This document shows positions 1 through 64,000 of a DNA stretch of 64,000 nucleotides, one piece after another; position 1 is the first letter of the stretch; the number at the start of each line of letters is the position of its first letter. Source of the stretch: an uncultured Methanomicrobiales archaeon (GTDB lineage Archaea; Halobacteriota; Methanomicrobia; Methanomicrobiales; Methanospirillaceae); assembly GCA_963758915.1 (NCBI GenBank), contig CAVWXH010000016.1, forward strand, positions 160,001 through 224,000, given 5' to 3'. Below the pieces are notes generated by a model that ran no database searches, had not been told where the DNA came from, and was given only the letters and a program-made list of their open reading frames with translations. The position numbers and the translations under genes were made by a program.

Positions 1-119
1 AGTGCCCGGCCCAGGCAATTTTAATGAATAATGAAAAGGCAAAGGTTGACAAGGAACTGTGTGTTGATTGTGGTTCCTGTGTCGATGTATGTCCATCCGA
101 GGCAATCCACCTCGAATAA
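1..119 (+). CDS. 4Fe-4S dicluster ferredoxin, 3' part (truncated by window edge)
   Basis: Frame from nt 3 reads CPAQAILMNNEKAKVDKELCVDCGSCVDVCPSEAIHLE*, a CxxCxxCxxxCP motif. Confidence 0.9.
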   Translation, partial: CPAQAILMNNEKAKVDKELCVDCGSCVDVCPSEAIHLE

Positions 120-165
120 AAATCAAACGATTTAATTACTCCAATGATATAGCTATTTTCTATCT

Positions 166-1182
166 ATGATCAATGTTGGAGTATTAGGCGCGACGGGCGC
201 TGTAGGTCAGCGGTTTGTACAACTTCTTGCTGACCATCCCTGGTTTCACCTCAAGGCTCTCACTGCCTCGGACAGGAGTGCAGGAAAGTTATACCGGGAC
301 GTTGTAAACTGGCGGGTGGATGTGCCATTTCCTGAAAAATTTGGTGATATCCGCATAAGCCCTACTACCACAGAGAGCCTGAAAGGTGTTGACCTGGTCT
401 TCTCTGCATTACCGGCAGAGATTGCCGGGAGTGTGGAGACGATGTGCGCTGATGCTGGTATCGGGGTCTGCAGTAATGCAAGCTCACACCGTATGGAGAA
501 GGATATCCCGCTTGTCGTTCCTGAGGTAAACCCTGATCACCTGGGCCTTATCGATGTCCAGCGGGATAATGGCAGAGACGGGTTTATCGTCACCAATCCT
601 AACTGTTCAACAATTATGCTTGTGATGTCTCTTGCCCCCCTCAGGTCCTTTGCATTCTCAGATGTTAGGGTGGCAACCATGCAGGCGATTTCAGGTGCAG
701 GTTTCCAGGGTGTTGCTGCCATGGCGATCTATGACAACATAATTCCCTACATCGGCGGGGAAGAACAGAAAATGGAAACTGAGTCCCTGAAGATTATGGG
801 GGCCCTTGAAGGCTCTGAAGTGAAGAATGCACCGTTCACGGTGAGCGCGAGCTGTCACCGGGTACCGGTAATCGATGGTCATACCATGGCGGTCTGGATC
901 GATATTAAGGAGAAGGTGGAGAAGGTCATCGAATCTTATAAACTCTATAAGCCCCCTATCAGCGGTCTTCCTACCCAGCCATTACAATCCGTTCACCTGT
1001 TTGACGAACCCGACAGGCCCCAGCCAAGACTCGACCGGCTTCGCGGGGACGGGATGACGGTGTCTGTGGGTAGAGTCCGTGAAGGACTGCGGTATGTAAC
1101 GATGGGGCATAATACCGTCCGGGGGGCAGCCGGGGCATCAGTCCTTAATGCTGAATTGATTTACACAAAAAAATACCTCTGA
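166..1182 (+). CDS. asd: Aspartate-semialdehyde dehydrogenase
   Basis: GATGAVGQ Rossmann motif, catalytic NPNCST, QAISGAG, HNTVRGAAG. Confidence 0.97.
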   Translation: MINVGVLGATGAVGQRFVQLLADHPWFHLKALTASDRSAGKLYRDVVNWRVDVPFPEKFGDIRISPTTTESLKGVDLVFSALPAEIAGSVETMCADAGIGVCSNASSHRMEKDIPLVVPEVNPDHLGLIDVQRDNGRDGFIVTNPNCSTIMLVMSLAPLRSFAFSDVRVATMQAISGAGFQGVAAMAIYDNIIPYIGGEEQKMETESLKIMGALEGSEVKNAPFTVSASCHRVPVIDGHTMAVWIDIKEKVEKVIESYKLYKPPISGLPTQPLQSVHLFDEPDRPQPRLDRLRGDGMTVSVGRVREGLRYVTMGHNTVRGAAGASVLNAELIYTKKYL

Positions 1183-1197
1183 CAGGGGACCACGTAC

Positions 1198-1491
1198 ATG
1201 ATCAAAGACAATACAGTTTTCGTAGGAAACAAACCAGTCATGAACTACGTTCTGGCAGTCGTCACACAGTTCAACAATGGAGCAGAGGAAGTTGCAATAA
1301 AGGCCAGGGGTAAGGCAATATCACGGGCGGTCGATACAGCTGAGATTTCACTGAACCGGTTCCTTGAAGGAGTCAGCAAAAAAGAGATCATCACCTGTAC
1401 AGAAGTGATTGATACCGATAGTGGAAAGACTAATGTTTCCAGTATTGAGATCATCCTAATTTCACAGGGTGGCGAAATAAAAAAGCAATAA
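1198..1491 (+). CDS. albA: DNA/RNA-binding protein Alba
   Basis: [30 protein letters not shown] Alba signatures. Confidence 0.96.
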
Positions 1492-1629
1492 CAAAATTTT
1501 ATCATTATGTGACATTTTTTAAATTTAAACGCTATTTTACTATTATTATTGCAAATGGCAGGCAATTTTTGGTTCTTGAACCCAACGTTACCAGAAAGGA
1601 TATAAGATGTGCGCCGAAATATAGTACTG

Positions 1630-2076
1630 ATGAGAGTAAGAGTCATCGCCGTTCTTTGTCTAATTATCATGAGTATGGCGATGCCGGTCCTGGCAGCGAA
1701 TGATGAGCGTTACAGCTACATCAAGATTAATGATATGACTATCAATCTCGAGAAGGACCAGGCGAATATCAAGGTGAATTATACCATTGACCCCGGTACA
1801 CAGCTTATCGTGTACCTTCTTGGCAAACAGGACCTGAAAAATAAATTATTAAAAGTCTTAAACTATGAAGATGCCACGGTAAAAAATGTGGAGATGAACA
1901 GTGCAGAGATCCAGATTAATGATATTTCATATGATTATGGCAAGGGGATCTACTGGTTCCCTGAACATGAATTCAATGTTGTAATCCCAAATCTCAGGGT
2001 TGTTTCTCCACAGGTCACCCGGGAATACCGTAATACTAAAAAGTTCTCTGATGGGATGGGCTTTTTCGACCGATAA
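1630..2076 (+). CDS. Hypothetical exported protein
   Basis: N-terminal signal-peptide-like segment (MRVRVIAVLCLIIMSMAMPVLA); no recognisable domain; ORF track starts at 1609. Confidence 0.75.
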   Translation: MRVRVIAVLCLIIMSMAMPVLAANDERYSYIKINDMTINLEKDQANIKVNYTIDPGTQLIVYLLGKQDLKNKLLKVLNYEDATVKNVEMNSAEIQINDISYDYGKGIYWFPEHEFNVVIPNLRVVSPQVTREYRNTKKFSDGMGFFDR

Positions 2077-2204
2077 TTAAGCCAGTCCTGATCAGGCCCC
2101 CGATTTGTTGCATTCTTTGGCTGATCTGAAAAACTCCGGCAGAACAATATGAGAGGCCACCTTTTTATTGCTCATCTATGAGTAAAAGACTCATAGCAGT
2201 CTTT

Positions 2205-2361
2205 GTCGAAACCCTGTACGCTTATAAAAAGGAAGGGAAACTACGCAGACTGGAGGGAAGTTTCAACCCCTTATGGTCCAACCCCCCATACGATATCCTT
2301 TGGGCCGGGTTCAACTACAGTACTCCTGAAAATGTCAGAGATTAAAGGTCATTCCCTATCC
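2205..2361 (+). repeat. Dispersed intergenic repeat, copy 1
   Basis: Shares GCAGACnGGAGGG..GTTTCA, GATATCCTTTG, CCTGAAAATnTCAG and AAAGGnCATTCCCTATCC blocks with the reverse complement of 35292-35466. Confidence 0.75.
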
Positions 2362-2557
2362 AGAGAGCATTTCGACAGAACAGCATGTTATAATTTATAC
2401 GGCAAAAAACCGGTATACCCTCCATTCAAATCCGGGCTTCAAGAGGCGTTATTCTGAATCTTTCTCCAGGAATTCCGGTCAGGGCCTCTACCATCTCAAG
2501 AATGGAATGCCGGTATTCAAAAAGCGATGGTAATCCGGTGCCATGGATTCAGGGGGC

Positions 2558-3715
2558 CTAGACTATTTCGATGAACTCTTCCTCTGGTTGCTGGTCTATG
2601 ATCCAGCGGTTAATGTAACGCTGAATGCCCACTCCTGCAAATATACATGCAAATCCTCCGATTATGCCAAAGAATATATACTGGAGCGCTGTTTCAGACG
2701 TATAGGGGAACTCCGCTACTGCAGATACTGACATGACATAGATACTGGCACCATAGGCGATCAAGCCGATTGCACTGATAAAGAAAGGAAATACAATGAC
2801 CTTTGCAAGTCCTTCCCGTTCGTAAAAGAAATTATCTATGATAATCCCTATAGACGCAACGACGCCCCCAAGAGTGATCCAGAGTACCGAGCCATAGATA
2901 AAGGTCACAAGGTACAGGAGTATTCCAAATGATCCGTCCGAGGGATAATGCTCGAGAATACTCATCAGCCCCAGTACCAGTCCGACAATGAGGAGCAGAA
3001 TACCAACGATATACGTTACAAATGAAAACCTGGCCCTTTTTAATGAGATTTTGAGGGCATTTACAAATCCACTGAATGAATCATCAATGCCAAACCCGCG
3101 ATACAGGAGGTACACTCCGATAACCCCGACAACGATGATTGTTGCGATTTGAGGATACCCGAGAAGGTTTGCCCCGGCATACAGGAGCATGGCAAGCCCC
3201 AGGGGGACCAGGAAAATCCTTGCGATTTTCGGGTCGTTTAAAAGTTTTTTAATTATATAATAGGTGCCTTCAAGGTTTGGGATCTGGGATACCACGACAC
3301 GGCGGATACTTGCTACCTGCAGCTTTGACTGGATAATAGGGATAACAAATTCATCCTCTGCACCATCGGCGATCATGATGCAGCTGGTGACTCCGGTCTG
3401 CTGAACTACCATACCAAGGTGTTCTGCGATACGACGGTCACCTTCTATCATATTCATATGGTTACCGGAAATGAGTGCTACCTCGACGTCCTCACCAGCG
3501 GTTTTAAGTTCGTCGTAGGTCTTGACTGCCTGGAAGATTGCATTCACATCGGAATCTTCAGGATCGGCGAGGCCAAGGGTCACTGCAGCATTGAGGCACT
3601 CTTCACGACCTATTACGGGGCTAACTATACCTGCCTTGTAGCCGATATCATCGTCCCGGTCCACGGAGAGGACCAGTGTTCGCCCCTGTGCCATTTCAGT
3701 ATAGAAATAGACCAC
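2558..3715 (-). CDS. DUF373 family membrane protein
   Basis: LVLSVDRDDDIG, DPEDSDVN and DGAEDE motifs followed by several TM helices. Confidence 0.88.
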   Translation of the reverse strand: MVYFYTEMAQGRTLVLSVDRDDDIGYKAGIVSPVIGREECLNAAVTLGLADPEDSDVNAIFQAVKTYDELKTAGEDVEVALISGNHMNMIEGDRRIAEHLGMVVQQTGVTSCIMIADGAEDEFVIPIIQSKLQVASIRRVVVSQIPNLEGTYYIIKKLLNDPKIARIFLVPLGLAMLLYAGANLLGYPQIATIIVVGVIGVYLLYRGFGIDDSFSGFVNALKISLKRARFSFVTYIVGILLLIVGLVLGLMSILEHYPSDGSFGILLYLVTFIYGSVLWITLGGVVASIGIIIDNFFYEREGLAKVIVFPFFISAIGLIAYGASIYVMSVSAVAEFPYTSETALQYIFFGIIGGFACIFAGVGIQRYINRWIIDQQPEEEFIEIV

Positions 3716-3768
3716 GAATCTATTAAATAATTGCCCGTGCGTTGAAAAAAAGAGGAGATATTTTAAAA

Positions 3769-4629
3769 TTATAGCATTTTTGAACGTTGCAGGAGCAGTA
3801 GATCATCAGTTGTGAGTTTCTCACCTGAACGGAACATCTTGAAGATATGCTCTGCCTCTTTCCTGACAGCTTTCTGCTCTTTGGTAACTTTGACTTTCTT
3901 TGTCTTCTTGCGGAGCCCGGAGATGACTTTGTCGTAGTCACGAAGTTCCTTCTGGCATGCAATGAAGAATTTATGTTCCGCATCGGCAGCTTCCTGCGCC
4001 TCAACAAAAAGCCTGTGTTGTGCATCAGCCTCTTCACGCGACTTGTCAGCTTTGCGGTAGAATTCAACCATCAGGTCATGGTGTTTCTGGGCAAGCTCCG
4101 CCATTTCGGTGACTTTTGCGTGAATGTCGGATGCCTCTTTCCGATATTCCCGTGCAGAGGTGATCTTGGTCTTGATCTCCTTATTCTGCTCTAATTCAGC
4201 CTCCTGCTCCCTCACGGAGGATTTCATCTGCTTTATCTTGTCGATAAGTTCTCGTTCCTTATCGGTGCTGATGACCTCTGTCTGCTGGCGGAATTCGAGG
4301 TGTTCGATCTGTTTCTGGATCTCCTTGATACCCCGGTTTTTTACACCGCCATGCTCCTTTTTGAAGGACTCAATTTCGTCAAAAAATTCGTTGGCCTTCT
4401 CATTCAGGTCATTCCGGAGGTCCTTAAATGACTGTACCTCGTTGTTGGATTTATCCCGGAGGTCCTTGTTGGTCTGCGCCTCCTCCACATACTCCCGTGT
4501 CTTGTTGTTTAAGGCGTTCCGCTCTTTTGCATACTTGCTTGCAGCTGCGTTCAGCTCATTTCTTCTGTTTTTATGCTGTTCAGACTCGGCGAGAATCTTC
4601 TTTCTCTTCTCAATTAATTCGTTCAACAT
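3769..4629 (-). CDS. Archaeal coiled-coil protein (COG1340-like; often mislabelled phosphoserine phosphatase)
   Basis: K/E-rich heptads with RxxLN repeats and C-terminal GEKLTTDDLLLLQ; start taken at MLNELIEKR. Confidence 0.85.
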   Translation of the reverse strand: MLNELIEKRKKILAESEQHKNRRNELNAAASKYAKERNALNNKTREYVEEAQTNKDLRDKSNNEVQSFKDLRNDLNEKANEFFDEIESFKKEHGGVKNRGIKEIQKQIEHLEFRQQTEVISTDKERELIDKIKQMKSSVREQEAELEQNKEIKTKITSAREYRKEASDIHAKVTEMAELAQKHHDLMVEFYRKADKSREEADAQHRLFVEAQEAADAEHKFFIACQKELRDYDKVISGLRKKTKKVKVTKEQKAVRKEAEHIFKMFRSGEKLTTDDLLLLQRSKML

Positions 4630-5258
4630 GCAATACTCATCCTCGATAATCGATTCCGGTAATACCCTCGGACAGGAAAGACAGGTTTTTGGGATAACGG
4701 TGTGGCAGGATGAGGGAGGAAAGAACAATCAGAGTTTACAATCACGTTGTTTCCCGGTAGAAAAGTAACAGGCATTACCCTTGTAACAATCCGGAGAAAC
4801 GGTAATTTTCGAGTGCAACCTGCGTTGCCCTTGTTCATCTGTCTGTTCATGATGTTCAACTCCCGATACCAATCTGCCATTTGAGCAACCGTGGCGGTTT
4901 ACTCCGGACAGACACCCAGTATTCCAGATGAGGGATTATCTGAAAGACTTTCTAGTATTTAGAAGACACCGGAATTATTAAGCGTTTCGCTGATACCCGG
5001 ATCTCCCTCTACGATACGAGGTAGCTGGGTTGTTATTTACCCTGATAACCTGGCGGGCTTTCTTGGGAAAAATAAGGGTGTAATGGAGTAATCCGTGAAT
5101 ATTCTATTCTTCTGTTTATCAAGGCGCTTATTATTCAGTATCGGAAACCCAGGGACTGTCCAGGGACCCCGGACGGGATTGCATCTATCGCACCTGAAAA
5201 GGACGTTAAAAAACAAATTTCACAAAAGTGGAAGAGTGAGGTTTAACTGTTTTTTTGT

Positions 5259-6413
5259 TTACCCGACCCATTCCAGAAGACTTCCACCGCTTGTCATATC
5301 GCGGGATTTCCTGTTCTTTGGCAGTTCTACCATCTTTGGATTTGCTTTTTTCTGGTCCATATCTGCGATCATAGACTTGTAGGTCTGCCGGTTTCCAAGG
5401 AGTGCTCCTTTTTCGACACCGGTCATGATTGCGAGAACCCGTACCTTGCCTTCCATATCGTTCCGTACACGGGCGCCCCAGATAACATCTGCATGGGGAT
5501 CGAGTTCATACGTGAGCGAAGTGGCAATTTCCTCCGCATCCTGAAGTGTAAGGTCGCTTCCACCCGTTATGTGGATCAGGCTCCCTGTGGCGCCACGGTA
5601 ATCAATATCCAGCATCGGGTTTGAGAGACATTCCCTCACAACACTCTCTGATTTGTTCTGCTGCTTGCTTTCACCTACAAGCATCACGGCGACTCCTCCC
5701 TTGCTCATAATCGCGCGCACATCTGCGTAATCGATATTGATCAATGACGGTTCCGTGATCGTTTCGCTGATACCTTTTACTGTCTCTCCGATCAACTGGT
5801 CCATTACCGAGAAAGCCTGTCCGAGGGGCAGGTTTGGCACGAAGTTCTTCAGTCTGTTGTTGTCAAGGACAATTACAGAGTCTGATGCTGCAGACAGGGC
5901 CTCAAGTCCTTCCTCAGCCCGGATCAGGCGCGCCTTTTCCACCTGGAACGGGTAACTTACCATTGCAACAACGATAGCCCCCTGTTCTTTTGCGATCTGG
6001 GCTACAACCGGTGCTGAACCAGTCCCTGTACCGCCACCCATACCAGCTGTAATGAAACAGAGGTCTGCGGATTCGAGGAGTGCTTCGAGAGTCGGCCTCG
6101 CCATCTCTGCCGCTCTTTTCCCTACATCAGGATAGCCACCTGCACCAAGACCCCTGGTGAGTGATTTGCCAATCAGGACTCTTTTGTCTGCCTGGACCAT
6201 GTCAAGATGCTGTTTATCGGTATTGATCGCGATAGTTTCAGCACCGTTCACTCCCATGTGGTGCAACCTGTTGACGGTGTTGTTTCCTGCGCCACCGCAC
6301 CCGATGATAACGATACGCGGCTGCCCGACAAAATCATCGTCAATTGCACCCCCGTTTTTCATCTCCTTTTCAATCTCTGAATTTTTTAATGCCTCGTTGA
6401 TAATAGTCTGCAT
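5259..6413 (-). CDS. ftsZ: Cell division protein FtsZ (FtsZ2 type, cdrS-linked)
   Basis: GCGGAGNN, tubulin signature [18 protein letters not shown]7 loop. Confidence 0.98.
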
Positions 6414-6427
6414 TTCTTCTTACCCTC

Positions 6428-6607
6428 CTAAACCTTGAATGAAACCTGGTCGCTGTCTCTGATTATACGGCCTGCTCGCCGTTCGATGAGTTGACGAACC
6501 GCATCCCGCACTGCTTCTGATACTGTCGGGAACTCTCCGGCATCTACCATCTGCTCTAGCAATTCGATTTGTTGTTCGGGTAACCGGAGTGTGATTCGCT
6601 TCATCAT
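6428..6607 (-). CDS. cdrS: Ribbon-helix-helix regulator CdrS
   Basis: MKRITLRLP...[18 protein letters not shown] pattern directly upstream of ftsZ; GGTGA RBS before ATG. Confidence 0.88.
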
Positions 6608-6622
6608 AACTTTCACCTAGTT

Positions 6623-6685
6623 CTGACAATTGACTGACAATTGTCTGACAATTGACAGACAGATAGAACCTATTTGTCTGACAAA
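6623..6685. promoter_or_regulatory. Three tandem 11-bp repeats CTGACAATTG(A/T) plus palindrome TTTGTC-T-GACAAA in the cdrS leader; putative RHH operator
   Basis: Repeats at 6623, 6634 and 6645; palindrome at 6673-6685; minus-strand TATA-like TTTATATA near 6714-6721. Confidence 0.65.
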
Positions 6686-6816
6686 CCAGATAAACCAGAA
6701 TATTACGTTTATCTATATAAATCTTTTTAGATCCGCCAGGGCCGGAATGAAGAGGCCCGATTCGTAACGAATTTAAGCCCCGATATTCTACATAAACCCA
6801 TAAAGAGGACGAAACT

Positions 6817-7815
6817 GTGGGATCAGGACTTCCGGTAAAAGGAAAGCATGGGGGGATGATAAAAAAATACCTGGAAATGACAGGGGAGAACGCTATTGAT
6901 TTCAGCGCGAGCCTGAATCCTTTCCCACCTGAAATGGAATGGGATTTTCCCCCCCTCCTCCTGGACCATTACCCGGATGATGATTACATTCAGCTGAAGG
7001 AAGTAATTGGCCGCCTGTTCCACCGGGATGTTGAAGAAATTGCAGTAGGAAACGGGTCAATAGAATTAATCCGTTCATTTTGCCAGGCGATCTTCCGAAA
7101 CCACGGGGCCGCAAAAATAGACCCTCCTACCTTTGGGGAATACCTCCTGTCCGTGCAGCTGGCTGGCGGACACCAGATGAAAGAAGGCGAAATCCCCTCT
7201 GCCGCTTTCCTTTGCAACCCTAATAATCCGACCGGGCGGATAACCCGGAAAAAAGATGTTTGCCGGCTCCTGAAGTTATACGCTGACCAGGGCACAGTCC
7301 TGTTACTTGACGAAGCATTTATTGAACTATCAGACCCCGGTGAGAGTCTTGTTGATAAAAGGCACCCTCATATGTGTATCCTTCGTTCGCTGACCAAGTG
7401 TTTTTCGGTTCCCGGTCTTCGGTTCGGTTATGCGTTTGCCGACCCCGACCTTGTATGCGCCCTGGAGGTGTTGCGTTCTCCATGGAGTGTCAATGCATTT
7501 GCTGAACATTTTGCTATCGAGGCCTTTAAAAAATACCATGAACTTGAGGAATCACGAAAAAAAATAACGAATGAACGCAATTACCTTGTAAACTCACTTC
7601 TTGACCTGGGATTCACCGTGACACCTTCTTCCGCCAACTTCATCCTTGTTGATACCGGAATGGACGCCGGTGTCCTTTGTAATTCACTGACCCGTCATGG
7701 AATACTAGTCCGCGACTGTACATCGTTTGGTCTCCCCCGTTCGATCAGGATATCTGTCCGGACCCGTCCCGAGAATACATCTCTCATCGAGGCATTACGC
7801 GCATGCGTGCAATGA
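6817..7815 (+). CDS. cobD: Threonine-phosphate decarboxylase (CobD-type, PLP class I/II aminotransferase fold)
   Basis: IDFSASLNP, CNPNNPTG, DEAF, RSLTKCFSVPGLRFGY; coupled to cobY. Confidence 0.8.
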   Translation: MGSGLPVKGKHGGMIKKYLEMTGENAIDFSASLNPFPPEMEWDFPPLLLDHYPDDDYIQLKEVIGRLFHRDVEEIAVGNGSIELIRSFCQAIFRNHGAAKIDPPTFGEYLLSVQLAGGHQMKEGEIPSAAFLCNPNNPTGRITRKKDVCRLLKLYADQGTVLLLDEAFIELSDPGESLVDKRHPHMCILRSLTKCFSVPGLRFGYAFADPDLVCALEVLRSPWSVNAFAEHFAIEAFKKYHELEESRKKITNERNYLVNSLLDLGFTVTPSSANFILVDTGMDAGVLCNSLTRHGILVRDCTSFGLPRSIRISVRTRPENTSLIEALRACVQ

Positions 7816-8402
7816 TTATGGCTGGTGGAGCCGGTTCCCGCCTTGCGCTTGGTGAAAAACCTCTGGTGACAATAAACGGGCGACCCATGATCTCTCTTGT
7901 CCTGTCTGCCTTCGAAAAGACCGGTTATGACGTTGTTATCGTTGCCTCCCCCCGGACCCCGTTCACCATGAACTGGGCGAGGGTCCACGGGTATGACTGT
8001 ATCCGGGCATCAGGGCATGGATATCACCGGGACCTTCTGGAGGCTGTAAAGACCATTGAAGAAACCGGCCCCTTTTTCACCTGTGTTTCAGACCTCCCCT
8101 GTCTTTCTGCGGAGCATGTCACAGAAATCCGCGCTGCATACGAAAGCTCGGGAAAGGAGGCCCTTTCAACCTGGGTACCTGTCCCACCCGGGAGTGAAGG
8201 GGTTGACATAGCTTATGCGGAATGTATTTGCGGGGTTGAAGCATGCCCTGCGGGAATAAATATCATCAGGGGTGACCTTATCGACCGCCCCCAGGAAGAA
8301 GAACAACTCCTCATAATGGACCGGTATCTCGCCTATAATATCAATAACCGGGCAGATCTGGAAAAAGTACGCAGGTTCCTCTCGCTTTCAGAACCGGTAT
8401 AG
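7803..8402 (+). CDS. cobY: GTP:adenosylcobinamide-phosphate guanylyltransferase
   Basis: IMAGGAGSRL..EKP NTP-transferase motif, SDLP, NINN; overlaps cobD. Confidence 0.85.
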   Translation: MRAMIMAGGAGSRLALGEKPLVTINGRPMISLVLSAFEKTGYDVVIVASPRTPFTMNWARVHGYDCIRASGHGYHRDLLEAVKTIEETGPFFTCVSDLPCLSAEHVTEIRAAYESSGKEALSTWVPVPPGSEGVDIAYAECICGVEACPAGINIIRGDLIDRPQEEEQLLIMDRYLAYNINNRADLEKVRRFLSLSEPV

Positions 8403-8679
8403 GAAGGTGGCACTGGAACAATATCAGGGTACTCTGCTATGTTGAAACATTAAAAAAAACAGGACATTTCAGTCCTTCAGATCAAAATAACATAAACACG
8501 TCACACTGCCATAATTGAACGTCAGATGAACTGTCCGGTTCTTCCGAACTCTTATAATTACCATGTGATTAGGCACCTGCCTGGCCCCATTGGAACGTTG
8601 AATTGTATTGCTAACAAAAAATTACGACCGGAATTAAAGCAAAAATAAGATAAAATAGCAGCAGAGCCCATATTCTATT

Positions 8680-9917
8680 ATGGAAGCCTCGCGGGAGATC
8701 GAGCTTGAAGGCCATATTATCGACTCGGGCATCATGACTCAGATCTTTGATAAGATCATGGATATGGGTGGTAATTTCGAGATCCTCGTATTTGATGTAG
8801 GAAAACAGAAGACTGACCCAAGTTATGCGCGCCTGAAAGTTAATGCCGCGAGTGATGAACGAGTCGATGCCATCATATCCGAGCTCCACCGCTATGGTGC
8901 CCGCCTTCTTGCAATCGCGGATGTCAGAATAATACCGGCAGAGGCTGACCGTGTTGTCCCAAAAGGTTTCTATTCAACGACCAATTACCCGACATCGATT
9001 AAGTTCCTTGAGTCGTGGATCCCGGTCCAGGCGATAGAGATGGACTGCCTCATTGTGCTCGATACAGAGAGGCTTATCGCAAGGAGCACACCGCTGTCAA
9101 AGCTGAAGAAAGGTGACATGGTAGTCGTCGGCGAGCAGGGTGTACGGATCGTACCCCTGAACGGCCAAGGGAAAAGACCAGCTTTGAATTCATGCACGGG
9201 ACGGTATCTTCAGAGCGTCCCAGTGAAACGATAATCGCGAGAATTGCGAAGGAGATCCTCGAGGTGCACAGGAAGGGAGGAAAAATTGCCCTGGTGGGAG
9301 GACCTGCAATCATTCACACCGGTGCTGACAGGGCACTGGCCGAAATCATCAGGAAAGGTTACATAAATGTCATTTTTGCAGGGAATGCGCTTGCCACCCA
9401 TGATATCGAGTACAACCTGTTCGGTACCTCGTTAGGGATGGACCTGTCAACAGGTAAACCTGTAACCGGCGGGCATAAAAACCACCTGTATGCGATCAGC
9501 GAGGTCATGAGGGCCGGGTCAATTAAAAATGCGGTTGAACAGGGTATCATCACGGGGGGCATTATGTTCGAGTGCGTGAAAAACGATGTACCCTTCGTCC
9601 TGGCAGGGTCCATCAGGGATGACGGTCCCCTCCCCGATGTGATTACCGATATCCTTGTTGCACAGGACCGGATGCGTGACTATACCCAGTCATGCAGCAT
9701 GGTCCTGATGGTGGCAACCCTGCTCCATTCAATCGCGGTGGGTAACTGCCTGCCCTCCTATGTCAAGACAATATGTGTCGACATCAATCCTTCATCGGTG
9801 ACAAAATTAATGGACCGTGGGACTATGCAGGCAATCGGTGTAGTCAGTGATGCCGGCACATTCCTGCCACTCCTGGCAAAACAACTTGATATCCAGAGTG
9901 GATGCAATCAAATCTGA
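8680..9917 (+). CDS. TIGR00300 / LOR-SDH-like (ArgZ/AgrE C-terminal type) ornithine cyclodeaminase; frameshifted near 9154-9157
   Basis: [38 protein letters not shown]; adding one C restores [24 protein letters not shown] (412 aa). Confidence 0.85.
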
Positions 9918-10016
9918 AAATTACTACCGGGTGTACCTTTTTTTTAACAGGGTCAGAATTCCCTCTTTTCCGGGTTTTTAAAAAAAATATACCCATGGAC
10001 AGCCGGTGTACTTTCC

Positions 10017-11003
10017 TTACCGAGCAAGCGGCATGCACCAGGGCATTTCCTGCGAGAGGACAAGCTCCCACTCCTCCCTGCAGGGGCACTCCTGATTGGA
10101 AACAGCTTTTATTACAGACCGATCGCCAGACAGTGAGTAAAATTTTATTGCTTCAATAATATCCCTGTCACATTCACCACAGTTATGGGCCCCGCGTGAT
10201 TGCCCACCCCCGAGCGGATCACAGAGTACTTCCATTGGTGCGGTTGCAAGTACATCGGCTACACTCCAGAGGTATGGCGGGCGATAGGCCCCCTGTTTCC
10301 AATACCGTTCCATATCAGTACCCCTCTGGACTGAGCAGGTGTTCATCGAGACAATATCCGCGATGCCCGAAAGGTCGGTCAACGACTGCTTCATATCTGA
10401 CACTGCCTCTTTTTCTGTCAGGAAAAGGGGTTTCATCAGGAGGTATGCTTTTATTCCGACCCCTGCCTTTCTTGCGGCCCTGACTGCCTGGTTAAAATCT
10501 TCAGACGAAAAACCCTTGTCGATGGACTTTTCCCGGATGCGGTCGTTCGTTGTTTCAAGTCCTATGGCGACATAGAGCGGTTTTGCATTTGTCCCATCAT
10601 CGATACGCGCTATGAAATCTTCTAGAATGTCTTCATTTACGTATTCAGGCCGTGTTTCTGCGATAATAATTTTACCCCTGAATAAGGTCCCCGCTTCTTC
10701 AAGCACGGCATACGGGACTTCGTCGGGATCAAAGAAGCTACCGGAAGTATAGAGTTTTACGATTTCAACGTCTTTTATCTGAATAGTAGTTGCAACAAAC
10801 CGGAGTTGCCGGATGAGGCGGCCCGCAAGCTCTTCTTTTGATAGTCCCACATACCGTTCATGGCGGTAACTGCACATCAGGCAACGGTTCCAGGAACACC
10901 CCCCGGACTTTAAAATTATGGTGAGTGTTTTTTGTTCCCGGCTTTCATGTCGATCGGTCCCCTGCCAGAAGGCAAGTGGCTTTTCCTCCTCATTAGCAAG
11001 CAT
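10017..11003 (-). CDS. Archaeosine biosynthesis radical SAM protein RaSEA (TIGR01210-like)
   Basis: GCSWNRCLMC, TSGSFFD, ETRPE, GLET, YRPPYLWS, RGAHNCGECD. Confidence 0.87.
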   Translation of the reverse strand: MLANEEEKPLAFWQGTDRHESREQKTLTIILKSGGCSWNRCLMCSYRHERYVGLSKEELAGRLIRQLRFVATTIQIKDVEIVKLYTSGSFFDPDEVPYAVLEEAGTLFRGKIIIAETRPEYVNEDILEDFIARIDDGTNAKPLYVAIGLETTNDRIREKSIDKGFSSEDFNQAVRAARKAGVGIKAYLLMKPLFLTEKEAVSDMKQSLTDLSGIADIVSMNTCSVQRGTDMERYWKQGAYRPPYLWSVADVLATAPMEVLCDPLGGGQSRGAHNCGECDRDIIEAIKFYSLSGDRSVIKAVSNQECPCREEWELVLSQEMPWCMPLAR

Positions 11004-11028
11004 TAACAGCTTACTAGTTGAACGTTAT

Positions 11029-12147
11029 ATGATGAAAAAGATCCTCATCTTCGCAATATTCTGCTTTCTCCTTACCGGGGTTGCATCCGCATATGAAATA
11101 CGGATTGATGCACCCCAGACCCTTAGATTAGGCGAGATTATTGTGGTGAACGGGACGACGAACCTTCCCGCCGGGGTTACATTTGATATCATGCTCACTC
11201 GTTCAGAATACACAAGTGAGTCAAAAGCAACCAAGCACGTGACAGTCCAGGGGGACAAGAATTTTACCGTCGAATTTCCCACCGCCGGCTATACACGGGG
11301 TATCTATAAAGTCGAGATATTACCTGCAGGGGAGTTCCGGTACCTGGGGAATTCTATCACGATGAGGGTTGTGACACTTGTTGACCGGTCCGACGAAGTC
11401 AAGATAACCTCATTGCCAAGACAATACCTGAACGGGGTGCTCCATCTGACAGGTACTGCAAATAGTGTCAGGAACGATGCTATCGAGGTGCAGGTTGATA
11501 ATCCGGACGGGAGCCTGCTCTTCGGCCCGTCATTCGTCCCTACCAATCTTGACGGGCAGTTCTCAAAAGATTTCATTATAGAAAAAACCGGTATCTACCA
11601 GGTCAAAATCAGCGACCGGAAAGGGTATATCGGCACCTACAATATCAGCGTCCTTGACCAGGACATCAGTACCGTTCCGGTAGTCACCTCCCCTCCAGTT
11701 AGCCAGACTCCTGATACCACGTTGCCCATCCAGTCTGCATCGATGTTTTCGACCCGTGATCAACCTGCTTATTTTTCGGTTGCAACCAAACAGGGGCCCT
11801 TGAAAGTGTATACCTCTACAGGTACTGACTGGGTCATCGAGTACACTGACCTGTCAGGGCAGCGGGTGAAAACAAATACCAAAGGGCCCGGATTCCCTGA
11901 GGATGTCATAATCCAGGGTAACGGGGGGATCCAATATTTCATGGTATACCCGAATAAATATTCAGACCAGGCAAACGTCACCCTGTTTGCAGAGAATGTA
12001 AACAGTATCACGGGAAGCCTTGTCCAGCCCCCGGGTTTTGTTTCTGCCACCACGGTGCCGCCGGCCTCCACAACAAAAGCAACATTTCCGGCTATAATTG
12101 TTATCATTTCCATCGTCCTGGTCGCTCTCCTATGGCAGAGAAGATAA
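11029..12147 (+). CDS. Exported beta-rich cell-surface protein with C-terminal membrane anchor
   Basis: Signal peptide, Thr/Pro-rich linkers, C-terminal TTKATFP + TM helix + RR. Confidence 0.8.
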   Translation: MMKKILIFAIFCFLLTGVASAYEIRIDAPQTLRLGEIIVVNGTTNLPAGVTFDIMLTRSEYTSESKATKHVTVQGDKNFTVEFPTAGYTRGIYKVEILPAGEFRYLGNSITMRVVTLVDRSDEVKITSLPRQYLNGVLHLTGTANSVRNDAIEVQVDNPDGSLLFGPSFVPTNLDGQFSKDFIIEKTGIYQVKISDRKGYIGTYNISVLDQDISTVPVVTSPPVSQTPDTTLPIQSASMFSTRDQPAYFSVATKQGPLKVYTSTGTDWVIEYTDLSGQRVKTNTKGPGFPEDVIIQGNGGIQYFMVYPNKYSDQANVTLFAENVNSITGSLVQPPGFVSATTVPPASTTKATFPAIIVIISIVLVALLWQRR

Positions 12148-12284
12148 TTCTTCTTTCACCGGCATGATAGAATCCGCCGTTATTCTTTCGCTGGCAGGTA
12201 TGAAACAAATGGTCAATTCATCTCTACCCCGTCCCCGTCATTTGGATACCTTTTTTACACCGAATCCCCAATAGTATTGAGCGG

Positions 12285-12369
12285 GCCGAGGTAGTCTAGT
12301 CCGGAAAGGCGGTGGCCTTGAAAGCCACTGGTGCCTGGCACCTCAAGAGTTCAAATCTCTTCCTCGGCG
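12285..12369 (+). tRNA. tRNA-Ser (anticodon TGA)
   Basis: Acceptor GCCGAGG/CCTCGGC, anticodon arm GTGGC-CT-TGA-AA-GCCAC, long variable arm, GTTCAAATC T-loop. Confidence 0.95.
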
Positions 12370-12410
12370 TTCTGATAAAAACTCTGAAGATTTTTTCGAT
12401 TTTAGGCCCT

Positions 12411-12601
12411 GTTAAAAGCACTGCGTGTCAGGAAAAATGCAGGGAAAAGAAGTAGACATGAAGTGGTTTCACCCATAACCTGCCCCACCCCCGATAAGGT
12501 ATCCTTTGGGCAGTGTTTCCAGATGTTCATACATTTCCGGGTAAGGAGGGCACACGCTATCCAGGCAGGGGTCGCCATAGCGGCTGGGCGGAGCCCCGCG
12601 A
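12411..12601 (+). repeat. Dispersed intergenic repeat, copy 2
   Basis: GGTTTCACC, TATCCTTTGGGC and GCTATCCAGGCAGGGGTCGCCATAGCGGCTGGG, matching GCTATCCGGGCAGGACCGCCAAAGCGGCTGGG at about 28263. Confidence 0.75.
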
Positions 12602-12716
12602 ACGCCAGTAAATCTTGGAATACCCCAGTCACCCAGAGAGATTTGAGAGCATGTCAAACCAATCCCGGTTTTCGTAAATCGCTGAAGTGTACTTAAAATA
12701 AATATGAATTAGCTGG

Positions 12717-13640
12717 TTATTCATTAACAACTTCCCAACCTGCCCCTCCTTTCTGTTTAAGGGAGACACTTGTATAATATGGCGGATACCTGACGATCCC
12801 TTCCTCCCGCACCGGGTCATGGATAACAATATCCCCATTATCCATGCGACTGGCAATCGTGAAGCATGAGTGGTACCTTACCCTCCTGACTGCAGGGATA
12901 TCAGAAATCAGGCCTATATCCTCCTGGGTTACTCCACTGAGTGCAGGCCAGGTCCTGTTTCCTGACTCATACCCGGTCATGAGGTTCACCAATTTCAGAG
13001 ACCATAAATCCTTGTATTTCTCAATTTCCAGCCAGATAAGCGGATTTATTGTTGGAAATGTCATCCCGTTCATTCTTTTCATGGCTGCAATCCGGATAGT
13101 TATACTTATGGCGAGATAGACCAGGAACAGGACCCCATAGACTATGAGTCCCGGGATCCGGATGATTCCTGCAATAAAAAGGATCAAAAAGGCAAGGCTG
13201 ATAGCAATCATGACAGCGCTTGGTCCTGCAAAGACCCCGCAAGTATATTTGGTCTCTTTCCATGGCCAGAGCAGGGGAATACCCGGGCTGGCGAGGAAAT
13301 CAAGAGCAATATGCAACAGGGCCCCTGCAATCACCACGGTGATTCCTGCCAGAGTAACGGTGAAGGGGAGCGTGAAATCCCAAAAAAAAGACACACCGGC
13401 AAGGACGAGTAAGTACACTGTTCCATAGGCTATTACTGCCATTCCCGCCGCCCCGGCAATACTGTGTGCTGCGCCACCGTGTGTGAATATATACAACGGA
13501 GGCCGTTTTGAAGATACAAGGTGGAAGATCAGATCGGCATCAGGTATAACAGCTCCGAGGATTCCAAAAGGGATCAGTTCGGGTGCCCCGATTGCGGTGA
13601 GCAGGGAGGCAACCAGCAGTGCATGCGTGATACTGTCCAC
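12717..13640 (-). CDS. Membrane-bound metal-dependent hydrolase (YdjM-like)
   Basis: MDSITH, PDAD, THGGAAHS, HIALD metal-binding motifs with TM helices. Confidence 0.85.
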   Translation of the reverse strand: MDSITHALLVASLLTAIGAPELIPFGILGAVIPDADLIFHLVSSKRPPLYIFTHGGAAHSIAGAAGMAVIAYGTVYLLVLAGVSFFWDFTLPFTVTLAGITVVIAGALLHIALDFLASPGIPLLWPWKETKYTCGVFAGPSAVMIAISLAFLILFIAGIIRIPGLIVYGVLFLVYLAISITIRIAAMKRMNGMTFPTINPLIWLEIEKYKDLWSLKLVNLMTGYESGNRTWPALSGVTQEDIGLISDIPAVRRVRYHSCFTIASRMDNGDIVIHDPVREEGIVRYPPYYTSVSLKQKGGAGWEVVNE

Positions 13641-13947
13641 GGATCATAAGTTATACCCTTGTTTATTAATCATAGACTGTTAAACCCGGGATTCATTATA
13701 AAAATTCAATAAATCCTGGGTATTACAGGTATAACCCCTAAAAACAGCCAGCCGGTTTTGAATTGAATGGATACGTGACCATTTCGTCTCTGCCTGAATC
13801 AGGAAAATTCATTTGGCAGATCATCGGTTATTCATTGCCGGATAGTATTTGAAACTGAGAATAGCGTGCCGTAACTTTTTTGGTATACGATCCCAATTTT
13901 TTTATTTCCTGAATGCTGAACAGTACGTAGATAAACGGAGTACTATC

Positions 13948-14190
13948 GTGTGTATTGCAATTCCCGCTGAAGTAATTGAAATTAAGGAAGGAAATATCGG
14001 TGTCGTAGATTTTGGTGACTTACAACAGGAGATACGTCTAGACCTGGTCGATGTTGAGGTCGGGGAATTTGTTCTGATTCACGTAGGTTTCGCGATACAA
14101 AAAATGTCACGGGAAGAAGGACTCGAGACACGCAACCTGTTCCGCGAAGTGTACTCAGCCATGGAGCAGAAACCCCCGGTAACCCTGTAA
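13948..14190 (+). CDS. hypC: Hydrogenase maturation chaperone HypC/HupF
   Basis: GTG start gives M-C-I-A-I-P; VLIHVGFA motif; GGAG RBS. Confidence 0.93.
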   Translation: MCIAIPAEVIEIKEGNIGVVDFGDLQQEIRLDLVDVEVGEFVLIHVGFAIQKMSREEGLETRNLFREVYSAMEQKPPVTL

Positions 14191-14432
14191 TCCCGTTTTT
14201 TTCTCCATTGTATCGTGCGATGCTTTTTTTTGATATTTCCTGTATGTATCCGGGTACAGGAGGGCAGGAAAAAACTACCGCTACTTCGGCTCAGGTGAGA
14301 CCTGGTATCCATTCGATGAATAATTGCCAGTGCCGGTTGAACGCTAGACTAATATAGATGGGGTAAATATAGGAAAGAGAAAACACCATCTATCATCAGT
14401 ACTTTTTCCCCGGGATTTCCAGGGTGTAAAAA

Positions 14433-16377
14433 ATGGCAGGGAAATCAGGAATAATCTTTGAACTTGGCGAGAGCGGCCTTCTTTTACCTGAGATGGTTAA
14501 TGCCGGGCTGACCGCAAACGACCAGGTAAAATATTTTTTCACCCTTCTCCAGACAGCACAGGTACATTCTGATCATCCGGACCTTGAATGTGTAAACCTT
14601 TCGAGGGAACGTGAAGCCGCCGGTATCGAATCTGACATCTTTGACCATGTCGTTTCAGGAGCTAAAAAGACCGGGCCCCTGTTGTACCAGGTACCGGAAC
14701 TCGTTTCTATTCTTACCGGGATTAGACGTTGTTTCCACGTGATGCAGCTCCCTGTTGCCAAGAACGGCCTCCCGGAAGCGGAAGACTTTGATGAAAGGAT
14801 GAAAAAGCTCCTGGATGAATTGCCCGACTCTCACGAGGATGTTATAAGCGGCAGGGTGATTGAGGACATTACCCGGGGTGACCCAGAGGGACCGGACAGC
14901 CTGCATCTCCTCCTGATGGACATGCATAAGTCGTTAAACAATCTGCAGAAACTGATATCCACTGAAAATATCGCCGGTGCAATGACCTATAACCTCCAGG
15001 AGCAGGATAAATGTCTTATCCTGGCATTTATGTCGGGAGTCAACCGGACATCACCGCTGAAATTCGATCACCCCGGCCTTGGTACAACGGCCACGAGGAC
15101 AAATGGCAGGCTGGTACTCCAGAATGACATCGGGTTAACTGATGCGCACGTCCTTGTCATCCATGTTGAACAAACGCAGATCAATATCACCTATACCGAT
15201 ATCCATATGCCCCGCCTGCAGTTTTTCCAGGGGCTTTTTGATTCCTGGAACATGACCTGGGAAGACACACGCTCGAGAAAAGGCGATGCATCCTTCGAAA
15301 AAAGGCTATTCCACCTTTCGAATGGAAGTTACCATACGAAGGACGAGGAAGAACAGAGGAAATTTCTGGAATTTCTTGGGTCGAGAATAGTTTTCCTGAT
15401 CGACTGGAACCGGGCGAGAAAGCGGTTACGGAGTTTCCTGCCAAATAAAGACTGTGTCACCGTGCTCAGGTGGTCAGCTGAACATGAAGTCGGGCATGTC
15501 GGGTTCCTCCAGCTCGGTGGAGAAAAGCTGATCTATGACGGGCTTGAAATGGCAGCAAGGATCCCGCTACGATATGGCGAGCCCCTGTACCAGATACTTG
15601 GGAGGGAGAAGACCATTGAGTATTTCCAGTGGGTTTTTAACGCAGCAGCGAAAGGCCTGCTGGCAAATCACTCCAGGTTACTCATCCAGGACGAAATTAA
15701 AGCTCGAATTACTCAGGTACTTCCATTCTGCGCACGAGAACCTGATGGAAATCTGCGAACAGCACGCAACCCTGACGGTTGAAGTCGCCATGGTCGTCAG
15801 GGACGCACTCCTTCATATACAGAGAAAGGAAAACAGCCAGTTTATCGAGAGGACTGCAAGGCGCGCAAAAATCTGGGAGAGCGAGGCGGACAACCTCGTC
15901 TCAAAAGTCCGGTCGCTTTCACTCCGCTTCGAAGCTGCACGGGAATATACCGAGCTGATAAACGTGGCAGATGATGCCCTCGATTTTCTTGAAGAGGCAA
16001 GTTTTTTCACGACCCTTGTCCCAAGGAGCACCCATTCTGAAAAGATGTTACAGGAACTTGTCATGCTAGGGGAAATTGCTGTAAAAGGGAGCCAGGGATA
16101 TCTGAAAGCGGTGATTGCATCCCAGTACGTGCATAAAGGATACAGCCGGGAGGAGATGCAGGACTTCATCCGGGCCATCGATAGTGTGATCAGCATGGAA
16201 CGTGAAGCAGACGAGGTACTCAGGACTACCGAGAGGGTGATCCTTGCTGAAACGACTGATTACAAAGAATTACTGGTATTCTTTGAAATCGCACGAATTA
16301 TTGAGGATTCAACGAATTCCCTGATGAAAGCCGCTTTCGTATTGAGGAACAATATCCTCGAGAGTCTGAACTGGTAA
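14433..16377 (+). CDS. Large protein with an unknown N-terminal domain and a C-terminal DUF47/PhoU-like helical domain; frameshifted near 15699-15701
   Basis: Removing one A joins ORFs 14433 and 15535 (IQDEIKLELLRYF; 647 aa); twin ExxAD motifs (ESEAD, EREAD) typical of DUF47. Confidence 0.72.
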
Positions 16378-16379
16378 TT

Positions 16380-17981
16380 ATGACAAATGACTTATCGCCG
16401 CGTATTGTCTTTTTCGGGCCCGGGGTGCGGGCAGAGATACCTCCTGAAGACTTTGGTAATAAGGCCGCAGGCCTTGGGACGATGTCCTCACTTGGTATGC
16501 CTATTCCCCCAGGTTTTGCATTAAATGTTTCAATCTGTGAAGATTATTATAAAAACGGGATGAAGGTCCCGTCTTCTCTCCCGGACCTCCTCCAGGAAGG
16601 GATCTCTTACCTTGAACATGCTACCGGTCTCCAGTATGGCAGCGGGCGGAAACCTCTCCTTGTTTCTGTACGGTCGGGGGCGCAGGTATCGATGCCCGGT
16701 ATTATGGACACCATTCTTAATGTCGGGCTGAACCATGAAACGATACGGGGAATGACTTTTCTGACCGGGAATCCCAGGTTTGCCTGGGACTCCTACCGCC
16801 GGCTCTTCGAGAACATGGCCGAGATCGTTTTCCGCCAGAACCCACACGATTACAGGGCCCTTTTATCAGAAATAATGGAGGCGGAAGGAATAACTGACGT
16901 GGTTGAAATGGACTCAGCCAGCCTTAAGAAACTGGCCATTCAATACCAGCGATTGTTTTTTTCTATTGAAAACTCCGATTTCCCGGAAGATGTGAAAACA
17001 CAGCTCCTGATCTCTTCAATTGCCGTGCTTCGTTCATGGACAAATCCAAGGGCTGATTCGTTCCGAAGGATGCACCCGGTACATAGCCTTCGTGGTACCG
17101 CCATCACCATACAGGCAATGGTATTTGGCAATATGGGGCTGAATTCAGGTGCCGGAGTTGTGTTTTCCCGGAACCCCTGGAGCGGAGAGAATGAACCTGT
17201 CATTGATTTTAAGTTCGGTGCACAGGGGGAGGATGTTGTATCCGGGAACCAGTCTGCCACCACGCAGGGCGAGTTAAAAAAATCAATGCCTTCTGTTTAC
17301 GAGGACCTGAGGCAGATAGGGAGAACGGTTGAATCGCATTTTCATGATATGCAGGACATGGAGTTTACGGTACAGGAAGGGAAACTCTATATCCTGCAGA
17401 CCCGAAACGGGAAACGTTCCCCCCTGTCTGCAATCAGGATCGCTGTTGATTTGTGGCGGGAAGGGATAATCACGCCCGAAGTCGCGTTATCACAGTTAGA
17501 TGGCCTCGATCTCGAATCGATCAAAGTCCGCTTTGTTTCCACTATGGACTACCCGATTGCGACCGGTACCTCGGCATCCGGAGGTGTGGCGAGCGGCATC
17601 ATGGTATTTACACCTGAACGGGCGTTACAGGAATCCCCGTCAGGACCTGTAATCCTTGTCAGGGAGACTGCATCAACGGATGATATCGAGGGGATACGGG
17701 TCGCTTCGGGGTTACTGACAGCGAAAGGAGCACGGACATCGCATGCGGCAGTAGTTGCCCGACACATGGGGAAGGTCTGCATCGTGAATTGTTCCGGCCT
17801 GGAGATTGACCTCTCCTCCAACAAATGTCACCTGGGTGGTCAGGTACTCCGGGAAGGGGATACTATTTCACTGGATGGGAATTCCGGTTCGGTATATACG
17901 GGGATTGTCGGCACCACCTATGAAAAACCGAGGGAGTTGCTGGATATTGTCCATGGATGGAAAAACATCCCGTCCGGATGA
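16380..17981 (+). CDS. Pyruvate phosphate dikinase-like protein lacking the C-terminal pyruvate-binding domain
   Basis: GNKA, VSVRSGA..SMPG.MDT.LN, QGEDVVSG, DMEF, LQTR and phospho-His motif TSHAAVVAR; ends at 533 aa. Confidence 0.88.
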   Translation: MTNDLSPRIVFFGPGVRAEIPPEDFGNKAAGLGTMSSLGMPIPPGFALNVSICEDYYKNGMKVPSSLPDLLQEGISYLEHATGLQYGSGRKPLLVSVRSGAQVSMPGIMDTILNVGLNHETIRGMTFLTGNPRFAWDSYRRLFENMAEIVFRQNPHDYRALLSEIMEAEGITDVVEMDSASLKKLAIQYQRLFFSIENSDFPEDVKTQLLISSIAVLRSWTNPRADSFRRMHPVHSLRGTAITIQAMVFGNMGLNSGAGVVFSRNPWSGENEPVIDFKFGAQGEDVVSGNQSATTQGELKKSMPSVYEDLRQIGRTVESHFHDMQDMEFTVQEGKLYILQTRNGKRSPLSAIRIAVDLWREGIITPEVALSQLDGLDLESIKVRFVSTMDYPIATGTSASGGVASGIMVFTPERALQESPSGPVILVRETASTDDIEGIRVASGLLTAKGARTSHAAVVARHMGKVCIVNCSGLEIDLSSNKCHLGGQVLREGDTISLDGNSGSVYTGIVGTTYEKPRELLDIVHGWKNIPSG

Positions 17982-18251
17982 CGAAACGGCGGGTTACCAT
18001 TAACCGGTGAAAACTGGGATGTCTTTCCCCATTTGCACTGATGTCAGATCAGTAATTGTCTGATTACGGTTCAGCCAGCTGTGGAAAACCCAGCACATAA
18101 AGGTGCCCGGGTATTTCTATTTCAATGCGGTAACCCTGGTTCCTGACTGTTACGGAGAACAGTTATCGATTTGTATGCAATTGCTGAAATCCGGACTTAT
18201 TAAAACGAAACCCAGTATATTTAATCTAACAAGAAGAATGGGTGTCTACAG

Positions 18252-20112
18252 GTGATTCTTACGAAACTATCGCATCTTGTAATTCTTACCATTATCCTCG
18301 GGATGATGACAACCGGTTTTGTATCAGCTGAAATTCTGCCAGTTGAAAATATTGGTGGTGGAAAGGGATATTATGATATTTCGTCTAATCCGGAAGGTGG
18401 GACTGTCATCTTTGACGGGAAAAACAAGGGGATTACCCCCGTTACCGTTGAAGTGAGTACCTCAGGGACACCCGGGCATACGATCAGCATCTCCAAAGAA
18501 GGGTACCGGACATGGAGCTCGAATCAGCCCGGTAACCCATTCGAGGGCGAAACTATCAGTATTAATGCCGATCTTCTGTTTATTCCCGTTACTGAACCGA
18601 CCACCCTGCCCCCGACTACGATAATTGGCGGAGGAAAGGGGTATTATGATATTTCGTCTAACCCGGAAGGCGGGACTGTCATCTTTGACGGGAAAAACAA
18701 GGGGATTACCCCCGTTACCGTTGAAGTGAGTACCTCAGGGACACCCGGGCATACGATCAGCATCTCCAAAGAAGGGTACCGGACATGGAGCTCGAATCAG
18801 CCCGGTAACCCATTCGAGGGCGAAACCGTGCATGTTGATGCAGACCTCGTGTTTATACCGATAACTCTTCCTCCGACACCAATAGGGGGCGAGAAGGGGT
18901 ATTATTATGTTATGTCCAGCCCCAGTGGCGCAGCTGTCAGCCTTGACGGGACGAACCAGGGAACAACCCCCATAAATCTTGAGGTAAGTTCCACCGGCAC
19001 GCCTGGCCATACCATCGGTGTCGCGATGCCCGGTTACCAGTCCTGGAGCCAGTATTACCCCGGAAACCCACCGGCAGGATCGACGGTAACGGTTAATGCA
19101 GTGTTATCCCCCATGTACCAGAATGGTAATATCCAGGTGATGTCTTCGCCTTCGGGTGCATATGCGGTACTCGACAACGGTCAGAACTCGATGGTCACAC
19201 CCGGGACTTTTTCTTCGGTTTCCGCCGGGTGGCATAACGTAAGGGTAACAAAAACCGGGTATTACCCCTATTCACAAGATGTCCAGGTAAATGCGGGAGG
19301 CACAAGACTCGGTGTCAGCCAACCTTGTCCAGATCTCACAACAGGGGAGTATATCAATCAGCTCAACCCCGAACGGGGCGGGTATCTACGTCGACACAAT
19401 TTACCAGGGAGAAACGAACCAGATTGTCGGCAATCTTGCAACCGGATCCCATACCGTAACCCTCAAAAAAGCAGGGTACCAGACCTGGTCTTCGCAGTAT
19501 TCTGTATATTCCGGTCAGACTACGTATGTAACCGCCCAGCTCGCACCGGTCTTGAACCCGTCCACCGGGGACCTCCTTGTTCTTTCGTCCCCCTCGGGTG
19601 CGGCAGTATATGTTGATGGTGACTACCAGGGTTCCACGTCACCGGGAAGCCCCCTGGATGTTGTGTCACTGTCACAAGGGACTCACACCGTTGTATTGAA
19701 AAAATCCGGGTACCAGGACTATACGACCACGGCGAATATTCGTGCAGGACAAACGGTACAGGTATCGGCAACACTTGTACCCTCGGGGCAACCCGCCACC
19801 ACGGCGAGTGTTCAGATTACGTCAGACCCAAGCGGGGCAGATGTACTCATCAATAATGGTTACATGGGCATTACGCCATTAACCGCCCAGAACGTGCAAC
19901 CCGGTTCGTCCACTATCACAATTACGCTGGCGGGATACAATCCGTATTCAAGCACGCTGCAGATTACTTCCGGCCAGGCACTGCAGGTAAATGCGGCACT
20001 GTCACCCGTTGCAACACCCACGAAGAAAGCCCCGGTAAGTCCGTTCTTGGCGATCCTGGCAGTAGCAATTATTGGTACAATTGCGATGGTTAGGTTCAGA
20101 CCAAAAATGTGA
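18252..20112 (+). CDS. PEGA-domain cell-surface protein; frameshifted near 19304
   Basis: Signal peptide, about 7 SSxPxGA..DG...GxTP PEGA repeats, C-terminal KKAPVSP + TM + basic tail; a one-base fix gives 619 aa. Confidence 0.88.
18354..18826 (+). repeat. Intragenic direct repeat (18354-18553 and 18627-18826; offset 273 bp)
   Basis: 18399-18553 appears identical to 18672-18826. Confidence 0.92.
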
Positions 20113-20140
20113 TGAAACCGCGTACCTGATCAATCGGTTT

Positions 20141-20326
20141 TATTGAAACCTTCAGATGTATAAAAAAATGAGGGAATATGTTGGCCGGAGGGGTTTCATC
20201 CCTTCCCTGCCCTATTCAGATACTCCGGGCAGGGGTTTAATCAATTTTTTTACCAGTCCATTCCGTTCTGAAATATGTTCTCTCTCCCAACCGGGGTTGC
20301 CTGAGCGGCGTGGCGGTGCCCAGGGA
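20141..20326 (+). repeat. Dispersed intergenic repeat, copy 3
   Basis: TATTGAAACC, GGAGGGGGTTTCA, GATACTCCGGGCAGGGGTTT, CCCAACCGGGGTT blocks. Confidence 0.75.
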
Positions 20327-20535
20327 GTATAACTAAATTTTGGAATTACTTACCCTGCATAATAGATTTAAGAGGGTTTCCCATGAAAGTGCCCGAACGG
20401 TCAGCAATATGAAGAAATTTTGAACGTGGCATTTTCATAGCCCGGGTGTGAACTTCCCGTTCATGTGTGTTTCAACAAAACCTTTCATTCTTCTTTTTCC
20501 TGGCTAAAAGACCCGATTAAAAGAAAAATCGGCAA

Positions 20536-20660
20536 TATTGAAACCCTTCGGTGTTATAAAAAAAGAGGGAAATATGAAAACGGGACCGATACTCCCGGGC
20601 AGGGGTTTCCCGAAGACTCATTAAATTAAGAGTATAGGGGGATAGTCTCTATCCCAACCG
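20536..20660 (+). repeat. Dispersed intergenic repeat, copy 4 (internally deleted)
   Basis: TATTGAAACCC, TATAAAAAAAGAGGG, GATACTCCCGGGCAGGGGTTT, CTATCCCAACCGG match copy 3. Confidence 0.72.
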
Positions 20661-20773
20661 GAACCGGGACCGGTCAGGCAGAAATGTCTGTCCCCGCGTT
20701 CCTTAATCCTGCCTTTCAAATAATATACTATATATCAGATTAACCGAAATTGGGAATATGCTGTGAAATACCC

Positions 20774-23248
20774 ATGAAACTCCAGGAAAAAACTCTTCTT
20801 GTTTTTATCGTCCTGCTCATATCGGTCCTTGTAGTCATCAGCATATTTTTTTCCACCATACTCCTTGCAAGTTACAGCGGCCTTGAAGAGCAGTATATAG
20901 AAAAAGACCTTGGCCAGGCGGTCAGCAAACTCGACGACGAACTGTTTACCATGTCGTCTATCGTGTCTGACTGGGGGCCCTGGGATGATACGGTTGATTT
21001 TGTAAACGGAAATGATCCGGAGTACCTTAAATCAAATCTCCAGCCATATGGCTTTGATAATCTCAACCTGAACCTTATTGTTCTTACCAATACCAGGGGG
21101 GAGGTCCTCTTTTCGGGTGCATACGATCTCGGGGACAAGGTGATGGTCCCGGTTCCGGCTTTCTTTTCCGGAAAACTGGAACTCAACAATCCCCTGATGA
21201 ATATGTCGGACCCCCACCAGATAACAACGGGAATTCTGATGCTGCCTGATGATCCGATGCTTGTTGTGTCGCAACCCATTGTACATTCCGATTTTTCCGG
21301 CCCCCCCCAGGGAGTCGTGATCATGGGGCGATACCTCAACAAGGCAGAAATATCGAGGCTGGGAGAACTCACACGACCCAGTCTTACCTTCACCCGTACC
21401 GATGACCCTGCCTTATCACCAGAGCTGGTTATGCATATCCGGGAGGACAGCGGGTCGGCACCGGGAATTATTGCGCAGCTGAACAGGGATGAGGTCGCAG
21501 GATATGCTCTGATTAAGGATATTTACGGGAATGACGCGCTAGTTCTCCAGATCACTGAAGCCCGTGATATCTACCACCAGGGATTAACTACCACGATGGA
21601 GGTTTTCATGATCATAATCCTGAGCGGGGTATTCCTGGGACTTGTGGTAATTATTCTGCTGGACCGGTTGCTGCTGGAACGTATGAACTCACTGGCTGAA
21701 CAGGTCTATAAGATAGGTAAATCCGGAAGTACCACGGAGCACGTGGAGATCGGTGGGGATGACGAACTCTCCGGGCTTGCAGTTGAAATAAACCGTATGC
21801 TGGATACGATCGAACTGACGCAGGCAAAGGTCCAGGCCAGTGAGGCACGGTTTCGGGGACTTGCGGAGAACCTGCCGCTGGTCATATTCGAGATGGACAC
21901 AACTGGTCGTCTTCAGTATGTTAATAAGGCCGGTGTAGAAATATTCGGGGTTACCGAAGACAAGATCGCACAGGGTATTAATATCCGGTATTATTTATCC
22001 CCTGAAAATATCGGGATGATGGAGCGGGGGCTTACAGCAGTGCTGTCCGGCACCCGGTCTCCCGGAGAGACCTATACCTTAACACGGTCCGATGGCAGCC
22101 TGATGAAGGCCATTGTATATACATCACTCATTTACCGGGAAGAGAAGGTAACCGGTTTCAGGGGAATAGTTATTGATATATCAGGACGGCTTGAGCTGGA
22201 AGAGGCGCTAAAGGACAGCGAGGAAAAATACCGGACGCTTGCCGAAAATTCAGCAGATATCATATTCTCGCTTGATATAACGGGAACATTCACTTATATC
22301 TCCCCGCAGGTATCCCGGTACGGTTACACTCCACCTGAAATTGTAGGTAAAGGGATCCAAATGTTCATACACCCGGATGACCATGCAAAGGTCCTCGATA
22401 ATTACCACCGGGAGATGAAGGACGGCTCTTCCATCGCATCAACATTCAGGATCATAGACAAGCCGGGCGCCCTCCACTGGGTGGAGGAGAACAGCAATAT
22501 AAAATTTGATGACCAGGGAAAGCCGATGGGAATGGTTGGAATCCTCCGGGATGTGACCGACCGGATGCGGGCAGAAGATGCGATAGACCTTGCCAACAAA
22601 AAATTAAACCTGATGAATAATATTACGCGTCATGATATCCTCAATACCATCAGCGGGTTATTAGGGTGCGTGGACATGGCGAACGCTACCTCATCTCCCG
22701 AAGAAAAGACCCGGCTGCTCAATGATATCAGGGACCTCACCCGCATCATTCAGCGCCAGATTGAATTTACCAGGGAATACCAGGAAGTCGGGGTCCACCT
22801 GCCGTTATGGCAGAATGTTCAAAAGGTGATCGACAAGGTTTTGCAGAATTTCGAAAAAACCGACCTTCATTTTTCGATCAATTCCGAGGATATGGAGATC
22901 TATGCGGATCCCCTGCTGGAGAAGGTGTTCTACAACCTGGTTGATAATGCAAAAAGGTACGGGGAGACTATCACGACCATAAGGATATCCACCCAGGCTT
23001 CCGGGAAAGGTACCCTGTTGATTTTCGCGGACGATGGCATAGGAATACCCGTTGATCAAAAAATCCGTATTTTCGAGCGGGGCGTGGGAAGGAATACGGG
23101 TATGGGATTGTTCCTCACCCGGGAGATACTCTCCATTACGGGCATTACGATTAAGGAAAACGGTGTTCCTGGGAAAGGGGCACGCTTCGAAATCTTGATC
23201 CCATGGGGTACATTCAGGTCTGTCAGTGACAGATTGCCACATGGTTAA
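20774..23248 (+). CDS. Membrane sensor histidine kinase (CHASE4-HAMP-PAS-PAS-HisKA-HATPase)
   Basis: TM, DWGPWDDT CHASE4 motif, DELSGLA HAMP, two PAS domains, ITRHDILN H-box, NLVDNA, DDGIGI, TGMGL. Confidence 0.92.
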   Translation: MKLQEKTLLVFIVLLISVLVVISIFFSTILLASYSGLEEQYIEKDLGQAVSKLDDELFTMSSIVSDWGPWDDTVDFVNGNDPEYLKSNLQPYGFDNLNLNLIVLTNTRGEVLFSGAYDLGDKVMVPVPAFFSGKLELNNPLMNMSDPHQITTGILMLPDDPMLVVSQPIVHSDFSGPPQGVVIMGRYLNKAEISRLGELTRPSLTFTRTDDPALSPELVMHIREDSGSAPGIIAQLNRDEVAGYALIKDIYGNDALVLQITEARDIYHQGLTTTMEVFMIIILSGVFLGLVVIILLDRLLLERMNSLAEQVYKIGKSGSTTEHVEIGGDDELSGLAVEINRMLDTIELTQAKVQASEARFRGLAENLPLVIFEMDTTGRLQYVNKAGVEIFGVTEDKIAQGINIRYYLSPENIGMMERGLTAVLSGTRSPGETYTLTRSDGSLMKAIVYTSLIYREEKVTGFRGIVIDISGRLELEEALKDSEEKYRTLAENSADIIFSLDITGTFTYISPQVSRYGYTPPEIVGKGIQMFIHPDDHAKVLDNYHREMKDGSSIASTFRIIDKPGALHWVEENSNIKFDDQGKPMGMVGILRDVTDRMRAEDAIDLANKKLNLMNNITRHDILNTISGLLGCVDMANATSSPEEKTRLLNDIRDLTRIIQRQIEFTREYQEVGVHLPLWQNVQKVIDKVLQNFEKTDLHFSINSEDMEIYADPLLEKVFYNLVDNAKRYGETITTIRISTQASGKGTLLIFADDGIGIPVDQKIRIFERGVGRNTGMGLFLTREILSITGITIKENGVPGKGARFEILIPWGTFRSVSDRLPHG

Positions 23249-23293
23249 ACATATGAGATCACCAAACAACATCATGTAGTATCATCCGGTGAA

Positions 23294-23665
23294 ATGATGG
23301 TTGAAAAATCGATACTTCTTGTTGAAGATGACGATATTATCGCCCGGGTTGCTGACTGGCGGTTGAAAAACCTTGGATATTCTGTATGCGGGCGTGCCAC
23401 AACGGGTGCAGAGGCGATGGAACTGGTGGGGAAGCATAAACCCGACATTGTCCTGATGGACATCAACCTGAAAGGCGACATCGATGGGATTGAGACTGCA
23501 GGGATGATCAAGCAGGGTTTTAACATCCCCGTGATATACGTGACTTCACATTCGGATGGTATCACGCTTGAAAGGGCGAAAGCAACGAACCCTGACGGAT
23601 TTATTGTTAAACCTTTCGATGATACCGACCTTCGCGTGGCAATTGAACTTGCACTGAAAAAATAA
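23294..23665 (+). CDS. Stand-alone response regulator (receiver domain)
   Basis: LVEDD, LMDINL, DGIE, VKPF. Confidence 0.93.
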   Translation: MMVEKSILLVEDDDIIARVADWRLKNLGYSVCGRATTGAEAMELVGKHKPDIVLMDINLKGDIDGIETAGMIKQGFNIPVIYVTSHSDGITLERAKATNPDGFIVKPFDDTDLRVAIELALKK

Positions 23666-23734
23666 TGGATCGAAAACACGTTTCCGGCAAGATAACACAC
23701 AATAGCTTCCGACAAGCGCTATTGGAGAAAAGGA

Positions 23735-23758
23735 TGGTGCCCCGGCCGGGATTTAACC
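23735..23758 (-). other. tRNA-Glu-like 3'-end fragment with CCA (att-site-like remnant)
   Basis: Reverse complement GGTTAAATCCCGGCCGGGGCACCA resembles T-arm + acceptor + CCA, with one base missing from GTTCAAATC. Confidence 0.6.
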
Positions 23759-23906
23759 TGATTAACTGATTTTCCTGGTCCGGTTATAAAACCTGCGCTT
23801 TTCTTTCTGTTTCAACAAAGTGTGCTGTGAGCCTTTGTCTCACAGATGAACATGAAAAGGTTGCCTTTCAGATGTTTTAACGGAGTTTTTCATACCAACC
23901 AGTATG

Positions 23907-24116
23907 TTACTTAGTTTTTCCCCACATCTCACGAATTAAAAATACCAGAAGGATAACTGAAACCCCGAGCACTGTAAGGGTGATAAACAGACTGATCCAT
24001 GACATAATTCCCTGTCGATAAATAAATGCCGACCAGAGAAACGCTACAAGTGATATAAGGGAATAAAAAATCAACCCCCTATTGTCGATTACGGCCATAG
24101 GAGATTGTTGTATCAA
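23907..24116 (-). CDS. Small hypothetical membrane protein (2 TM)
   Basis: Two hydrophobic helices and a basic C-terminus; GGAGG upstream; start uncertain. Confidence 0.55.
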   Translation of the reverse strand: MIQQSPMAVIDNRGLIFYSLISLVAFLWSAFIYRQGIMSWISLFITLTVLGVSVILLVFLIREMWGKTK

Positions 24117-24280
24117 CCAGGGTTATTATATGTTTCCTCCCGAAAAAACCAGGATTCCATTGAAAATAATGTACATACAGAAAATAAAATAGTACGGTGG
24201 CAAACCATAGTGTCCCGACCTGAATTTGTAGAAACTCAAGATATCAATTTTTTAAAAAAAATCCAAGCTTGAGTGATGGA

Positions 24281-24355
24281 TGCTGCTATGGGGATTCGAA
24301 CCCCAGTCGCGAGCGTGAGAGGCTCGCATGATTGGCCGGACTACACTATAGCAGC
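24281..24355 (-). tRNA. tRNA-Glu (anticodon CTC)
   Basis: GCTGCTA/TAGCAGC acceptor, GCGAGC-CT-CTC-AC-GCTCGC anticodon arm, GTTCGAATC T-loop. Confidence 0.95.
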
Positions 24356-24533
24356 AATGTATGAATAACTGCCCAGATACATGGGTAGTGTTGTTACTTA
24401 AATATGTCTGTTATTCGTCGTTTCTCGCACACCCGGCCAGTTTTCCTGGTTAAATTCTCCTAAATGTTTCAGGTCCTCCTGCAATTCCTATACCCACAAC
24501 TATATGTGAATGATCCGGCCAATGATAGAAAGA

Positions 24534-25646
24534 ATGAGTGGCCTCGAAGATCAGATCAAGGAACTGGAGGATGAGCTCCAGAAGACACCTTATAACAAGG
24601 CCACATCCAAGCATATCGGCCGGGTAAAGGCCAAGATAGCAAGATTACGGGACGACGCCGTCAACCGGGCGATGAAGTCCGGGGGTGGCGGTGAAGGGTA
24701 CTCGGTTAAAAAATCCGGGGATGCAACTGTTGTCCTTGTCGGATTCCCTTCAACCGGTAAGAGTACCCTTCTTAACCAGCTCACCGGTGCGGAGAGCGCA
24801 GTCGGTGCCTATGAATTTACCACGCTTACTGTCGTCCCGGGTGCGATGGAATACAAGGGAGCAAAAATCCAGATCCTTGATATCCCGGGGCTTATCGCCG
24901 GGGCTGCGATGGGAAAAGGCCGTGGAAAGGAAGTAATCGGCGTTGTACGAAGTGCAGATATGATAGTGGTCCTTGTTGATGTCTTTAACCAGGGTCATGT
25001 CGACGTACTTATGAAAGAGCTCTATGATGCCGGTATCCGGATAAATAAGCCCAGGCCCGATATCACGATCAAGAAGACCTCACACGGGGGTATCCGGGTC
25101 CACAAGGTCGGTACCCTGGAACTTAATATTGAAGAAATCCGGGCTATCCTGAGCGAGAGTAAAATCATGAACGCGGATATCCTCATCAGGGGAGGTGCCA
25201 CGCAGGAAGACCTGATTGATGAGGTAATGGGTAGTCGTGTATATGTTCCCGCATTTATTGCCGTCAATAAAGTTGACCTGATAGATAACGAACAGGCAGG
25301 TGAGATAGAGGTTACTCTTGAGGAACGTTTCTCGATGCCACCGGTCATGATCTCCGCCCACACCGGCTATCACATGGAAGAATTGAAAGAGGAGATCTAC
25401 CAGAAACTCGGGTTTATGAGGCTCTACCTCCGTCCCCAGGGTGAGGAGGCCGATCTCGAAGAACCCCTTATCATCCGGTCAGGCAGCACGGTTGAAGCCG
25501 TATGCAGGAAACTGCACCGGGACTTTGTCGACCGTTTCAGGTATGCCCGCGTCTGGGGTGATCACGTAAAGCACCCCGGGCAACGGATTGGGCTTCCCTA
25601 TAAACTCCATGACGGGGATATCCTCTCGATAATCATCGAGCATTAA
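24534..25646 (+). CDS. DRG/OBG family GTPase with TGS domain
   Basis: YNKATSKH, GFPSTGKS, YEFTT, DIPG, NKVD, C-terminal TGS. Confidence 0.94.
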   Translation: MSGLEDQIKELEDELQKTPYNKATSKHIGRVKAKIARLRDDAVNRAMKSGGGGEGYSVKKSGDATVVLVGFPSTGKSTLLNQLTGAESAVGAYEFTTLTVVPGAMEYKGAKIQILDIPGLIAGAAMGKGRGKEVIGVVRSADMIVVLVDVFNQGHVDVLMKELYDAGIRINKPRPDITIKKTSHGGIRVHKVGTLELNIEEIRAILSESKIMNADILIRGGATQEDLIDEVMGSRVYVPAFIAVNKVDLIDNEQAGEIEVTLEERFSMPPVMISAHTGYHMEELKEEIYQKLGFMRLYLRPQGEEADLEEPLIIRSGSTVEAVCRKLHRDFVDRFRYARVWGDHVKHPGQRIGLPYKLHDGDILSIIIEH

Positions 25647-25736
25647 TAAAAAAATGTTCCGATAAACAATATGCCGGTTCCTGGTCTTTTTTCCGAATAG
25701 AACAGGCCGGAAACCAATCCGGGCAAGTAACTGTTT

Positions 25737-26858
25737 TCAGCATTCCCCTTTTACCGCTTCAAGAAGCCTGGGCAGCGGTGCGGTTGTTTTTACACCGGTG
25801 CCAAGATAATGACACCTGGTAGCGGGAAATCCCATATCATGTATTCTTCCGAGCAGTTCATCCATCGGGGGTGGCGAGCGTCGCTCACGTTTCGCAAGCT
25901 GGTGGTAGTCGTAAAAACCTGCCGTTGGAAGTTCATTCCTGCAGAGTGAAAGCAGTACAGCCAGTTCCCGTGAAGTGGCAAGTTTAAGAAGTGGAAGCTT
26001 TTCAATCATGGCATCGAGGTGCGAATCTGACTGGATCCCCCCCAGCCATAACGGGCCGACCGGAATGAGGCGGGCACCGCAATATTCGCATACCTCATTC
26101 TGTGGCAGCATTCCATGTTGTTCAGTGCGGGAAGGGCATTTTTGGCACTGCAGGATGTACCCGATCGATGAAAGGGTCCGTTCAGCCGCGGGTGCACCTC
26201 TCCTGACCTGCAGGTGCAGCCGGACAAAATGCTCATGGGCAAAGCAGAACTGCGGGACAAGTCCCATATCATATTTCAATGCCTCCCGAACGACGAATCC
26301 AAGGAGTATGCGAAGGCCGGTCTCGCTATGGTACTCGTTGTTCAATGGCTGCGCAAAATATCGCCGCATACCCGCTTTTTTATGAGCGCCGCAGAGTGGG
26401 GCGGTATCAGTCGCCGTGACCATGAGGAAACGGCGTGCACTCCGGATCGCAGCATCAATAAATGGTGCCGGAGTCCCAAATGGGTCAAGGTCGACGGCAT
26501 CAAACCTCTGGCCTGACAGGAGCACATTCACATCGCTTTTTGTCACGGTGACGTTTTCAAGGCCTGAATGGAGAACATTTGTCCGGATCAAGTCAACCGC
26601 ACGTGTATCACGGTCATTGATAGTGACATTAATTCCGCATTCCTGCGCAACCCGGAGCCCCCTGACACCGGTTGCACCCATGGTATCGATATAATCCTCA
26701 GGGTGTACTACCTGGAGCAGGAGTACTGTGGCATCGCGGTTGAGCTCCATGCGCCGGTTATAAAAAACAGGTGCGGTGCCGGGAGGGAAGGCGGAATCTT
26801 CGTCCTGCCCGGGGATAAAAAAACATGTACTCCCCTCTACGGCCTCTATTAATTGCAT
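25737..26858 (-). CDS. trm1: tRNA (guanine26-N2)-dimethyltransferase
   Basis: VFYNRRMELNRD, ATGVRGLR, DLDPFGTP, TATD, Zn-finger CxxC..CxxC, GPLWLG. Confidence 0.95.
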   Translation of the reverse strand: MQLIEAVEGSTCFFIPGQDEDSAFPPGTAPVFYNRRMELNRDATVLLLQVVHPEDYIDTMGATGVRGLRVAQECGINVTINDRDTRAVDLIRTNVLHSGLENVTVTKSDVNVLLSGQRFDAVDLDPFGTPAPFIDAAIRSARRFLMVTATDTAPLCGAHKKAGMRRYFAQPLNNEYHSETGLRILLGFVVREALKYDMGLVPQFCFAHEHFVRLHLQVRRGAPAAERTLSSIGYILQCQKCPSRTEQHGMLPQNEVCEYCGARLIPVGPLWLGGIQSDSHLDAMIEKLPLLKLATSRELAVLLSLCRNELPTAGFYDYHQLAKRERRSPPPMDELLGRIHDMGFPATRCHYLGTGVKTTAPLPRLLEAVKGEC

Positions 26859-26920
26859 AATCCCTAGTATCATGAGTTTCGTTAACCTTATACCTATCCC
26901 TTGTCAATTCATATAGGCGA

Positions 26921-26995
26921 GGGCGTGTGGCTTAGCCCGGACATAGCGTCAGCCTCCTAAGCTGAATGCCGGGGGTTCAAATCCCCCCACGCCCG
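26921..26995 (+). tRNA. tRNA-Arg (anticodon CCT)
   Basis: GGGCGTG/CACGCCC acceptor, TCAGC-CT-CCT-AA-GCTGA anticodon arm, GTTCAAATC T-loop. Confidence 0.95.
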
Positions 26996-27054
26996 TTTTT
27001 CATAAAAAATTTACTTCATCACCTTAATACGGCAGTCCGGAGAAGATCTTCACT

Positions 27055-27900
27055 ATGACAATTATGGGTTACTGGCGAATTATCAGGCCGGTAAATTCTA
27101 TTGTTGCTGGTCTTGCCGCTGCGCTTGCCTACCTGATTGCAACCGGGACCCTCATCCCGTCAGTAATCTTCCTGATTGTCATTGTAATCCTGATTACCGG
27201 AGCCGGAAACACCATTAACGATTATTTTGACCTCCCGATTGACATGGTCAACCGCCCTGACAGGCCTCTCCCATCAGGGACCGTTACCACTTCAGGTGCC
27301 CTCATTTTTGCCGGTATCCTGTTCACCGGGGGGATCTTTGTCAGTTTTTTTACGAACCCCTACTGTGCTTTTTTTGCAGTCATTAATTCGCTCCTGCTTA
27401 TCGCATATGCGAAAAAACTAAAAAGTACACCGCTTATCGGCAACCTGTCAGTCGCGTATCTCGCCGGGAGTATTTTTCTCTTTGGTGGTGCGTTCGCGGG
27501 TATATCGGGTCTTATAAACAACATGGTTATCGCGTTGATTACGATCTTTGCAATGCTTTCCAGGGAGCTCCTGAAGGATGCGGAAGATCTGCCCGGAGAT
27601 ATCGGAGCGGGAGCAAAAACATTTCCTGTCCTGTACGGTATACGCTTTACTGCCTGTCTCTCCATTATTTTTACGATTCTCGCGGTAGCAGTCAGTTTTC
27701 TTCCCTATACCCGGTGGGGTGCCTGGTACCTTGCGGGTATCATTCCTGTGGATGTCATCATCCTTTATAGTGCATGGAGGGCCTCAGGGTGCAGGGATCC
27801 TGAATGTGTAAAAGAAAGCAGTGCAACGATTTACCTGAAATACGGTATGTTTGCCTCGCTTATCGTGTTTACCCTGGCTGCACTTTTATTACAGGGATAA
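27055..27900 (+). CDS. Digeranylgeranylglyceryl phosphate synthase (UbiA prenyltransferase)
   Basis: NDYFDLPIDMVNRPDRPLPSG and RELLKDAEDLPGD motifs, multiple TMs. Confidence 0.92.
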   Translation: MTIMGYWRIIRPVNSIVAGLAAALAYLIATGTLIPSVIFLIVIVILITGAGNTINDYFDLPIDMVNRPDRPLPSGTVTTSGALIFAGILFTGGIFVSFFTNPYCAFFAVINSLLLIAYAKKLKSTPLIGNLSVAYLAGSIFLFGGAFAGISGLINNMVIALITIFAMLSRELLKDAEDLPGDIGAGAKTFPVLYGIRFTACLSIIFTILAVAVSFLPYTRWGAWYLAGIIPVDVIILYSAWRASGCRDPECVKESSATIYLKYGMFASLIVFTLAALLLQG

Positions 27901-28119
27901 AAAAAAGTAAAATGTTTTGGAATGTTTAGCACGGTCCCGGCTCTCTCAAGGTCGTGATAGTTACGTGACATTACCGGTGAAAACTGGCAGTTCAGGTCAC
28001 GATACGGGATTCACCTGAATTTTCTGTCCCCTCGTATTTCCCGCACGACAGGATGATTATTCGTGATTGATTGGGAAGATACCCGGTATGCGGGAAAACA
28101 TGGCAATTAAGGAAAAAAT

Positions 28120-28307
28120 TGCACTGCTGACATCACGTATTATTTTTTAAAAATAAGCGGAGGCCATTGACCGGAGGGGGTTTCAGCCTGTCCCGTCCCA
28201 CACCCGGGAAAGAGATTTTCCTGGCAGGGCTCATCCTAATTTTCAGTGATTAATGAACCGTCGCTATCCGGGCAGGACCGCCAAAGCGGCTGGGTGAAGA
28301 CCCGGGA
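28120..28307 (+). repeat. Dispersed intergenic repeat, copy 5
   Basis: GACCGGAGGGGGTTTCA, AATTTTCAG, GCTATCCGGGCAGG..AGCGGCTGGG blocks. Confidence 0.75.
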
Positions 28308-28458
28308 GCGTGCGTGACATATCTGGCCTTCTGAAAATCAATACCGTGGCGTAGAAAGGATATCAACAAAGCGTGCTATGAGCATTTGGCTCAGAGATGA
28401 ACATGAATAAGGTGGCATTCTCAGAATGTTCAGCCGGAATTTCATATCAGCCAAAAAA

Positions 28459-29208
28459 TCAGAAATGATCGAGCGTATGGTACCAGGGGGATGCCTTCAC
28501 CTCATCAGGGACCGATGCGGGGTCAATGCCCATCAGTGCCACGCCAAAGACATCATCCCAGTTCACCGACGTCTCGACACATCCTTCACGTTCTGTCACA
28601 ACACCGAGGGCCACCAGGCCAAGCTTATCTGACATATCCAGGCCTTCCTTCACTTCAGAGAGACAGCCGACACCGATTATAGCCCTCGGGCGATACTTCT
28701 TCACCATACGCTTGATAAATGAGGACCCCGGGACAATAAAGAGCCTGTACCCGAGCAATTCAAGCATCCGGATCGCATCGGTAACCGTACATTGCCCGCA
28801 GTTGATGCATTTCAGTCCCTCTGGTGTGAGATTTGCAGGGCATTTTGCAGACCTCAGGCATTGTGGAAAGAATATTGCCCGTTCCCCTACCGGGATTGTT
28901 TCAAAAGCTTTCCTGCTCATGGTGTTATGGACCCGGATAAAAAATGTCATCATTTCCCTGTCTTCAATACCAAAAAGGCTGAACAGTGCCCTGGAGAACC
29001 CCTCGACCAGTACCATTCCCGCCTTTAAAAACCCCGGGAAAATTAGTTTGCCTTTCCTGATGGAATAAAATGTGAGGGCAACAAGGAAAAGTGCGAGACA
29101 AAACAGCCCGATGAGTACGATAACTGTGATCTCTCCGATTATGAATATCAGGCTTGAAAGGAGTGAATAATCCATTGGTTCAGAGTAAAATGCTTGAAAT
29201 CTGATCAC
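28459..29208 (-). CDS. DUF116 domain protein
   Basis: PQCLR..CPA...CINCGQC, VPGSS, GVGC pattern with N-terminal TM; start may be 29175. Confidence 0.85.
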   Translation of the reverse strand: MIRFQAFYSEPMDYSLLSSLIFIIGEITVIVLIGLFCLALFLVALTFYSIRKGKLIFPGFLKAGMVLVEGFSRALFSLFGIEDREMMTFFIRVHNTMSRKAFETIPVGERAIFFPQCLRSAKCPANLTPEGLKCINCGQCTVTDAIRMLELLGYRLFIVPGSSFIKRMVKKYRPRAIIGVGCLSEVKEGLDMSDKLGLVALGVVTEREGCVETSVNWDDVFGVALMGIDPASVPDEVKASPWYHTLDHF

Positions 29209-30257
29209 CTTGACGCTCTGTTTTCTGCGGGTTCCATTACCTGCCGGATTTCATATGGTGCGGAAAGGATACCCGTTTCAGTGATGATCGCGCTCACCAG
29301 TGCCAGTGGTGTCGCGTCAAATCCCGGGTTCTTCACCGGCACTCCTTCAGGGATTGTTTCCCGGCCATAAAATGATGCCACTTCGTCCCGCCCACGTTGC
29401 TCGACAATAATATCCTGTTCCATCCCGTTGAAGTCAAACGTGGAAACCGGAGCCGCGACATAAAAGGGAATGGCATGGTATTTTGCACATACTGCATGCA
29501 TATAGGTCCCGATTTTATTGAAAACCGCATCCCGTGTAATCCGGTCAGCACCGACAATTACACTCCCGATCTCGCCTTTCCGCATTAACTGGGCTGCCAT
29601 GGAGTCGGTAATCACGGTTACATCGATACCATCGCGGTCCAGTTCCCATGCAGTAAGGCGTGCGCCCTGAAGAAGGGGTCTGGTCTCGCAGGCGATAACC
29701 CTGATATCTTTACCTGCCTCAACTGCTGAGCGGATGACTCCGAGGGCAGTCCCCCACTCGCTGCATGCAAGGGCACCAGCATTGCAATGCGTGAGGACGG
29801 TACAGCGGTCAGGTAACAATGCCGCACCCAGTTGTCCAATCCTGCGACAGATTATCGCATCTTCACGGGCAACAGCGAGCGCTTCGGAGAGTGCTGCCTC
29901 CTTCGCTTCATAGACTGATCCCGTAGAGATCATGCTGCTGAGCACCCGTTGTATCCCCCAGGAGAGGTTCACTGCGGTCGGTCGCGTAGATGCGAGCCGG
30001 CTGGCATCTGCCTGCACCTGGCTGAAAAACTGCTCGAATGCGGTCTCTCCCGATCGTCTTGCGGCCAGGGCGACCCCCAAAGCACCGGCTACACCTAACG
30101 CCGGTGCTCCACGTATTGCAAGGGTTTTAATCGCAATTCCAAGTTCTGTAATGCTCGTGCATCTTGCGATCTCAAACGATACCGGGAGCCGTGTCTCATC
30201 AATATAGGCAATGCAATCAGTATCCGCTTCATACCACAGGGTTTTTAATTGTTCCAT
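29205..30257 (-). CDS. mtnA: Methylthioribose-1-phosphate isomerase (eIF-2B alpha-like)
   Basis: IRGAPALG, RPTAVNL, LTHCNAGALA, ETRPLLQGARLT, GADRI, NKIGTY, FDATP. Confidence 0.92.
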   Translation of the reverse strand: MEQLKTLWYEADTDCIAYIDETRLPVSFEIARCTSITELGIAIKTLAIRGAPALGVAGALGVALAARRSGETAFEQFFSQVQADASRLASTRPTAVNLSWGIQRVLSSMISTGSVYEAKEAALSEALAVAREDAIICRRIGQLGAALLPDRCTVLTHCNAGALACSEWGTALGVIRSAVEAGKDIRVIACETRPLLQGARLTAWELDRDGIDVTVITDSMAAQLMRKGEIGSVIVGADRITRDAVFNKIGTYMHAVCAKYHAIPFYVAAPVSTFDFNGMEQDIIVEQRGRDEVASFYGRETIPEGVPVKNPGFDATPLALVSAIITETGILSAPYEIRQVMEPAENRASR

Positions 30258-30263
30258 AGTCCG

Positions 30264-31535
30264 TTAGTCCCGGATTGATCCTATAAAGGAACGCATTGCC
30301 GCGGCTCCTGCGACAGCTACACAGTCCGGGATATCCTTCGGGGCTACCGAGGTCCCTGCGATGTAGATGCCCGGCCGGCTGGTCTCAACGATCCCTGTTT
30401 TCTCATCAAGAGACTTGAAGAAACCCGATGTATCCCGTGATATACCCAACTTTTCCGCGATTTCACCAGCTTGTAATGATGGACTGATACCCACAGCGAG
30501 GACAACCAGTTCCGGTTTTAAGTCTTTCAACTCCCCAGTCTCACTGTCCTCAACAATAAGTGACATGTCCCCTTTATCGCCACTGACTTCGCCCGGAATA
30601 CCGCGAAGGAACTGTACTCCTGCTGCCTCTGCCCTTTCACGAAATTCCTCGTAACCTTTACCATATGCCCGGATATCCATGTAACAGATTGTCACATCGG
30701 TATCCGGGGATTTCTCCTTTATAAGGATTGCATTCTTGATCGACGCCATGCAACAGACACATGAACACCATGGCCGGTTGATCGACATATCGCGTGATCC
30801 GACACACTGGATAAACACCACACGTTCCGGTTTTCTTCCATCTGAGAAGCGCCTGATCTGACCGCCGGTCGGACCGCTTGCATTCATCATCCTCTCGAGT
30901 TCCAGGGTTGTTATGACGTCCGGAAATTCCAGGTAACGGAGTTGTTTCTTAACTCCGGGGTCAAATGTCGAATATCCTGTGGCAACTATAATGCTACCGG
31001 CATGGACCTCGATAACAACCGGGTCATCTTTTTTCTTCACCGCATCAAGCAGGCATGCATCATAACAGAGCCCGCATTCCACACAGTGAACCGGGTCTTT
31101 TACGACGAGGTCAGGGGCTGACTGAGGATTTGGTTTATAAATTGCTTTCCGTGTCCCAACCCCTGCATCAAACTCATTGTATATTTCCACGGGGCAGATC
31201 TGGATGCAGTCACCGCAACCATTGCACAGGTCTTCGTGTATATAACGGGGGTTTTTCCTGATTAGTACCCTGAAATTCCCTTCTGATCCTTCAACGCGTT
31301 CAACTTCTGAAAGGGTATAGACCCTGATATTCGGGTGCCTGATTACGTCCACCATTTTTGGGGAGAGGATACACATCGCGCAGTCGTTCGTAGGAAATGT
31401 TTTGTCTAACTGGGACATGTGGCCGCCGATTGATGGCTGGCATTCTACGAGATGAACAATAATACCATGATTGGCAAGGTCAAGGGAAGCCTGGATCCCT
31501 GTCACCCCGCCCCCGATAACGACCACGTCATGCAT
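30264..31535 (-). CDS. HdrA-like flavin/Fe-S protein (short; core plus inserted ferredoxin only)
   Basis: VIGGGVTG, LDKTFPTNDCAMCIL, two CxxCxxCxxxC, QCVGSRD, CSCVCC, RAYGKGYEEF, PKDIPD. Confidence 0.9.
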   Translation of the reverse strand: MHDVVVIGGGVTGIQASLDLANHGIIVHLVECQPSIGGHMSQLDKTFPTNDCAMCILSPKMVDVIRHPNIRVYTLSEVERVEGSEGNFRVLIRKNPRYIHEDLCNGCGDCIQICPVEIYNEFDAGVGTRKAIYKPNPQSAPDLVVKDPVHCVECGLCYDACLLDAVKKKDDPVVIEVHAGSIIVATGYSTFDPGVKKQLRYLEFPDVITTLELERMMNASGPTGGQIRRFSDGRKPERVVFIQCVGSRDMSINRPWCSCVCCMASIKNAILIKEKSPDTDVTICYMDIRAYGKGYEEFRERAEAAGVQFLRGIPGEVSGDKGDMSLIVEDSETGELKDLKPELVVLAVGISPSLQAGEIAEKLGISRDTSGFFKSLDEKTGIVETSRPGIYIAGTSVAPKDIPDCVAVAGAAAMRSFIGSIRD

Positions 31536-32019
31536 TCCTGTACCTCTGTGCCAGTTCCACGTAACTTTCAGCGTTGTGCACAATACTCTGTTTTTGTTCG
31601 GGGGTCGTCGGCCTGATCACTTTTCCTGGAACGCCAAGCACGAGAGAGCCGGGAGGGATATCCGCTCCTTCAGTTACTACCGTGCCTGCACCAAGAATAG
31701 AGTCTTCACCAATAACCGCTCCGTTCAGGACTATGGCCCCCATGCCGACAAGGACGCGGTCCCGGACCCTGCAACCGTGGAGTATCGCACCATGACCGAT
31801 CGAGACCTGGTTACCGATATGGACCGGGAACCCCTTACTTGTATGAATAACTGCATTATCCTGGACATTGGAAGATTCCCCGATGAAAATATCATCTTTG
31901 TCTCCCCTTACCACGGCTCCGAACCAGATACTGGCGTTTTCTTTGAGAGTTACAGAACCGAGGACTGTGGCATTTGGCGCAGTAAAACCAGAAGGGCCGG
32001 TGCATTTATCCATACTCAT
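31528..32019 (-). CDS. Gamma-carbonic anhydrase / hexapeptide-repeat family protein
   Basis: RGD, NVQDNAVIH, IGHGAILHG left-handed beta-helix. Confidence 0.9.
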   Translation of the reverse strand: MSMDKCTGPSGFTAPNATVLGSVTLKENASIWFGAVVRGDKDDIFIGESSNVQDNAVIHTSKGFPVHIGNQVSIGHGAILHGCRVRDRVLVGMGAIVLNGAVIGEDSILGAGTVVTEGADIPPGSLVLGVPGKVIRPTTPEQKQSIVHNAESYVELAQRYRNA

Positions 32020-32049
32020 AATACTATAGCAGTTTAACGATTCAAGCGA

Positions 32050-32529
32050 ATGAAGGTTATGGTAGGGGGCACATTTGATCCGCTGCATGATGGGCATAAA
32101 CAGCTCCTCGCCCGTTCATTTGACCTCGCAACTTCTGATGGTACCGTCGTACTTGGCCTGACAACCGATGCATTCGCAAGCGCAAAAAACCATCCTGTAC
32201 GCCCTTATAACGAAAGGGAAAGAAATGTATCCACATTTATTGAAAACCAGGGATATACAACAAAATGGCAGATCGAACCCTTATCCGATCGCTATGGTAC
32301 AGCGCTGGATGCAGATTTTGATGCTATCGTAGTCTCGGAGGAGACGCTTCCTGCAGCAACAGAGATTAACCGTCTCCGCCATGCAGCAGGACTGCATAAG
32401 GTCGATATTCACCAGATTACCTGCGTTCTCGCTGAAGACCGGCGCTGGATCTCCAGCACTCGGATATACCGTGGTGAAATTGACGAGCATGGACACCTGA
32501 CGGGTATAAAACCCGACAGTACCCGTTGA
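32050..32529 (+). CDS. coaD: Phosphopantetheine adenylyltransferase (archaeal)
   Basis: GGTFDPLHDGH, VVSEET, ISSTRI. Confidence 0.93.
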   Translation: MKVMVGGTFDPLHDGHKQLLARSFDLATSDGTVVLGLTTDAFASAKNHPVRPYNERERNVSTFIENQGYTTKWQIEPLSDRYGTALDADFDAIVVSEETLPAATEINRLRHAAGLHKVDIHQITCVLAEDRRWISSTRIYRGEIDEHGHLTGIKPDSTR

Positions 32530-32691
32530 TGATCATGCCGGGAAAGGCTATGAAGCCCAGGAAACAGGTGTAAATAGTCGGGAATAATGGGAAAACCGGG
32601 ATCAATTACAAACCCCCGACAGTAATTCCTGCAAGGGAACTTTCCTGGCTCTTTAGCAACTGTTTTTAATGTGAACCAACGTTATCCCCGG

Positions 32692-33162
32692 TTATATCAT
32701 ATGGCCCGTGATGTCGTTGGTGATAAGCCAGTCACAATACATGCAATGCAGCCCATTTGGAAGGACTTCAAACCTGCTGCTGACCGGTTCATGCGCGTTT
32801 GTTATGCATCCCGGGTTTGGGCACCTGACAACACCAAGAAGAAATTTGGGACGCTCTACCCCGCCTTTGGCATAAACCTTGTAATCACGGATGATGTTGA
32901 TTGAGACGCGGGGTGCAATAAGTGCGATACGGTCCATCTCCTCTTTTCGGAGTTCCCTGTTCTCAATTTTTACAATGTCTTTCCGTCCGATTTTCCCGCT
33001 TGTAACATTTGTGGCAACACTTACGGACTCTGTAGTAGTCCCGGTAATCCCGATTATTTTCAATACGTTCAGCGCCTCGCCTGATGTAATATGGTCGATG
33101 ACCGTACCATTTTTGATTGGGTTAATCAGGAGACCTTCAACCGGAGGCATAAGGGTCGTCAT
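32692..33162 (-). CDS. pyrI: Aspartate carbamoyltransferase regulatory chain
   Basis: IKNGTVIDHI, KDIVKIE, CPNPGCITN, CMYC. Confidence 0.96.
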   Translation of the reverse strand: MTTLMPPVEGLLINPIKNGTVIDHITSGEALNVLKIIGITGTTTESVSVATNVTSGKIGRKDIVKIENRELRKEEMDRIALIAPRVSINIIRDYKVYAKGGVERPKFLLGVVRCPNPGCITNAHEPVSSRFEVLPNGLHCMYCDWLITNDITGHMI

Positions 33163-34055
33163 TTCAATACCTCCTGGAGCATCGCCATTCTCACCGGGAC
33201 CCCGTTTCTTGACTGTTCAAAATACCTTGCATAGGGGAGGTCATCCACCTCTGGTTCAATTTCATCCACGCGTGGGAGCGGGTGCAATACGATAAGGTGA
33301 CTCCTCACACCATCGAGAAGTCCGGTTGTTATCTTGTAACTGGAAGAGACATCGAAATACGATGCTGAATCAGGGAACCGCTCCCTCTGGATACGGGTCA
33401 CATAGAGGACGTCCAGTTCTTTAATGATGTCCTCAACATGCTCATGCTCGATCACTTCGGTACCACGGTCACGGAGTTCCCCGATAAGCGCGGAAGGGAG
33501 TTCCAGTCCTTTCGGTGATATCACATGGATCCGGCTGCGGTACAACGAGAGGGCATACGCCAGTGAATGTGCTGTCCTTCCGTACCTGAGGTCCCCAATC
33601 ATTCCCACATCGATCCCGTCGAGCGGCAGGGACTGTTGTATTGTATAGAGGTCGAGCAGGGTCTGTGACGGGTGCTGTCCTGCCCCATCCCCGGCATTGA
33701 TGACCGGGACAGAGGCAAATTCACTTGCGAGCCTGGCCGCACCTTCCTTTGGATGCCTAAGGACAATTGCATCGGCGTACCCGCTTACCACCCGTATGGT
33801 ATCGGCAAGGGTCTCTCCTTTTGCCATCGAACTCGCCTCGATACTTCCTACCGATATTGAAGTCCCACCGAGACGGGCCATTGCTGCCTCAAATGACATA
33901 CGGGTCCTGGTACTTGGCTCAAAGAATAGAAGTGCGAGGATTTTATCGCTTAATGAATTCGCATTAAAATGCTGTGACGCAATATGATTGGCGTGGTTGA
34001 TCAGTTCATCGATAAATTGTCGATCAAGATCACGTATTGATATGATATGCTTCAT
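33159..34055 (-). CDS. pyrB: Aspartate carbamoyltransferase catalytic chain
   Basis: FFEPSTRT, HPSQTLLD, RIQRER, HPLPR. Confidence 0.97.
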   Translation of the reverse strand: MKHIISIRDLDRQFIDELINHANHIASQHFNANSLSDKILALLFFEPSTRTRMSFEAAMARLGGTSISVGSIEASSMAKGETLADTIRVVSGYADAIVLRHPKEGAARLASEFASVPVINAGDGAGQHPSQTLLDLYTIQQSLPLDGIDVGMIGDLRYGRTAHSLAYALSLYRSRIHVISPKGLELPSALIGELRDRGTEVIEHEHVEDIIKELDVLYVTRIQRERFPDSASYFDVSSSYKITTGLLDGVRSHLIVLHPLPRVDEIEPEVDDLPYARYFEQSRNGVPVRMAMLQEVLK

Positions 34056-34107
34056 TTAAAATCCCCATTCTCGTAATGGTCCACGGAATATCGCGCTCCA
34101 TCCCGTT

Positions 34108-34224
34108 ACACAGAAGAAAATCCCCGGGTTGTACCCTACAGGGGTGATTTCTGCTGTGTGGCAGGACTATCATGATGCTATTATCCCGCCGTGATTATGA
34201 AGATATGGAATCATGCCACGGGAT
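34108..34224 (-). promoter_or_regulatory. Two imperfect hairpins in the pyrBI leader
   Basis: Inverted repeats at 34108-34159 and 34183-34224. Confidence 0.45.
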
Positions 34225-34305
34225 TAGGTCACCGGAGTCCCTGTATGGTACCTGACCCCGGATTGGTAACGATACTATTTAACCCGGCAATCAGGTACGT
34301 GGGTA

Positions 34306-35034
34306 TCAGACGAGCGGATTCAGATAGACTGACCGTGTAAAACTCTCCACTTGCGAGGCCATTTCGTCAAGTTCACGTTTATCAGAAGCAACCTGGTCAC
34401 GGTACATACTCGGGTATTGTGAAATCTCCTGTTCGTTGATGATATCGAGCGCATCCATTATCTGGAATTTGGCCTTCCTGAGTTCTGATTTCATTTTCAC
34501 CGGGTCCCCGATGGTTACATACTGTGTGGCATGCCACATGGTGGATACTCCCTCATATTTCAGGATGGTGTAATTCATGATTCCAATGAGTGTTTTTCTT
34601 TCATTTCTTTCAGTCTCACTAACTGGGTTTATCGTGTAAAGGTCAGACCTTAATGACTCAATTCTCTGGACAGCTCCGGGGATCAGCAGGTATCGGAGGT
34701 GATTGACATCATCACTCTTGGAAAAATCAAGTTTCAGGTACTGCTCATTGGTGTCAGTGTTAATGACCCGGAGAGTTTTCCATGCCTTATCAAGTCTGTC
34801 TTTGTTAGTCTCTTCAATATTCCCATTATATTGGTCTCCCTTGCCCTGGTTTTCAGGAGATGTGTTATTCGGGAGAGCTGTAACCATGTCCGGGCTTATG
34901 ACTGCAGGGTTGTCTGAATTGTTGCCATGAAGTGACAGGCCGGTACCCGTGCATCCACAGAGAAGGGTGAAAACAAGAAGGATAAGAGTAAAACTACTCA
35001 TATAGAAGTATTTTTTATGTCTCTGGAATGACAT
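34306..35034 (-). CDS. Hypothetical lipoprotein
   Basis: Hydrophobic signal ending in LLCG-C lipobox; helical body; start uncertain. Confidence 0.7.
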   Translation of the reverse strand: MSFQRHKKYFYMSSFTLILLVFTLLCGCTGTGLSLHGNNSDNPAVISPDMVTALPNNTSPENQGKGDQYNGNIEETNKDRLDKAWKTLRVINTDTNEQYLKLDFSKSDDVNHLRYLLIPGAVQRIESLRSDLYTINPVSETERNERKTLIGIMNYTILKYEGVSTMWHATQYVTIGDPVKMKSELRKAKFQIMDALDIINEQEISQYPSMYRDQVASDKRELDEMASQVESFTRSVYLNPLV

Positions 35035-35291
35035 GCTGACTAATTTTCTTCTTGTTAGCCAATAAACATTCTGGCTTAACAATTACCTGTTACAAACAAT
35101 CATTTTTTTAATACAAAGCAGAATCACAGGGTTATTGAAATATCTTCTGTACTATGTTCTCTTATTGCCATTTATTGGGGATGAGGGTTTCATTTGACGA
35201 TTGGTGTCTGATATATTTGAATTCCCGGCTCTGTCGAAATGCTCTCAAATTCATCGAGTGGATTAGGGTATTCTCAAATTTACCGACGTAA

Positions 35292-35466
35292 CGGCGGCTT
35301 CGTCGAGCACCCTGGTAACCCCGGTTGGGATAGGGAATGGCCTTTCGCTCCCTGAAATTTTCAGGAATCCTGCACAAAGGATATCTTGTCGTGGGTCGGA
35401 CAGGGACCAGGTGAAACCCCCTCCTGTCTGCGAATATTTCCTTCCTATTTCTAAAAATGCAGTGTT
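35292..35466 (-). repeat. Dispersed intergenic repeat, copy 6
   Basis: Reverse complement contains GACAGGAGGGGGTTTCACC, GATATCCTTTG, CCTGAAAATTTCAG, CATTCCCTATCCCAACCGGGGTT. Confidence 0.78.
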
Positions 35467-35559
35467 AAAACAAAGCCGGATATCCTGAATGTACCTGCTG
35501 TCAGACCCCAAAAAAGAAACTTTGGCGGCGTGACCCTTGTTCAGGGATCTGCTTCCCGG

Positions 35560-37104
35560 TTATCGCCTGCAAGGCCTGTTCCCGGCTGGCTCGATCCGTG
35601 TTGCCCTTGTTATAAGGAGATTATATGAGTCGTGTTGCGGGTTATATCTGACCAGCACACCGGAAATATCGACCTGTTCCGCGTAGCCGGCTTTCATGAT
35701 ATATTCATTTTCAGATGAAAGATGGTATGACGGCATCACGGCATACACAGGTTTTTGTGGCGTCCCGTCGCAGAGTTTCCAGAGGTGGGTCTTGCTGTTG
35801 CCAAGGTCCCCGGACATAACCGCTGCACCGGTATTGATCCTCCTGTCGACATGGCGTGAAAGCGTCGATAATGCCGCCGTCTTTTTCCGGGCTCCGGTTG
35901 TATAATCCGATGCCTTGTTAGACGGACTTTTTTTCAGGACTGCATAGGAATACTTGATATCCGTATTGAGGAAGCGGTATGACTCCTTGCACGAGGCGAC
36001 CAGTTCCATCAGACGGGTAGGCCGTAGTGGCGGCTTTTCTATGAAACTCCAACAATGCTGTGAATTACAGGTCTTTGTCCATCCTGGAGGACAGGGTGCA
36101 ATGACGTCGAGTCCGGACATGGCGAGTTCCTGGACCGTCTGTCTCATAGTTGTTGAATTAACCATGTCTGCGGGCTCGGTGATCACCAGTACACCGTCCT
36201 GTGACAACACTTCTGACAGGACCTTTACCCGGGCTGCCCTTTGCCTGACCGTCAGCCCTGTAAGTTCATTCAGGACATTCTGGAACACGAGCAGGTCAAC
36301 GTCACGTGGAAGGGCCCCTGTAGAGACCGTGGTGAGGTCTTCAGGTAATGGATCTTTTATAGTGATTCCCGCGACACCGTCTGAAAACCTTCTGGTAAGG
36401 AACGTAAATGCCTCGCGCTGCTCCCCTGAGAGTTCAACAGCATGGAGTGTGGCGTTACCATGTCCGGAACGCGAGAGGAAATCTATCGTCGCTAACGCTG
36501 CCACCCCCGGGCCGCTTCCAATATCAAGGATTGTCATGTCCTCTTTGAGGAGTCCGTAAGAGACAAGCATTCCGAGAATATGTTCAAACTGGATGAAATA
36601 TACAGGGAACTGGTAGGCAAGGTATGCAAATATCCGATACCCCTGCTCATACTGGACCTTTTTCTTCAACCCTTCCCGCCAGTAATCTCCTTTCTGGGCG
36701 ATGACTGCCTGGCGTATTCTTTCAAGAATAACAGGGTCGTCCCACTGTTTTCCGGTCTTTTTTGTGATATATTCCCTGATCAGTTCATCAAGTGGCCGTG
36801 GGACTTTTGGTTCCCCGAAAAATCTCCAGTGCCGCTTCTTATCCTCTGGTGTAAGTGTAAGTTTTTCTTTTACCAGTCCCTTTGAACAGGTAGATATTTC
36901 ATAATCACTCCCTGTGTTTTTCATTGAAAGGCCGAGGTCTGGAAGCTGCTGTTGAATTTTTTCAATAAGGTCCACCGTACAACTATCTTTTTTTGCACCC
37001 TTTAATCCCGGAATAACTTCGGAAAGCATGAAAGTCGTTCTCTCTTTTGATAACCGGCTTATTTTTGAGAAAACGTCATGGTCTGACATCAGCAGTATAT
37101 GCAC
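35560..37104 (-). CDS. Class I SAM-dependent methyltransferase, Rsm22/METTL17-like
   Basis: AYLAYQFP, LDIGSGPG, NVLNEL, VITEPA, IAPC..C..C, KYSYAVL. Confidence 0.75.
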   Translation of the reverse strand: MHILLMSDHDVFSKISRLSKERTTFMLSEVIPGLKGAKKDSCTVDLIEKIQQQLPDLGLSMKNTGSDYEISTCSKGLVKEKLTLTPEDKKRHWRFFGEPKVPRPLDELIREYITKKTGKQWDDPVILERIRQAVIAQKGDYWREGLKKKVQYEQGYRIFAYLAYQFPVYFIQFEHILGMLVSYGLLKEDMTILDIGSGPGVAALATIDFLSRSGHGNATLHAVELSGEQREAFTFLTRRFSDGVAGITIKDPLPEDLTTVSTGALPRDVDLLVFQNVLNELTGLTVRQRAARVKVLSEVLSQDGVLVITEPADMVNSTTMRQTVQELAMSGLDVIAPCPPGWTKTCNSQHCWSFIEKPPLRPTRLMELVASCKESYRFLNTDIKYSYAVLKKSPSNKASDYTTGARKKTAALSTLSRHVDRRINTGAAVMSGDLGNSKTHLWKLCDGTPQKPVYAVMPSYHLSSENEYIMKAGYAEQVDISGVLVRYNPQHDSYNLLITRATRIEPAGNRPCRR

Positions 37105-37360
37105 GAGCTAAGTGGATAAGCATAATGGTTACTAATGGGGTTGCCAGGAACCGGGCAATAGCTGACTCTCCCTGTCAACCGGATGACGTTATCGGGTGTA
37201 ATGAAACAGCGACAATTATATTGTGCCAATGCCGTATTCCTGTGTCAGGTTATCATTATGGCCGCCAGCCTATTCCTGGTTTTAAAAGACACTTACCCCT
37301 GACATCAATGGTGCCGGGAATACGAAAGAATTATCCGGCAGGGTACAAAAAATATTCCTG

Positions 37361-37741
37361 ATGACACTTATTTTTATTATCGAAGATAATGAAAATATCG
37401 CTGATAGCCTGGCCTATTTTATCAAGTACCTTGCCCATTATGACACTCTTATTGCTAACTCGGCAGAGGTAGCGTATGATACCCTTATGAAGGGTGTAAA
37501 TCCTGATCTTATCCTCCTCGATGTAAAACTTCCCGGGATGGACGGAATTGATTTTCTTTCCAGGATCCACAGGGATCCCAAACTGAAGGATGCAAAGGTA
37601 ATAATTTATACCGGTATGCCGGAGAACAAAGTCCGTGAAGAGCTTGAAGGGAGAAATATTTTTGTTCACCATATTATCCAGAAGCCGGCAAGTCCAGCAG
37701 GCCTGATTGCTACTATTGACGCAGAACTGAAAGGAAAATAA
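37361..37741 (+). CDS. Stand-alone response regulator (receiver domain)
   Basis: IIEDN, LLDVKLPGMDG, QKP. Confidence 0.9.
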   Translation: MTLIFIIEDNENIADSLAYFIKYLAHYDTLIANSAEVAYDTLMKGVNPDLILLDVKLPGMDGIDFLSRIHRDPKLKDAKVIIYTGMPENKVREELEGRNIFVHHIIQKPASPAGLIATIDAELKGK

Positions 37742-37970
37742 TCGCATACCAATTTGTGTGTTTTTTTATGTACTGGTGTACCCGTCACCTGAAAAAATGA
37801 ATTCTTATTACCAATTTCTAAATTGGAGAGTTTAGGTGACGAATCTCGCGTTCACCCATGAATTAATTCGGTAATTCCGGTAATGGCATAACCGTTAATT
37901 CAAGTGCCGCCGGGAGGAGACTCTTCCTGGACAAAAAAAACCGGCATTATTGCCACGGATAAAAAAAATA

Positions 37971-38528
37971 TTATTTCCCCGGGGACATCAGATAGGCACC
38001 CGCACCCAGGGCCCATATGATCAGTGGGTAGGCAATCATTCGTTCCATACCCCCTATACCCAGCCCGAGATAGATTTTTGATGCGAGGAGTATCGTTGCG
38101 ACGAGAGTTATAATGCCGAATATCGGTGAAAGAAGGGAAAAAGGTCCTCTGAACACTTTATATCCGGTGATCGCACAAAGCCCGCCTGATACAAATACGA
38201 TTCCGGCTGCAATTACATGCGGTACTCCCAGTGTTTCCGGGATAAGCCCGACAAGGGTCGCCCCGGCCCCTGCAAGTCCGAGGAGTATGGTGAAATACCT
38301 GTTTGTGCCGATGTTCAGCAACAGATATGCGCTGATAATGAGGGATATGCCGAAAATGAAAATAGTTGAATTAAACAACCATGCAGCAGGGCCTACCCCA
38401 AGGTCACTGATAACCTGCGTTACATGGTACCCGGGATACAAGGCTTCGGATACGATGATACCCAAAAAAAATGTGGCAGTTCCGACAAAGGTCAGCATTC
38501 CCGCTAGCAGTTTATTTGTATATTTCAT
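37971..38528 (-). CDS. DUF998 family membrane protein
   Basis: YPGY...ISDLG, conserved His in HVIAA, GGMERM; about 5 TMs. Confidence 0.82.
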   Translation of the reverse strand: MKYTNKLLAGMLTFVGTATFFLGIIVSEALYPGYHVTQVISDLGVGPAAWLFNSTIFIFGISLIISAYLLLNIGTNRYFTILLGLAGAGATLVGLIPETLGVPHVIAAGIVFVSGGLCAITGYKVFRGPFSLLSPIFGIITLVATILLASKIYLGLGIGGMERMIAYPLIIWALGAGAYLMSPGK

Positions 38529-38691
38529 GAAAATGATAACCTCCGAGGTAACGATGGGTTTATTGGATATTAGAGGATTGCGAATTAACCAGCGACTGTA
38601 TAACCTTCATCTGTTCAAAACAACAGACTTTCCAATATCCCGGTCTGTCGAGCTTGCTGCTTAATATGGAGAAAGGAGATTATTATCTCTG

Positions 38692-40230
38692 ATGAATATT
38701 CCGCTTCGCCTGCAACAGATTGAAAAAGAGATTGGGCATCTGTCACCAGTGCAAAAAATCCTCCTGGGGACTGATGGCTCAGTAACCCAGTTACTTGAGG
38801 CAATCACCGGAAAACAGATAGTAATAACGACCAGAGTACAGGAAATTATTTCTGCAACTCCCGAGATTGCCCAAAAACTGGAAATATTGGCAGGAAGTCA
38901 CGTCAACCACCGGGTTGTTGAAATAAAAAATGATGATTCCGGGGAGGTGTTAATCTATGCAATTTCATATACCCCAATTGATCGACTGCCACCCGGATTC
39001 CGTAATGACCTTATCAGGGCGGATATCCCCATCGGGAAAATAATTGCCCAACACAGGATAGAAGCCCGCCGTGAAATTCTCTATGCTGATGTAAGGCCTG
39101 CTTCAGGAGAACCAGCAGCGATATTCAGAATGTTTCGGAATGAGCCACTCCTATCAAGAGAATACCAGATAATTCATGGAGGGCAGCCGCTTATTATCAT
39201 CCAGGAGCAATTTCCCTATCATAAATTCCTCGATGAGCGCCGGGTAATTATTGAGACGCCCTCCCGCCTCCATGTAAGTCTGATAGACATGAATGGTATG
39301 GCTGGAAGAGTGGACGGGGGAATTGGAATTGCACTTGAAGAACCCAGTTTACTTCTAGAAGCACGGCTAGCTGGTGAAATAGCAGTAAAAGGAGGTGATG
39401 AATGGTTCAGTAACACTGTCCTTTCAGTGGCCAGAAATGTCCTTGATCAGCTTAAAATCAAGGGAGGTATTGAGTTCACACTTCGAAACCACTTCAGGCA
39501 ACATGCCGGTCTGGGTAGCGGAACGCAGGTTGCACTTGCAACGGCACGGGCGATATGTGAGTTATATGACCGACGACATACAACCAGTGAACTTGCAATC
39601 CTTACCGGACGTGGTGGGACCTCAGGGATTGGAACAGGTGCATTTGAGTTTGGAGGCTTTTTAATCGACGGGGGGCATAATTTTGGCCCGGGCAAGGAAA
39701 AAACAGTGTTCTCTCCTTCCGGGGCATCCAGGGGGGTACACCCTGCTCGTGTAATAGTCCACCATGATTTTCCCCCGGACTGGAACATTCTCCTCGCGAT
39801 CCCCAACCTTCCGCCCGGTGCAAGCGGTGTACGGGAGCAGGATATTTTTTCGCATTATTGTCCAGTTCCTGGTGAAGAAGTACGGGAGATCTGCTATGAA
39901 ATACTCATGCATATGATCCCTGGCATCGTGGAACATGATCTTGATCTTTTCGCACGTGCTGTCAACAGGGTCCAGGATCTCGGATTTAAACAAGTGGAAC
40001 TTGGTCTCCAGCACAAGGATATCCGGGCTTTGTTCAGGATAATGCTTGATGCAGGAGCTGCCTGTGCAGGAATGAGTTCATTCGGCCCTACCCTTTATGC
40101 GATAGGTGATTCTGATTTACTCGCTGTAAACGAGGCAGTTGTAAAACACATGGGACCGCTCGGGGGCGGTACCACCATTCTCACCAGCGCGAGGAATACC
40201 GGTGCTTCTGTCCGTTGCGTGGGAACCTGA
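38692..40230 (+). CDS. Fusion of chorismate pyruvate-lyase-like (DUF98/UbiC) domain and beta-RFAP synthase (GHMP kinase fold)
   Basis: N-terminal LLGTDGSVTQLLE...DIPIGKII; C-terminal TPSRLH..LID, HAGLGSGTQ, RGGTSGIG, GMSSFGP. Confidence 0.9.
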   Translation: MNIPLRLQQIEKEIGHLSPVQKILLGTDGSVTQLLEAITGKQIVITTRVQEIISATPEIAQKLEILAGSHVNHRVVEIKNDDSGEVLIYAISYTPIDRLPPGFRNDLIRADIPIGKIIAQHRIEARREILYADVRPASGEPAAIFRMFRNEPLLSREYQIIHGGQPLIIIQEQFPYHKFLDERRVIIETPSRLHVSLIDMNGMAGRVDGGIGIALEEPSLLLEARLAGEIAVKGGDEWFSNTVLSVARNVLDQLKIKGGIEFTLRNHFRQHAGLGSGTQVALATARAICELYDRRHTTSELAILTGRGGTSGIGTGAFEFGGFLIDGGHNFGPGKEKTVFSPSGASRGVHPARVIVHHDFPPDWNILLAIPNLPPGASGVREQDIFSHYCPVPGEEVREICYEILMHMIPGIVEHDLDLFARAVNRVQDLGFKQVELGLQHKDIRALFRIMLDAGAACAGMSSFGPTLYAIGDSDLLAVNEAVVKHMGPLGGGTTILTSARNTGASVRCVGT

Positions 40231-40463
40231 CAGGGCTGGTAGCAACCGGGTTAGGTACTCCGTTCTGAAATCATCGATGTTGTCTTCAGAAAGATCACGG
40301 TGTACCGATAGTACCGTTCCATGAGTAATGCAGAGTTTTTTAGCAATAGCCCGGGTAGAAAAGTCCTCCCTGATGTGTAACATATGTGGAAGATTGTCAT
40401 AAGGATAGGCCGGAAAAGTACTAATATAAAATGTGAGTAGAATCTTTGAATTTGATGTTCAAA

Positions 40464-40535
40464 AGCCGCTGGAGGGATTTGAACCCTCGACCTGCTGATT
40501 ACGAATCAGCCGCTATACCCCTAAGCCACGGCGGC
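40464..40535 (-). tRNA. tRNA-Thr (anticodon CGT)
   Basis: GCTGA-TT-CGT-AA-TCAGC anticodon arm, GAGGGTTCAAATCCCTC T-arm. Confidence 0.94.
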
Positions 40536-40618
40536 AAAAATATCCCATATCTATTGTAGTTCAGCATTTATTAACATTTAGAGTGGTATGCCGGGATACG
40601 TCCTGAAAAAAACCGGTA

Positions 40619-40915
40619 TCAGGAGTAACCCCTGATCGTCGTTACGTTATCAACCGACGGGCGCTCTCCTTTGGGCTCTATCTTGCCGAATTTTGATTCA
40701 AAATCTGCCATTGTTTTTTCAAGGACTGCAAGGAGGTTCTTTGCATGGGTAGGGGTAATACTCACTATAGCCTTGGCCCTTGCCTGGTTAACACCGGGTA
40801 GCTGGTGAAGGAAGACAAAGGTGAATTCATCTTCCTTGTACGCTATCTGGATCATGTTGCTATAGACCGGGTCGAGAGTCTGTGGAATATTTACGGATAT
40901 TTCCTGATTTGTCAT
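40619..40915 (-). CDS. DUF3467 domain protein
   Basis: VYSN, EFTFVF, TPTHAKNL...FESKFGKI pattern. Confidence 0.8.
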   Translation of the reverse strand: MTNQEISVNIPQTLDPVYSNMIQIAYKEDEFTFVFLHQLPGVNQARAKAIVSITPTHAKNLLAVLEKTMADFESKFGKIEPKGERPSVDNVTTIRGYS

Positions 40916-41201
40916 ACCAGATACTATTGTTCTGAATTCATAAAAACAGTACTAATTTTTTACAAAGGTTCTGGGGTTTGCTTCGTCATGAAAGGATGTA
41001 ATGTAACATACGACTCCCTTCTTTCACCATCGTTATTCATACCGGGGTGTTGGGATAACCAGCAGCCTGCAACAAATAAAGTATCAATTTGCTGTTTTTT
41101 CCAATTCCAAATGATCCAGTATAGTCATTGAGTGAAGATAATGGTATACATTATCATGCATCACTGTAAAGATTAATACTGTTAAGAGGGATGTATTCAT
41201 C

Positions 41202-41633
41202 ATGGCTCAGGATAGTGGTAGAATAAAGAGAAAAGAGATCAGGATACAAATTCCTATTTTTTTCAAACTCATGATTAGCATGCTGTTTGTCGCAACAATC
41301 CCGATATTTCTTCTGGGAATTGTTTCAATGGGAGGTACTGCAAGTATAACAGCAAGTTTGGGTCTCCAGACGACAATTATTCTTCTGACTGTAGTCACCC
41401 TCGCCATCGTCCTTATGTGGAGTTTTTTCCTGGCAAGCAGTATTACGAGCCCTATTGTCAAACTATCAACTATTGCGCAACATATGAGCCAGGGGGAGAT
41501 AAAAACCGCAGAAATTGATGTAATGTCAAATGATGAAATAGGTGAGCTCGTAACTTCGTTTAACAAACTTATTAACACCTACCGCATTCTCGACACACTC
41601 GCAAAGGATGATACCGGTAATAAAGAGGCCTGA
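41202..41633 (+). CDS. Two-TM HAMP-domain protein without an output domain
   Basis: Two TMs then ITSPIVKLS...SNDEIGELVTSFN HAMP, ending shortly after. Confidence 0.85.
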   Translation: MAQDSGRIKRKEIRIQIPIFFKLMISMLFVATIPIFLLGIVSMGGTASITASLGLQTTIILLTVVTLAIVLMWSFFLASSITSPIVKLSTIAQHMSQGEIKTAEIDVMSNDEIGELVTSFNKLINTYRILDTLAKDDTGNKEA

Positions 41634-41639
41634 TTAAAC

Positions 41640-41668
41640 GAGGTGAAAATTTTTTCCACCTCCTTTTT
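41640..41668 (+). terminator. Hairpin + T-run after the HAMP gene
   Basis: GAGGTG...CACCTC stem followed by CTTTTT. Confidence 0.45.
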
Positions 41669-41851
41669 GAGATTCCCCGGTTGCTGGTTTAAGCATTCAT
41701 CGTTTTAGGGACATGAGTAATAAGGCCCTCTCCAGGTTTCAGGTGTCAGCCATGCCGGAGTCCAGACCAGTTTTTATACCGTTACTCTGCATGGCCTTCA
41801 TAGACAGTGATATGTATAAAAAGAAGAGACCACAATAATTGAAAAGCGGTT

Positions 41852-42199
41852 ATGTTCGAAGATATCCTTAATAAATTCTTAATAATTGACGGCGTTTCAT
41901 CTGTTACAATTATCCGGGATAATGGAGAGGTTGTGGAAAGCCAGAAAACCGGAGATTTCGATGATGGCCAGCTTGCGGCAGTGATCTCGTTTGTCCTTGA
42001 AGAGTCAAAATCAATGGCTTCAAAACTTGGAAAAGAACCGCTTTCAATGGTATTCATTGAATTCCGTGATCATATCCTCCTCTCCGCACCGTTAAAAGAA
42101 CATACATTCATCGTATTAATTGCAAAACCAAGTGCGAATATAGCCCAGATAAACCTGGAACTGAAAAAGAACCGGGATAAATTATCCATGATATTATGA
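41852..42199 (+). CDS. Roadblock/LC7 (MglB-like) protein
   Basis: 115 aa; IDGV..VTIIRDNGEVV, helix, LGKEPLSMVFIEF, ANIAQI pattern. Confidence 0.82.
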   Translation: MFEDILNKFLIIDGVSSVTIIRDNGEVVESQKTGDFDDGQLAAVISFVLEESKSMASKLGKEPLSMVFIEFRDHILLSAPLKEHTFIVLIAKPSANIAQINLELKKNRDKLSMIL

Positions 42200-43167
42200 T
42201 AAAAAATCTGCCGGAAGGAACATCTATTGGAGAGATGCGAGCCTCACTGCAGTGGATACTTTCGCATACTGCGCGGTTTGCCGGTCTCGTACTCGTGACA
42301 ATCCAGGGAAGCAGCGGGTTTATCCTGATTAATATGGGTAAACCACTGGCATATTATTTCAGGCACGGTCAAAATGTCCTGAATGGCCACGCTGCATACG
42401 AGTATTTCCAGAGCCAGCCATTTATCCAGTTTGAACTGAGAAAATATACTGCTTTGGAACTGACCCTTGCTCTTGGTCTTGCTTCTGCAACTGAAGTGCC
42501 TGCAGATCAGCCAACACCAGGAAAACAAACAAGCGGAATGGTGAAGGGGCTTGCCGGGATTTCCGCTGAACCTTCACCCGGTGAAACAACTGCTGATAGC
42601 AGTGGTGATGAGATCCCTCGTTCAGTACCAGAAAACAATCTTTCTTCGTTTGAAACGGGTCCGACTGAGTATTCGACGTTTGCTGACGACACAATTCCAT
42701 ATATCGGGGTATCCCAAAACTTCACGTTATCAGAGGATGACGAAAATGACCTCTCACTTTTCCCGCACGTACCCCTCAGGACCATAGGAAAATTGCTGGA
42801 CTCCAAGAAGACCGATGTAGGGGATCTAATCCTTGGGCAGATAATAAACCTTCCCGGTGTGCTGGCGGTCACCATATTCGGGCGTGGAATAAATGTCCTT
42901 TCAATTGGGGAGATCAATCCTGAAAACCTTGTTGACGTAGCAGAGGACCTGATCAACAGCTCAAAAGGACTATCATCCGTCATGCGAACAGGGCCGTTTA
43001 TCCAGGTGACACTCCAGATACCCGCCGGTAATATTATTATCGCTCCCTACTACGATGAATATGTCTGTATTCTTACCAGCCCGGGTATTAATCTTGGACA
43101 GATAAGGAAAATTATCCGGGAACTCCCCGGGATTGAAACCCCCGGGGAAAATGAAGAGGTATTCTGA
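42196..43167 (+). CDS. Protein with N-terminal DUF2226/PATAN-like domain, acidic linker and C-terminal roadblock domain
   Basis: FAGLV...GFILINMGKPLAYY; C-terminal LPGVLAV...QVTLQIPAGNIIIAP...INLGQIR. Confidence 0.68.
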   Translation: MIKNLPEGTSIGEMRASLQWILSHTARFAGLVLVTIQGSSGFILINMGKPLAYYFRHGQNVLNGHAAYEYFQSQPFIQFELRKYTALELTLALGLASATEVPADQPTPGKQTSGMVKGLAGISAEPSPGETTADSSGDEIPRSVPENNLSSFETGPTEYSTFADDTIPYIGVSQNFTLSEDDENDLSLFPHVPLRTIGKLLDSKKTDVGDLILGQIINLPGVLAVTIFGRGINVLSIGEINPENLVDVAEDLINSSKGLSSVMRTGPFIQVTLQIPAGNIIIAPYYDEYVCILTSPGINLGQIRKIIRELPGIETPGENEEVF

Positions 43168-43820
43168 TGTATACAGTCCTTGTTGTCGATGATAACCCTT
43201 CGATTGTTGATATTTTTGTCAATATGCTTGAGCAGGGAGGGTACCATGTTCTTTCAGCCACTGGTGGTGAAAGAGCGCTTGAAATCCTGAAAACTTCCAG
43301 GCCTGATGTGATCCTCCTTGATATCCTGATGGAACCAATGGACGGGTGGCAGACATTGGAACAGATAAAATCTGGTCCTCAGTCTATGTCGTCTATTCCA
43401 GTTATGATGCTGACTGCAAAACCCCTGAGTCCTGACGAAGCTAAAAAATTCGGGCTTTCCATCGAGGACTATATTAATAAACCTATCACCCGCCGGGCCC
43501 TCTATGGTGCAATAGAACGCTTTTTTCAGCGTCGCGACCGCATGGAGACCCATATGCAGATTGCGGGAGAAAGTGGCGCAACCCCGGAAACCCTGAAGGA
43601 ATACAGGATGCTGTGTCGGGCTACCGATGTCCAGAAACGGCTTCTTCGTATTCTTGAACACCTTGCGATAAACGATAACCTTGAACCGGGAAAATACGAA
43701 GAAATTACCTCGGCGGTCAGGGATATGAAAGAGAGTCTGGCCGGGAAAAACGAACGGCTTGAGGAGATAAGGCGCCAGTTCTTTGATCTCGGGATAACGC
43801 CTGATGAGGTGCAGCCGTGA
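43167..43820 (+). CDS. Response regulator with C-terminal helical extension
   Basis: VVDDN, LLDILMEPMDG, MLTAK, NKP; translationally coupled to the previous gene. Confidence 0.9.
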   Translation: MYTVLVVDDNPSIVDIFVNMLEQGGYHVLSATGGERALEILKTSRPDVILLDILMEPMDGWQTLEQIKSGPQSMSSIPVMMLTAKPLSPDEAKKFGLSIEDYINKPITRRALYGAIERFFQRRDRMETHMQIAGESGATPETLKEYRMLCRATDVQKRLLRILEHLAINDNLEPGKYEEITSAVRDMKESLAGKNERLEEIRRQFFDLGITPDEVQP

Positions 43821-44001
43821 TGCAGTCTGTCCAGGCCCCAAGGTCCAGATTCTATCACCTCTTCAACCGGATTTCCCAAAATAATCCCCGGGAAGCGATA
43901 ATGAGGGCAATCTACCTACGGTTTTCACGGGTAGTACCCTGTATGGATAAAGGATTAAATCGTATTATCCCGTTTTTCTTCTACCCTGGGACCTGATTCT
44001 G

Positions 44002-44670
44002 ATGAATAGTCAGCTCATACCGGTATCAGAGCTCTCTTCAGCTGCAGGATGCCCGGTCAGGGTATTTTTTAACCGGTCAAACCCATGGGTAGAACCTTCC
44101 GAGTACACTATATGTAAGCAGATTTCCTACCACCTTGGAGGCTGCATTGAAAGAGACGAGATATGGCAGGAGATCTGCAGGGTGGCGCCAGGAATTGATC
44201 CATCGTATAGATCGTATTATGATACCTGTGTCGATCACTGTTGCAATAAGGAATGGAGGGTTGCATCCGAGCATGATCTTTTTGTAACGTCCGATCGTTT
44301 CGGGATCTGCGGGACAATTGACAGAATTTATACTGATGCTCCCTTCTTTTCAATAACCCGGTCTGTGAAACCACCGGTCCTGGGTATTTATCCGGGTGAC
44401 CGGATGCGGGTGCTGGGCTATGCCCTCTGCCTGTCGGAACTATCAGGGATGGAGTTGCGTGGAGCTTCAATAGACTATATTCCAGGAGGAATAAGCCGCT
44501 ATTATGAGATCCAACCCCGTGATATGAGGAGGTTTTACACGATACGAAAGGTTCTGGCAAATATGAATGCGGGGAGTGTCCCGAAAAAACCTCTCAATGC
44601 CCCGTGTGATGCCTGCTATTACCAGGGGCGATGTGACCCCGGGCCTACCCGGCTTTCAGACCGGTTCTGA
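44002..44670 (+). CDS. Solo Cas4/Dna2-like Fe-S protein
   Basis: N-terminal VSEL...CP, GICGTIDRI, C-terminal CDACYYQGRC. Confidence 0.8.
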   Translation: MNSQLIPVSELSSAAGCPVRVFFNRSNPWVEPSEYTICKQISYHLGGCIERDEIWQEICRVAPGIDPSYRSYYDTCVDHCCNKEWRVASEHDLFVTSDRFGICGTIDRIYTDAPFFSITRSVKPPVLGIYPGDRMRVLGYALCLSELSGMELRGASIDYIPGGISRYYEIQPRDMRRFYTIRKVLANMNAGSVPKKPLNAPCDACYYQGRCDPGPTRLSDRF

Positions 44671-44755
44671 CCTGACAAACCATAACAATAACAATCTGTT
44701 TTTTTATGTGGACCCCCGCCGGGAAATGGGCTACCTGCCGTGGATGTATCTCTTT

Positions 44756-45679
44756 TTACTGCTCTAACAGGGTAATGGACTTGATATATTCACCCCTTGC
44801 TTCCCGGGTAGTACCCACGATCAACCAGTATTCGTTCCCGTGGCGTTCGCATATCCCCTGAGCCATAATCCTCTCGCCACGGACTGCCTGTCCGCTATAG
44901 GTGTGGGTAAACGAGAGCACCCTGGAAACTTTTTCGTGTGAAACAGAATATACTGCAGGATTATCGTATGCATATGTGGCATCGGTTACCATGGCTTCGA
45001 TAGTCATTGGCCCGATGATTTCCCCTTTTACAGAAACGGCACTGCCGATCTCCCCATAGCCCCGGGAATACAGAAGATCAAAGTACGTCCCTTCAATCTG
45101 TCCACGGTTCCATTTTCGTTTTTCGTGAATAATAAAATCCTCAAAGGAAATCTCCGGCCTGCGTTTCCTGTATACCGTTTCCCAGAGTTCTTCGCTCATC
45201 GGTTCAAGCAGTCCTTTTCCTACGGACGAGATTAGTTGTTCGCGGGCTGCAAACCAGTCCCTGCCGTATACAATAAAATCAATATCCGAAGATTCTATCT
45301 CCAGCCCACAGAGAAGTGACCCTGTACACCCCATTGATGAAACAGGGACATTAAATAACTTCATAAGTCTTCTTACACGGGGGTCTCTGGATACAATGGA
45401 AGGGAGTTCAATTTCCGGTTTGTAAATCCTTTTCACATCGGTTGGAGGGACCCGGTGCATAACGTCCAGATAGTGCGGTTTTCTCTCTTCGATTAATTTA
45501 AACGCTGGTTCAAAATCAAGTTTCTGGTAACGTGTACCCGTCCTGCTAATTCTGTCTCCGTGAGGATCTGGTATGTAACGTAAAATGCAACCAATACGTT
45601 CGGTATTGTCGTAGGTAGATACCGCATAGAGCCACCCGTCATAGTCTTCGATAAAGTCGCGGAGCCTTAGTGGCAGCAT
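44756..45679 (-). CDS. Pol-beta superfamily nucleotidyltransferase (archaeal COG1665-like)
   Basis: TGSLLCG....SDIDFIVYG motif. Confidence 0.82.
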   Translation of the reverse strand: MLPLRLRDFIEDYDGWLYAVSTYDNTERIGCILRYIPDPHGDRISRTGTRYQKLDFEPAFKLIEERKPHYLDVMHRVPPTDVKRIYKPEIELPSIVSRDPRVRRLMKLFNVPVSSMGCTGSLLCGLEIESSDIDFIVYGRDWFAAREQLISSVGKGLLEPMSEELWETVYRKRRPEISFEDFIIHEKRKWNRGQIEGTYFDLLYSRGYGEIGSAVSVKGEIIGPMTIEAMVTDATYAYDNPAVYSVSHEKVSRVLSFTHTYSGQAVRGERIMAQGICERHGNEYWLIVGTTREARGEYIKSITLLEQ

Positions 45680-45685
45680 CCGGGT

Positions 45686-46261
45686 TCACTCCATCATTGA
45701 GAGGTAATTCCTGACCTCTCCGATAAGTGCACCTTCACGGATAATGCACCGGTTCACTAAATCTACCACCGTGCTCGGTGTCCCGGGAAGAATTCCCCCG
45801 TCAATAAGAATATCATACGGGACATGGCATTCACCCGGGGTTATGGGGTCCTTTGCCCCGGACTGGTTTGCACTGGTAGCGGTAACAGGCGAATCGAAAC
45901 GGGAAATCAGGTCGATTGCAACAGGATGTGCCGGATACCGGACACCGATCATCCCTGTCCCAACGGTCAGCATCGCGGGGAGATATGAGCGTGCTTTAAC
46001 AATGACGGTAACGGGTCCGGGTAAAAATTTATTGATGAAGTCCTCTTCACGCGGGCCGATTTGAGTTACCGCGGCCATCATATCCAAATCAGAAACGGCA
46101 ATCGACAGTGGCATTGAAAGGGGTCGGTTTTTTGCCTCATAAACCTTGAGGATTGCGTCTTCGGAAAACGCGTCACCACCCAGACCATAAATCGTTTCGG
46201 TTGGGTAGACTACCAGTCCATCTGTCATCAAAGCTTTGACAGCTTTTTCTATTATATCCAT
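45686..46261 (-). CDS. tsaC: Threonylcarbamoyl-AMP synthase (YrdC/TsaC domain only)
   Basis: YPTETIYGL, KNRP, PGPVT, TSANQSG, PSTVVD, IREG. Confidence 0.92.
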   Translation of the reverse strand: MDIIEKAVKALMTDGLVVYPTETIYGLGGDAFSEDAILKVYEAKNRPLSMPLSIAVSDLDMMAAVTQIGPREEDFINKFLPGPVTVIVKARSYLPAMLTVGTGMIGVRYPAHPVAIDLISRFDSPVTATSANQSGAKDPITPGECHVPYDILIDGGILPGTPSTVVDLVNRCIIREGALIGEVRNYLSMME

Positions 46262-46942
46262 CTAGAACTCCCTGCCGCGGACCCTGTTGATATCGAATAC
46301 TGCCTTACTGCTGACATGCATGACCGCAAAAACTCCTGCCTGTATCGGGTCAGTGACCACGAGGTCGGCATGTTCAGGTACACTCCCTGCCATCTTCAGA
46401 GCGATAACCGGGATCCCCGCTTCCCGGACGCGGTCGACGGCGATTGAAATCTCTCCCCCCATTAATGATCCTGCAAGTACGAGGATAGCTGCCCTTGGAA
46501 GCCTTGCTACCGCATCGACTGCCTGTGCCACAGTTCGTTCACCTACGAGTGGTATGGTATCGACAGAGATCCGTTCTCCTCTGATATTATGCCGGTCAGC
46601 TTCATTTACGGCGCCAAGTGCGACCTGAGCAACCTGGGCTCCACCACCTATGATTATGACCCTGGTCCCGAAAATGTTGGAAAATGGTTTATAGGGCTTT
46701 ACACCCTTCACCGATGGAATCCCTTCCAGCTCACCGATCAGCTCTTCAAAATCAGACCCGCCTTCGTACTCGACATATATCTCTGCGAGGCGGTTCATCG
46801 GTCCCGATTCAAAGACCTCCTGGTGTATCATCATGATATTTGCATCATGACAGGCGACAACGGTGGTGATATCCCGAAGTACACCTTTGGTATTCTCTGC
46901 AATAATCCTGATAGCAAAAAGTTCGTGTTCGTGTTCAGGCAT
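46262..46942 (-). CDS. ACT-domain protein (DUF5612/COG2150-like)
   Basis: N-terminal ACT (ENTKGVLRDI); GGGAQVAQVA.GA.EADRHNIRGERISVDT. Confidence 0.87.
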   Translation of the reverse strand: MPEHEHELFAIRIIAENTKGVLRDITTVVACHDANIMMIHQEVFESGPMNRLAEIYVEYEGGSDFEELIGELEGIPSVKGVKPYKPFSNIFGTRVIIIGGGAQVAQVALGAVNEADRHNIRGERISVDTIPLVGERTVAQAVDAVARLPRAAILVLAGSLMGGEISIAVDRVREAGIPVIALKMAGSVPEHADLVVTDPIQAGVFAVMHVSSKAVFDINRVRGREF

Positions 46943-46949
46943 AAATAGA

Positions 46950-47020
46950 TGCGATAACCGGGGATCGAACCCGGGTTAGAAGCTTGGGAAGCTCCTGTCC
47001 TACCGCTAGACTATTATCGC
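46950..47020 (-). tRNA. tRNA-Gly (anticodon CCC)
   Basis: GCGATAA/TTATCGC acceptor, GGAGC-TT-CCC-AA-GCTTC anticodon arm, GTTCGATC T-loop. Confidence 0.95.
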
Positions 47021-47166
47021 GAAGATTTCACTACGGTATTGTTTGTTTGGACTGATAAAGGTTATTTTATCGGGCTAGGAGGTATCTGGTATCAATGATT
47101 GAATTCTATGGGCAAGAAAAAATTATCTGCTGATTTGTTGAACAATAAATTTGCAGGTCCCCTTTT

Positions 47167-48087
47167 TTACGGGCGTTTTGGTGAATGTATCTTCTGTAAT
47201 TCATACATAACCTCGCGATGATATCCAAGAAGCATATCGCTGATTACGCCAAACATGAAAACCTGGAATCCCACGACAACTAACAAAACGGTAAGAACGG
47301 TAAGAGGCAGGTGATCAATGCCACGGAACCATTCGAAAAGAACATACGTCCCGGTAATAAATCCTGCAATCATGATTATTACACCGATTAAACCAAAATA
47401 GAACATCGGGTTGTTACTTTTTGCAAGCTTATATATGGTTGTCGTAATTTTCAGACCGTCGTGGAACGGGTTTAATTTTGTATTGGTACCGGGTCTTTTA
47501 AAATACCTGATTGGTACAATTTTGATGTTCTGGTCATTTCGTACTGCTTCCGCAGATATCTCGGTCTCAATCTCAAAACCCGTCTCTTTCAGGTGAAGCT
47601 GTTTAATTGACTGAATGGTAAACGCCCGGTATCCTGAAAGGATATCAGATAAGTATTTTCCCTGTGCCAGTTTGAAAAGCCGGTTGATAAGCTGGTTGCC
47701 AAATAAATTGAGCCTTGAAAATGCGGGTTGGTTATCCGGGATCAGCCGGTTCCCAATCACCTGGTCATATCCTTCTAACAGGGGTGCAAGCATGTTTTCT
47801 GCATCCTTTGGTGAGTATGTACCATCACCATCCAGCATCAGGATATAGGGTGAATCGATAGCATGAAATGCTTCTATCAGGGCATTTCCTTTACCCTTTG
47901 CAGACTGCACCATCACCCGTGCGCCGGACTCCGTAGCGATCTCGCGGGTTGCATCACGGCTGTTTCCGTCCATGACTACGATAGTGGGATAACCCAGCCC
48001 TTTGAATTCATTAATAAGGTCCCTGATCGTCGGGGCCTCATTTAATGTCGGGATAAGGATGCAGACCTTATCTTTTTCAATATTCAT
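47167..48087 (-). CDS. aglJ: S-layer glycoprotein N-glycosyltransferase (GT2, dolichol-phosphate priming)
   Basis: LIPTLNEA, DGNSRD, GKGNAL, LDGDGTY, DILSGYR, two C-terminal TMs. Confidence 0.85.
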   Translation of the reverse strand: MNIEKDKVCILIPTLNEAPTIRDLINEFKGLGYPTIVVMDGNSRDATREIATESGARVMVQSAKGKGNALIEAFHAIDSPYILMLDGDGTYSPKDAENMLAPLLEGYDQVIGNRLIPDNQPAFSRLNLFGNQLINRLFKLAQGKYLSDILSGYRAFTIQSIKQLHLKETGFEIETEISAEAVRNDQNIKIVPIRYFKRPGTNTKLNPFHDGLKITTTIYKLAKSNNPMFYFGLIGVIIMIAGFITGTYVLFEWFRGIDHLPLTVLTVLLVVVGFQVFMFGVISDMLLGYHREVMYELQKIHSPKRP

Positions 48088-48125
48088 TCAATTACTATAT
48101 TAGATTCATCGACATAAGTGCTTTC

Positions 48126-48695
48126 ATGCATATCTCCAAAAAAGGAATCCGGGCACTGGGTATTGCCGAGAGTTATTCCGGGAGAGAGCAGTCGGTCATC
48201 TGTGGTGTCGCAATGAGGAAAGACCTCAGGATAGATGGTGTCGGGTTTGGGACTGTCACCGTCGGAGGTTCAGATGCAACAGATTCTATACTATCCCTGG
48301 TTAGAAAACTTGCGAGGAGCGATATAAACGTTCTTCTTCTTGGTGGATGCCTTATATCATGGTATAACATTATTGATCCCCTGCGATTGTATAAAGAACT
48401 GAATTTACCCGTTATTTGTGTCACCTACGAGGCATCAGAAGGTCTTACGGAGGATATTGAAAAATATTTTCCAGGTGATTCAGACCGCATTTCAATGTAC
48501 ATGCTTCTTGGTGAACGATTTCCTGTGCTGCTAAAAACCGGCAGGACGATTTATCTCCGCTCCTGGGGGATCACTGATGCGGATGCTGCAAAGATATGTG
48601 ATGATTTCACACTGGATGGCAAAGTTCCGGAGCCCGTAAGGGTGGCAAGACTGAGTGCCCGGGCTTTTATGCGATATGGCTATAACTTGAAATAA
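48126..48695 (+). CDS. DUF99 family protein (endonuclease V-like)
   Basis: RALGIAES, GSDATD, YNIID, GKVPEPVRVA. Confidence 0.82.
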   Translation: MHISKKGIRALGIAESYSGREQSVICGVAMRKDLRIDGVGFGTVTVGGSDATDSILSLVRKLARSDINVLLLGGCLISWYNIIDPLRLYKELNLPVICVTYEASEGLTEDIEKYFPGDSDRISMYMLLGERFPVLLKTGRTIYLRSWGITDADAAKICDDFTLDGKVPEPVRVARLSARAFMRYGYNLK

Positions 48696-49176
48696 GGGCG
48701 CCTGAAGGCTTTTGGTAGACTTCAAACCTGATGGAGTCTCCCGGGTGAAAGGTACCGTCAGTAAAGTCAATCATGATTTGTTCACCAGGCTCCCACCATG
48801 TCCCTGTACACCCTGAGCCCCCCATTGTCTGAATTCCGATGTGGACAGTAGGTATGAAATTATGGCCGTTCATGGTACTGATGCGGCAATCCAGTTTTTG
48901 GTTATTTCTAAAAAATGAAGCCCTGAGGCGGTCATTCTCCAGTCTCTCTGTACCATGATGATAGAGGAGAACCCTGCTGTCGTAGTTTATTGTCCCTGCT
49001 TCATTTGTGCTGTATACTTTTTTTATTTCCAGGAATGAGGGTGGTTTGTATATCTCCATATCTGGCATCTGAAACATAAGATAGGCCAGCATGGCGAGCA
49101 GAATAGTGATTGTTACCATTAGTATTACTGCAATTGAGTGGGAAGACCCGTCTTCCGTGTTTATTCGCCGGTGCAT
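48667..49176 (-). CDS. Archaeal type IV pilin-like protein (DUF1628-type)
   Basis: Class III signal-like EDG/SS..IAVILMVTITILLA, HHGTE, WEPGE. Confidence 0.72.
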   Translation of the reverse strand: MHRRINTEDGSSHSIAVILMVTITILLAMLAYLMFQMPDMEIYKPPSFLEIKKVYSTNEAGTINYDSRVLLYHHGTERLENDRLRASFFRNNQKLDCRISTMNGHNFIPTVHIGIQTMGGSGCTGTWWEPGEQIMIDFTDGTFHPGDSIRFEVYQKPSGALISSYSHIA

Positions 49177-49384
49177 ATGCAAAGTACCAGATGTTGCCGG
49201 GTATTTGGAGATTAAGGTATTGAAATTATTCGGAAAATGCAAGTCCGGGCTGGAAATGGAATCCAGAGATTATTATGGACAATCTATATTGTGAAATGAA
49301 TCGGAATAACCTGGTCCAAAAATCCCTGTCAGTGGGAATCAGCATCAGGGTTATTCTTATCCCAATAAAAAAAAGTGAAAATGT

Positions 49385-49717
49385 TTATTCTTCTTCAATT
49401 TCCCCTGTCCTCACGCGGATCGATTTGGTGACAGGGGATACGAAGATTCTCCCGTCACCAATTTTACCTGTCCGTGCAGCATTGATAATGAGGTCCAGGA
49501 TCATCTGGAGGTCTTTGTCCTTCACCACTACTTCCACTTTACATTTCGGAATAAGGTCGACAGTAATTTCCCCACCCCGGTACTGGAGCACGATCCCTTT
49601 CTGGTCTCCACGTCCCTGGACGTCTGAAACGGTCAGGCCGTAAATTTTGTTCTCTTCAAGCGCTTTTTTTACGAATTCAAACCGTTCAGGTTTTATTATT
49701 GCTTCGATTTTTTGCAT
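49385..49717 (-). CDS. glnK: P-II nitrogen regulator
   Basis: KIEAIIKP, GRGDQKG, TGKIGDGRIFV, RVRTGE; follows amtB. Confidence 0.95.
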   Translation of the reverse strand: MQKIEAIIKPERFEFVKKALEENKIYGLTVSDVQGRGDQKGIVLQYRGGEITVDLIPKCKVEVVVKDKDLQMILDLIINAARTGKIGDGRIFVSPVTKSIRVRTGEIEEE

Positions 49718-49727
49718 CTGGTTCACC

Positions 49728-50936
49728 TCATGCATTTATCCGTTCGCCGTGTTGGGAGATATCCAGTCCCACATATTCTTCATCTTCCGTTACACGCAGC
49801 CCCATGAATTTGTCAACGACCCATGCAAGCACATACGTGACCCCGAAGGCGTAAATCAGTGCTGCAAATGCTGCTACTGCATTAATGATAAACTGGTTGA
49901 CATTTCCTTCAAGAAGGCCGGAATACCCATTCACTGCGGCTGCTGCAAAGATACCTGTTGCAAGAGCTCCCCATAGACCGCCCATACCATGGATTGCCCA
50001 TGCATCACAACTTTCATCGAGACCTTTCCTCATCCGGAAGAGCATTGCACCATAACATACGAGACCTGCAATCACTCCGATAACAATTGATGCCATTGGG
50101 GTCACATAGCCGGACGCAGGAGTAATTGCTACAAGACCGGCAATTGCGCCTGATATCATCCCCAGAGAACTTGGTTTCCCATGGTACCAGCTTGCAAACA
50201 TCCATGCCAGGGCACCTGCAGCGGCTGCCGTGTTCGTGACGACAAATGCATTCGCAGCAAGACCATTGGCTGCAATTGCACTGCCTGCGTTAAACCCGAA
50301 CCAGCCGAACCAGAGTAACGCTGCCCCGAGCAGGGTCATCGGTATGTTATGCGGCTCCATCATGTACTTGCCGTAACCTGAACGGGCCCCGATTACAAGG
50401 GCAATGGCGAGTGCTCCGAAACCGGAACTGATATGTACAACAGTACCTCCGGCGAAATCAAGTGCACCCATCTGTTGTGCCCATCCACCACCCCATACCC
50501 AGTGTGCGAGAGGATCGTACACAAGTGTGGTCCACAGTAGCGCGAATACTATGAAGGATGAGAGTTTAACCCGTTCGGCCATCCCGGATGTTAATATTGC
50601 CATTGTAACTGTTGCGAAGGTCAGCTGGAAGATCATGTAGAGTAATCCAGGAATTGCGGGACTATATGGTCCGGCCTCCATCCCTACTCCTTCGAGACCA
50701 AGATTTGAAAGGTTGCCAATGAAACCCCCTGTGTCCCCGCCGAACACCAGAGAATATCCAATTAATACCCACTGGATACTGACAAGTGCAAACGCGACGA
50801 ATGCGAGTGCAATCATCGAGATAAAATTTTTCCTGCGTACCAGCCCGCCGTAGAAGAACCCTACACCGGGTGTCATGAGCATTACCAGTGCCGTAGCTGC
50901 AAGGAGCCAGGCCGTTGTTCCCGTATCGATTGCCAT
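49728..50936 (-). CDS. amtB: Ammonium transporter
   Basis: [25 protein letters not shown], second pore His in AIHG. Confidence 0.97.
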
Positions 50937-51129
50937 GTAATTTTCACCATCCTGTTGAACGAAATGTAGTGTACGTAATTAATTTTAGTTTTTCTTCAGG
51001 AGTTAATTGAGATTCTGTCCAATTCTGGAGTTAGGAATTGTTATCAGAGGAGGGACCGGAGAGGTGAATATCCTGATACTTACCTTTAGCCGGGGTATCG
51101 GGGTTTAATTGGTACCTCCTCTGGTAGAA

Positions 51130-51143
51130 GGAAGTTATGTTTC
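51130..51143. promoter_or_regulatory. NrpR-like operator upstream of amtB1
   Basis: GGAA-GTTATG-TTTC (consensus GGAA-N6-TTCC, 1 mismatch) just downstream of a minus-strand TTATATA box. Confidence 0.65.
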
Positions 51144-51308
51144 TATCATTATATAATATTTTGTTTTGTTCAAAATTTAAACCTGATAAATGAGAAATTT
51201 TTACTCGTCTAATAAGAAAATCGCGCGGTAAGTGTCCTTATAGTAACTATACTATCCGGTATTTTCCGATACAATTTTTTTCAATAAAAAAAGAAATTTT
51301 TCTTTGAT

Positions 51309-51665
51309 TTAGATATCCAGAATTGTGCGTAATTTTTTTTCGATATGGATACTGATCGGGTAATAACCGGGAATTTCGGTTTCTTCTTCCCGGTAGAGAA
51401 CGGCCTCATCAATATCTTCATCGGTAATGCCATATTGACTGTGGTCAATCACCTCCATCGAATAAAGGCTGCCTCCCGATATGTTTAACCTGCATATTGT
51501 CGGGTCATCCCCGCCTGACCGGATATAATAATATGATGACCCGATATAACTCTCCCGGCGGTCAGAAAGCCACTCGAGGACTTCTGAATAACGCATCGGG
51601 TCCTGAGGCCCCGACCATTCACTGTTATATGCCATATTTCCAGTTGATTTAAACACTTCGACCAT
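51309..51665 (-). CDS. Hypothetical acidic protein in the nitrogen cluster
   Basis: 118-aa ORF with a strong GGAGGT RBS. Confidence 0.75.
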   Translation of the reverse strand: MVEVFKSTGNMAYNSEWSGPQDPMRYSEVLEWLSDRRESYIGSSYYYIRSGGDDPTICRLNISGGSLYSMEVIDHSQYGITDEDIDEAVLYREEETEIPGYYPISIHIEKKLRTILDI

Positions 51666-51938
51666 TTTTATTACCTCCTTCTGACTCTTTAGTTCCGCTG
51701 CTGTACCGCACTAAAAAAGACCCGCTATCACCGGATGTTATCGTACCGATCACGGGTAGTGGTCTATGGGGTGGACCGGAAAAAATGTCCCGCCTTTATT
51801 GATTTTATGTATAGGCACCCCCCCGTCTGAACCAATCCGTTGATTTCCAGGTGACAAGAACCCCCTTGTAGAACCGGGATTGTTTTCTGCCTGGGGTAGC
51901 GGGTCGGCTGATAAGTAAAACCAACAGGGAAGATAGAA

Positions 51939-51952
51939 AGAAGAGTATTTCT
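51939..51952. promoter_or_regulatory. NrpR-like operator upstream of the 118-aa ORF
   Basis: Symmetric AGAA-GAGTAT-TTCT next to a TTATATA box. Confidence 0.5.
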
Positions 51953-52177
51953 TATAGTATTATATAATTATTTACTTATTTGTACAACTAGGAGTAAATA
52001 TAAAAACTATCCGTGTTTTTTGCGACTTGCTGGAACTTATTTTTAGTATTTCGCCACATTTTTAACAGATAAAACTAAAACAGAGTTAATCCGGGGAAAG
52101 TTGGAGAATAATCCCCGGATTAATGTGTGTAGAGAGCACTACACGAGAGAGTTTGGGAGGATGATATGGGTTACATA

Positions 52178-52519
<342 letters not shown>

Positions 52520-52527
52520 TTACCAGA

Positions 52528-53731
52528 TTATGCACGTTCCCCGTGCTGGGATAGATCAAGTCCCACATACTCCTCTTCCTCAGTCACCCGCAAGCCCAGG
52601 TACTTGTCTATAACTTTTGCCAATACCCAGGTCAGGCCAAATGAATAGACCATAATGAACAGGGCCCCGCCAACCTGGATGAGAAACTGGTAGACATTTC
52701 CATAAATCAGGCCCGTATAACTGTTGATCGCAGCGGAGGCAAAAATACCGACTGCAATTGTCCCCCAGAGCCCTCCTATTCCATGGACTGACCAGGCATC
52801 AAGGCTTTCATCCATACCCTTGTTGATACGCCAGAGCATCGTCCGGTAACAGAGAATTCCTGCGACTGCTCCAATCAGGATTGAGACCAGAGGCCCTACA
52901 TATCCTGCGCAGGGTGTAATTGCACCGAGACCTGCAATCGCCCCGCTCACCATTCCAAGAGAACTGGGATGACCACCTGATCCACGATGCAAACAACCAT
53001 GCGAGTGCCCCGGCAGCGGCTGAGGTATTAGTGACAACGAGGGCATTAACAGCAAGACCGTTTGCTGCGAGCGTGCTCCCCCCATTGAAACCGAACCAGC
53101 CGAACCATAACAGTCCGGCACCAAGGAGGGTCATGGGAATATTGTGAGCTTCCATCGCGTAGGTCCCGAAACCCGCTCTTTTACCGATTACTATTGCAAT
53201 AGCGAGAGCTGAAAACCCTGCAGTAATATGGACAACTGAACCGCCTGCAAAATCAAGGAATCCAAGTGAGCTCAGCCATCCGCCTCCCCAGACCCAGTGT
53301 GCAACAGGGTCATATACGAGTGTAGTCCAGAGGAGTGCAAACAGGATGAATGAGCTCAATTTGACCCGTTCAGCCATACCTGATGTCACGATTGCCATGG
53401 TAACAGCGGCGAACATCAGCTGGTAAGCCATAAAGAGGAGACCTGGAATTGCAACACTGTAGGGGCCAGGTTCCATCCCAACACCTTCGAGTCCTACCAG
53501 GGTAAGATTTCCCATGGCCCCTGATACATCTCCACCAAATGCGATTGAATATCCAATGATAATCCACTGGATACTCACCAGCGCGAATGCCACGAACGAC
53601 ATCGCGACCATGGAGATGAAATTCTTCTTACGAACAAGACCCCCGTAAAAAAGCCCGACACCTGGTGTCATCAGCATCACTAAGGCGGTTGATGCGAGGA
53701 GCCACGCGGTATCTCCACTGTCAATTGCCAT
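52528..53731 (-). CDS. amtB: Ammonium transporter (second copy); frameshifted near 52975 (error or pseudogene)
   Basis: Removing one base joins ORFs 53731 and 53124 (WIR-GHPSSLG; 400 aa), colinear with amtB1. Confidence 0.9.
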
Positions 53732-54056
53732 CTATATCATCACCTGAATTTTCTGCGAAATTACTCTGCCTGGAACATTCTTCCGGTCCCTTCTTCCGGT
53801 CACGGTGCCACATACATTGGTCCGGATGATTTTTGCAATACCGGGAGATGTCGCATCCATGTTCAAAATCCTCCATGGAAACATGTAACGAAACAAGGCT
53901 CCTTTTACAGGTTACCAGGGAAATTATTGGAGCACTTGCAGTATATTCCATTTCAAACCAGGTTCCATTATCGATCGATAATTGATTACGCAAAGGTGCA
54001 ATGCAGCCACCTGTTTCGGGGAGATGTTCTTCGGTATCATGGCCATGTGGCTTCAT
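53721..54056 (-). CDS. Hypothetical Cys/His-rich protein overlapping the amtB2 start
   Basis: 111-aa ORF whose stop overlaps the amtB2 start; promoter-like region upstream. Confidence 0.5.
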
Positions 54057-54154
54057 GGGTCATTCCGGTTTTTTTGTCTGATTACTTTCTATCATAGGAA
54101 GGATCCTATTTACCTATCTATTAATATTTTTCTATTTTGGCGAAATAAAAAAAA

Positions 54155-55487
54155 TTAATAGTTTGCCAGGTAGCGCTCGAGTTCCCATGGGTGGACGGCG
54201 AGACGGAAGGCATCAGATTCCATCTGTGCGGTGCTGGTGAGACTGTCCATAATATGTCCGCCAAGAGTTTTTGTGAGGACTTTATCCTTCATCAGGTGCT
54301 CGTGCGATTCCGTGAGGCTTCCCGGGAGCATTTCAATACCCATTTTCTCCCGTTCTGCTGTAGTCAGGTGGTAAATGTTCTTGTCTGTTGCATCAGGGGG
54401 CATAATCTTATTCCTGACACCATCGAGACCAGCGGCAAGCATGCAGGCAAACATGAGATAGGGGTTGCACATCGGGTCGGGGCTGCGGAATTCTGCACGT
54501 GTACCATTGCCACGGGCAGCGGGGACCCTCACAAGTGCTGACCGGTTAGCATCGCTCCAGGTGATATAACATGGTGCTTCATATCCGGGGACGAGCCGTT
54601 TATACGAATTAATCGTCGGGTTTGCGACCCTTGTAATGGCCTTTGCGTGTTTCAGAAGCCCGCCGATATAATAAAGAGCGATATCACTCAGTTGTTTCGG
54701 GGCCTTTGGGATCGAAGAATGAATTCTTTCCGTCTTTAGAAAGCGACCCGTGTGTATGCATACCGCTGCCATTGATCCCACCGATTGGCTTTGCCATAAA
54801 GGATGCATGGAGGCCATGTTTCAGGGCAATTGCCTTTGTTGCAAATTTCTGGGTCATGATCTGATCGGCGGTGGTGACCGCGTCCCGGTACTTGAAATTG
54901 ATCTCGTGCTGGCTTGCTGCTACTTCGTGGTGGGACATCTCGATCTCAAATCCCATCTCGGTGAGCGCCATCACGATTTCCCGGCGAACATTCTCCCCCT
55001 TGTCATTCGGGGCAAGATCGAAATAACAGCCCTGGTCGGAGAACTGGGTTGATGGTTTTCCATCCACCATGTTGAACAGGAAAAATTCAAGTTCGGGACC
55101 TGTGTTGAAGGAGAAACCCATCTTTGCGGCTTCATCCATTGTCTTTTTCAGGATATACCGTGGGTCCCCTTCGAATGGTTTGTTCCCATACGTGTATACA
55201 TCGCAGACGAACCGTGCAACACGGGTATCATTAGATCTCCAGGGCAGAACTGTGTAAGACGCCGTATCAGGTTTTAAAAGCATATCGGATTCTTCAATCC
55301 GGGTGAAGCCTTCAATAGAAGAACCGTCAAACCAGATTCCCTCCGTGAGGGCTTTTTCTACCTGTTCAACAGGTATTGCGGCATTCTTTGGTTGCCCCTG
55401 CACATCGGTAAACTGGAGGCGTACAAACTTTACAAGGTCTGCATCGATACGCTCGAGCATCTGGTCAACATCTTTCTTGCTTGACAT
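54155..55487 (-). CDS. glnA: Glutamine synthetase type I; frameshifted near 54705-54707
   Basis: FDGSSIEGF, GPELEFF, HHEVA..QHEI, NGSGMH, KRLVPGYEAP, NRSALVRVP; a one-base fix gives 443 aa. Confidence 0.95.
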
Positions 55488-55619
55488 TATGAATAACTAA
55501 ACCCTGACATTATTTATATTTACTTACCCTGGTTTACAACCTTTATCTAATATTTTCGGCTATTTTTAGAAACAGGCTATAATACAATCTTATTTTTTAA
55601 ATTGAATGATTTTAATGGT

Positions 55620-55633
55620 GGAAGGATATTTCT
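55620..55633. promoter_or_regulatory. NrpR-like operator in the glnA/gltB divergent region
   Basis: GGAA-GGATAT-TTCT (1 mismatch) beside an AT-rich TATA-like tract. Confidence 0.62.
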
Positions 55634-55821
55634 ATCCTTAATATTTATTATACACTGAAGGGATTAGATCCATAAATTCATGTATTCCAGGGAAATTTCC
55701 AAAACATATGAGTACTAAATCGATGGAAGTTAACTGTACCCCATCTGTGAGATTTATCAACGAGCAAATCAAATTATAGTGAACCCTATAATAATCAGCC
55801 ATCAGGGCATACGTGGTAACA

Positions 55822-56874
55822 ATGTGTGGCATAATTGGTGTTATTGACAGGAAACGCGAATTGATGGATGGCTCCTCAATAAAGCAGGCCCTATCCAGAA
55901 TGGATGAACGGGGCAGCGGAGAGGGGGCGGGTTATGTTGCGTATGGCGTGTTCCCCGAGTTCAAGAATTACTATGCGATTCATGTCTTTTTTGATAATAT
56001 ACATGAATCCAAAGGTTCTGTTGACAGCTTGCTATCTGAGTGGGGGACCGTTGTCCATGATGAGGAAATTCCAACCAGTGACCACGCAAAGATCAGGAAA
56101 GTCCACACTCCCTGGAGATATTTCTTCAAACCTGATGCAACACTGATGCCCCGCAGTACCGCACCTGAAGAGGATATCGTGACACATATTGTCATGAAAG
56201 TGAATACAACGATGCCAGGCGTCCTGGTTTTCTCTTCCGGTAAAAATATCGGCGTATTCAAGGCTTCCGGATGGCCGGAAGATGTAGCCGATTTCTACAA
56301 AATTAACGAGTATAAAGGATATATCTGGCTTGGCCACAACCGGTACCCTACGAATACACCCGGATGGTGGGGTGGTGCTCACCCGTTCAATCTCCTGAAC
56401 TGGAGTGTCGTCCATAATGGGGAAATTACTTCGTACGGCACCAACCGGCGTTATATTGAGAGCTATGGGTACCAGTGCACGATGTTTACCGATACCGAAG
56501 TTGTCGCATACCTGGTTGACCTCCTCGTGCGCAGGCACGGTTTATCTGCCGAAATGGCGGTAAAGGCTCTGGCGCCCCCGTTCTGGGATGAAATTGACCG
56601 CATGCCTGAAAAGGAACGCCTGCTCAATACCGCGATACGACTGACATATGGTCCGGCGCTCATGAACGGTCCGTTTGCAATTGTTGTGGCAAATGAAAAC
56701 TCAATTGTCGGATTTACAGACAGGATAAAACTACGCCCGCTTGTTTCCGGTGAACATGGCAACCGTCTCTATATATCGAGCGAAGAAGCGGCAATCAGGA
56801 CAATGGAACCTGAGGTTGAACGTATTATGATGCCAAGGGCCGGATCGCCCGTAATCGGGAGGCTGATCGCATGA
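55822..56874 (+). CDS. Glutamate synthase, glutamine amidotransferase (Ntn class II) subunit
   Basis: Starts MCGIIG (catalytic Cys), HNRYPTNT, AHPF, VHNGEI, TDTE, DRIKLRP. Confidence 0.92.
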   Translation: MCGIIGVIDRKRELMDGSSIKQALSRMDERGSGEGAGYVAYGVFPEFKNYYAIHVFFDNIHESKGSVDSLLSEWGTVVHDEEIPTSDHAKIRKVHTPWRYFFKPDATLMPRSTAPEEDIVTHIVMKVNTTMPGVLVFSSGKNIGVFKASGWPEDVADFYKINEYKGYIWLGHNRYPTNTPGWWGGAHPFNLLNWSVVHNGEITSYGTNRRYIESYGYQCTMFTDTEVVAYLVDLLVRRHGLSAEMAVKALAPPFWDEIDRMPEKERLLNTAIRLTYGPALMNGPFAIVVANENSIVGFTDRIKLRPLVSGEHGNRLYISSEEAAIRTMEPEVERIMMPRAGSPVIGRLIA

Positions 56875-58382
56875 GTATCGGCACTGTACCGATGAAATTC
56901 CGGGTGAGTATTGACCAGGAACAGTGCATGGCATGTGGACGTTGTGTTGAAAACTGTTCATACGGGGTATTCCGGATGGAGAACGGCGTTGTCCGGGTCA
57001 GTCCCAGACATTGTGTCGCCTGTCACCGGTGTCTTGCGATGTGCCCGCGGGACGCTATATCTATCGAAGAGCGACCTGTTGATTACAGGACTCACCCGCT
57101 CTGGACGACCGGGGTGAAGGAAGCGATATTCAACCAGGCACGGACCGGAAAAATTATTGTCGCCGGAATGGGCAATGCCCTCCCGTACCCGGTCATCTTC
57201 GATCGGCTGGTACTGGATGCATGCCAGGTCACGAACCCGAGTATCGACCCCCTGCGTGAACCAATGGAGTTACGGACTTACTTAGGGAAAAAACCCTCGC
57301 ACCTCGATCTTCTGACAAAGGGAAACGGGGATGTCGAGTTAATGTCAGCCCTTGTCCCGAATCTCATGTTAGAGACCCCGATTATGATCGGGCACATGAG
57401 TTATGGTGCAATCAGCCTCAATGCCCAGACAAGCCTCGCAAAAGCAGTGAGTGAAATCGGAACCTTCATGGGAACAGGTGAAGGAGGGCTCCATGAGAGC
57501 CTCTACCCGTACCAGGGTAACATGATTGTGCAGGTGGCTTCAGGCCGCTTTGGTGTGGATATCAATTACCTTGAACGCGGCGCCGCAATAGAAATTAAAA
57601 TCGGTCAGGGAGCTAAACCCGGGATAGGCGGGCACCTGCCCGGGGAAAAAGTCAATAAGGAGGTCTCGGTTACCCGGATGATCCCGGAAGGAAGCGATGC
57701 AATCAGTCCGGCACCGCATCATGATATTTACAGTATCGAAGACCTCAAGCAACTTGTCCGGGGTTTAAAGGAAGCAACCGAGTGGAAGAAACCTGTCTTC
57801 GTCAAGATTGCCGCGGTGCATAATTCAGCAGCCATTGCAGCTGGCATCGCCCGGTCTTCTGCGGATGCAATTGTTATAGACGGCTTCCGCGGGGGGACCG
57901 GTGCAGCACCCCGGGTGTTCCGGGACCATGTGGGGATACCGGTGGAAGCAGCTATTGCGAGTGTCGATGCAAAGCTCCGTCAGCAGGGTATCCGGAATGA
58001 GGTATCCATTATCGCGAGTGGCGGGATCCGTGAAAGTGCCGATGTTGCGAAAATCATTGCACTAGGGGCTGATGCAGTATATATCGGTACAGCTGCGTTA
58101 ATTGCCCTCGGGTGCCGGGTATGCGGGACCTGCAATCGAGGTGTCTGTGCATGGGGGATAGCGACACAGCGGGCCGATCTCGTGAGCAGGCTGGACCCTG
58201 AAACCGGTTCAATACAGGTAGCCAACCTCATCCACGGCTGGACCGACGAACTTGCTGAGCTGATGGGTGCAGCAGGAATCAACAGTATCGAGAGTCTCCG
58301 GGGTAACAGGGACCGTTTAAGAAGTTACATGCTCGATGAAGCGCTGATGACCGTGCTTGATGTGAAATCAGTAGGTGCGTGA
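56871..58382 (+). CDS. Glutamate synthase FMN-binding subunit with N-terminal 2[4Fe-4S] ferredoxin
   Basis: MSYGAIS, TGEGG, QVASGRFG, IKIGQGAKPGIGGHLPGEKV, CRVCGTC..C. Confidence 0.95.
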   Translation: MSIGTVPMKFRVSIDQEQCMACGRCVENCSYGVFRMENGVVRVSPRHCVACHRCLAMCPRDAISIEERPVDYRTHPLWTTGVKEAIFNQARTGKIIVAGMGNALPYPVIFDRLVLDACQVTNPSIDPLREPMELRTYLGKKPSHLDLLTKGNGDVELMSALVPNLMLETPIMIGHMSYGAISLNAQTSLAKAVSEIGTFMGTGEGGLHESLYPYQGNMIVQVASGRFGVDINYLERGAAIEIKIGQGAKPGIGGHLPGEKVNKEVSVTRMIPEGSDAISPAPHHDIYSIEDLKQLVRGLKEATEWKKPVFVKIAAVHNSAAIAAGIARSSADAIVIDGFRGGTGAAPRVFRDHVGIPVEAAIASVDAKLRQQGIRNEVSIIASGGIRESADVAKIIALGADAVYIGTAALIALGCRVCGTCNRGVCAWGIATQRADLVSRLDPETGSIQVANLIHGWTDELAELMGAAGINSIESLRGNRDRLRSYMLDEALMTVLDVKSVGA

Positions 58383-59128
58383 GTCGAATGAAAACTGTCG
58401 AGATCGATGCGAAAGACCTCCATTATACCCCGTTGAACCAGCAGATCCGGAAAGCCGTAAGTGAAGGGGCAAAGGAGATAACCATCATTAATATTATGGG
58501 GCAACGGTTTATCGCGGATGGGTTAAAAGGCCGGGTATCGCTTCTCCTCCATGGGGTCGCCGGTGGGGACCTTGGGATGTTCATGAGCGGGCCGGATGTT
58601 ACGTTGTATGGCAATGCCGACCATGCACCTGGTAATACGATGGATGCCGGCTCTATCGTCATCCATGGGAGTGCAGGGGATGCAGTTTCCCATAGTATGC
58701 GGGGGGGTAAAGTATTTGTCCGTGATAGTATCGGTTATCGTGGTGGCATCCATATGAAGCAATATCTGGACAAGTGCCCGTTACTCGTCCTGGGTGGTTC
58801 GGCACGTTCATTCCTTGGTGAATATATGGCCGGGGGCCTGATCCTGGTCCTCAGGCAGTTCCCTGATTCCATGAATGAAGAACGTGGTATCGGGAGTGGA
58901 ATTCATGGCGGAGAGATATTTATCAGGGGTGAGATTGGCGATGACTGTCTCGGGGTTGGTACAAAAAAAGATATTTGCAGAAGTGGGGAAATTAACCGGA
59001 TAACCCCGTTTATCCACGAGTTTGCAGAAAAATTCGGCATCGATCCTGCTCCGTTTCTGAAATCGGAATACACACGGATATCTCCGGCAAGTGCACGGCC
59101 ATTTGCAAATAAATATACTTGGGAGTAG
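58379..59128 (+). CDS. Glutamate synthase GXGXG (domain 3) subunit
   Basis: Repeated G-x-x-M-x-x-G beta-helix (GEYMAGG). Confidence 0.9.
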   Translation: MSRMKTVEIDAKDLHYTPLNQQIRKAVSEGAKEITIINIMGQRFIADGLKGRVSLLLHGVAGGDLGMFMSGPDVTLYGNADHAPGNTMDAGSIVIHGSAGDAVSHSMRGGKVFVRDSIGYRGGIHMKQYLDKCPLLVLGGSARSFLGEYMAGGLILVLRQFPDSMNEERGIGSGIHGGEIFIRGEIGDDCLGVGTKKDICRSGEINRITPFIHEFAEKFGIDPAPFLKSEYTRISPASARPFANKYTWE

Positions 59129-59136
59129 TGGTATCA

Positions 59137-60159
59137 ATGGCACATAAAACATACCAGGACTTAAAAAAAGAAGTATGGGAAACCGGAATTTGTTCGGGAT
59201 GCGGGGGCTGTGTTGCAGTATGTCCGGCAGATGCAATAACATTTCGTGAAAGTGGCGATACCTCAGCCCCGGTGCAGTCCGGATATTGTAAGCAGGTAAC
59301 AGACGGTGTGGCATGTGGTGCGTGTTATGCAGTCTGCCCAAGAACTGTTCCCCCTGCTACCGCAACCCTTGGGAATTATATTGACCTTCTCGCAGCAAAA
59401 ACAACCCGCGATATCCCCAGAAGGCAAAGCGGTGGAGCGGTGACGGGAATTCTCGCGCATGCACTTGATACCGGGATGATCGATGCGGTGGTAACCATAG
59501 GCGAAGACCGGTTTACAATGAGACCTGTATCAGTCGTCATTACTTCCAGTGAACAATTAATACACGAGGCCGGTAGCCGGTACAGCTGGTGGGTCCCGTT
59601 TCTCGCTGCGCTTAAAACCGCAGTTGTAAACCGCAAATACAATAAGATTGCAATTGTCGGTGTACCTTGTACCGTGCAGGCAGTCTCAAGGATAAGGACC
59701 TCTGATAATGACCTTTTAAAACCGTATGCCCGCTCCATCCGCCTGGTTATCGGGTTATTCTGTACTGAAAGTTTCGACTACGAATCACTTGTCGGTAAGA
59801 AACTCAAATCCGAGCATAACATAGCGACGTGGGAGATAAAAAAACTCGATGTCCGAGGGAAACTCGAAGTGACCATGAAAGACGGGAGCACGTTTTCATT
59901 CCCTATGAAAGAACTTGATGAAGCGGTACGGACAGGTTGCCATCATTGCACTGATACCACCGCGCTCTTCTCTGATATTTCCGCAGGGTCTGTAGGAAGT
60001 CCAGAAGGATATACCACCCTGATTGTAAGAAACCTTATTGGAAAATCATTCCTTGAAAGTGCTGTGCAGGCCGGTGATCTGGATATATCCGGGGATGTCG
60101 ATCCGGGTGCAATCGAAAAGCTGGCATCCACAAAGATCCGGAAAAATTCTGTCAGCTAA
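59137..60159 (+). CDS. Coenzyme F420 hydrogenase/dehydrogenase beta-subunit (FrhB/FdhB) family protein
   Basis: N-terminal ferredoxin, QSGGAVT, VGVPC, IGLFCTESF, CHHCTD, DISAGSVG. Confidence 0.9.
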   Translation: MAHKTYQDLKKEVWETGICSGCGGCVAVCPADAITFRESGDTSAPVQSGYCKQVTDGVACGACYAVCPRTVPPATATLGNYIDLLAAKTTRDIPRRQSGGAVTGILAHALDTGMIDAVVTIGEDRFTMRPVSVVITSSEQLIHEAGSRYSWWVPFLAALKTAVVNRKYNKIAIVGVPCTVQAVSRIRTSDNDLLKPYARSIRLVIGLFCTESFDYESLVGKKLKSEHNIATWEIKKLDVRGKLEVTMKDGSTFSFPMKELDEAVRTGCHHCTDTTALFSDISAGSVGSPEGYTTLIVRNLIGKSFLESAVQAGDLDISGDVDPGAIEKLASTKIRKNSVS

Positions 60160-60362
60160 TTTTTTTTATGGAGGGAACGTTTTCGGTTTTAGGACCACGT
60201 TTGATAATGTTAAAAAATGCATAGATGATAGAACTTACAGGTTCTGTCAATTCCTTCAGATATTATATCATTACAGCATCAATAGTAATCATAAACAGGA
60301 AATTTTCCGTTACCGGATATTTCCTTTGAAAAAACAAAAGCAATATTTAACAGTGGTAAACT

Positions 60363-62192
60363 ATGAAAATTCGTGCAATACTGTCAATATTTCTAACCCT
60401 CCTTATCCTTGCGGGATTTTCTTGTGCAAATACAGCCAGTGCTTCATCGGCACTTCCTGTAATGGTAAAGGCTGATAGCACCTGTATTGCTCCTTTTAGT
60501 TCTGCCTATAATAACTGGCTCAATACCAGGTCTGCAGTACCATGTGAAGTGCAGGAAGAGCACGGTCTGGGTCTGATTCCTTCACCTGTTGACCTGTTTG
60601 GAGCAACGGATTCAGGAACCTGGGCTAATAATGCAAATACACCTGCCGTTGTCGGTTATGCTTTGCAGAGGGGCACGGGGGGAGTGCAACCCACCAGTAC
60701 AACTGTTACGGCAACTGCGGGCTCTGATCGCTATGATCTCCGTACGCTTGGAAAGTTATCCCCGATCAAAAACCAGGGGCAGGACGGGAATTGCTGGGCT
60801 TTTGCATCCACGGCATCGCTGGAATCGTCCCTGTTACCTGCTGAAAGGTATGATTTTTCTGAGAATAATGAAAAGAACCTTCACGGTTTCGATGTGCCTA
60901 TAAACCTGGGTGGAAATGATTTTATGGCGACGGCATACCTGGCCCGCTGGTCAGGTCCGGTATCAGAAGCTGCGGATCCGTATTCTTACGGTACAACGGT
61001 CTCTGCATCAGGGTCTCCAGCTGAGAAACATGTCCAGGAAGTATTTTTTATTCCCACCCGGAGGGAACCTCTTGACAATGACCTGATTAAGTCCGCAGTC
61101 AGGCAATATGGTGCAGTATATTCCACATTACGGTATGAATCCTCTTACTTCACTCCACGCACCGCAGCATATTACTACCCCGGCTCAGGCGGATTTAATC
61201 ATGCCGTTGATATTGTCGGATGGGATGACGGTTATTCATCCGGGAATTTCGATAACCCTCCCCCCGGGGACGGTGCATTCATCGCCAGGAACAGCTGGGG
61301 CACGACATGGGGTGACGCAGGATATTTCTACATCTCGTATTATGATACCCGCATAGGCAGGGATAATGCGATGTTTACTGCCGAGTCACCAAATAATTAT
61401 TCACGGGTATACCAGTATGACCCACTGGGGTGGGTTGCAAATTTCGGTTTCGGTAGTGATACAGCATATTATGCAAATGTTTTTACCTCTGCCGGAAATG
61501 AACAGCTGAAGGCAGTCGGGTTCTATACATCGGCAACAAATACGGAATATGAGGTAAAGGTGTTTATGAATCCGGATAACGGACCGATCAGTTCCGGTGG
61601 TTATGTGTCAGAAAAGAATGGGACGATCAGTCTTCCCGGGTACCATACTATCCGTCTCGATAACCAGGTGAGCCTTAAAAAGGGTGACCGTTTCTCAGTC
61701 GCGGTTAAGGTGGTATCAGCCGGATGGACTACACCAGTGGCGATAGAATTACCAATAAGCGGGTATTCTGCTGGAGCCACAGCCTCGTCCGGCCAGAGTT
61801 ACATCAGCAGCAATGGTGCAGGGTGGACTGATCTCACGTTGTCCCAGCCGAACACGAATGTTTGTTTAAAGGCATTCACCAGTTCGGGTTCAACTCCTGT
61901 AGCCGTAACCAAACCCGCTTCCACTGGATGGCAAACGCTAAAAAACCTTACCCGGCCTTCATCCACTGTTAAAAGCAATGTTGCCCGGGTTTATCTGAAT
62001 ACAGGCCCTGTTAATCAGTCAAATCCGGTCAGCCGGGTACTCGCCGGGCAGGTATATCCCCGGAACACTCTCCAGTCATTTGCACCGGCACCAGAATCTT
62101 ACATTTCCAGGTACCGGATGATTGCGGGAAATGTGTCATCATCAGGCAGTCCCGCTGAGAAGCTCCTCGCAATGTACCAGGGTTCTGATTGA
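60363..62192 (+). CDS. Secreted papain-family (C1A) cysteine peptidase with lectin-like domain
   Basis: Signal peptide, QGQDGNCWAF, NHAVDIVGW, RNSWG, YQYDPLG...VCLKAFT. Confidence 0.92.
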   Translation: MKIRAILSIFLTLLILAGFSCANTASASSALPVMVKADSTCIAPFSSAYNNWLNTRSAVPCEVQEEHGLGLIPSPVDLFGATDSGTWANNANTPAVVGYALQRGTGGVQPTSTTVTATAGSDRYDLRTLGKLSPIKNQGQDGNCWAFASTASLESSLLPAERYDFSENNEKNLHGFDVPINLGGNDFMATAYLARWSGPVSEAADPYSYGTTVSASGSPAEKHVQEVFFIPTRREPLDNDLIKSAVRQYGAVYSTLRYESSYFTPRTAAYYYPGSGGFNHAVDIVGWDDGYSSGNFDNPPPGDGAFIARNSWGTTWGDAGYFYISYYDTRIGRDNAMFTAESPNNYSRVYQYDPLGWVANFGFGSDTAYYANVFTSAGNEQLKAVGFYTSATNTEYEVKVFMNPDNGPISSGGYVSEKNGTISLPGYHTIRLDNQVSLKKGDRFSVAVKVVSAGWTTPVAIELPISGYSAGATASSGQSYISSNGAGWTDLTLSQPNTNVCLKAFTSSGSTPVAVTKPASTGWQTLKNLTRPSSTVKSNVARVYLNTGPVNQSNPVSRVLAGQVYPRNTLQSFAPAPESYISRYRMIAGNVSSSGSPAEKLLAMYQGSD

Positions 62193-62471
62193 GAAACCGC
62201 AAAGTCCCTTCGGGTATTGCGACCTGTCAGCACTATGGTCCCCGATAAAAACCCGGAAGATCCCTGATTTTTTGGTAGTTGGCGAACGATTATCATCCTG
62301 TTTTCATAATAGTGTAGGTATATCTACCGTTGCGGCAACACCCCTGCAACTCTAATACGTGAAAGCTATTCGACTAAGTCCAAATAAAAAAGTGTTTCAC
62401 CACGAGTGTCCAGGTCTCCGGAAAATATGTTATTCAGGCAGGTGAACCAGATTCCGTCAAAGCGGGAAAAG

Positions 62472-63455
62472 ATGAAAAATAATCTCAGTAAAGGTTGCCG
62501 TCTCTGTCAAAAAGGAGCGAAAATGGTCCTTTTTGTCACCGGGATATGTCACCGTACCTGTTGGTATTGCCCGCTATCGGGCGAGAGAAAAGGAAAAGAT
62601 CTAACGTATGCCAATGAATGGATGATTGAAAGCCCGGAGGAAGCGATTGATGTGGCACATCGCATGAGTGCCCTTGGAACAGGAGTAACCGGAGGAGAAC
62701 CGCTCGCACGACCGGAGCGGGTAATCACCTATTGTTCACGATTAAAGGAAGAATTCGGGCCCGAACACCAGATACACCTCTATACCGGACTTGCGCCCGA
62801 CAGTGAAATGCTTAACCGCCTGGCAGGTATTGTCGATGAAATCCGGTTTCATCCACCAGAGGAGGTTTGGGATACTATCCTGACAAGTGATTATGTGGAA
62901 TCTGCCGTGAACGCAAAAGAGATGGGATTTGATATCGGCTTTGAAGTCCCGGCCCTTCCCGAAGTCGGTGTCCTCGGCCAGGCACTCCCTGTACTTGACT
63001 TCCTTAATATTAATGAGTTGGAATGGGGAGGTAACAATGCTGACGGAATGCGTGAACGTAACTATTCGCTCGAGGACGGGCTTCATAACGCAATAGAAGG
63101 AGCAAGGGAATGGGCCTCTCTTATCAGCAAAGAGGAAAAGGTCCATTTTTGCTCCTCCTCGTTCAAGGACTCAGTTCAGCTCAGAAAGCGGTTAATCCGC
63201 ATAGCCAGGAATACCGCCCGATCTTTTGATCATGTCACGAGGGACGGGACGATTATTTACGGTAATCTGGTGCCGGGTGAAAAAGATCGGGAATGGCTTA
63301 AAAGACTGAAAACAGGATCGTTTGAAGACCAGGGAGACCATGTTGAACTTTCATGGAGGGTACTGCGTTCCAGTGCAGAAACGCTTTCAGGTGAGAGTTG
63401 TATTATTGAACGGTACCCTGACCGGGGCATTATTGTCGAGGTGACACCAATTTGA
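62472..63455 (+). CDS. Radical SAM protein (archaeal COG2108-like)
   Basis: GCRLC, CHRTCWYC, TGGEP, DEIRFHP. Confidence 0.88.
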   Translation: MKNNLSKGCRLCQKGAKMVLFVTGICHRTCWYCPLSGERKGKDLTYANEWMIESPEEAIDVAHRMSALGTGVTGGEPLARPERVITYCSRLKEEFGPEHQIHLYTGLAPDSEMLNRLAGIVDEIRFHPPEEVWDTILTSDYVESAVNAKEMGFDIGFEVPALPEVGVLGQALPVLDFLNINELEWGGNNADGMRERNYSLEDGLHNAIEGAREWASLISKEEKVHFCSSSFKDSVQLRKRLIRIARNTARSFDHVTRDGTIIYGNLVPGEKDREWLKRLKTGSFEDQGDHVELSWRVLRSSAETLSGESCIIERYPDRGIIVEVTPI

Positions 63456-64000
63456 GCCTGAGATCTGCGTTAGAACCGTTGTATGAAGCACAGCTCATAC
63501 GCCAGTGTGTATACAGGCCCCGTCATATTGCCATCATACAGGATGGGAACCGGCGATATGCCAGGAATACAGGTATTGATACCGCTGATGGTCACCGGGC
63601 GGGTGCAGATGTAACAGAAAAAGTCCTTGACTGGGTGCATGAACTGGGGATCACGCATATCACCCTCTATTCTTTCTCCACAGAAAATTTCAACCGGGAC
63701 CCAGGCGAAATAGAATCCCTCTTTACACTTTTCAAAGAGAAATTTGTCAGTGTCCTGACTGATGACAGGGTGTCAAAATACCGGATACGGGTCCGGATGG
63801 TCGGGGACAGGACACTCCTGCCTGATGACTTAAAAACGGTAGTTGAGATTGCGGAAGAGGCTACAAAAGAAAATAATGATTTTTTCTTAACGATTGCCCT
63901 GGCATACGGAGGCCGGAATGAGATCCTTCATGCAGCACGGCGGATCCTTGTAAAAGTCAGTGAGGGCACCTGTACTCCGGAAGATATCACCCGTTCAATG
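63452..64000 (+). CDS. uppS: cis-Prenyltransferase (undecaprenyl diphosphate synthase), truncated by window edge
   Basis: Frame from TTG at 63452 reads PRHIAIIQDGNRRY, GH, LYSFSTENFNR, ALAYGGRNEI; not in the ORF track. Confidence 0.93.
   Translation, partial: MSLRSALEPLYEAQLIRQCVYRPRHIAIIQDGNRRYARNTGIDTADGHRAGADVTEKVLDWVHELGITHITLYSFSTENFNRDPGEIESLFTLFKEKFVSVLTDDRVSKYRIRVRMVGDRTLLPDDLKTVVEIAEEATKENNDFFLTIALAYGGRNEILHAARRILVKVSEGTCTPEDITRSM

Follow-up and report, generated by a model that had tools for sequence, protein, structure and literature searches.

A truncated homolog of pyruvate, phosphate dikinase (PPDK) and a 647-aa protein encoded directly upstream of it form a widespread system in archaea and bacteria, in which the two genes are strictly paired. 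The pair was analyzed in a 64,000-nucleotide stretch of DNA from an uncultured Methanomicrobiales archaeon (contig CAVWXH010000016.1, positions 160,001 to 224,000; hereafter the window). We judge it probable, although by no means secure, that the two genes encode the halves of a single dikinase system of the PPDK superfamily, with the 647-aa protein (hereafter the partner) standing in place of the pyruvate barrel. In the window, the partner gene lies at 14433..16377 on the forward strand and codes for 647 aa if one base, 15705, is left out. Its TAA stop codon ends at 16377, and the ATG of the gene for the 533-aa protein (hereafter the short PPDK; 16380..17981, same strand) follows at 16380, which agrees with the 2-nt spacing given in an earlier note made on this DNA from the sequence alone.

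The short PPDK and its truncation

Both catalytic domains that precede the barrel in PPDK were recognized in the short PPDK. PF01326 (PPDK_N) matches the protein at 1.1e-40 and, together with the alignment to the PPDK structure 1kbl, delimits an ATP-grasp nucleotide-binding domain at residues ~25–380 (16452..17519, forward strand). PF00391 (PEP-utilizers mobile domain) matches at 1.9e-19 and delimits a phospho-histidine swivel domain at residues ~394–513 (17559..17918, forward strand), which also matches the isolated central domain 2fm4 at 7.9e-24. The motifs quoted in the earlier note, i.e., GNKA, SVRSG, DMEF, LQTR, and TSHAAVVAR, were all found in the protein. Among 41 short PPDKs, residues K28, R98, E328, Q340, and R342 of the ATP-grasp domain and the catalytic H455 (codon 17742–17744) are invariant, and T453 is nearly so. 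Residues 25–513 align to residues 18–512 of the 873-aa PPDK from C. symbiosum (1kbl) with 410 bits, and the 865-position model TIGR01828 is covered only at positions 18–510, the score of 530 bits falling short of the cut-off (843). As the earlier note had read it, the protein ends cleanly without the PEP/pyruvate TIM barrel; it has no match to PF02896.

The truncation is a family-wide character. The best matches to the short PPDK are 525–553 aa long and not the full-length enzymes that would have made the truncation a local one, and 64 of the 76 complete downstream frames at the sampled loci have 497–587 aa. Nor does the protein appear to be completed by a separate gene for the pyruvate domain: in the source genome, which is 94% complete, PF02896 (PEP-utilizers_C) gave one match, inside an 810-aa PpsA-like frame on contig 9, and no stand-alone gene for a PF02896 barrel was found. 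In a phylogenetic tree, the 41 short PPDKs group in a single clade (SH-aLRT 100), 16 of them being database proteins that were classed as partner-type with their gene neighborhood not seen. The 22 full-length PPDKs stand apart (SH-aLRT 98), and so do the VadK-like forms (SH-aLRT 95), which are represented by only two rows with long branches. Thus, compared with PPDK (EC 2.7.9.1; 1kbl/1dik), the short PPDK retains the ATP-grasp and swivel domains, the TSH motif, and the catalytic His, but it lacks the TIM barrel, belongs to a separate clade, and always comes with the 647-aa module, either as a neighbor or in one chain, a module absent from PPDKs.

Architecture of the partner protein

The partner has more than 4000 homologs, which are mostly 647 aa long, and it matches 1081 clusters at 50% identity (E≤1e-3). 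Its N-terminal region, residues 1–177 (14433..14963, forward strand), is modeled by AF2 as a bundle of long helices with a pLDDT of 93 and contains a conserved helix, DSLHLLVMDLHK, in which H158 and H165 are kept in 64 and 63 of 68 aligned homologs, respectively. An α/β core follows at residues 186–322 (14988..15398, forward strand) and carries the most conserved motifs of the protein: KFDHPGLGTTATR, YTDxHxxRxxFF, and QNDIGLTDAH, the last of which had been picked out in the earlier note and lies at residues 230–239 (nucleotides 15120–15149). In this core, H213, H239, and H258 are each present in 67 of the 68 homologs, and D256 and R261 in all of them. The next region, residues 325–410 (15405..15662, forward strand), is helical and has invariant W325 and N326 (IDWNRARKRL) and G354, the last followed by H355, which is kept in 67 of the 68 homologs. 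In our judgment, this density of conserved polar residues in a module of 420 aa is more suggestive of an active site than of a sensor. Each of the highly conserved histidines is missing from at least one of the 68 homologs, which fits poorly with an obligatory phospho-acceptor histidine.

The C terminus of the partner has the PhoU/DUF47 fold. Residues 422–645 (15696..16368, forward strand), in which the acidic pairs E482/D486, D517/E520, and E589/D593 are conserved and R597 is invariant, superimpose on 3l39 with a Z-score of 24.6 and an rmsd of 2.8 over 203 of 209 residues, and on 2iiu and the PhoU protein 1t72 with Z-scores of 21.2 and 19.5. Foldseek matched this tail at an E-value of 1e-4, and a profile built from the alignment of partner homologs matched 3l39 at 2e-8. 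At the level of Pfam, PF01865 was matched by 44 of the 68 aligned homologs (best 8.4e-11) and by fused relatives with 26–35 bits against a cut-off of 24.4, and it gave no match in the window's own partner protein or in its close homolog P0005. The DUF47/PhoU-like bundle proposed in the earlier note is therefore confirmed through the relatives and the six-helix fold, not through a Pfam match of the protein itself. That fold is shared with DUF47/PhoU_div (PF01865) and PhoU proteins (3l39, 2iiu/2olt, 1t72, and 1xwm) at Z-scores of 19–25 over the last ~225 residues, but the stand-alone DUF47/PhoU proteins have ~210 aa, whereas the bundle is here the tail of a 647-aa protein.

For the first ~420 residues, no convincing family or solved fold was found, in keeping with the ~430 residues that the earlier note could not assign. 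With a model of the N-terminal 423 residues, Foldseek found nothing at E≤1e-3, phmmer with P0005 found nothing among PDB sequences, and the PDB matches of the partner-homolog profile were confined to the PhoU-like tail and to bundles of a designed or generic kind. With VIA-align, the N-terminal helical bundle reached a Z-score of 9.9 at best, to generic bundles, and the α/β core 8.0–8.2, to the C-terminal domain of T4 MotA, both in the range of noise. The best score of a protein atlas search with residues 1–415, 0.77, was to an uninformative cluster. With no recognizable family or fold, this module therefore gives no independent clue to the substrate. Prediction of a complex between the full partner and the swivel domain (residues 380–533 of the short PPDK) returned a score of 0.00 and, run without controls, weighs neither way on binding.

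Pairing, fusion, and distribution

The earlier note had left open that the pairing might not be conserved, and it proved to hold across phyla. A short PPDK gene lies directly downstream of the partner gene on the same strand at 77 of 80 loci, and at the other three the contig ends 6–276 nt past the partner. These loci come from Methanomicrobiales, Methanosarcinales, Methanoperedens, Methanomassiliicoccales, and Nitrososphaerota among archaea, and from Planctomycetota, Pseudomonadota, Thermodesulfobacteriota, Actinomycetota, and others. In a sample of 301 genomes of the phylum, both genes occur in the same 12 genomes, the short PPDK lies immediately 3' of the partner in 11 of 11 partner-bearing genomes, and short frames (534–564 aa) are confined to the 12 genomes, the remaining 48 PPDK matches having 885–1008 aa. 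The two proteins also occur as natural fusions, in at least 126 partner-matching clusters of 1134 aa or more; among the 120 fused clusters listed, all have 1175–1243 aa and contain both PF01326 and PF00391. Several fusion genes lie on megabase contigs, and some are from named Solirubrobacteraceae. In a sample of 401 actinobacterial genomes, only two gave a match, and both frames were unfused. The family is found in at least 582 species-level genomes and has both split and fused forms. Homologs are present in isolates of Methanolinea mesophila, Methanoculleus, and Methanolobus, and the carriers of the family include methanogens, methane oxidizers, ammonia-oxidizing archaea, planctomycetes, and polyphosphate-accumulating Rhodocyclaceae.

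A third gene conserved across the 80 loci was looked for and not found. Phosphate-related neighbors occur at ~10 of the 80 loci, roughly three to four lineages each: CHAD and Ppx/GppA-type genes directly upstream on the same strand (loci L036 and L073 (Methanoperedens), L075/L080, and L023) and a PstS-family gene upstream (loci L045 and L047). The neighbors of the window copy, HypC, YdjM, and PEGA proteins, include none that is phosphate-related. A phosphate or polyphosphate role is only hinted at by the neighbors in a few lineages.

Possible reaction of the pair and alternative functions

PPDK-family dikinases are a classic case in which a single phosphotransfer engine has been combined with a variety of acceptor domains. 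In phenylphosphate synthase, which is split into subunits, glucan water dikinase, and rifampin phosphotransferase, an ATP-grasp domain and a phospho-His swivel domain pass the β-phosphate of ATP to an acceptor on a different domain or subunit. Within the family, these three enzymes are PpsA-like, whereas the short PPDK is PPDK-like and gives only weak matches to their models; their acceptor modules showed no similarity to the partner in sequence or fold. If the pair works on the same principle, the short PPDK would contribute the ATP-grasp domain and the swiveling phospho-His carrier (H455), and the partner would stand where PPDK has its PEP/pyruvate TIM barrel. H455 would be phosphorylated from the β-phosphate of ATP, an autophosphorylation expected by analogy with PPDK and with the truncated mycobacterial VadK. 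The γ-phosphate would probably go to Pi, to give AMP and PPi, because the short PPDK is closer to PPDK than to PpsA; Pi dependence is thus expected from kinship with PPDK. The swivel domain would then bring the phosphoryl group to the partner, where the His/Asp/Arg-rich α/β core (H213, H239, D256, H258, R261, N326, and H355) is the best candidate for the receiving site, and there the group would be taken up by an acceptor bound at this site or by the partner protein; both the transfer and the nature of the acceptor are here inferred. The C-terminal PhoU/DUF47 bundle may bind phosphate or a metal or serve in regulation. The proposal in the earlier note that the partner acts in trans with a headless PPDK and replaces the pyruvate domain is well supported by the comparative evidence, i.e., the short homologs, the pairing, and the fusions, but this evidence does not extend to the part played by the partner (acceptor, substrate-binding catalytic module, or sensor), to docking at the QNDIGxTDAH region, or to the link with Pi and PPi, for which the PhoU-like fold and the phosphate-related neighbors of a minority of lineages speak.

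[quoted passage not shown] The short PPDK has the same two-domain truncation and an operonic partner, and the autophosphorylation demonstrated for VadK is on a swivel-domain histidine. The short PPDK is, however, only 34% identical to an actinobacterial VadK-like protein and scores 410.1 bits against the VadK family model NF004531/PRK05878, under the cut-off of 456. In the VadK type, the gene downstream codes for the partner, a wHTH-like protein of 201 aa, whereas the present partner has 647 aa and is encoded upstream; kinship between the two was ruled out by an hhalign probability of 0.85%.

This precedent, with its binding to other enzymes (PMC13400623), gives some substance to the idea that the short PPDK is itself an autophosphorylating histidine kinase and that the partner is a sensor or regulator, its PhoU-like bundle sensing Pi or a metal, or else the phosphorylated output, with no small-molecule acceptor involved. 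PhoU-family proteins are indeed regulators, and sensor kinases are encoded near 6 of the 80 loci as well as in the window at 20750..23248. The N-terminal bundle of the partner weakly matches CheA P1/HPt domains with Z-scores of 7.6–8.3 (1tqg 8.3, 3kyj 8.2), but unrelated bundles score equally, so that these matches lie within the noise for helical bundles, and the histidines of the bundle are the least conserved among the conserved histidines of the partner. In addition, the VadK-like lineage is a separate clade with an unrelated partner, and the conserved polar residues of the 420-aa module, in our judgment, resemble an active site. We regard a regulatory kinase as possible but as the less probable function. 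An enzyme that still acts on PEP or pyruvate, with a barrel supplied by another gene or with the partner as a very divergent pyruvate-binding domain, is highly improbable. It would fit with the short protein lying about as close to true PPDKs as many of these lie to one another (410 bits to 1kbl), but the sole PF02896 barrel found in the 94%-complete source genome is part of the separate PpsA-like gene, the partner model consists of helical bundles and a small α/β core and not of a TIM barrel, and none of the 68 partner homologs shows a PF02896 signal.

Returning to a dikinase with the partner in place of the barrel, a phosphate- or polyphosphate-related role is our leading guess for the pair. 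A more definite form of it seems unlikely. In that form, the pair would be a previously unrecognized, PPDK-derived dikinase acting in the metabolism of inorganic phosphate polymers, with Pi, PPi, or polyphosphate bound to the 647-aa module via the PhoU-like bundle and the His/Asp/Arg-rich core; if true, such an enzyme could, for instance, lengthen polyphosphate, trim it, or form PPi, with coupling to ATP/AMP. The pair as a stand-in for missing polyphosphate kinases is ruled out, given that the source genome has PPK1 and four PPK2 genes.

No paper linking a PPDK-like dikinase to a DUF47/PhoU-type partner or to polyphosphate was found in a search of the main texts of openly available articles. 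A large branch of proteins is labeled "pyruvate, phosphate dikinase" or "PEP/pyruvate-binding protein" yet is very probably unable to make PEP, and such labels inflate inferences on gluconeogenesis and PPi metabolism in methanogens, ammonia-oxidizing archaea, and wastewater bacteria. The partner adds ~420 well-folded and highly conserved residues without a known family or convincing fold match, so that knowledge of its ligand would establish a further kind of acceptor module and perhaps also a reaction new to phosphate or energy metabolism. The natural fusions are a ready single-chain target for biochemical and structural work.

Integrity and expression of the genes in the window

In the window, the partner gene is present as two ORFs, 14433..15782 (449 aa) and, in the next frame, 15535..16377 (280 aa), upstream of the single ORF of the short PPDK. 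The frame is broken by an extra base at 15705 (forward strand; context aaa gct C gaa), and skipping it joins 424 and 223 residues into 647 aa, which is the length reached by the one-base fix of the earlier note and the usual length of the homologs. P0005, which is 93% identical to the partner, reads ..DEIKAELLRYFHSAH.. across the break. The base is absent from near-identical contigs in three independent DNA runs, each from a different study, where the depth without it is 14.1/14.1, 9.11/9.11, and 4.2/4.2, and the partner gene is therefore intact in the population; the window's own frameshift can most likely be put down to an error of assembly or else to a private mutation. The extra base does stand in the window sequence, at a site that is not a homopolymer run, as would be expected if the frameshift were real and the pair were decaying to non-functional pseudogenes in the source genome. 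This is, however, unlikely, considering the full depth of the contigs without the base and the fact that both frames are otherwise intact and 92–94% identical to uninterrupted homologs. Moreover, two more genes in the window are likely split (8680..9917 and 18252..20112), which suggests indel errors in the assembly.

Contigs from RNA libraries span parts of both genes with 99–100% identity, a weak hint that both are expressed. Two TATA-like A/T boxes (taatatag and aaatatag; 14350..14372, forward strand), located ~60–80 nt 5' of the partner ATG and after the oligo-T runs downstream of hypC, are a candidate archaeal promoter read from the sequence.

A family-wide truncation of PPDK

The short PPDK of the window (16380..17981, + strand, 533 aa) contains only two Pfam domains, PPDK_N (1.1e-40) and the PEP-utilizers mobile domain (1.9e-19). 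Its match to the PPDK equivalog model TIGR01828 is confined to positions 18-510 of 865 and scores 530 bits, below the cut-off of 843, and it aligns to, and covers, only residues 18-512 of the 873-residue PPDK of C. symbiosum (1kbl). The earlier note's description of a 533-aa protein without the pyruvate-binding barrel is thereby borne out, and the ORFs and domain matches of the window confirm the gene pair itself. Six residues, the catalytic H455 together with K28, R98, E328, Q340, and R342, do not vary in an alignment of 41 short PPDKs, and T453 is almost invariant; we take these residues to be the counterparts of known PPDK active-site residues.

Two alternatives had been raised earlier, namely that the homologues are full-length PPDKs, which would make the truncation a local one, and that a separate pyruvate-domain gene completes the enzyme. 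The truncation is a family trait and no local accident because the best homologues are all 525-553 aa long, i.e., also short. The sole PEP-utilizers_C match in the genome, which is 94% complete, lies on contig 9 in the same 810-aa frame as the second PPDK_N match, and this frame encodes a normal PpsA-like enzyme; a full PpsA-like gene is thus present elsewhere in the genome, as the earlier note proposed to check, and the only barrel found resides inside it. In G304, a Nitrososphaerales MAG of unstated completeness, all three PPDK_N matches fall within one 577-aa short frame adjoining the partner (locus L067), and the search with the PPDK_N model revealed no full-length PPDK or PpsA.

Conserved pairing and natural fusion with the partner

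The partner (14433..16377, + strand, 647 aa) was found in 12 genomes of a 301-genome phylum sample, the genome of the window included, and all 11 of the others encode the short PPDK right after it, on the same strand. When the same sample was queried with the short PPDK, matches were obtained in 60 genomes; short frames (534-564 aa) were confined to the 12 partner-bearing genomes, and the frames of the other 48 (885-1008 aa) were full-length PPDKs. When one genome was scanned for each species, at least 582 partner loci were found, the best 80 of which were examined and belong to archaea (Methanomicrobiales, Methanosarcinales, Methanoperedens, Methanomassiliicoccales, and Nitrososphaerota) and to Planctomycetota, Pseudomonadota, Thermodesulfobacteriota, Acidobacteriota, Actinomycetota, Gemmatimonadota, and Binataceae. 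The short PPDK follows the partner on the same strand in 77 of these 80 loci, while the remaining three stop 6-276 nt past the partner. Both surveys speak against the possibility, also raised earlier, that the pairing is not conserved. Most of the complete downstream frames (64 of 76) are 497-587 aa long; the outliers comprise nine frames whose length is an artefact of the start rule in GC-rich DNA that leaves them open on the upstream side, two broken frames, and one frame that extends into an amine-oxidase-like domain and includes no barrel. The last of these, from a Methanoregula MAG (L031:4322-7273), runs without a stop from the short PPDK into the flavoprotein domain, giving 984 aa, and represents a one-off fusion or else an artefact of assembly.

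Longer relatives of the partner make up at least 126 clusters. PF01326 and PF00391 are present in each of the 120 fusion clusters listed (1175-1243 aa), and PF01865 occurs in over half of them. Several fusions are encoded on contigs of 0.4-3.6 Mb, and the named carriers among the matches listed are Solirubrobacteraceae. In the two fusions inspected, the partner is followed by an Ala/Pro/Arg-rich linker of ~40-50 residues and then by the short PPDK. On comparative grounds, the fusions argue strongly that both proteins act as one unit. The central inference of the earlier note, namely that the partner stands in for the pyruvate domain in trans, is thus well supported, at the level of comparative genomics, by synteny, co-occurrence, and fusions; the partner may serve as acceptor, catalytic module, or sensor, and Pi, PPi, or polyphosphate may take part. 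No paper on the pair was found in the literature covered, which leaves subscription journals and supplements outside, and we regard the pair as a widespread version of the PEP-utilising dikinase design that is new and uncharacterised.

Predicted structure and conserved residues of the partner

Neither the ORF parts of the partner nor the intact homologue was matched by Pfam or NCBIfam models. The family is nevertheless large, with more than 4000 matches, mostly of 647 aa, among 8000 scored candidates, and clustering at 50% identity gave 1081 clusters at E<=1e-3 and 292 at E<=1e-30. Confidence is high (pLDDT 93.1) for the AlphaFold2 model, which draws on 68 sequences and consists of a long-helix bundle (residues 1 to ~177), a small alpha/beta core (186-322), a helical region (325-410), and a C-terminal part (422-645) predicted to be a PhoU/DUF47 bundle. 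This last assignment, already made in the earlier note, is upheld by the similarity to 3l39 (Z 24.6, 203 residues, rmsd 2.8), 2iiu (Z 21.2), and PhoU structures (Z 19-20), by a Foldseek E value of 1e-4, and by PF01865 matches in 44 of 68 homologues. A separate model of the first 423 partner residues of the window itself (pLDDT 92.9) gave no Foldseek match at E<=1e-3. With VIA, the N-terminal bundle reached at best Z 9.9, with CheA P1 domains among its matches at Z ~8, and the alpha/beta core Z 8.0-8.2 with the T4 MotA C-terminal domain, all at noise level. Conservation resides mostly in the alpha/beta core and the helices that follow it: R122, D256, R261, W325, and N326 are kept in 68 of 68 sequences, H213, H239, H258, and H355 are kept in 67, and the QNDIGxTDAH motif pointed out earlier belongs to this highly conserved set. 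Such a cluster of His, Asp, and Arg residues would fit an active site that binds metal or phosphate.

Relationship to VadK

A maximum-likelihood tree of 66 rows, built quickly under LG+G4, was rooted on the PpsA-like protein of the genome, a single long branch. It placed 41 partner-type short PPDKs in one clade (SH-aLRT 100), 22 full-length PPDKs of archaea and actinobacteria in a separate clade (SH-aLRT 98), and two VadK-like short forms, both long branches, in a third (SH-aLRT 95). The neighbourhood was checked for 25 of the 41 short-PPDK rows, i.e., the window and 24 locus rows. For VadK (Rv1127c), a truncated mycobacterial PPDK, autophosphorylation on the swivel His has been shown, and the same paper mentions Rv1126c as an operonic partner (PMC13400623). 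A VadK-like gene in an actinobacterial genome (889.6 bits with the VadK-type model NF004531) is followed by a 201-aa wHTH-like ORF, whereas the 647-aa protein is encoded upstream of the short PPDK in the window. Kinship between the 201-aa and 647-aa proteins was rejected (hhalign probability 0.85%). Because the partners are unrelated and the VadK-like kinase is only 34% identical to the short PPDK of the window, the two types are distinct ways of putting one truncated engine to use.

Genomic context and functional hints

None of the other neighbouring genes is conserved throughout the 80 loci, but phosphate-related genes lie directly upstream on the same strand in several lineages. CHAD and either a Ppx/GppA-type or a metallophosphoesterase-Ppx-domain-III protein are encoded upstream in two Methanoperedens loci (L036 and L073) and in L075 and L080, a CHAD-HD fusion is found ~600 nt upstream in a Methanoregula locus (L023), and a PstS-family gene (TIGR02136, 273.7 bits, above the cut-off) precedes the pair in two Methanosarcinaceae loci; PBP_like_2 genes lie farther off in two other loci. 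Together with the PhoU-like bundle, these neighbours point weakly to a role in phosphate or polyphosphate metabolism. The neighbours in the window, i.e., HypC, YdjM, PEGA proteins, and a CHASE4-PAS histidine kinase, are unrelated to phosphate. The 2.4-Mb genome of this methanogen also carries PPK1, four PPK2 (two of them two-domain forms), and a CHAD gene (contigs 5, 7, 10, 2, and 8), an unusually rich polyphosphate toolkit.

L075 and L080, labelled Dongiaceae (Pseudomonadota) and Geobacteraceae (Thermodesulfobacteriota), respectively, have near-identical CHAD-Ppx-partner-short PPDK operons, and their branches in the tree are 0.04-0.05 long, which suggests mis-binning or very recent transfer. 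The CHASE4-HAMP-PAS histidine kinase of the window (20750..23248, + strand) lies ~2.8 kb downstream of the pair, and a CHASE4 hybrid kinase adjoins the pair in a Methanomassiliicoccales locus (L051:1051-3834); a sensor-kinase cluster was found in six of the 80 loci.

Integrity and possible transcription of the gene pair

In the window, the partner is divided between two + strand ORFs, 14433..15782 (449 aa) and 15535..16377 (280 aa, in a shifted frame), which are a single gene. Omitting base 15705 joins 424 and 223 residues into the 647-aa partner, and P0005, an intact 647-aa homologue with 93% identity, is continuous through the frame change (...LLIQDEIKAELLRYFHSAHENL...). Exactly this one base is missing in all contigs that span the site at >=99% identity in three DNA runs from three different studies, one of which may be the source sample (depth without the base, 14.1/14.1, 9.11/9.11, and 4.2/4.2). 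Because of these contigs, we conclude that the partner gene is intact in the natural population and that the extra base arose either in assembly or as a private mutation; the one-base correction made earlier thus holds.

The partner stop codon ends at 16377 and the short PPDK begins with ATG at 16380, oligo-T runs after hypC and TATA-like boxes 60-80 nt 5' of the first ATG precede the partner, and a 270-nt spacer lies 3' of the short PPDK; with this arrangement, the two genes look like a bicistronic unit. Metatranscriptome contigs from one library match 15746-15979 (one mismatch) and 16726-16999 (no mismatches), a weak hint that the pair is expressed.

Two further split gene pairs in the window fit with indel errors in the assembly. 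Between them, the overlapping ORFs 8680..9234 and 9192..9917 (+ strand) encode one LOR/SDH-ArgZ-like protein in consecutive pieces, the former containing Saccharop_dh_N and the first region of ArgZ-like_C, ended at profile position 58/84, and the latter containing the second region; this split is probably another one-base frameshift. ORFs 18252..19616 and 19291..20112 (+ strand), which are in different frames, overlap by 326 nt, and are both rich in PEGA domains, look like one PEGA-repeat protein broken by a frameshift.
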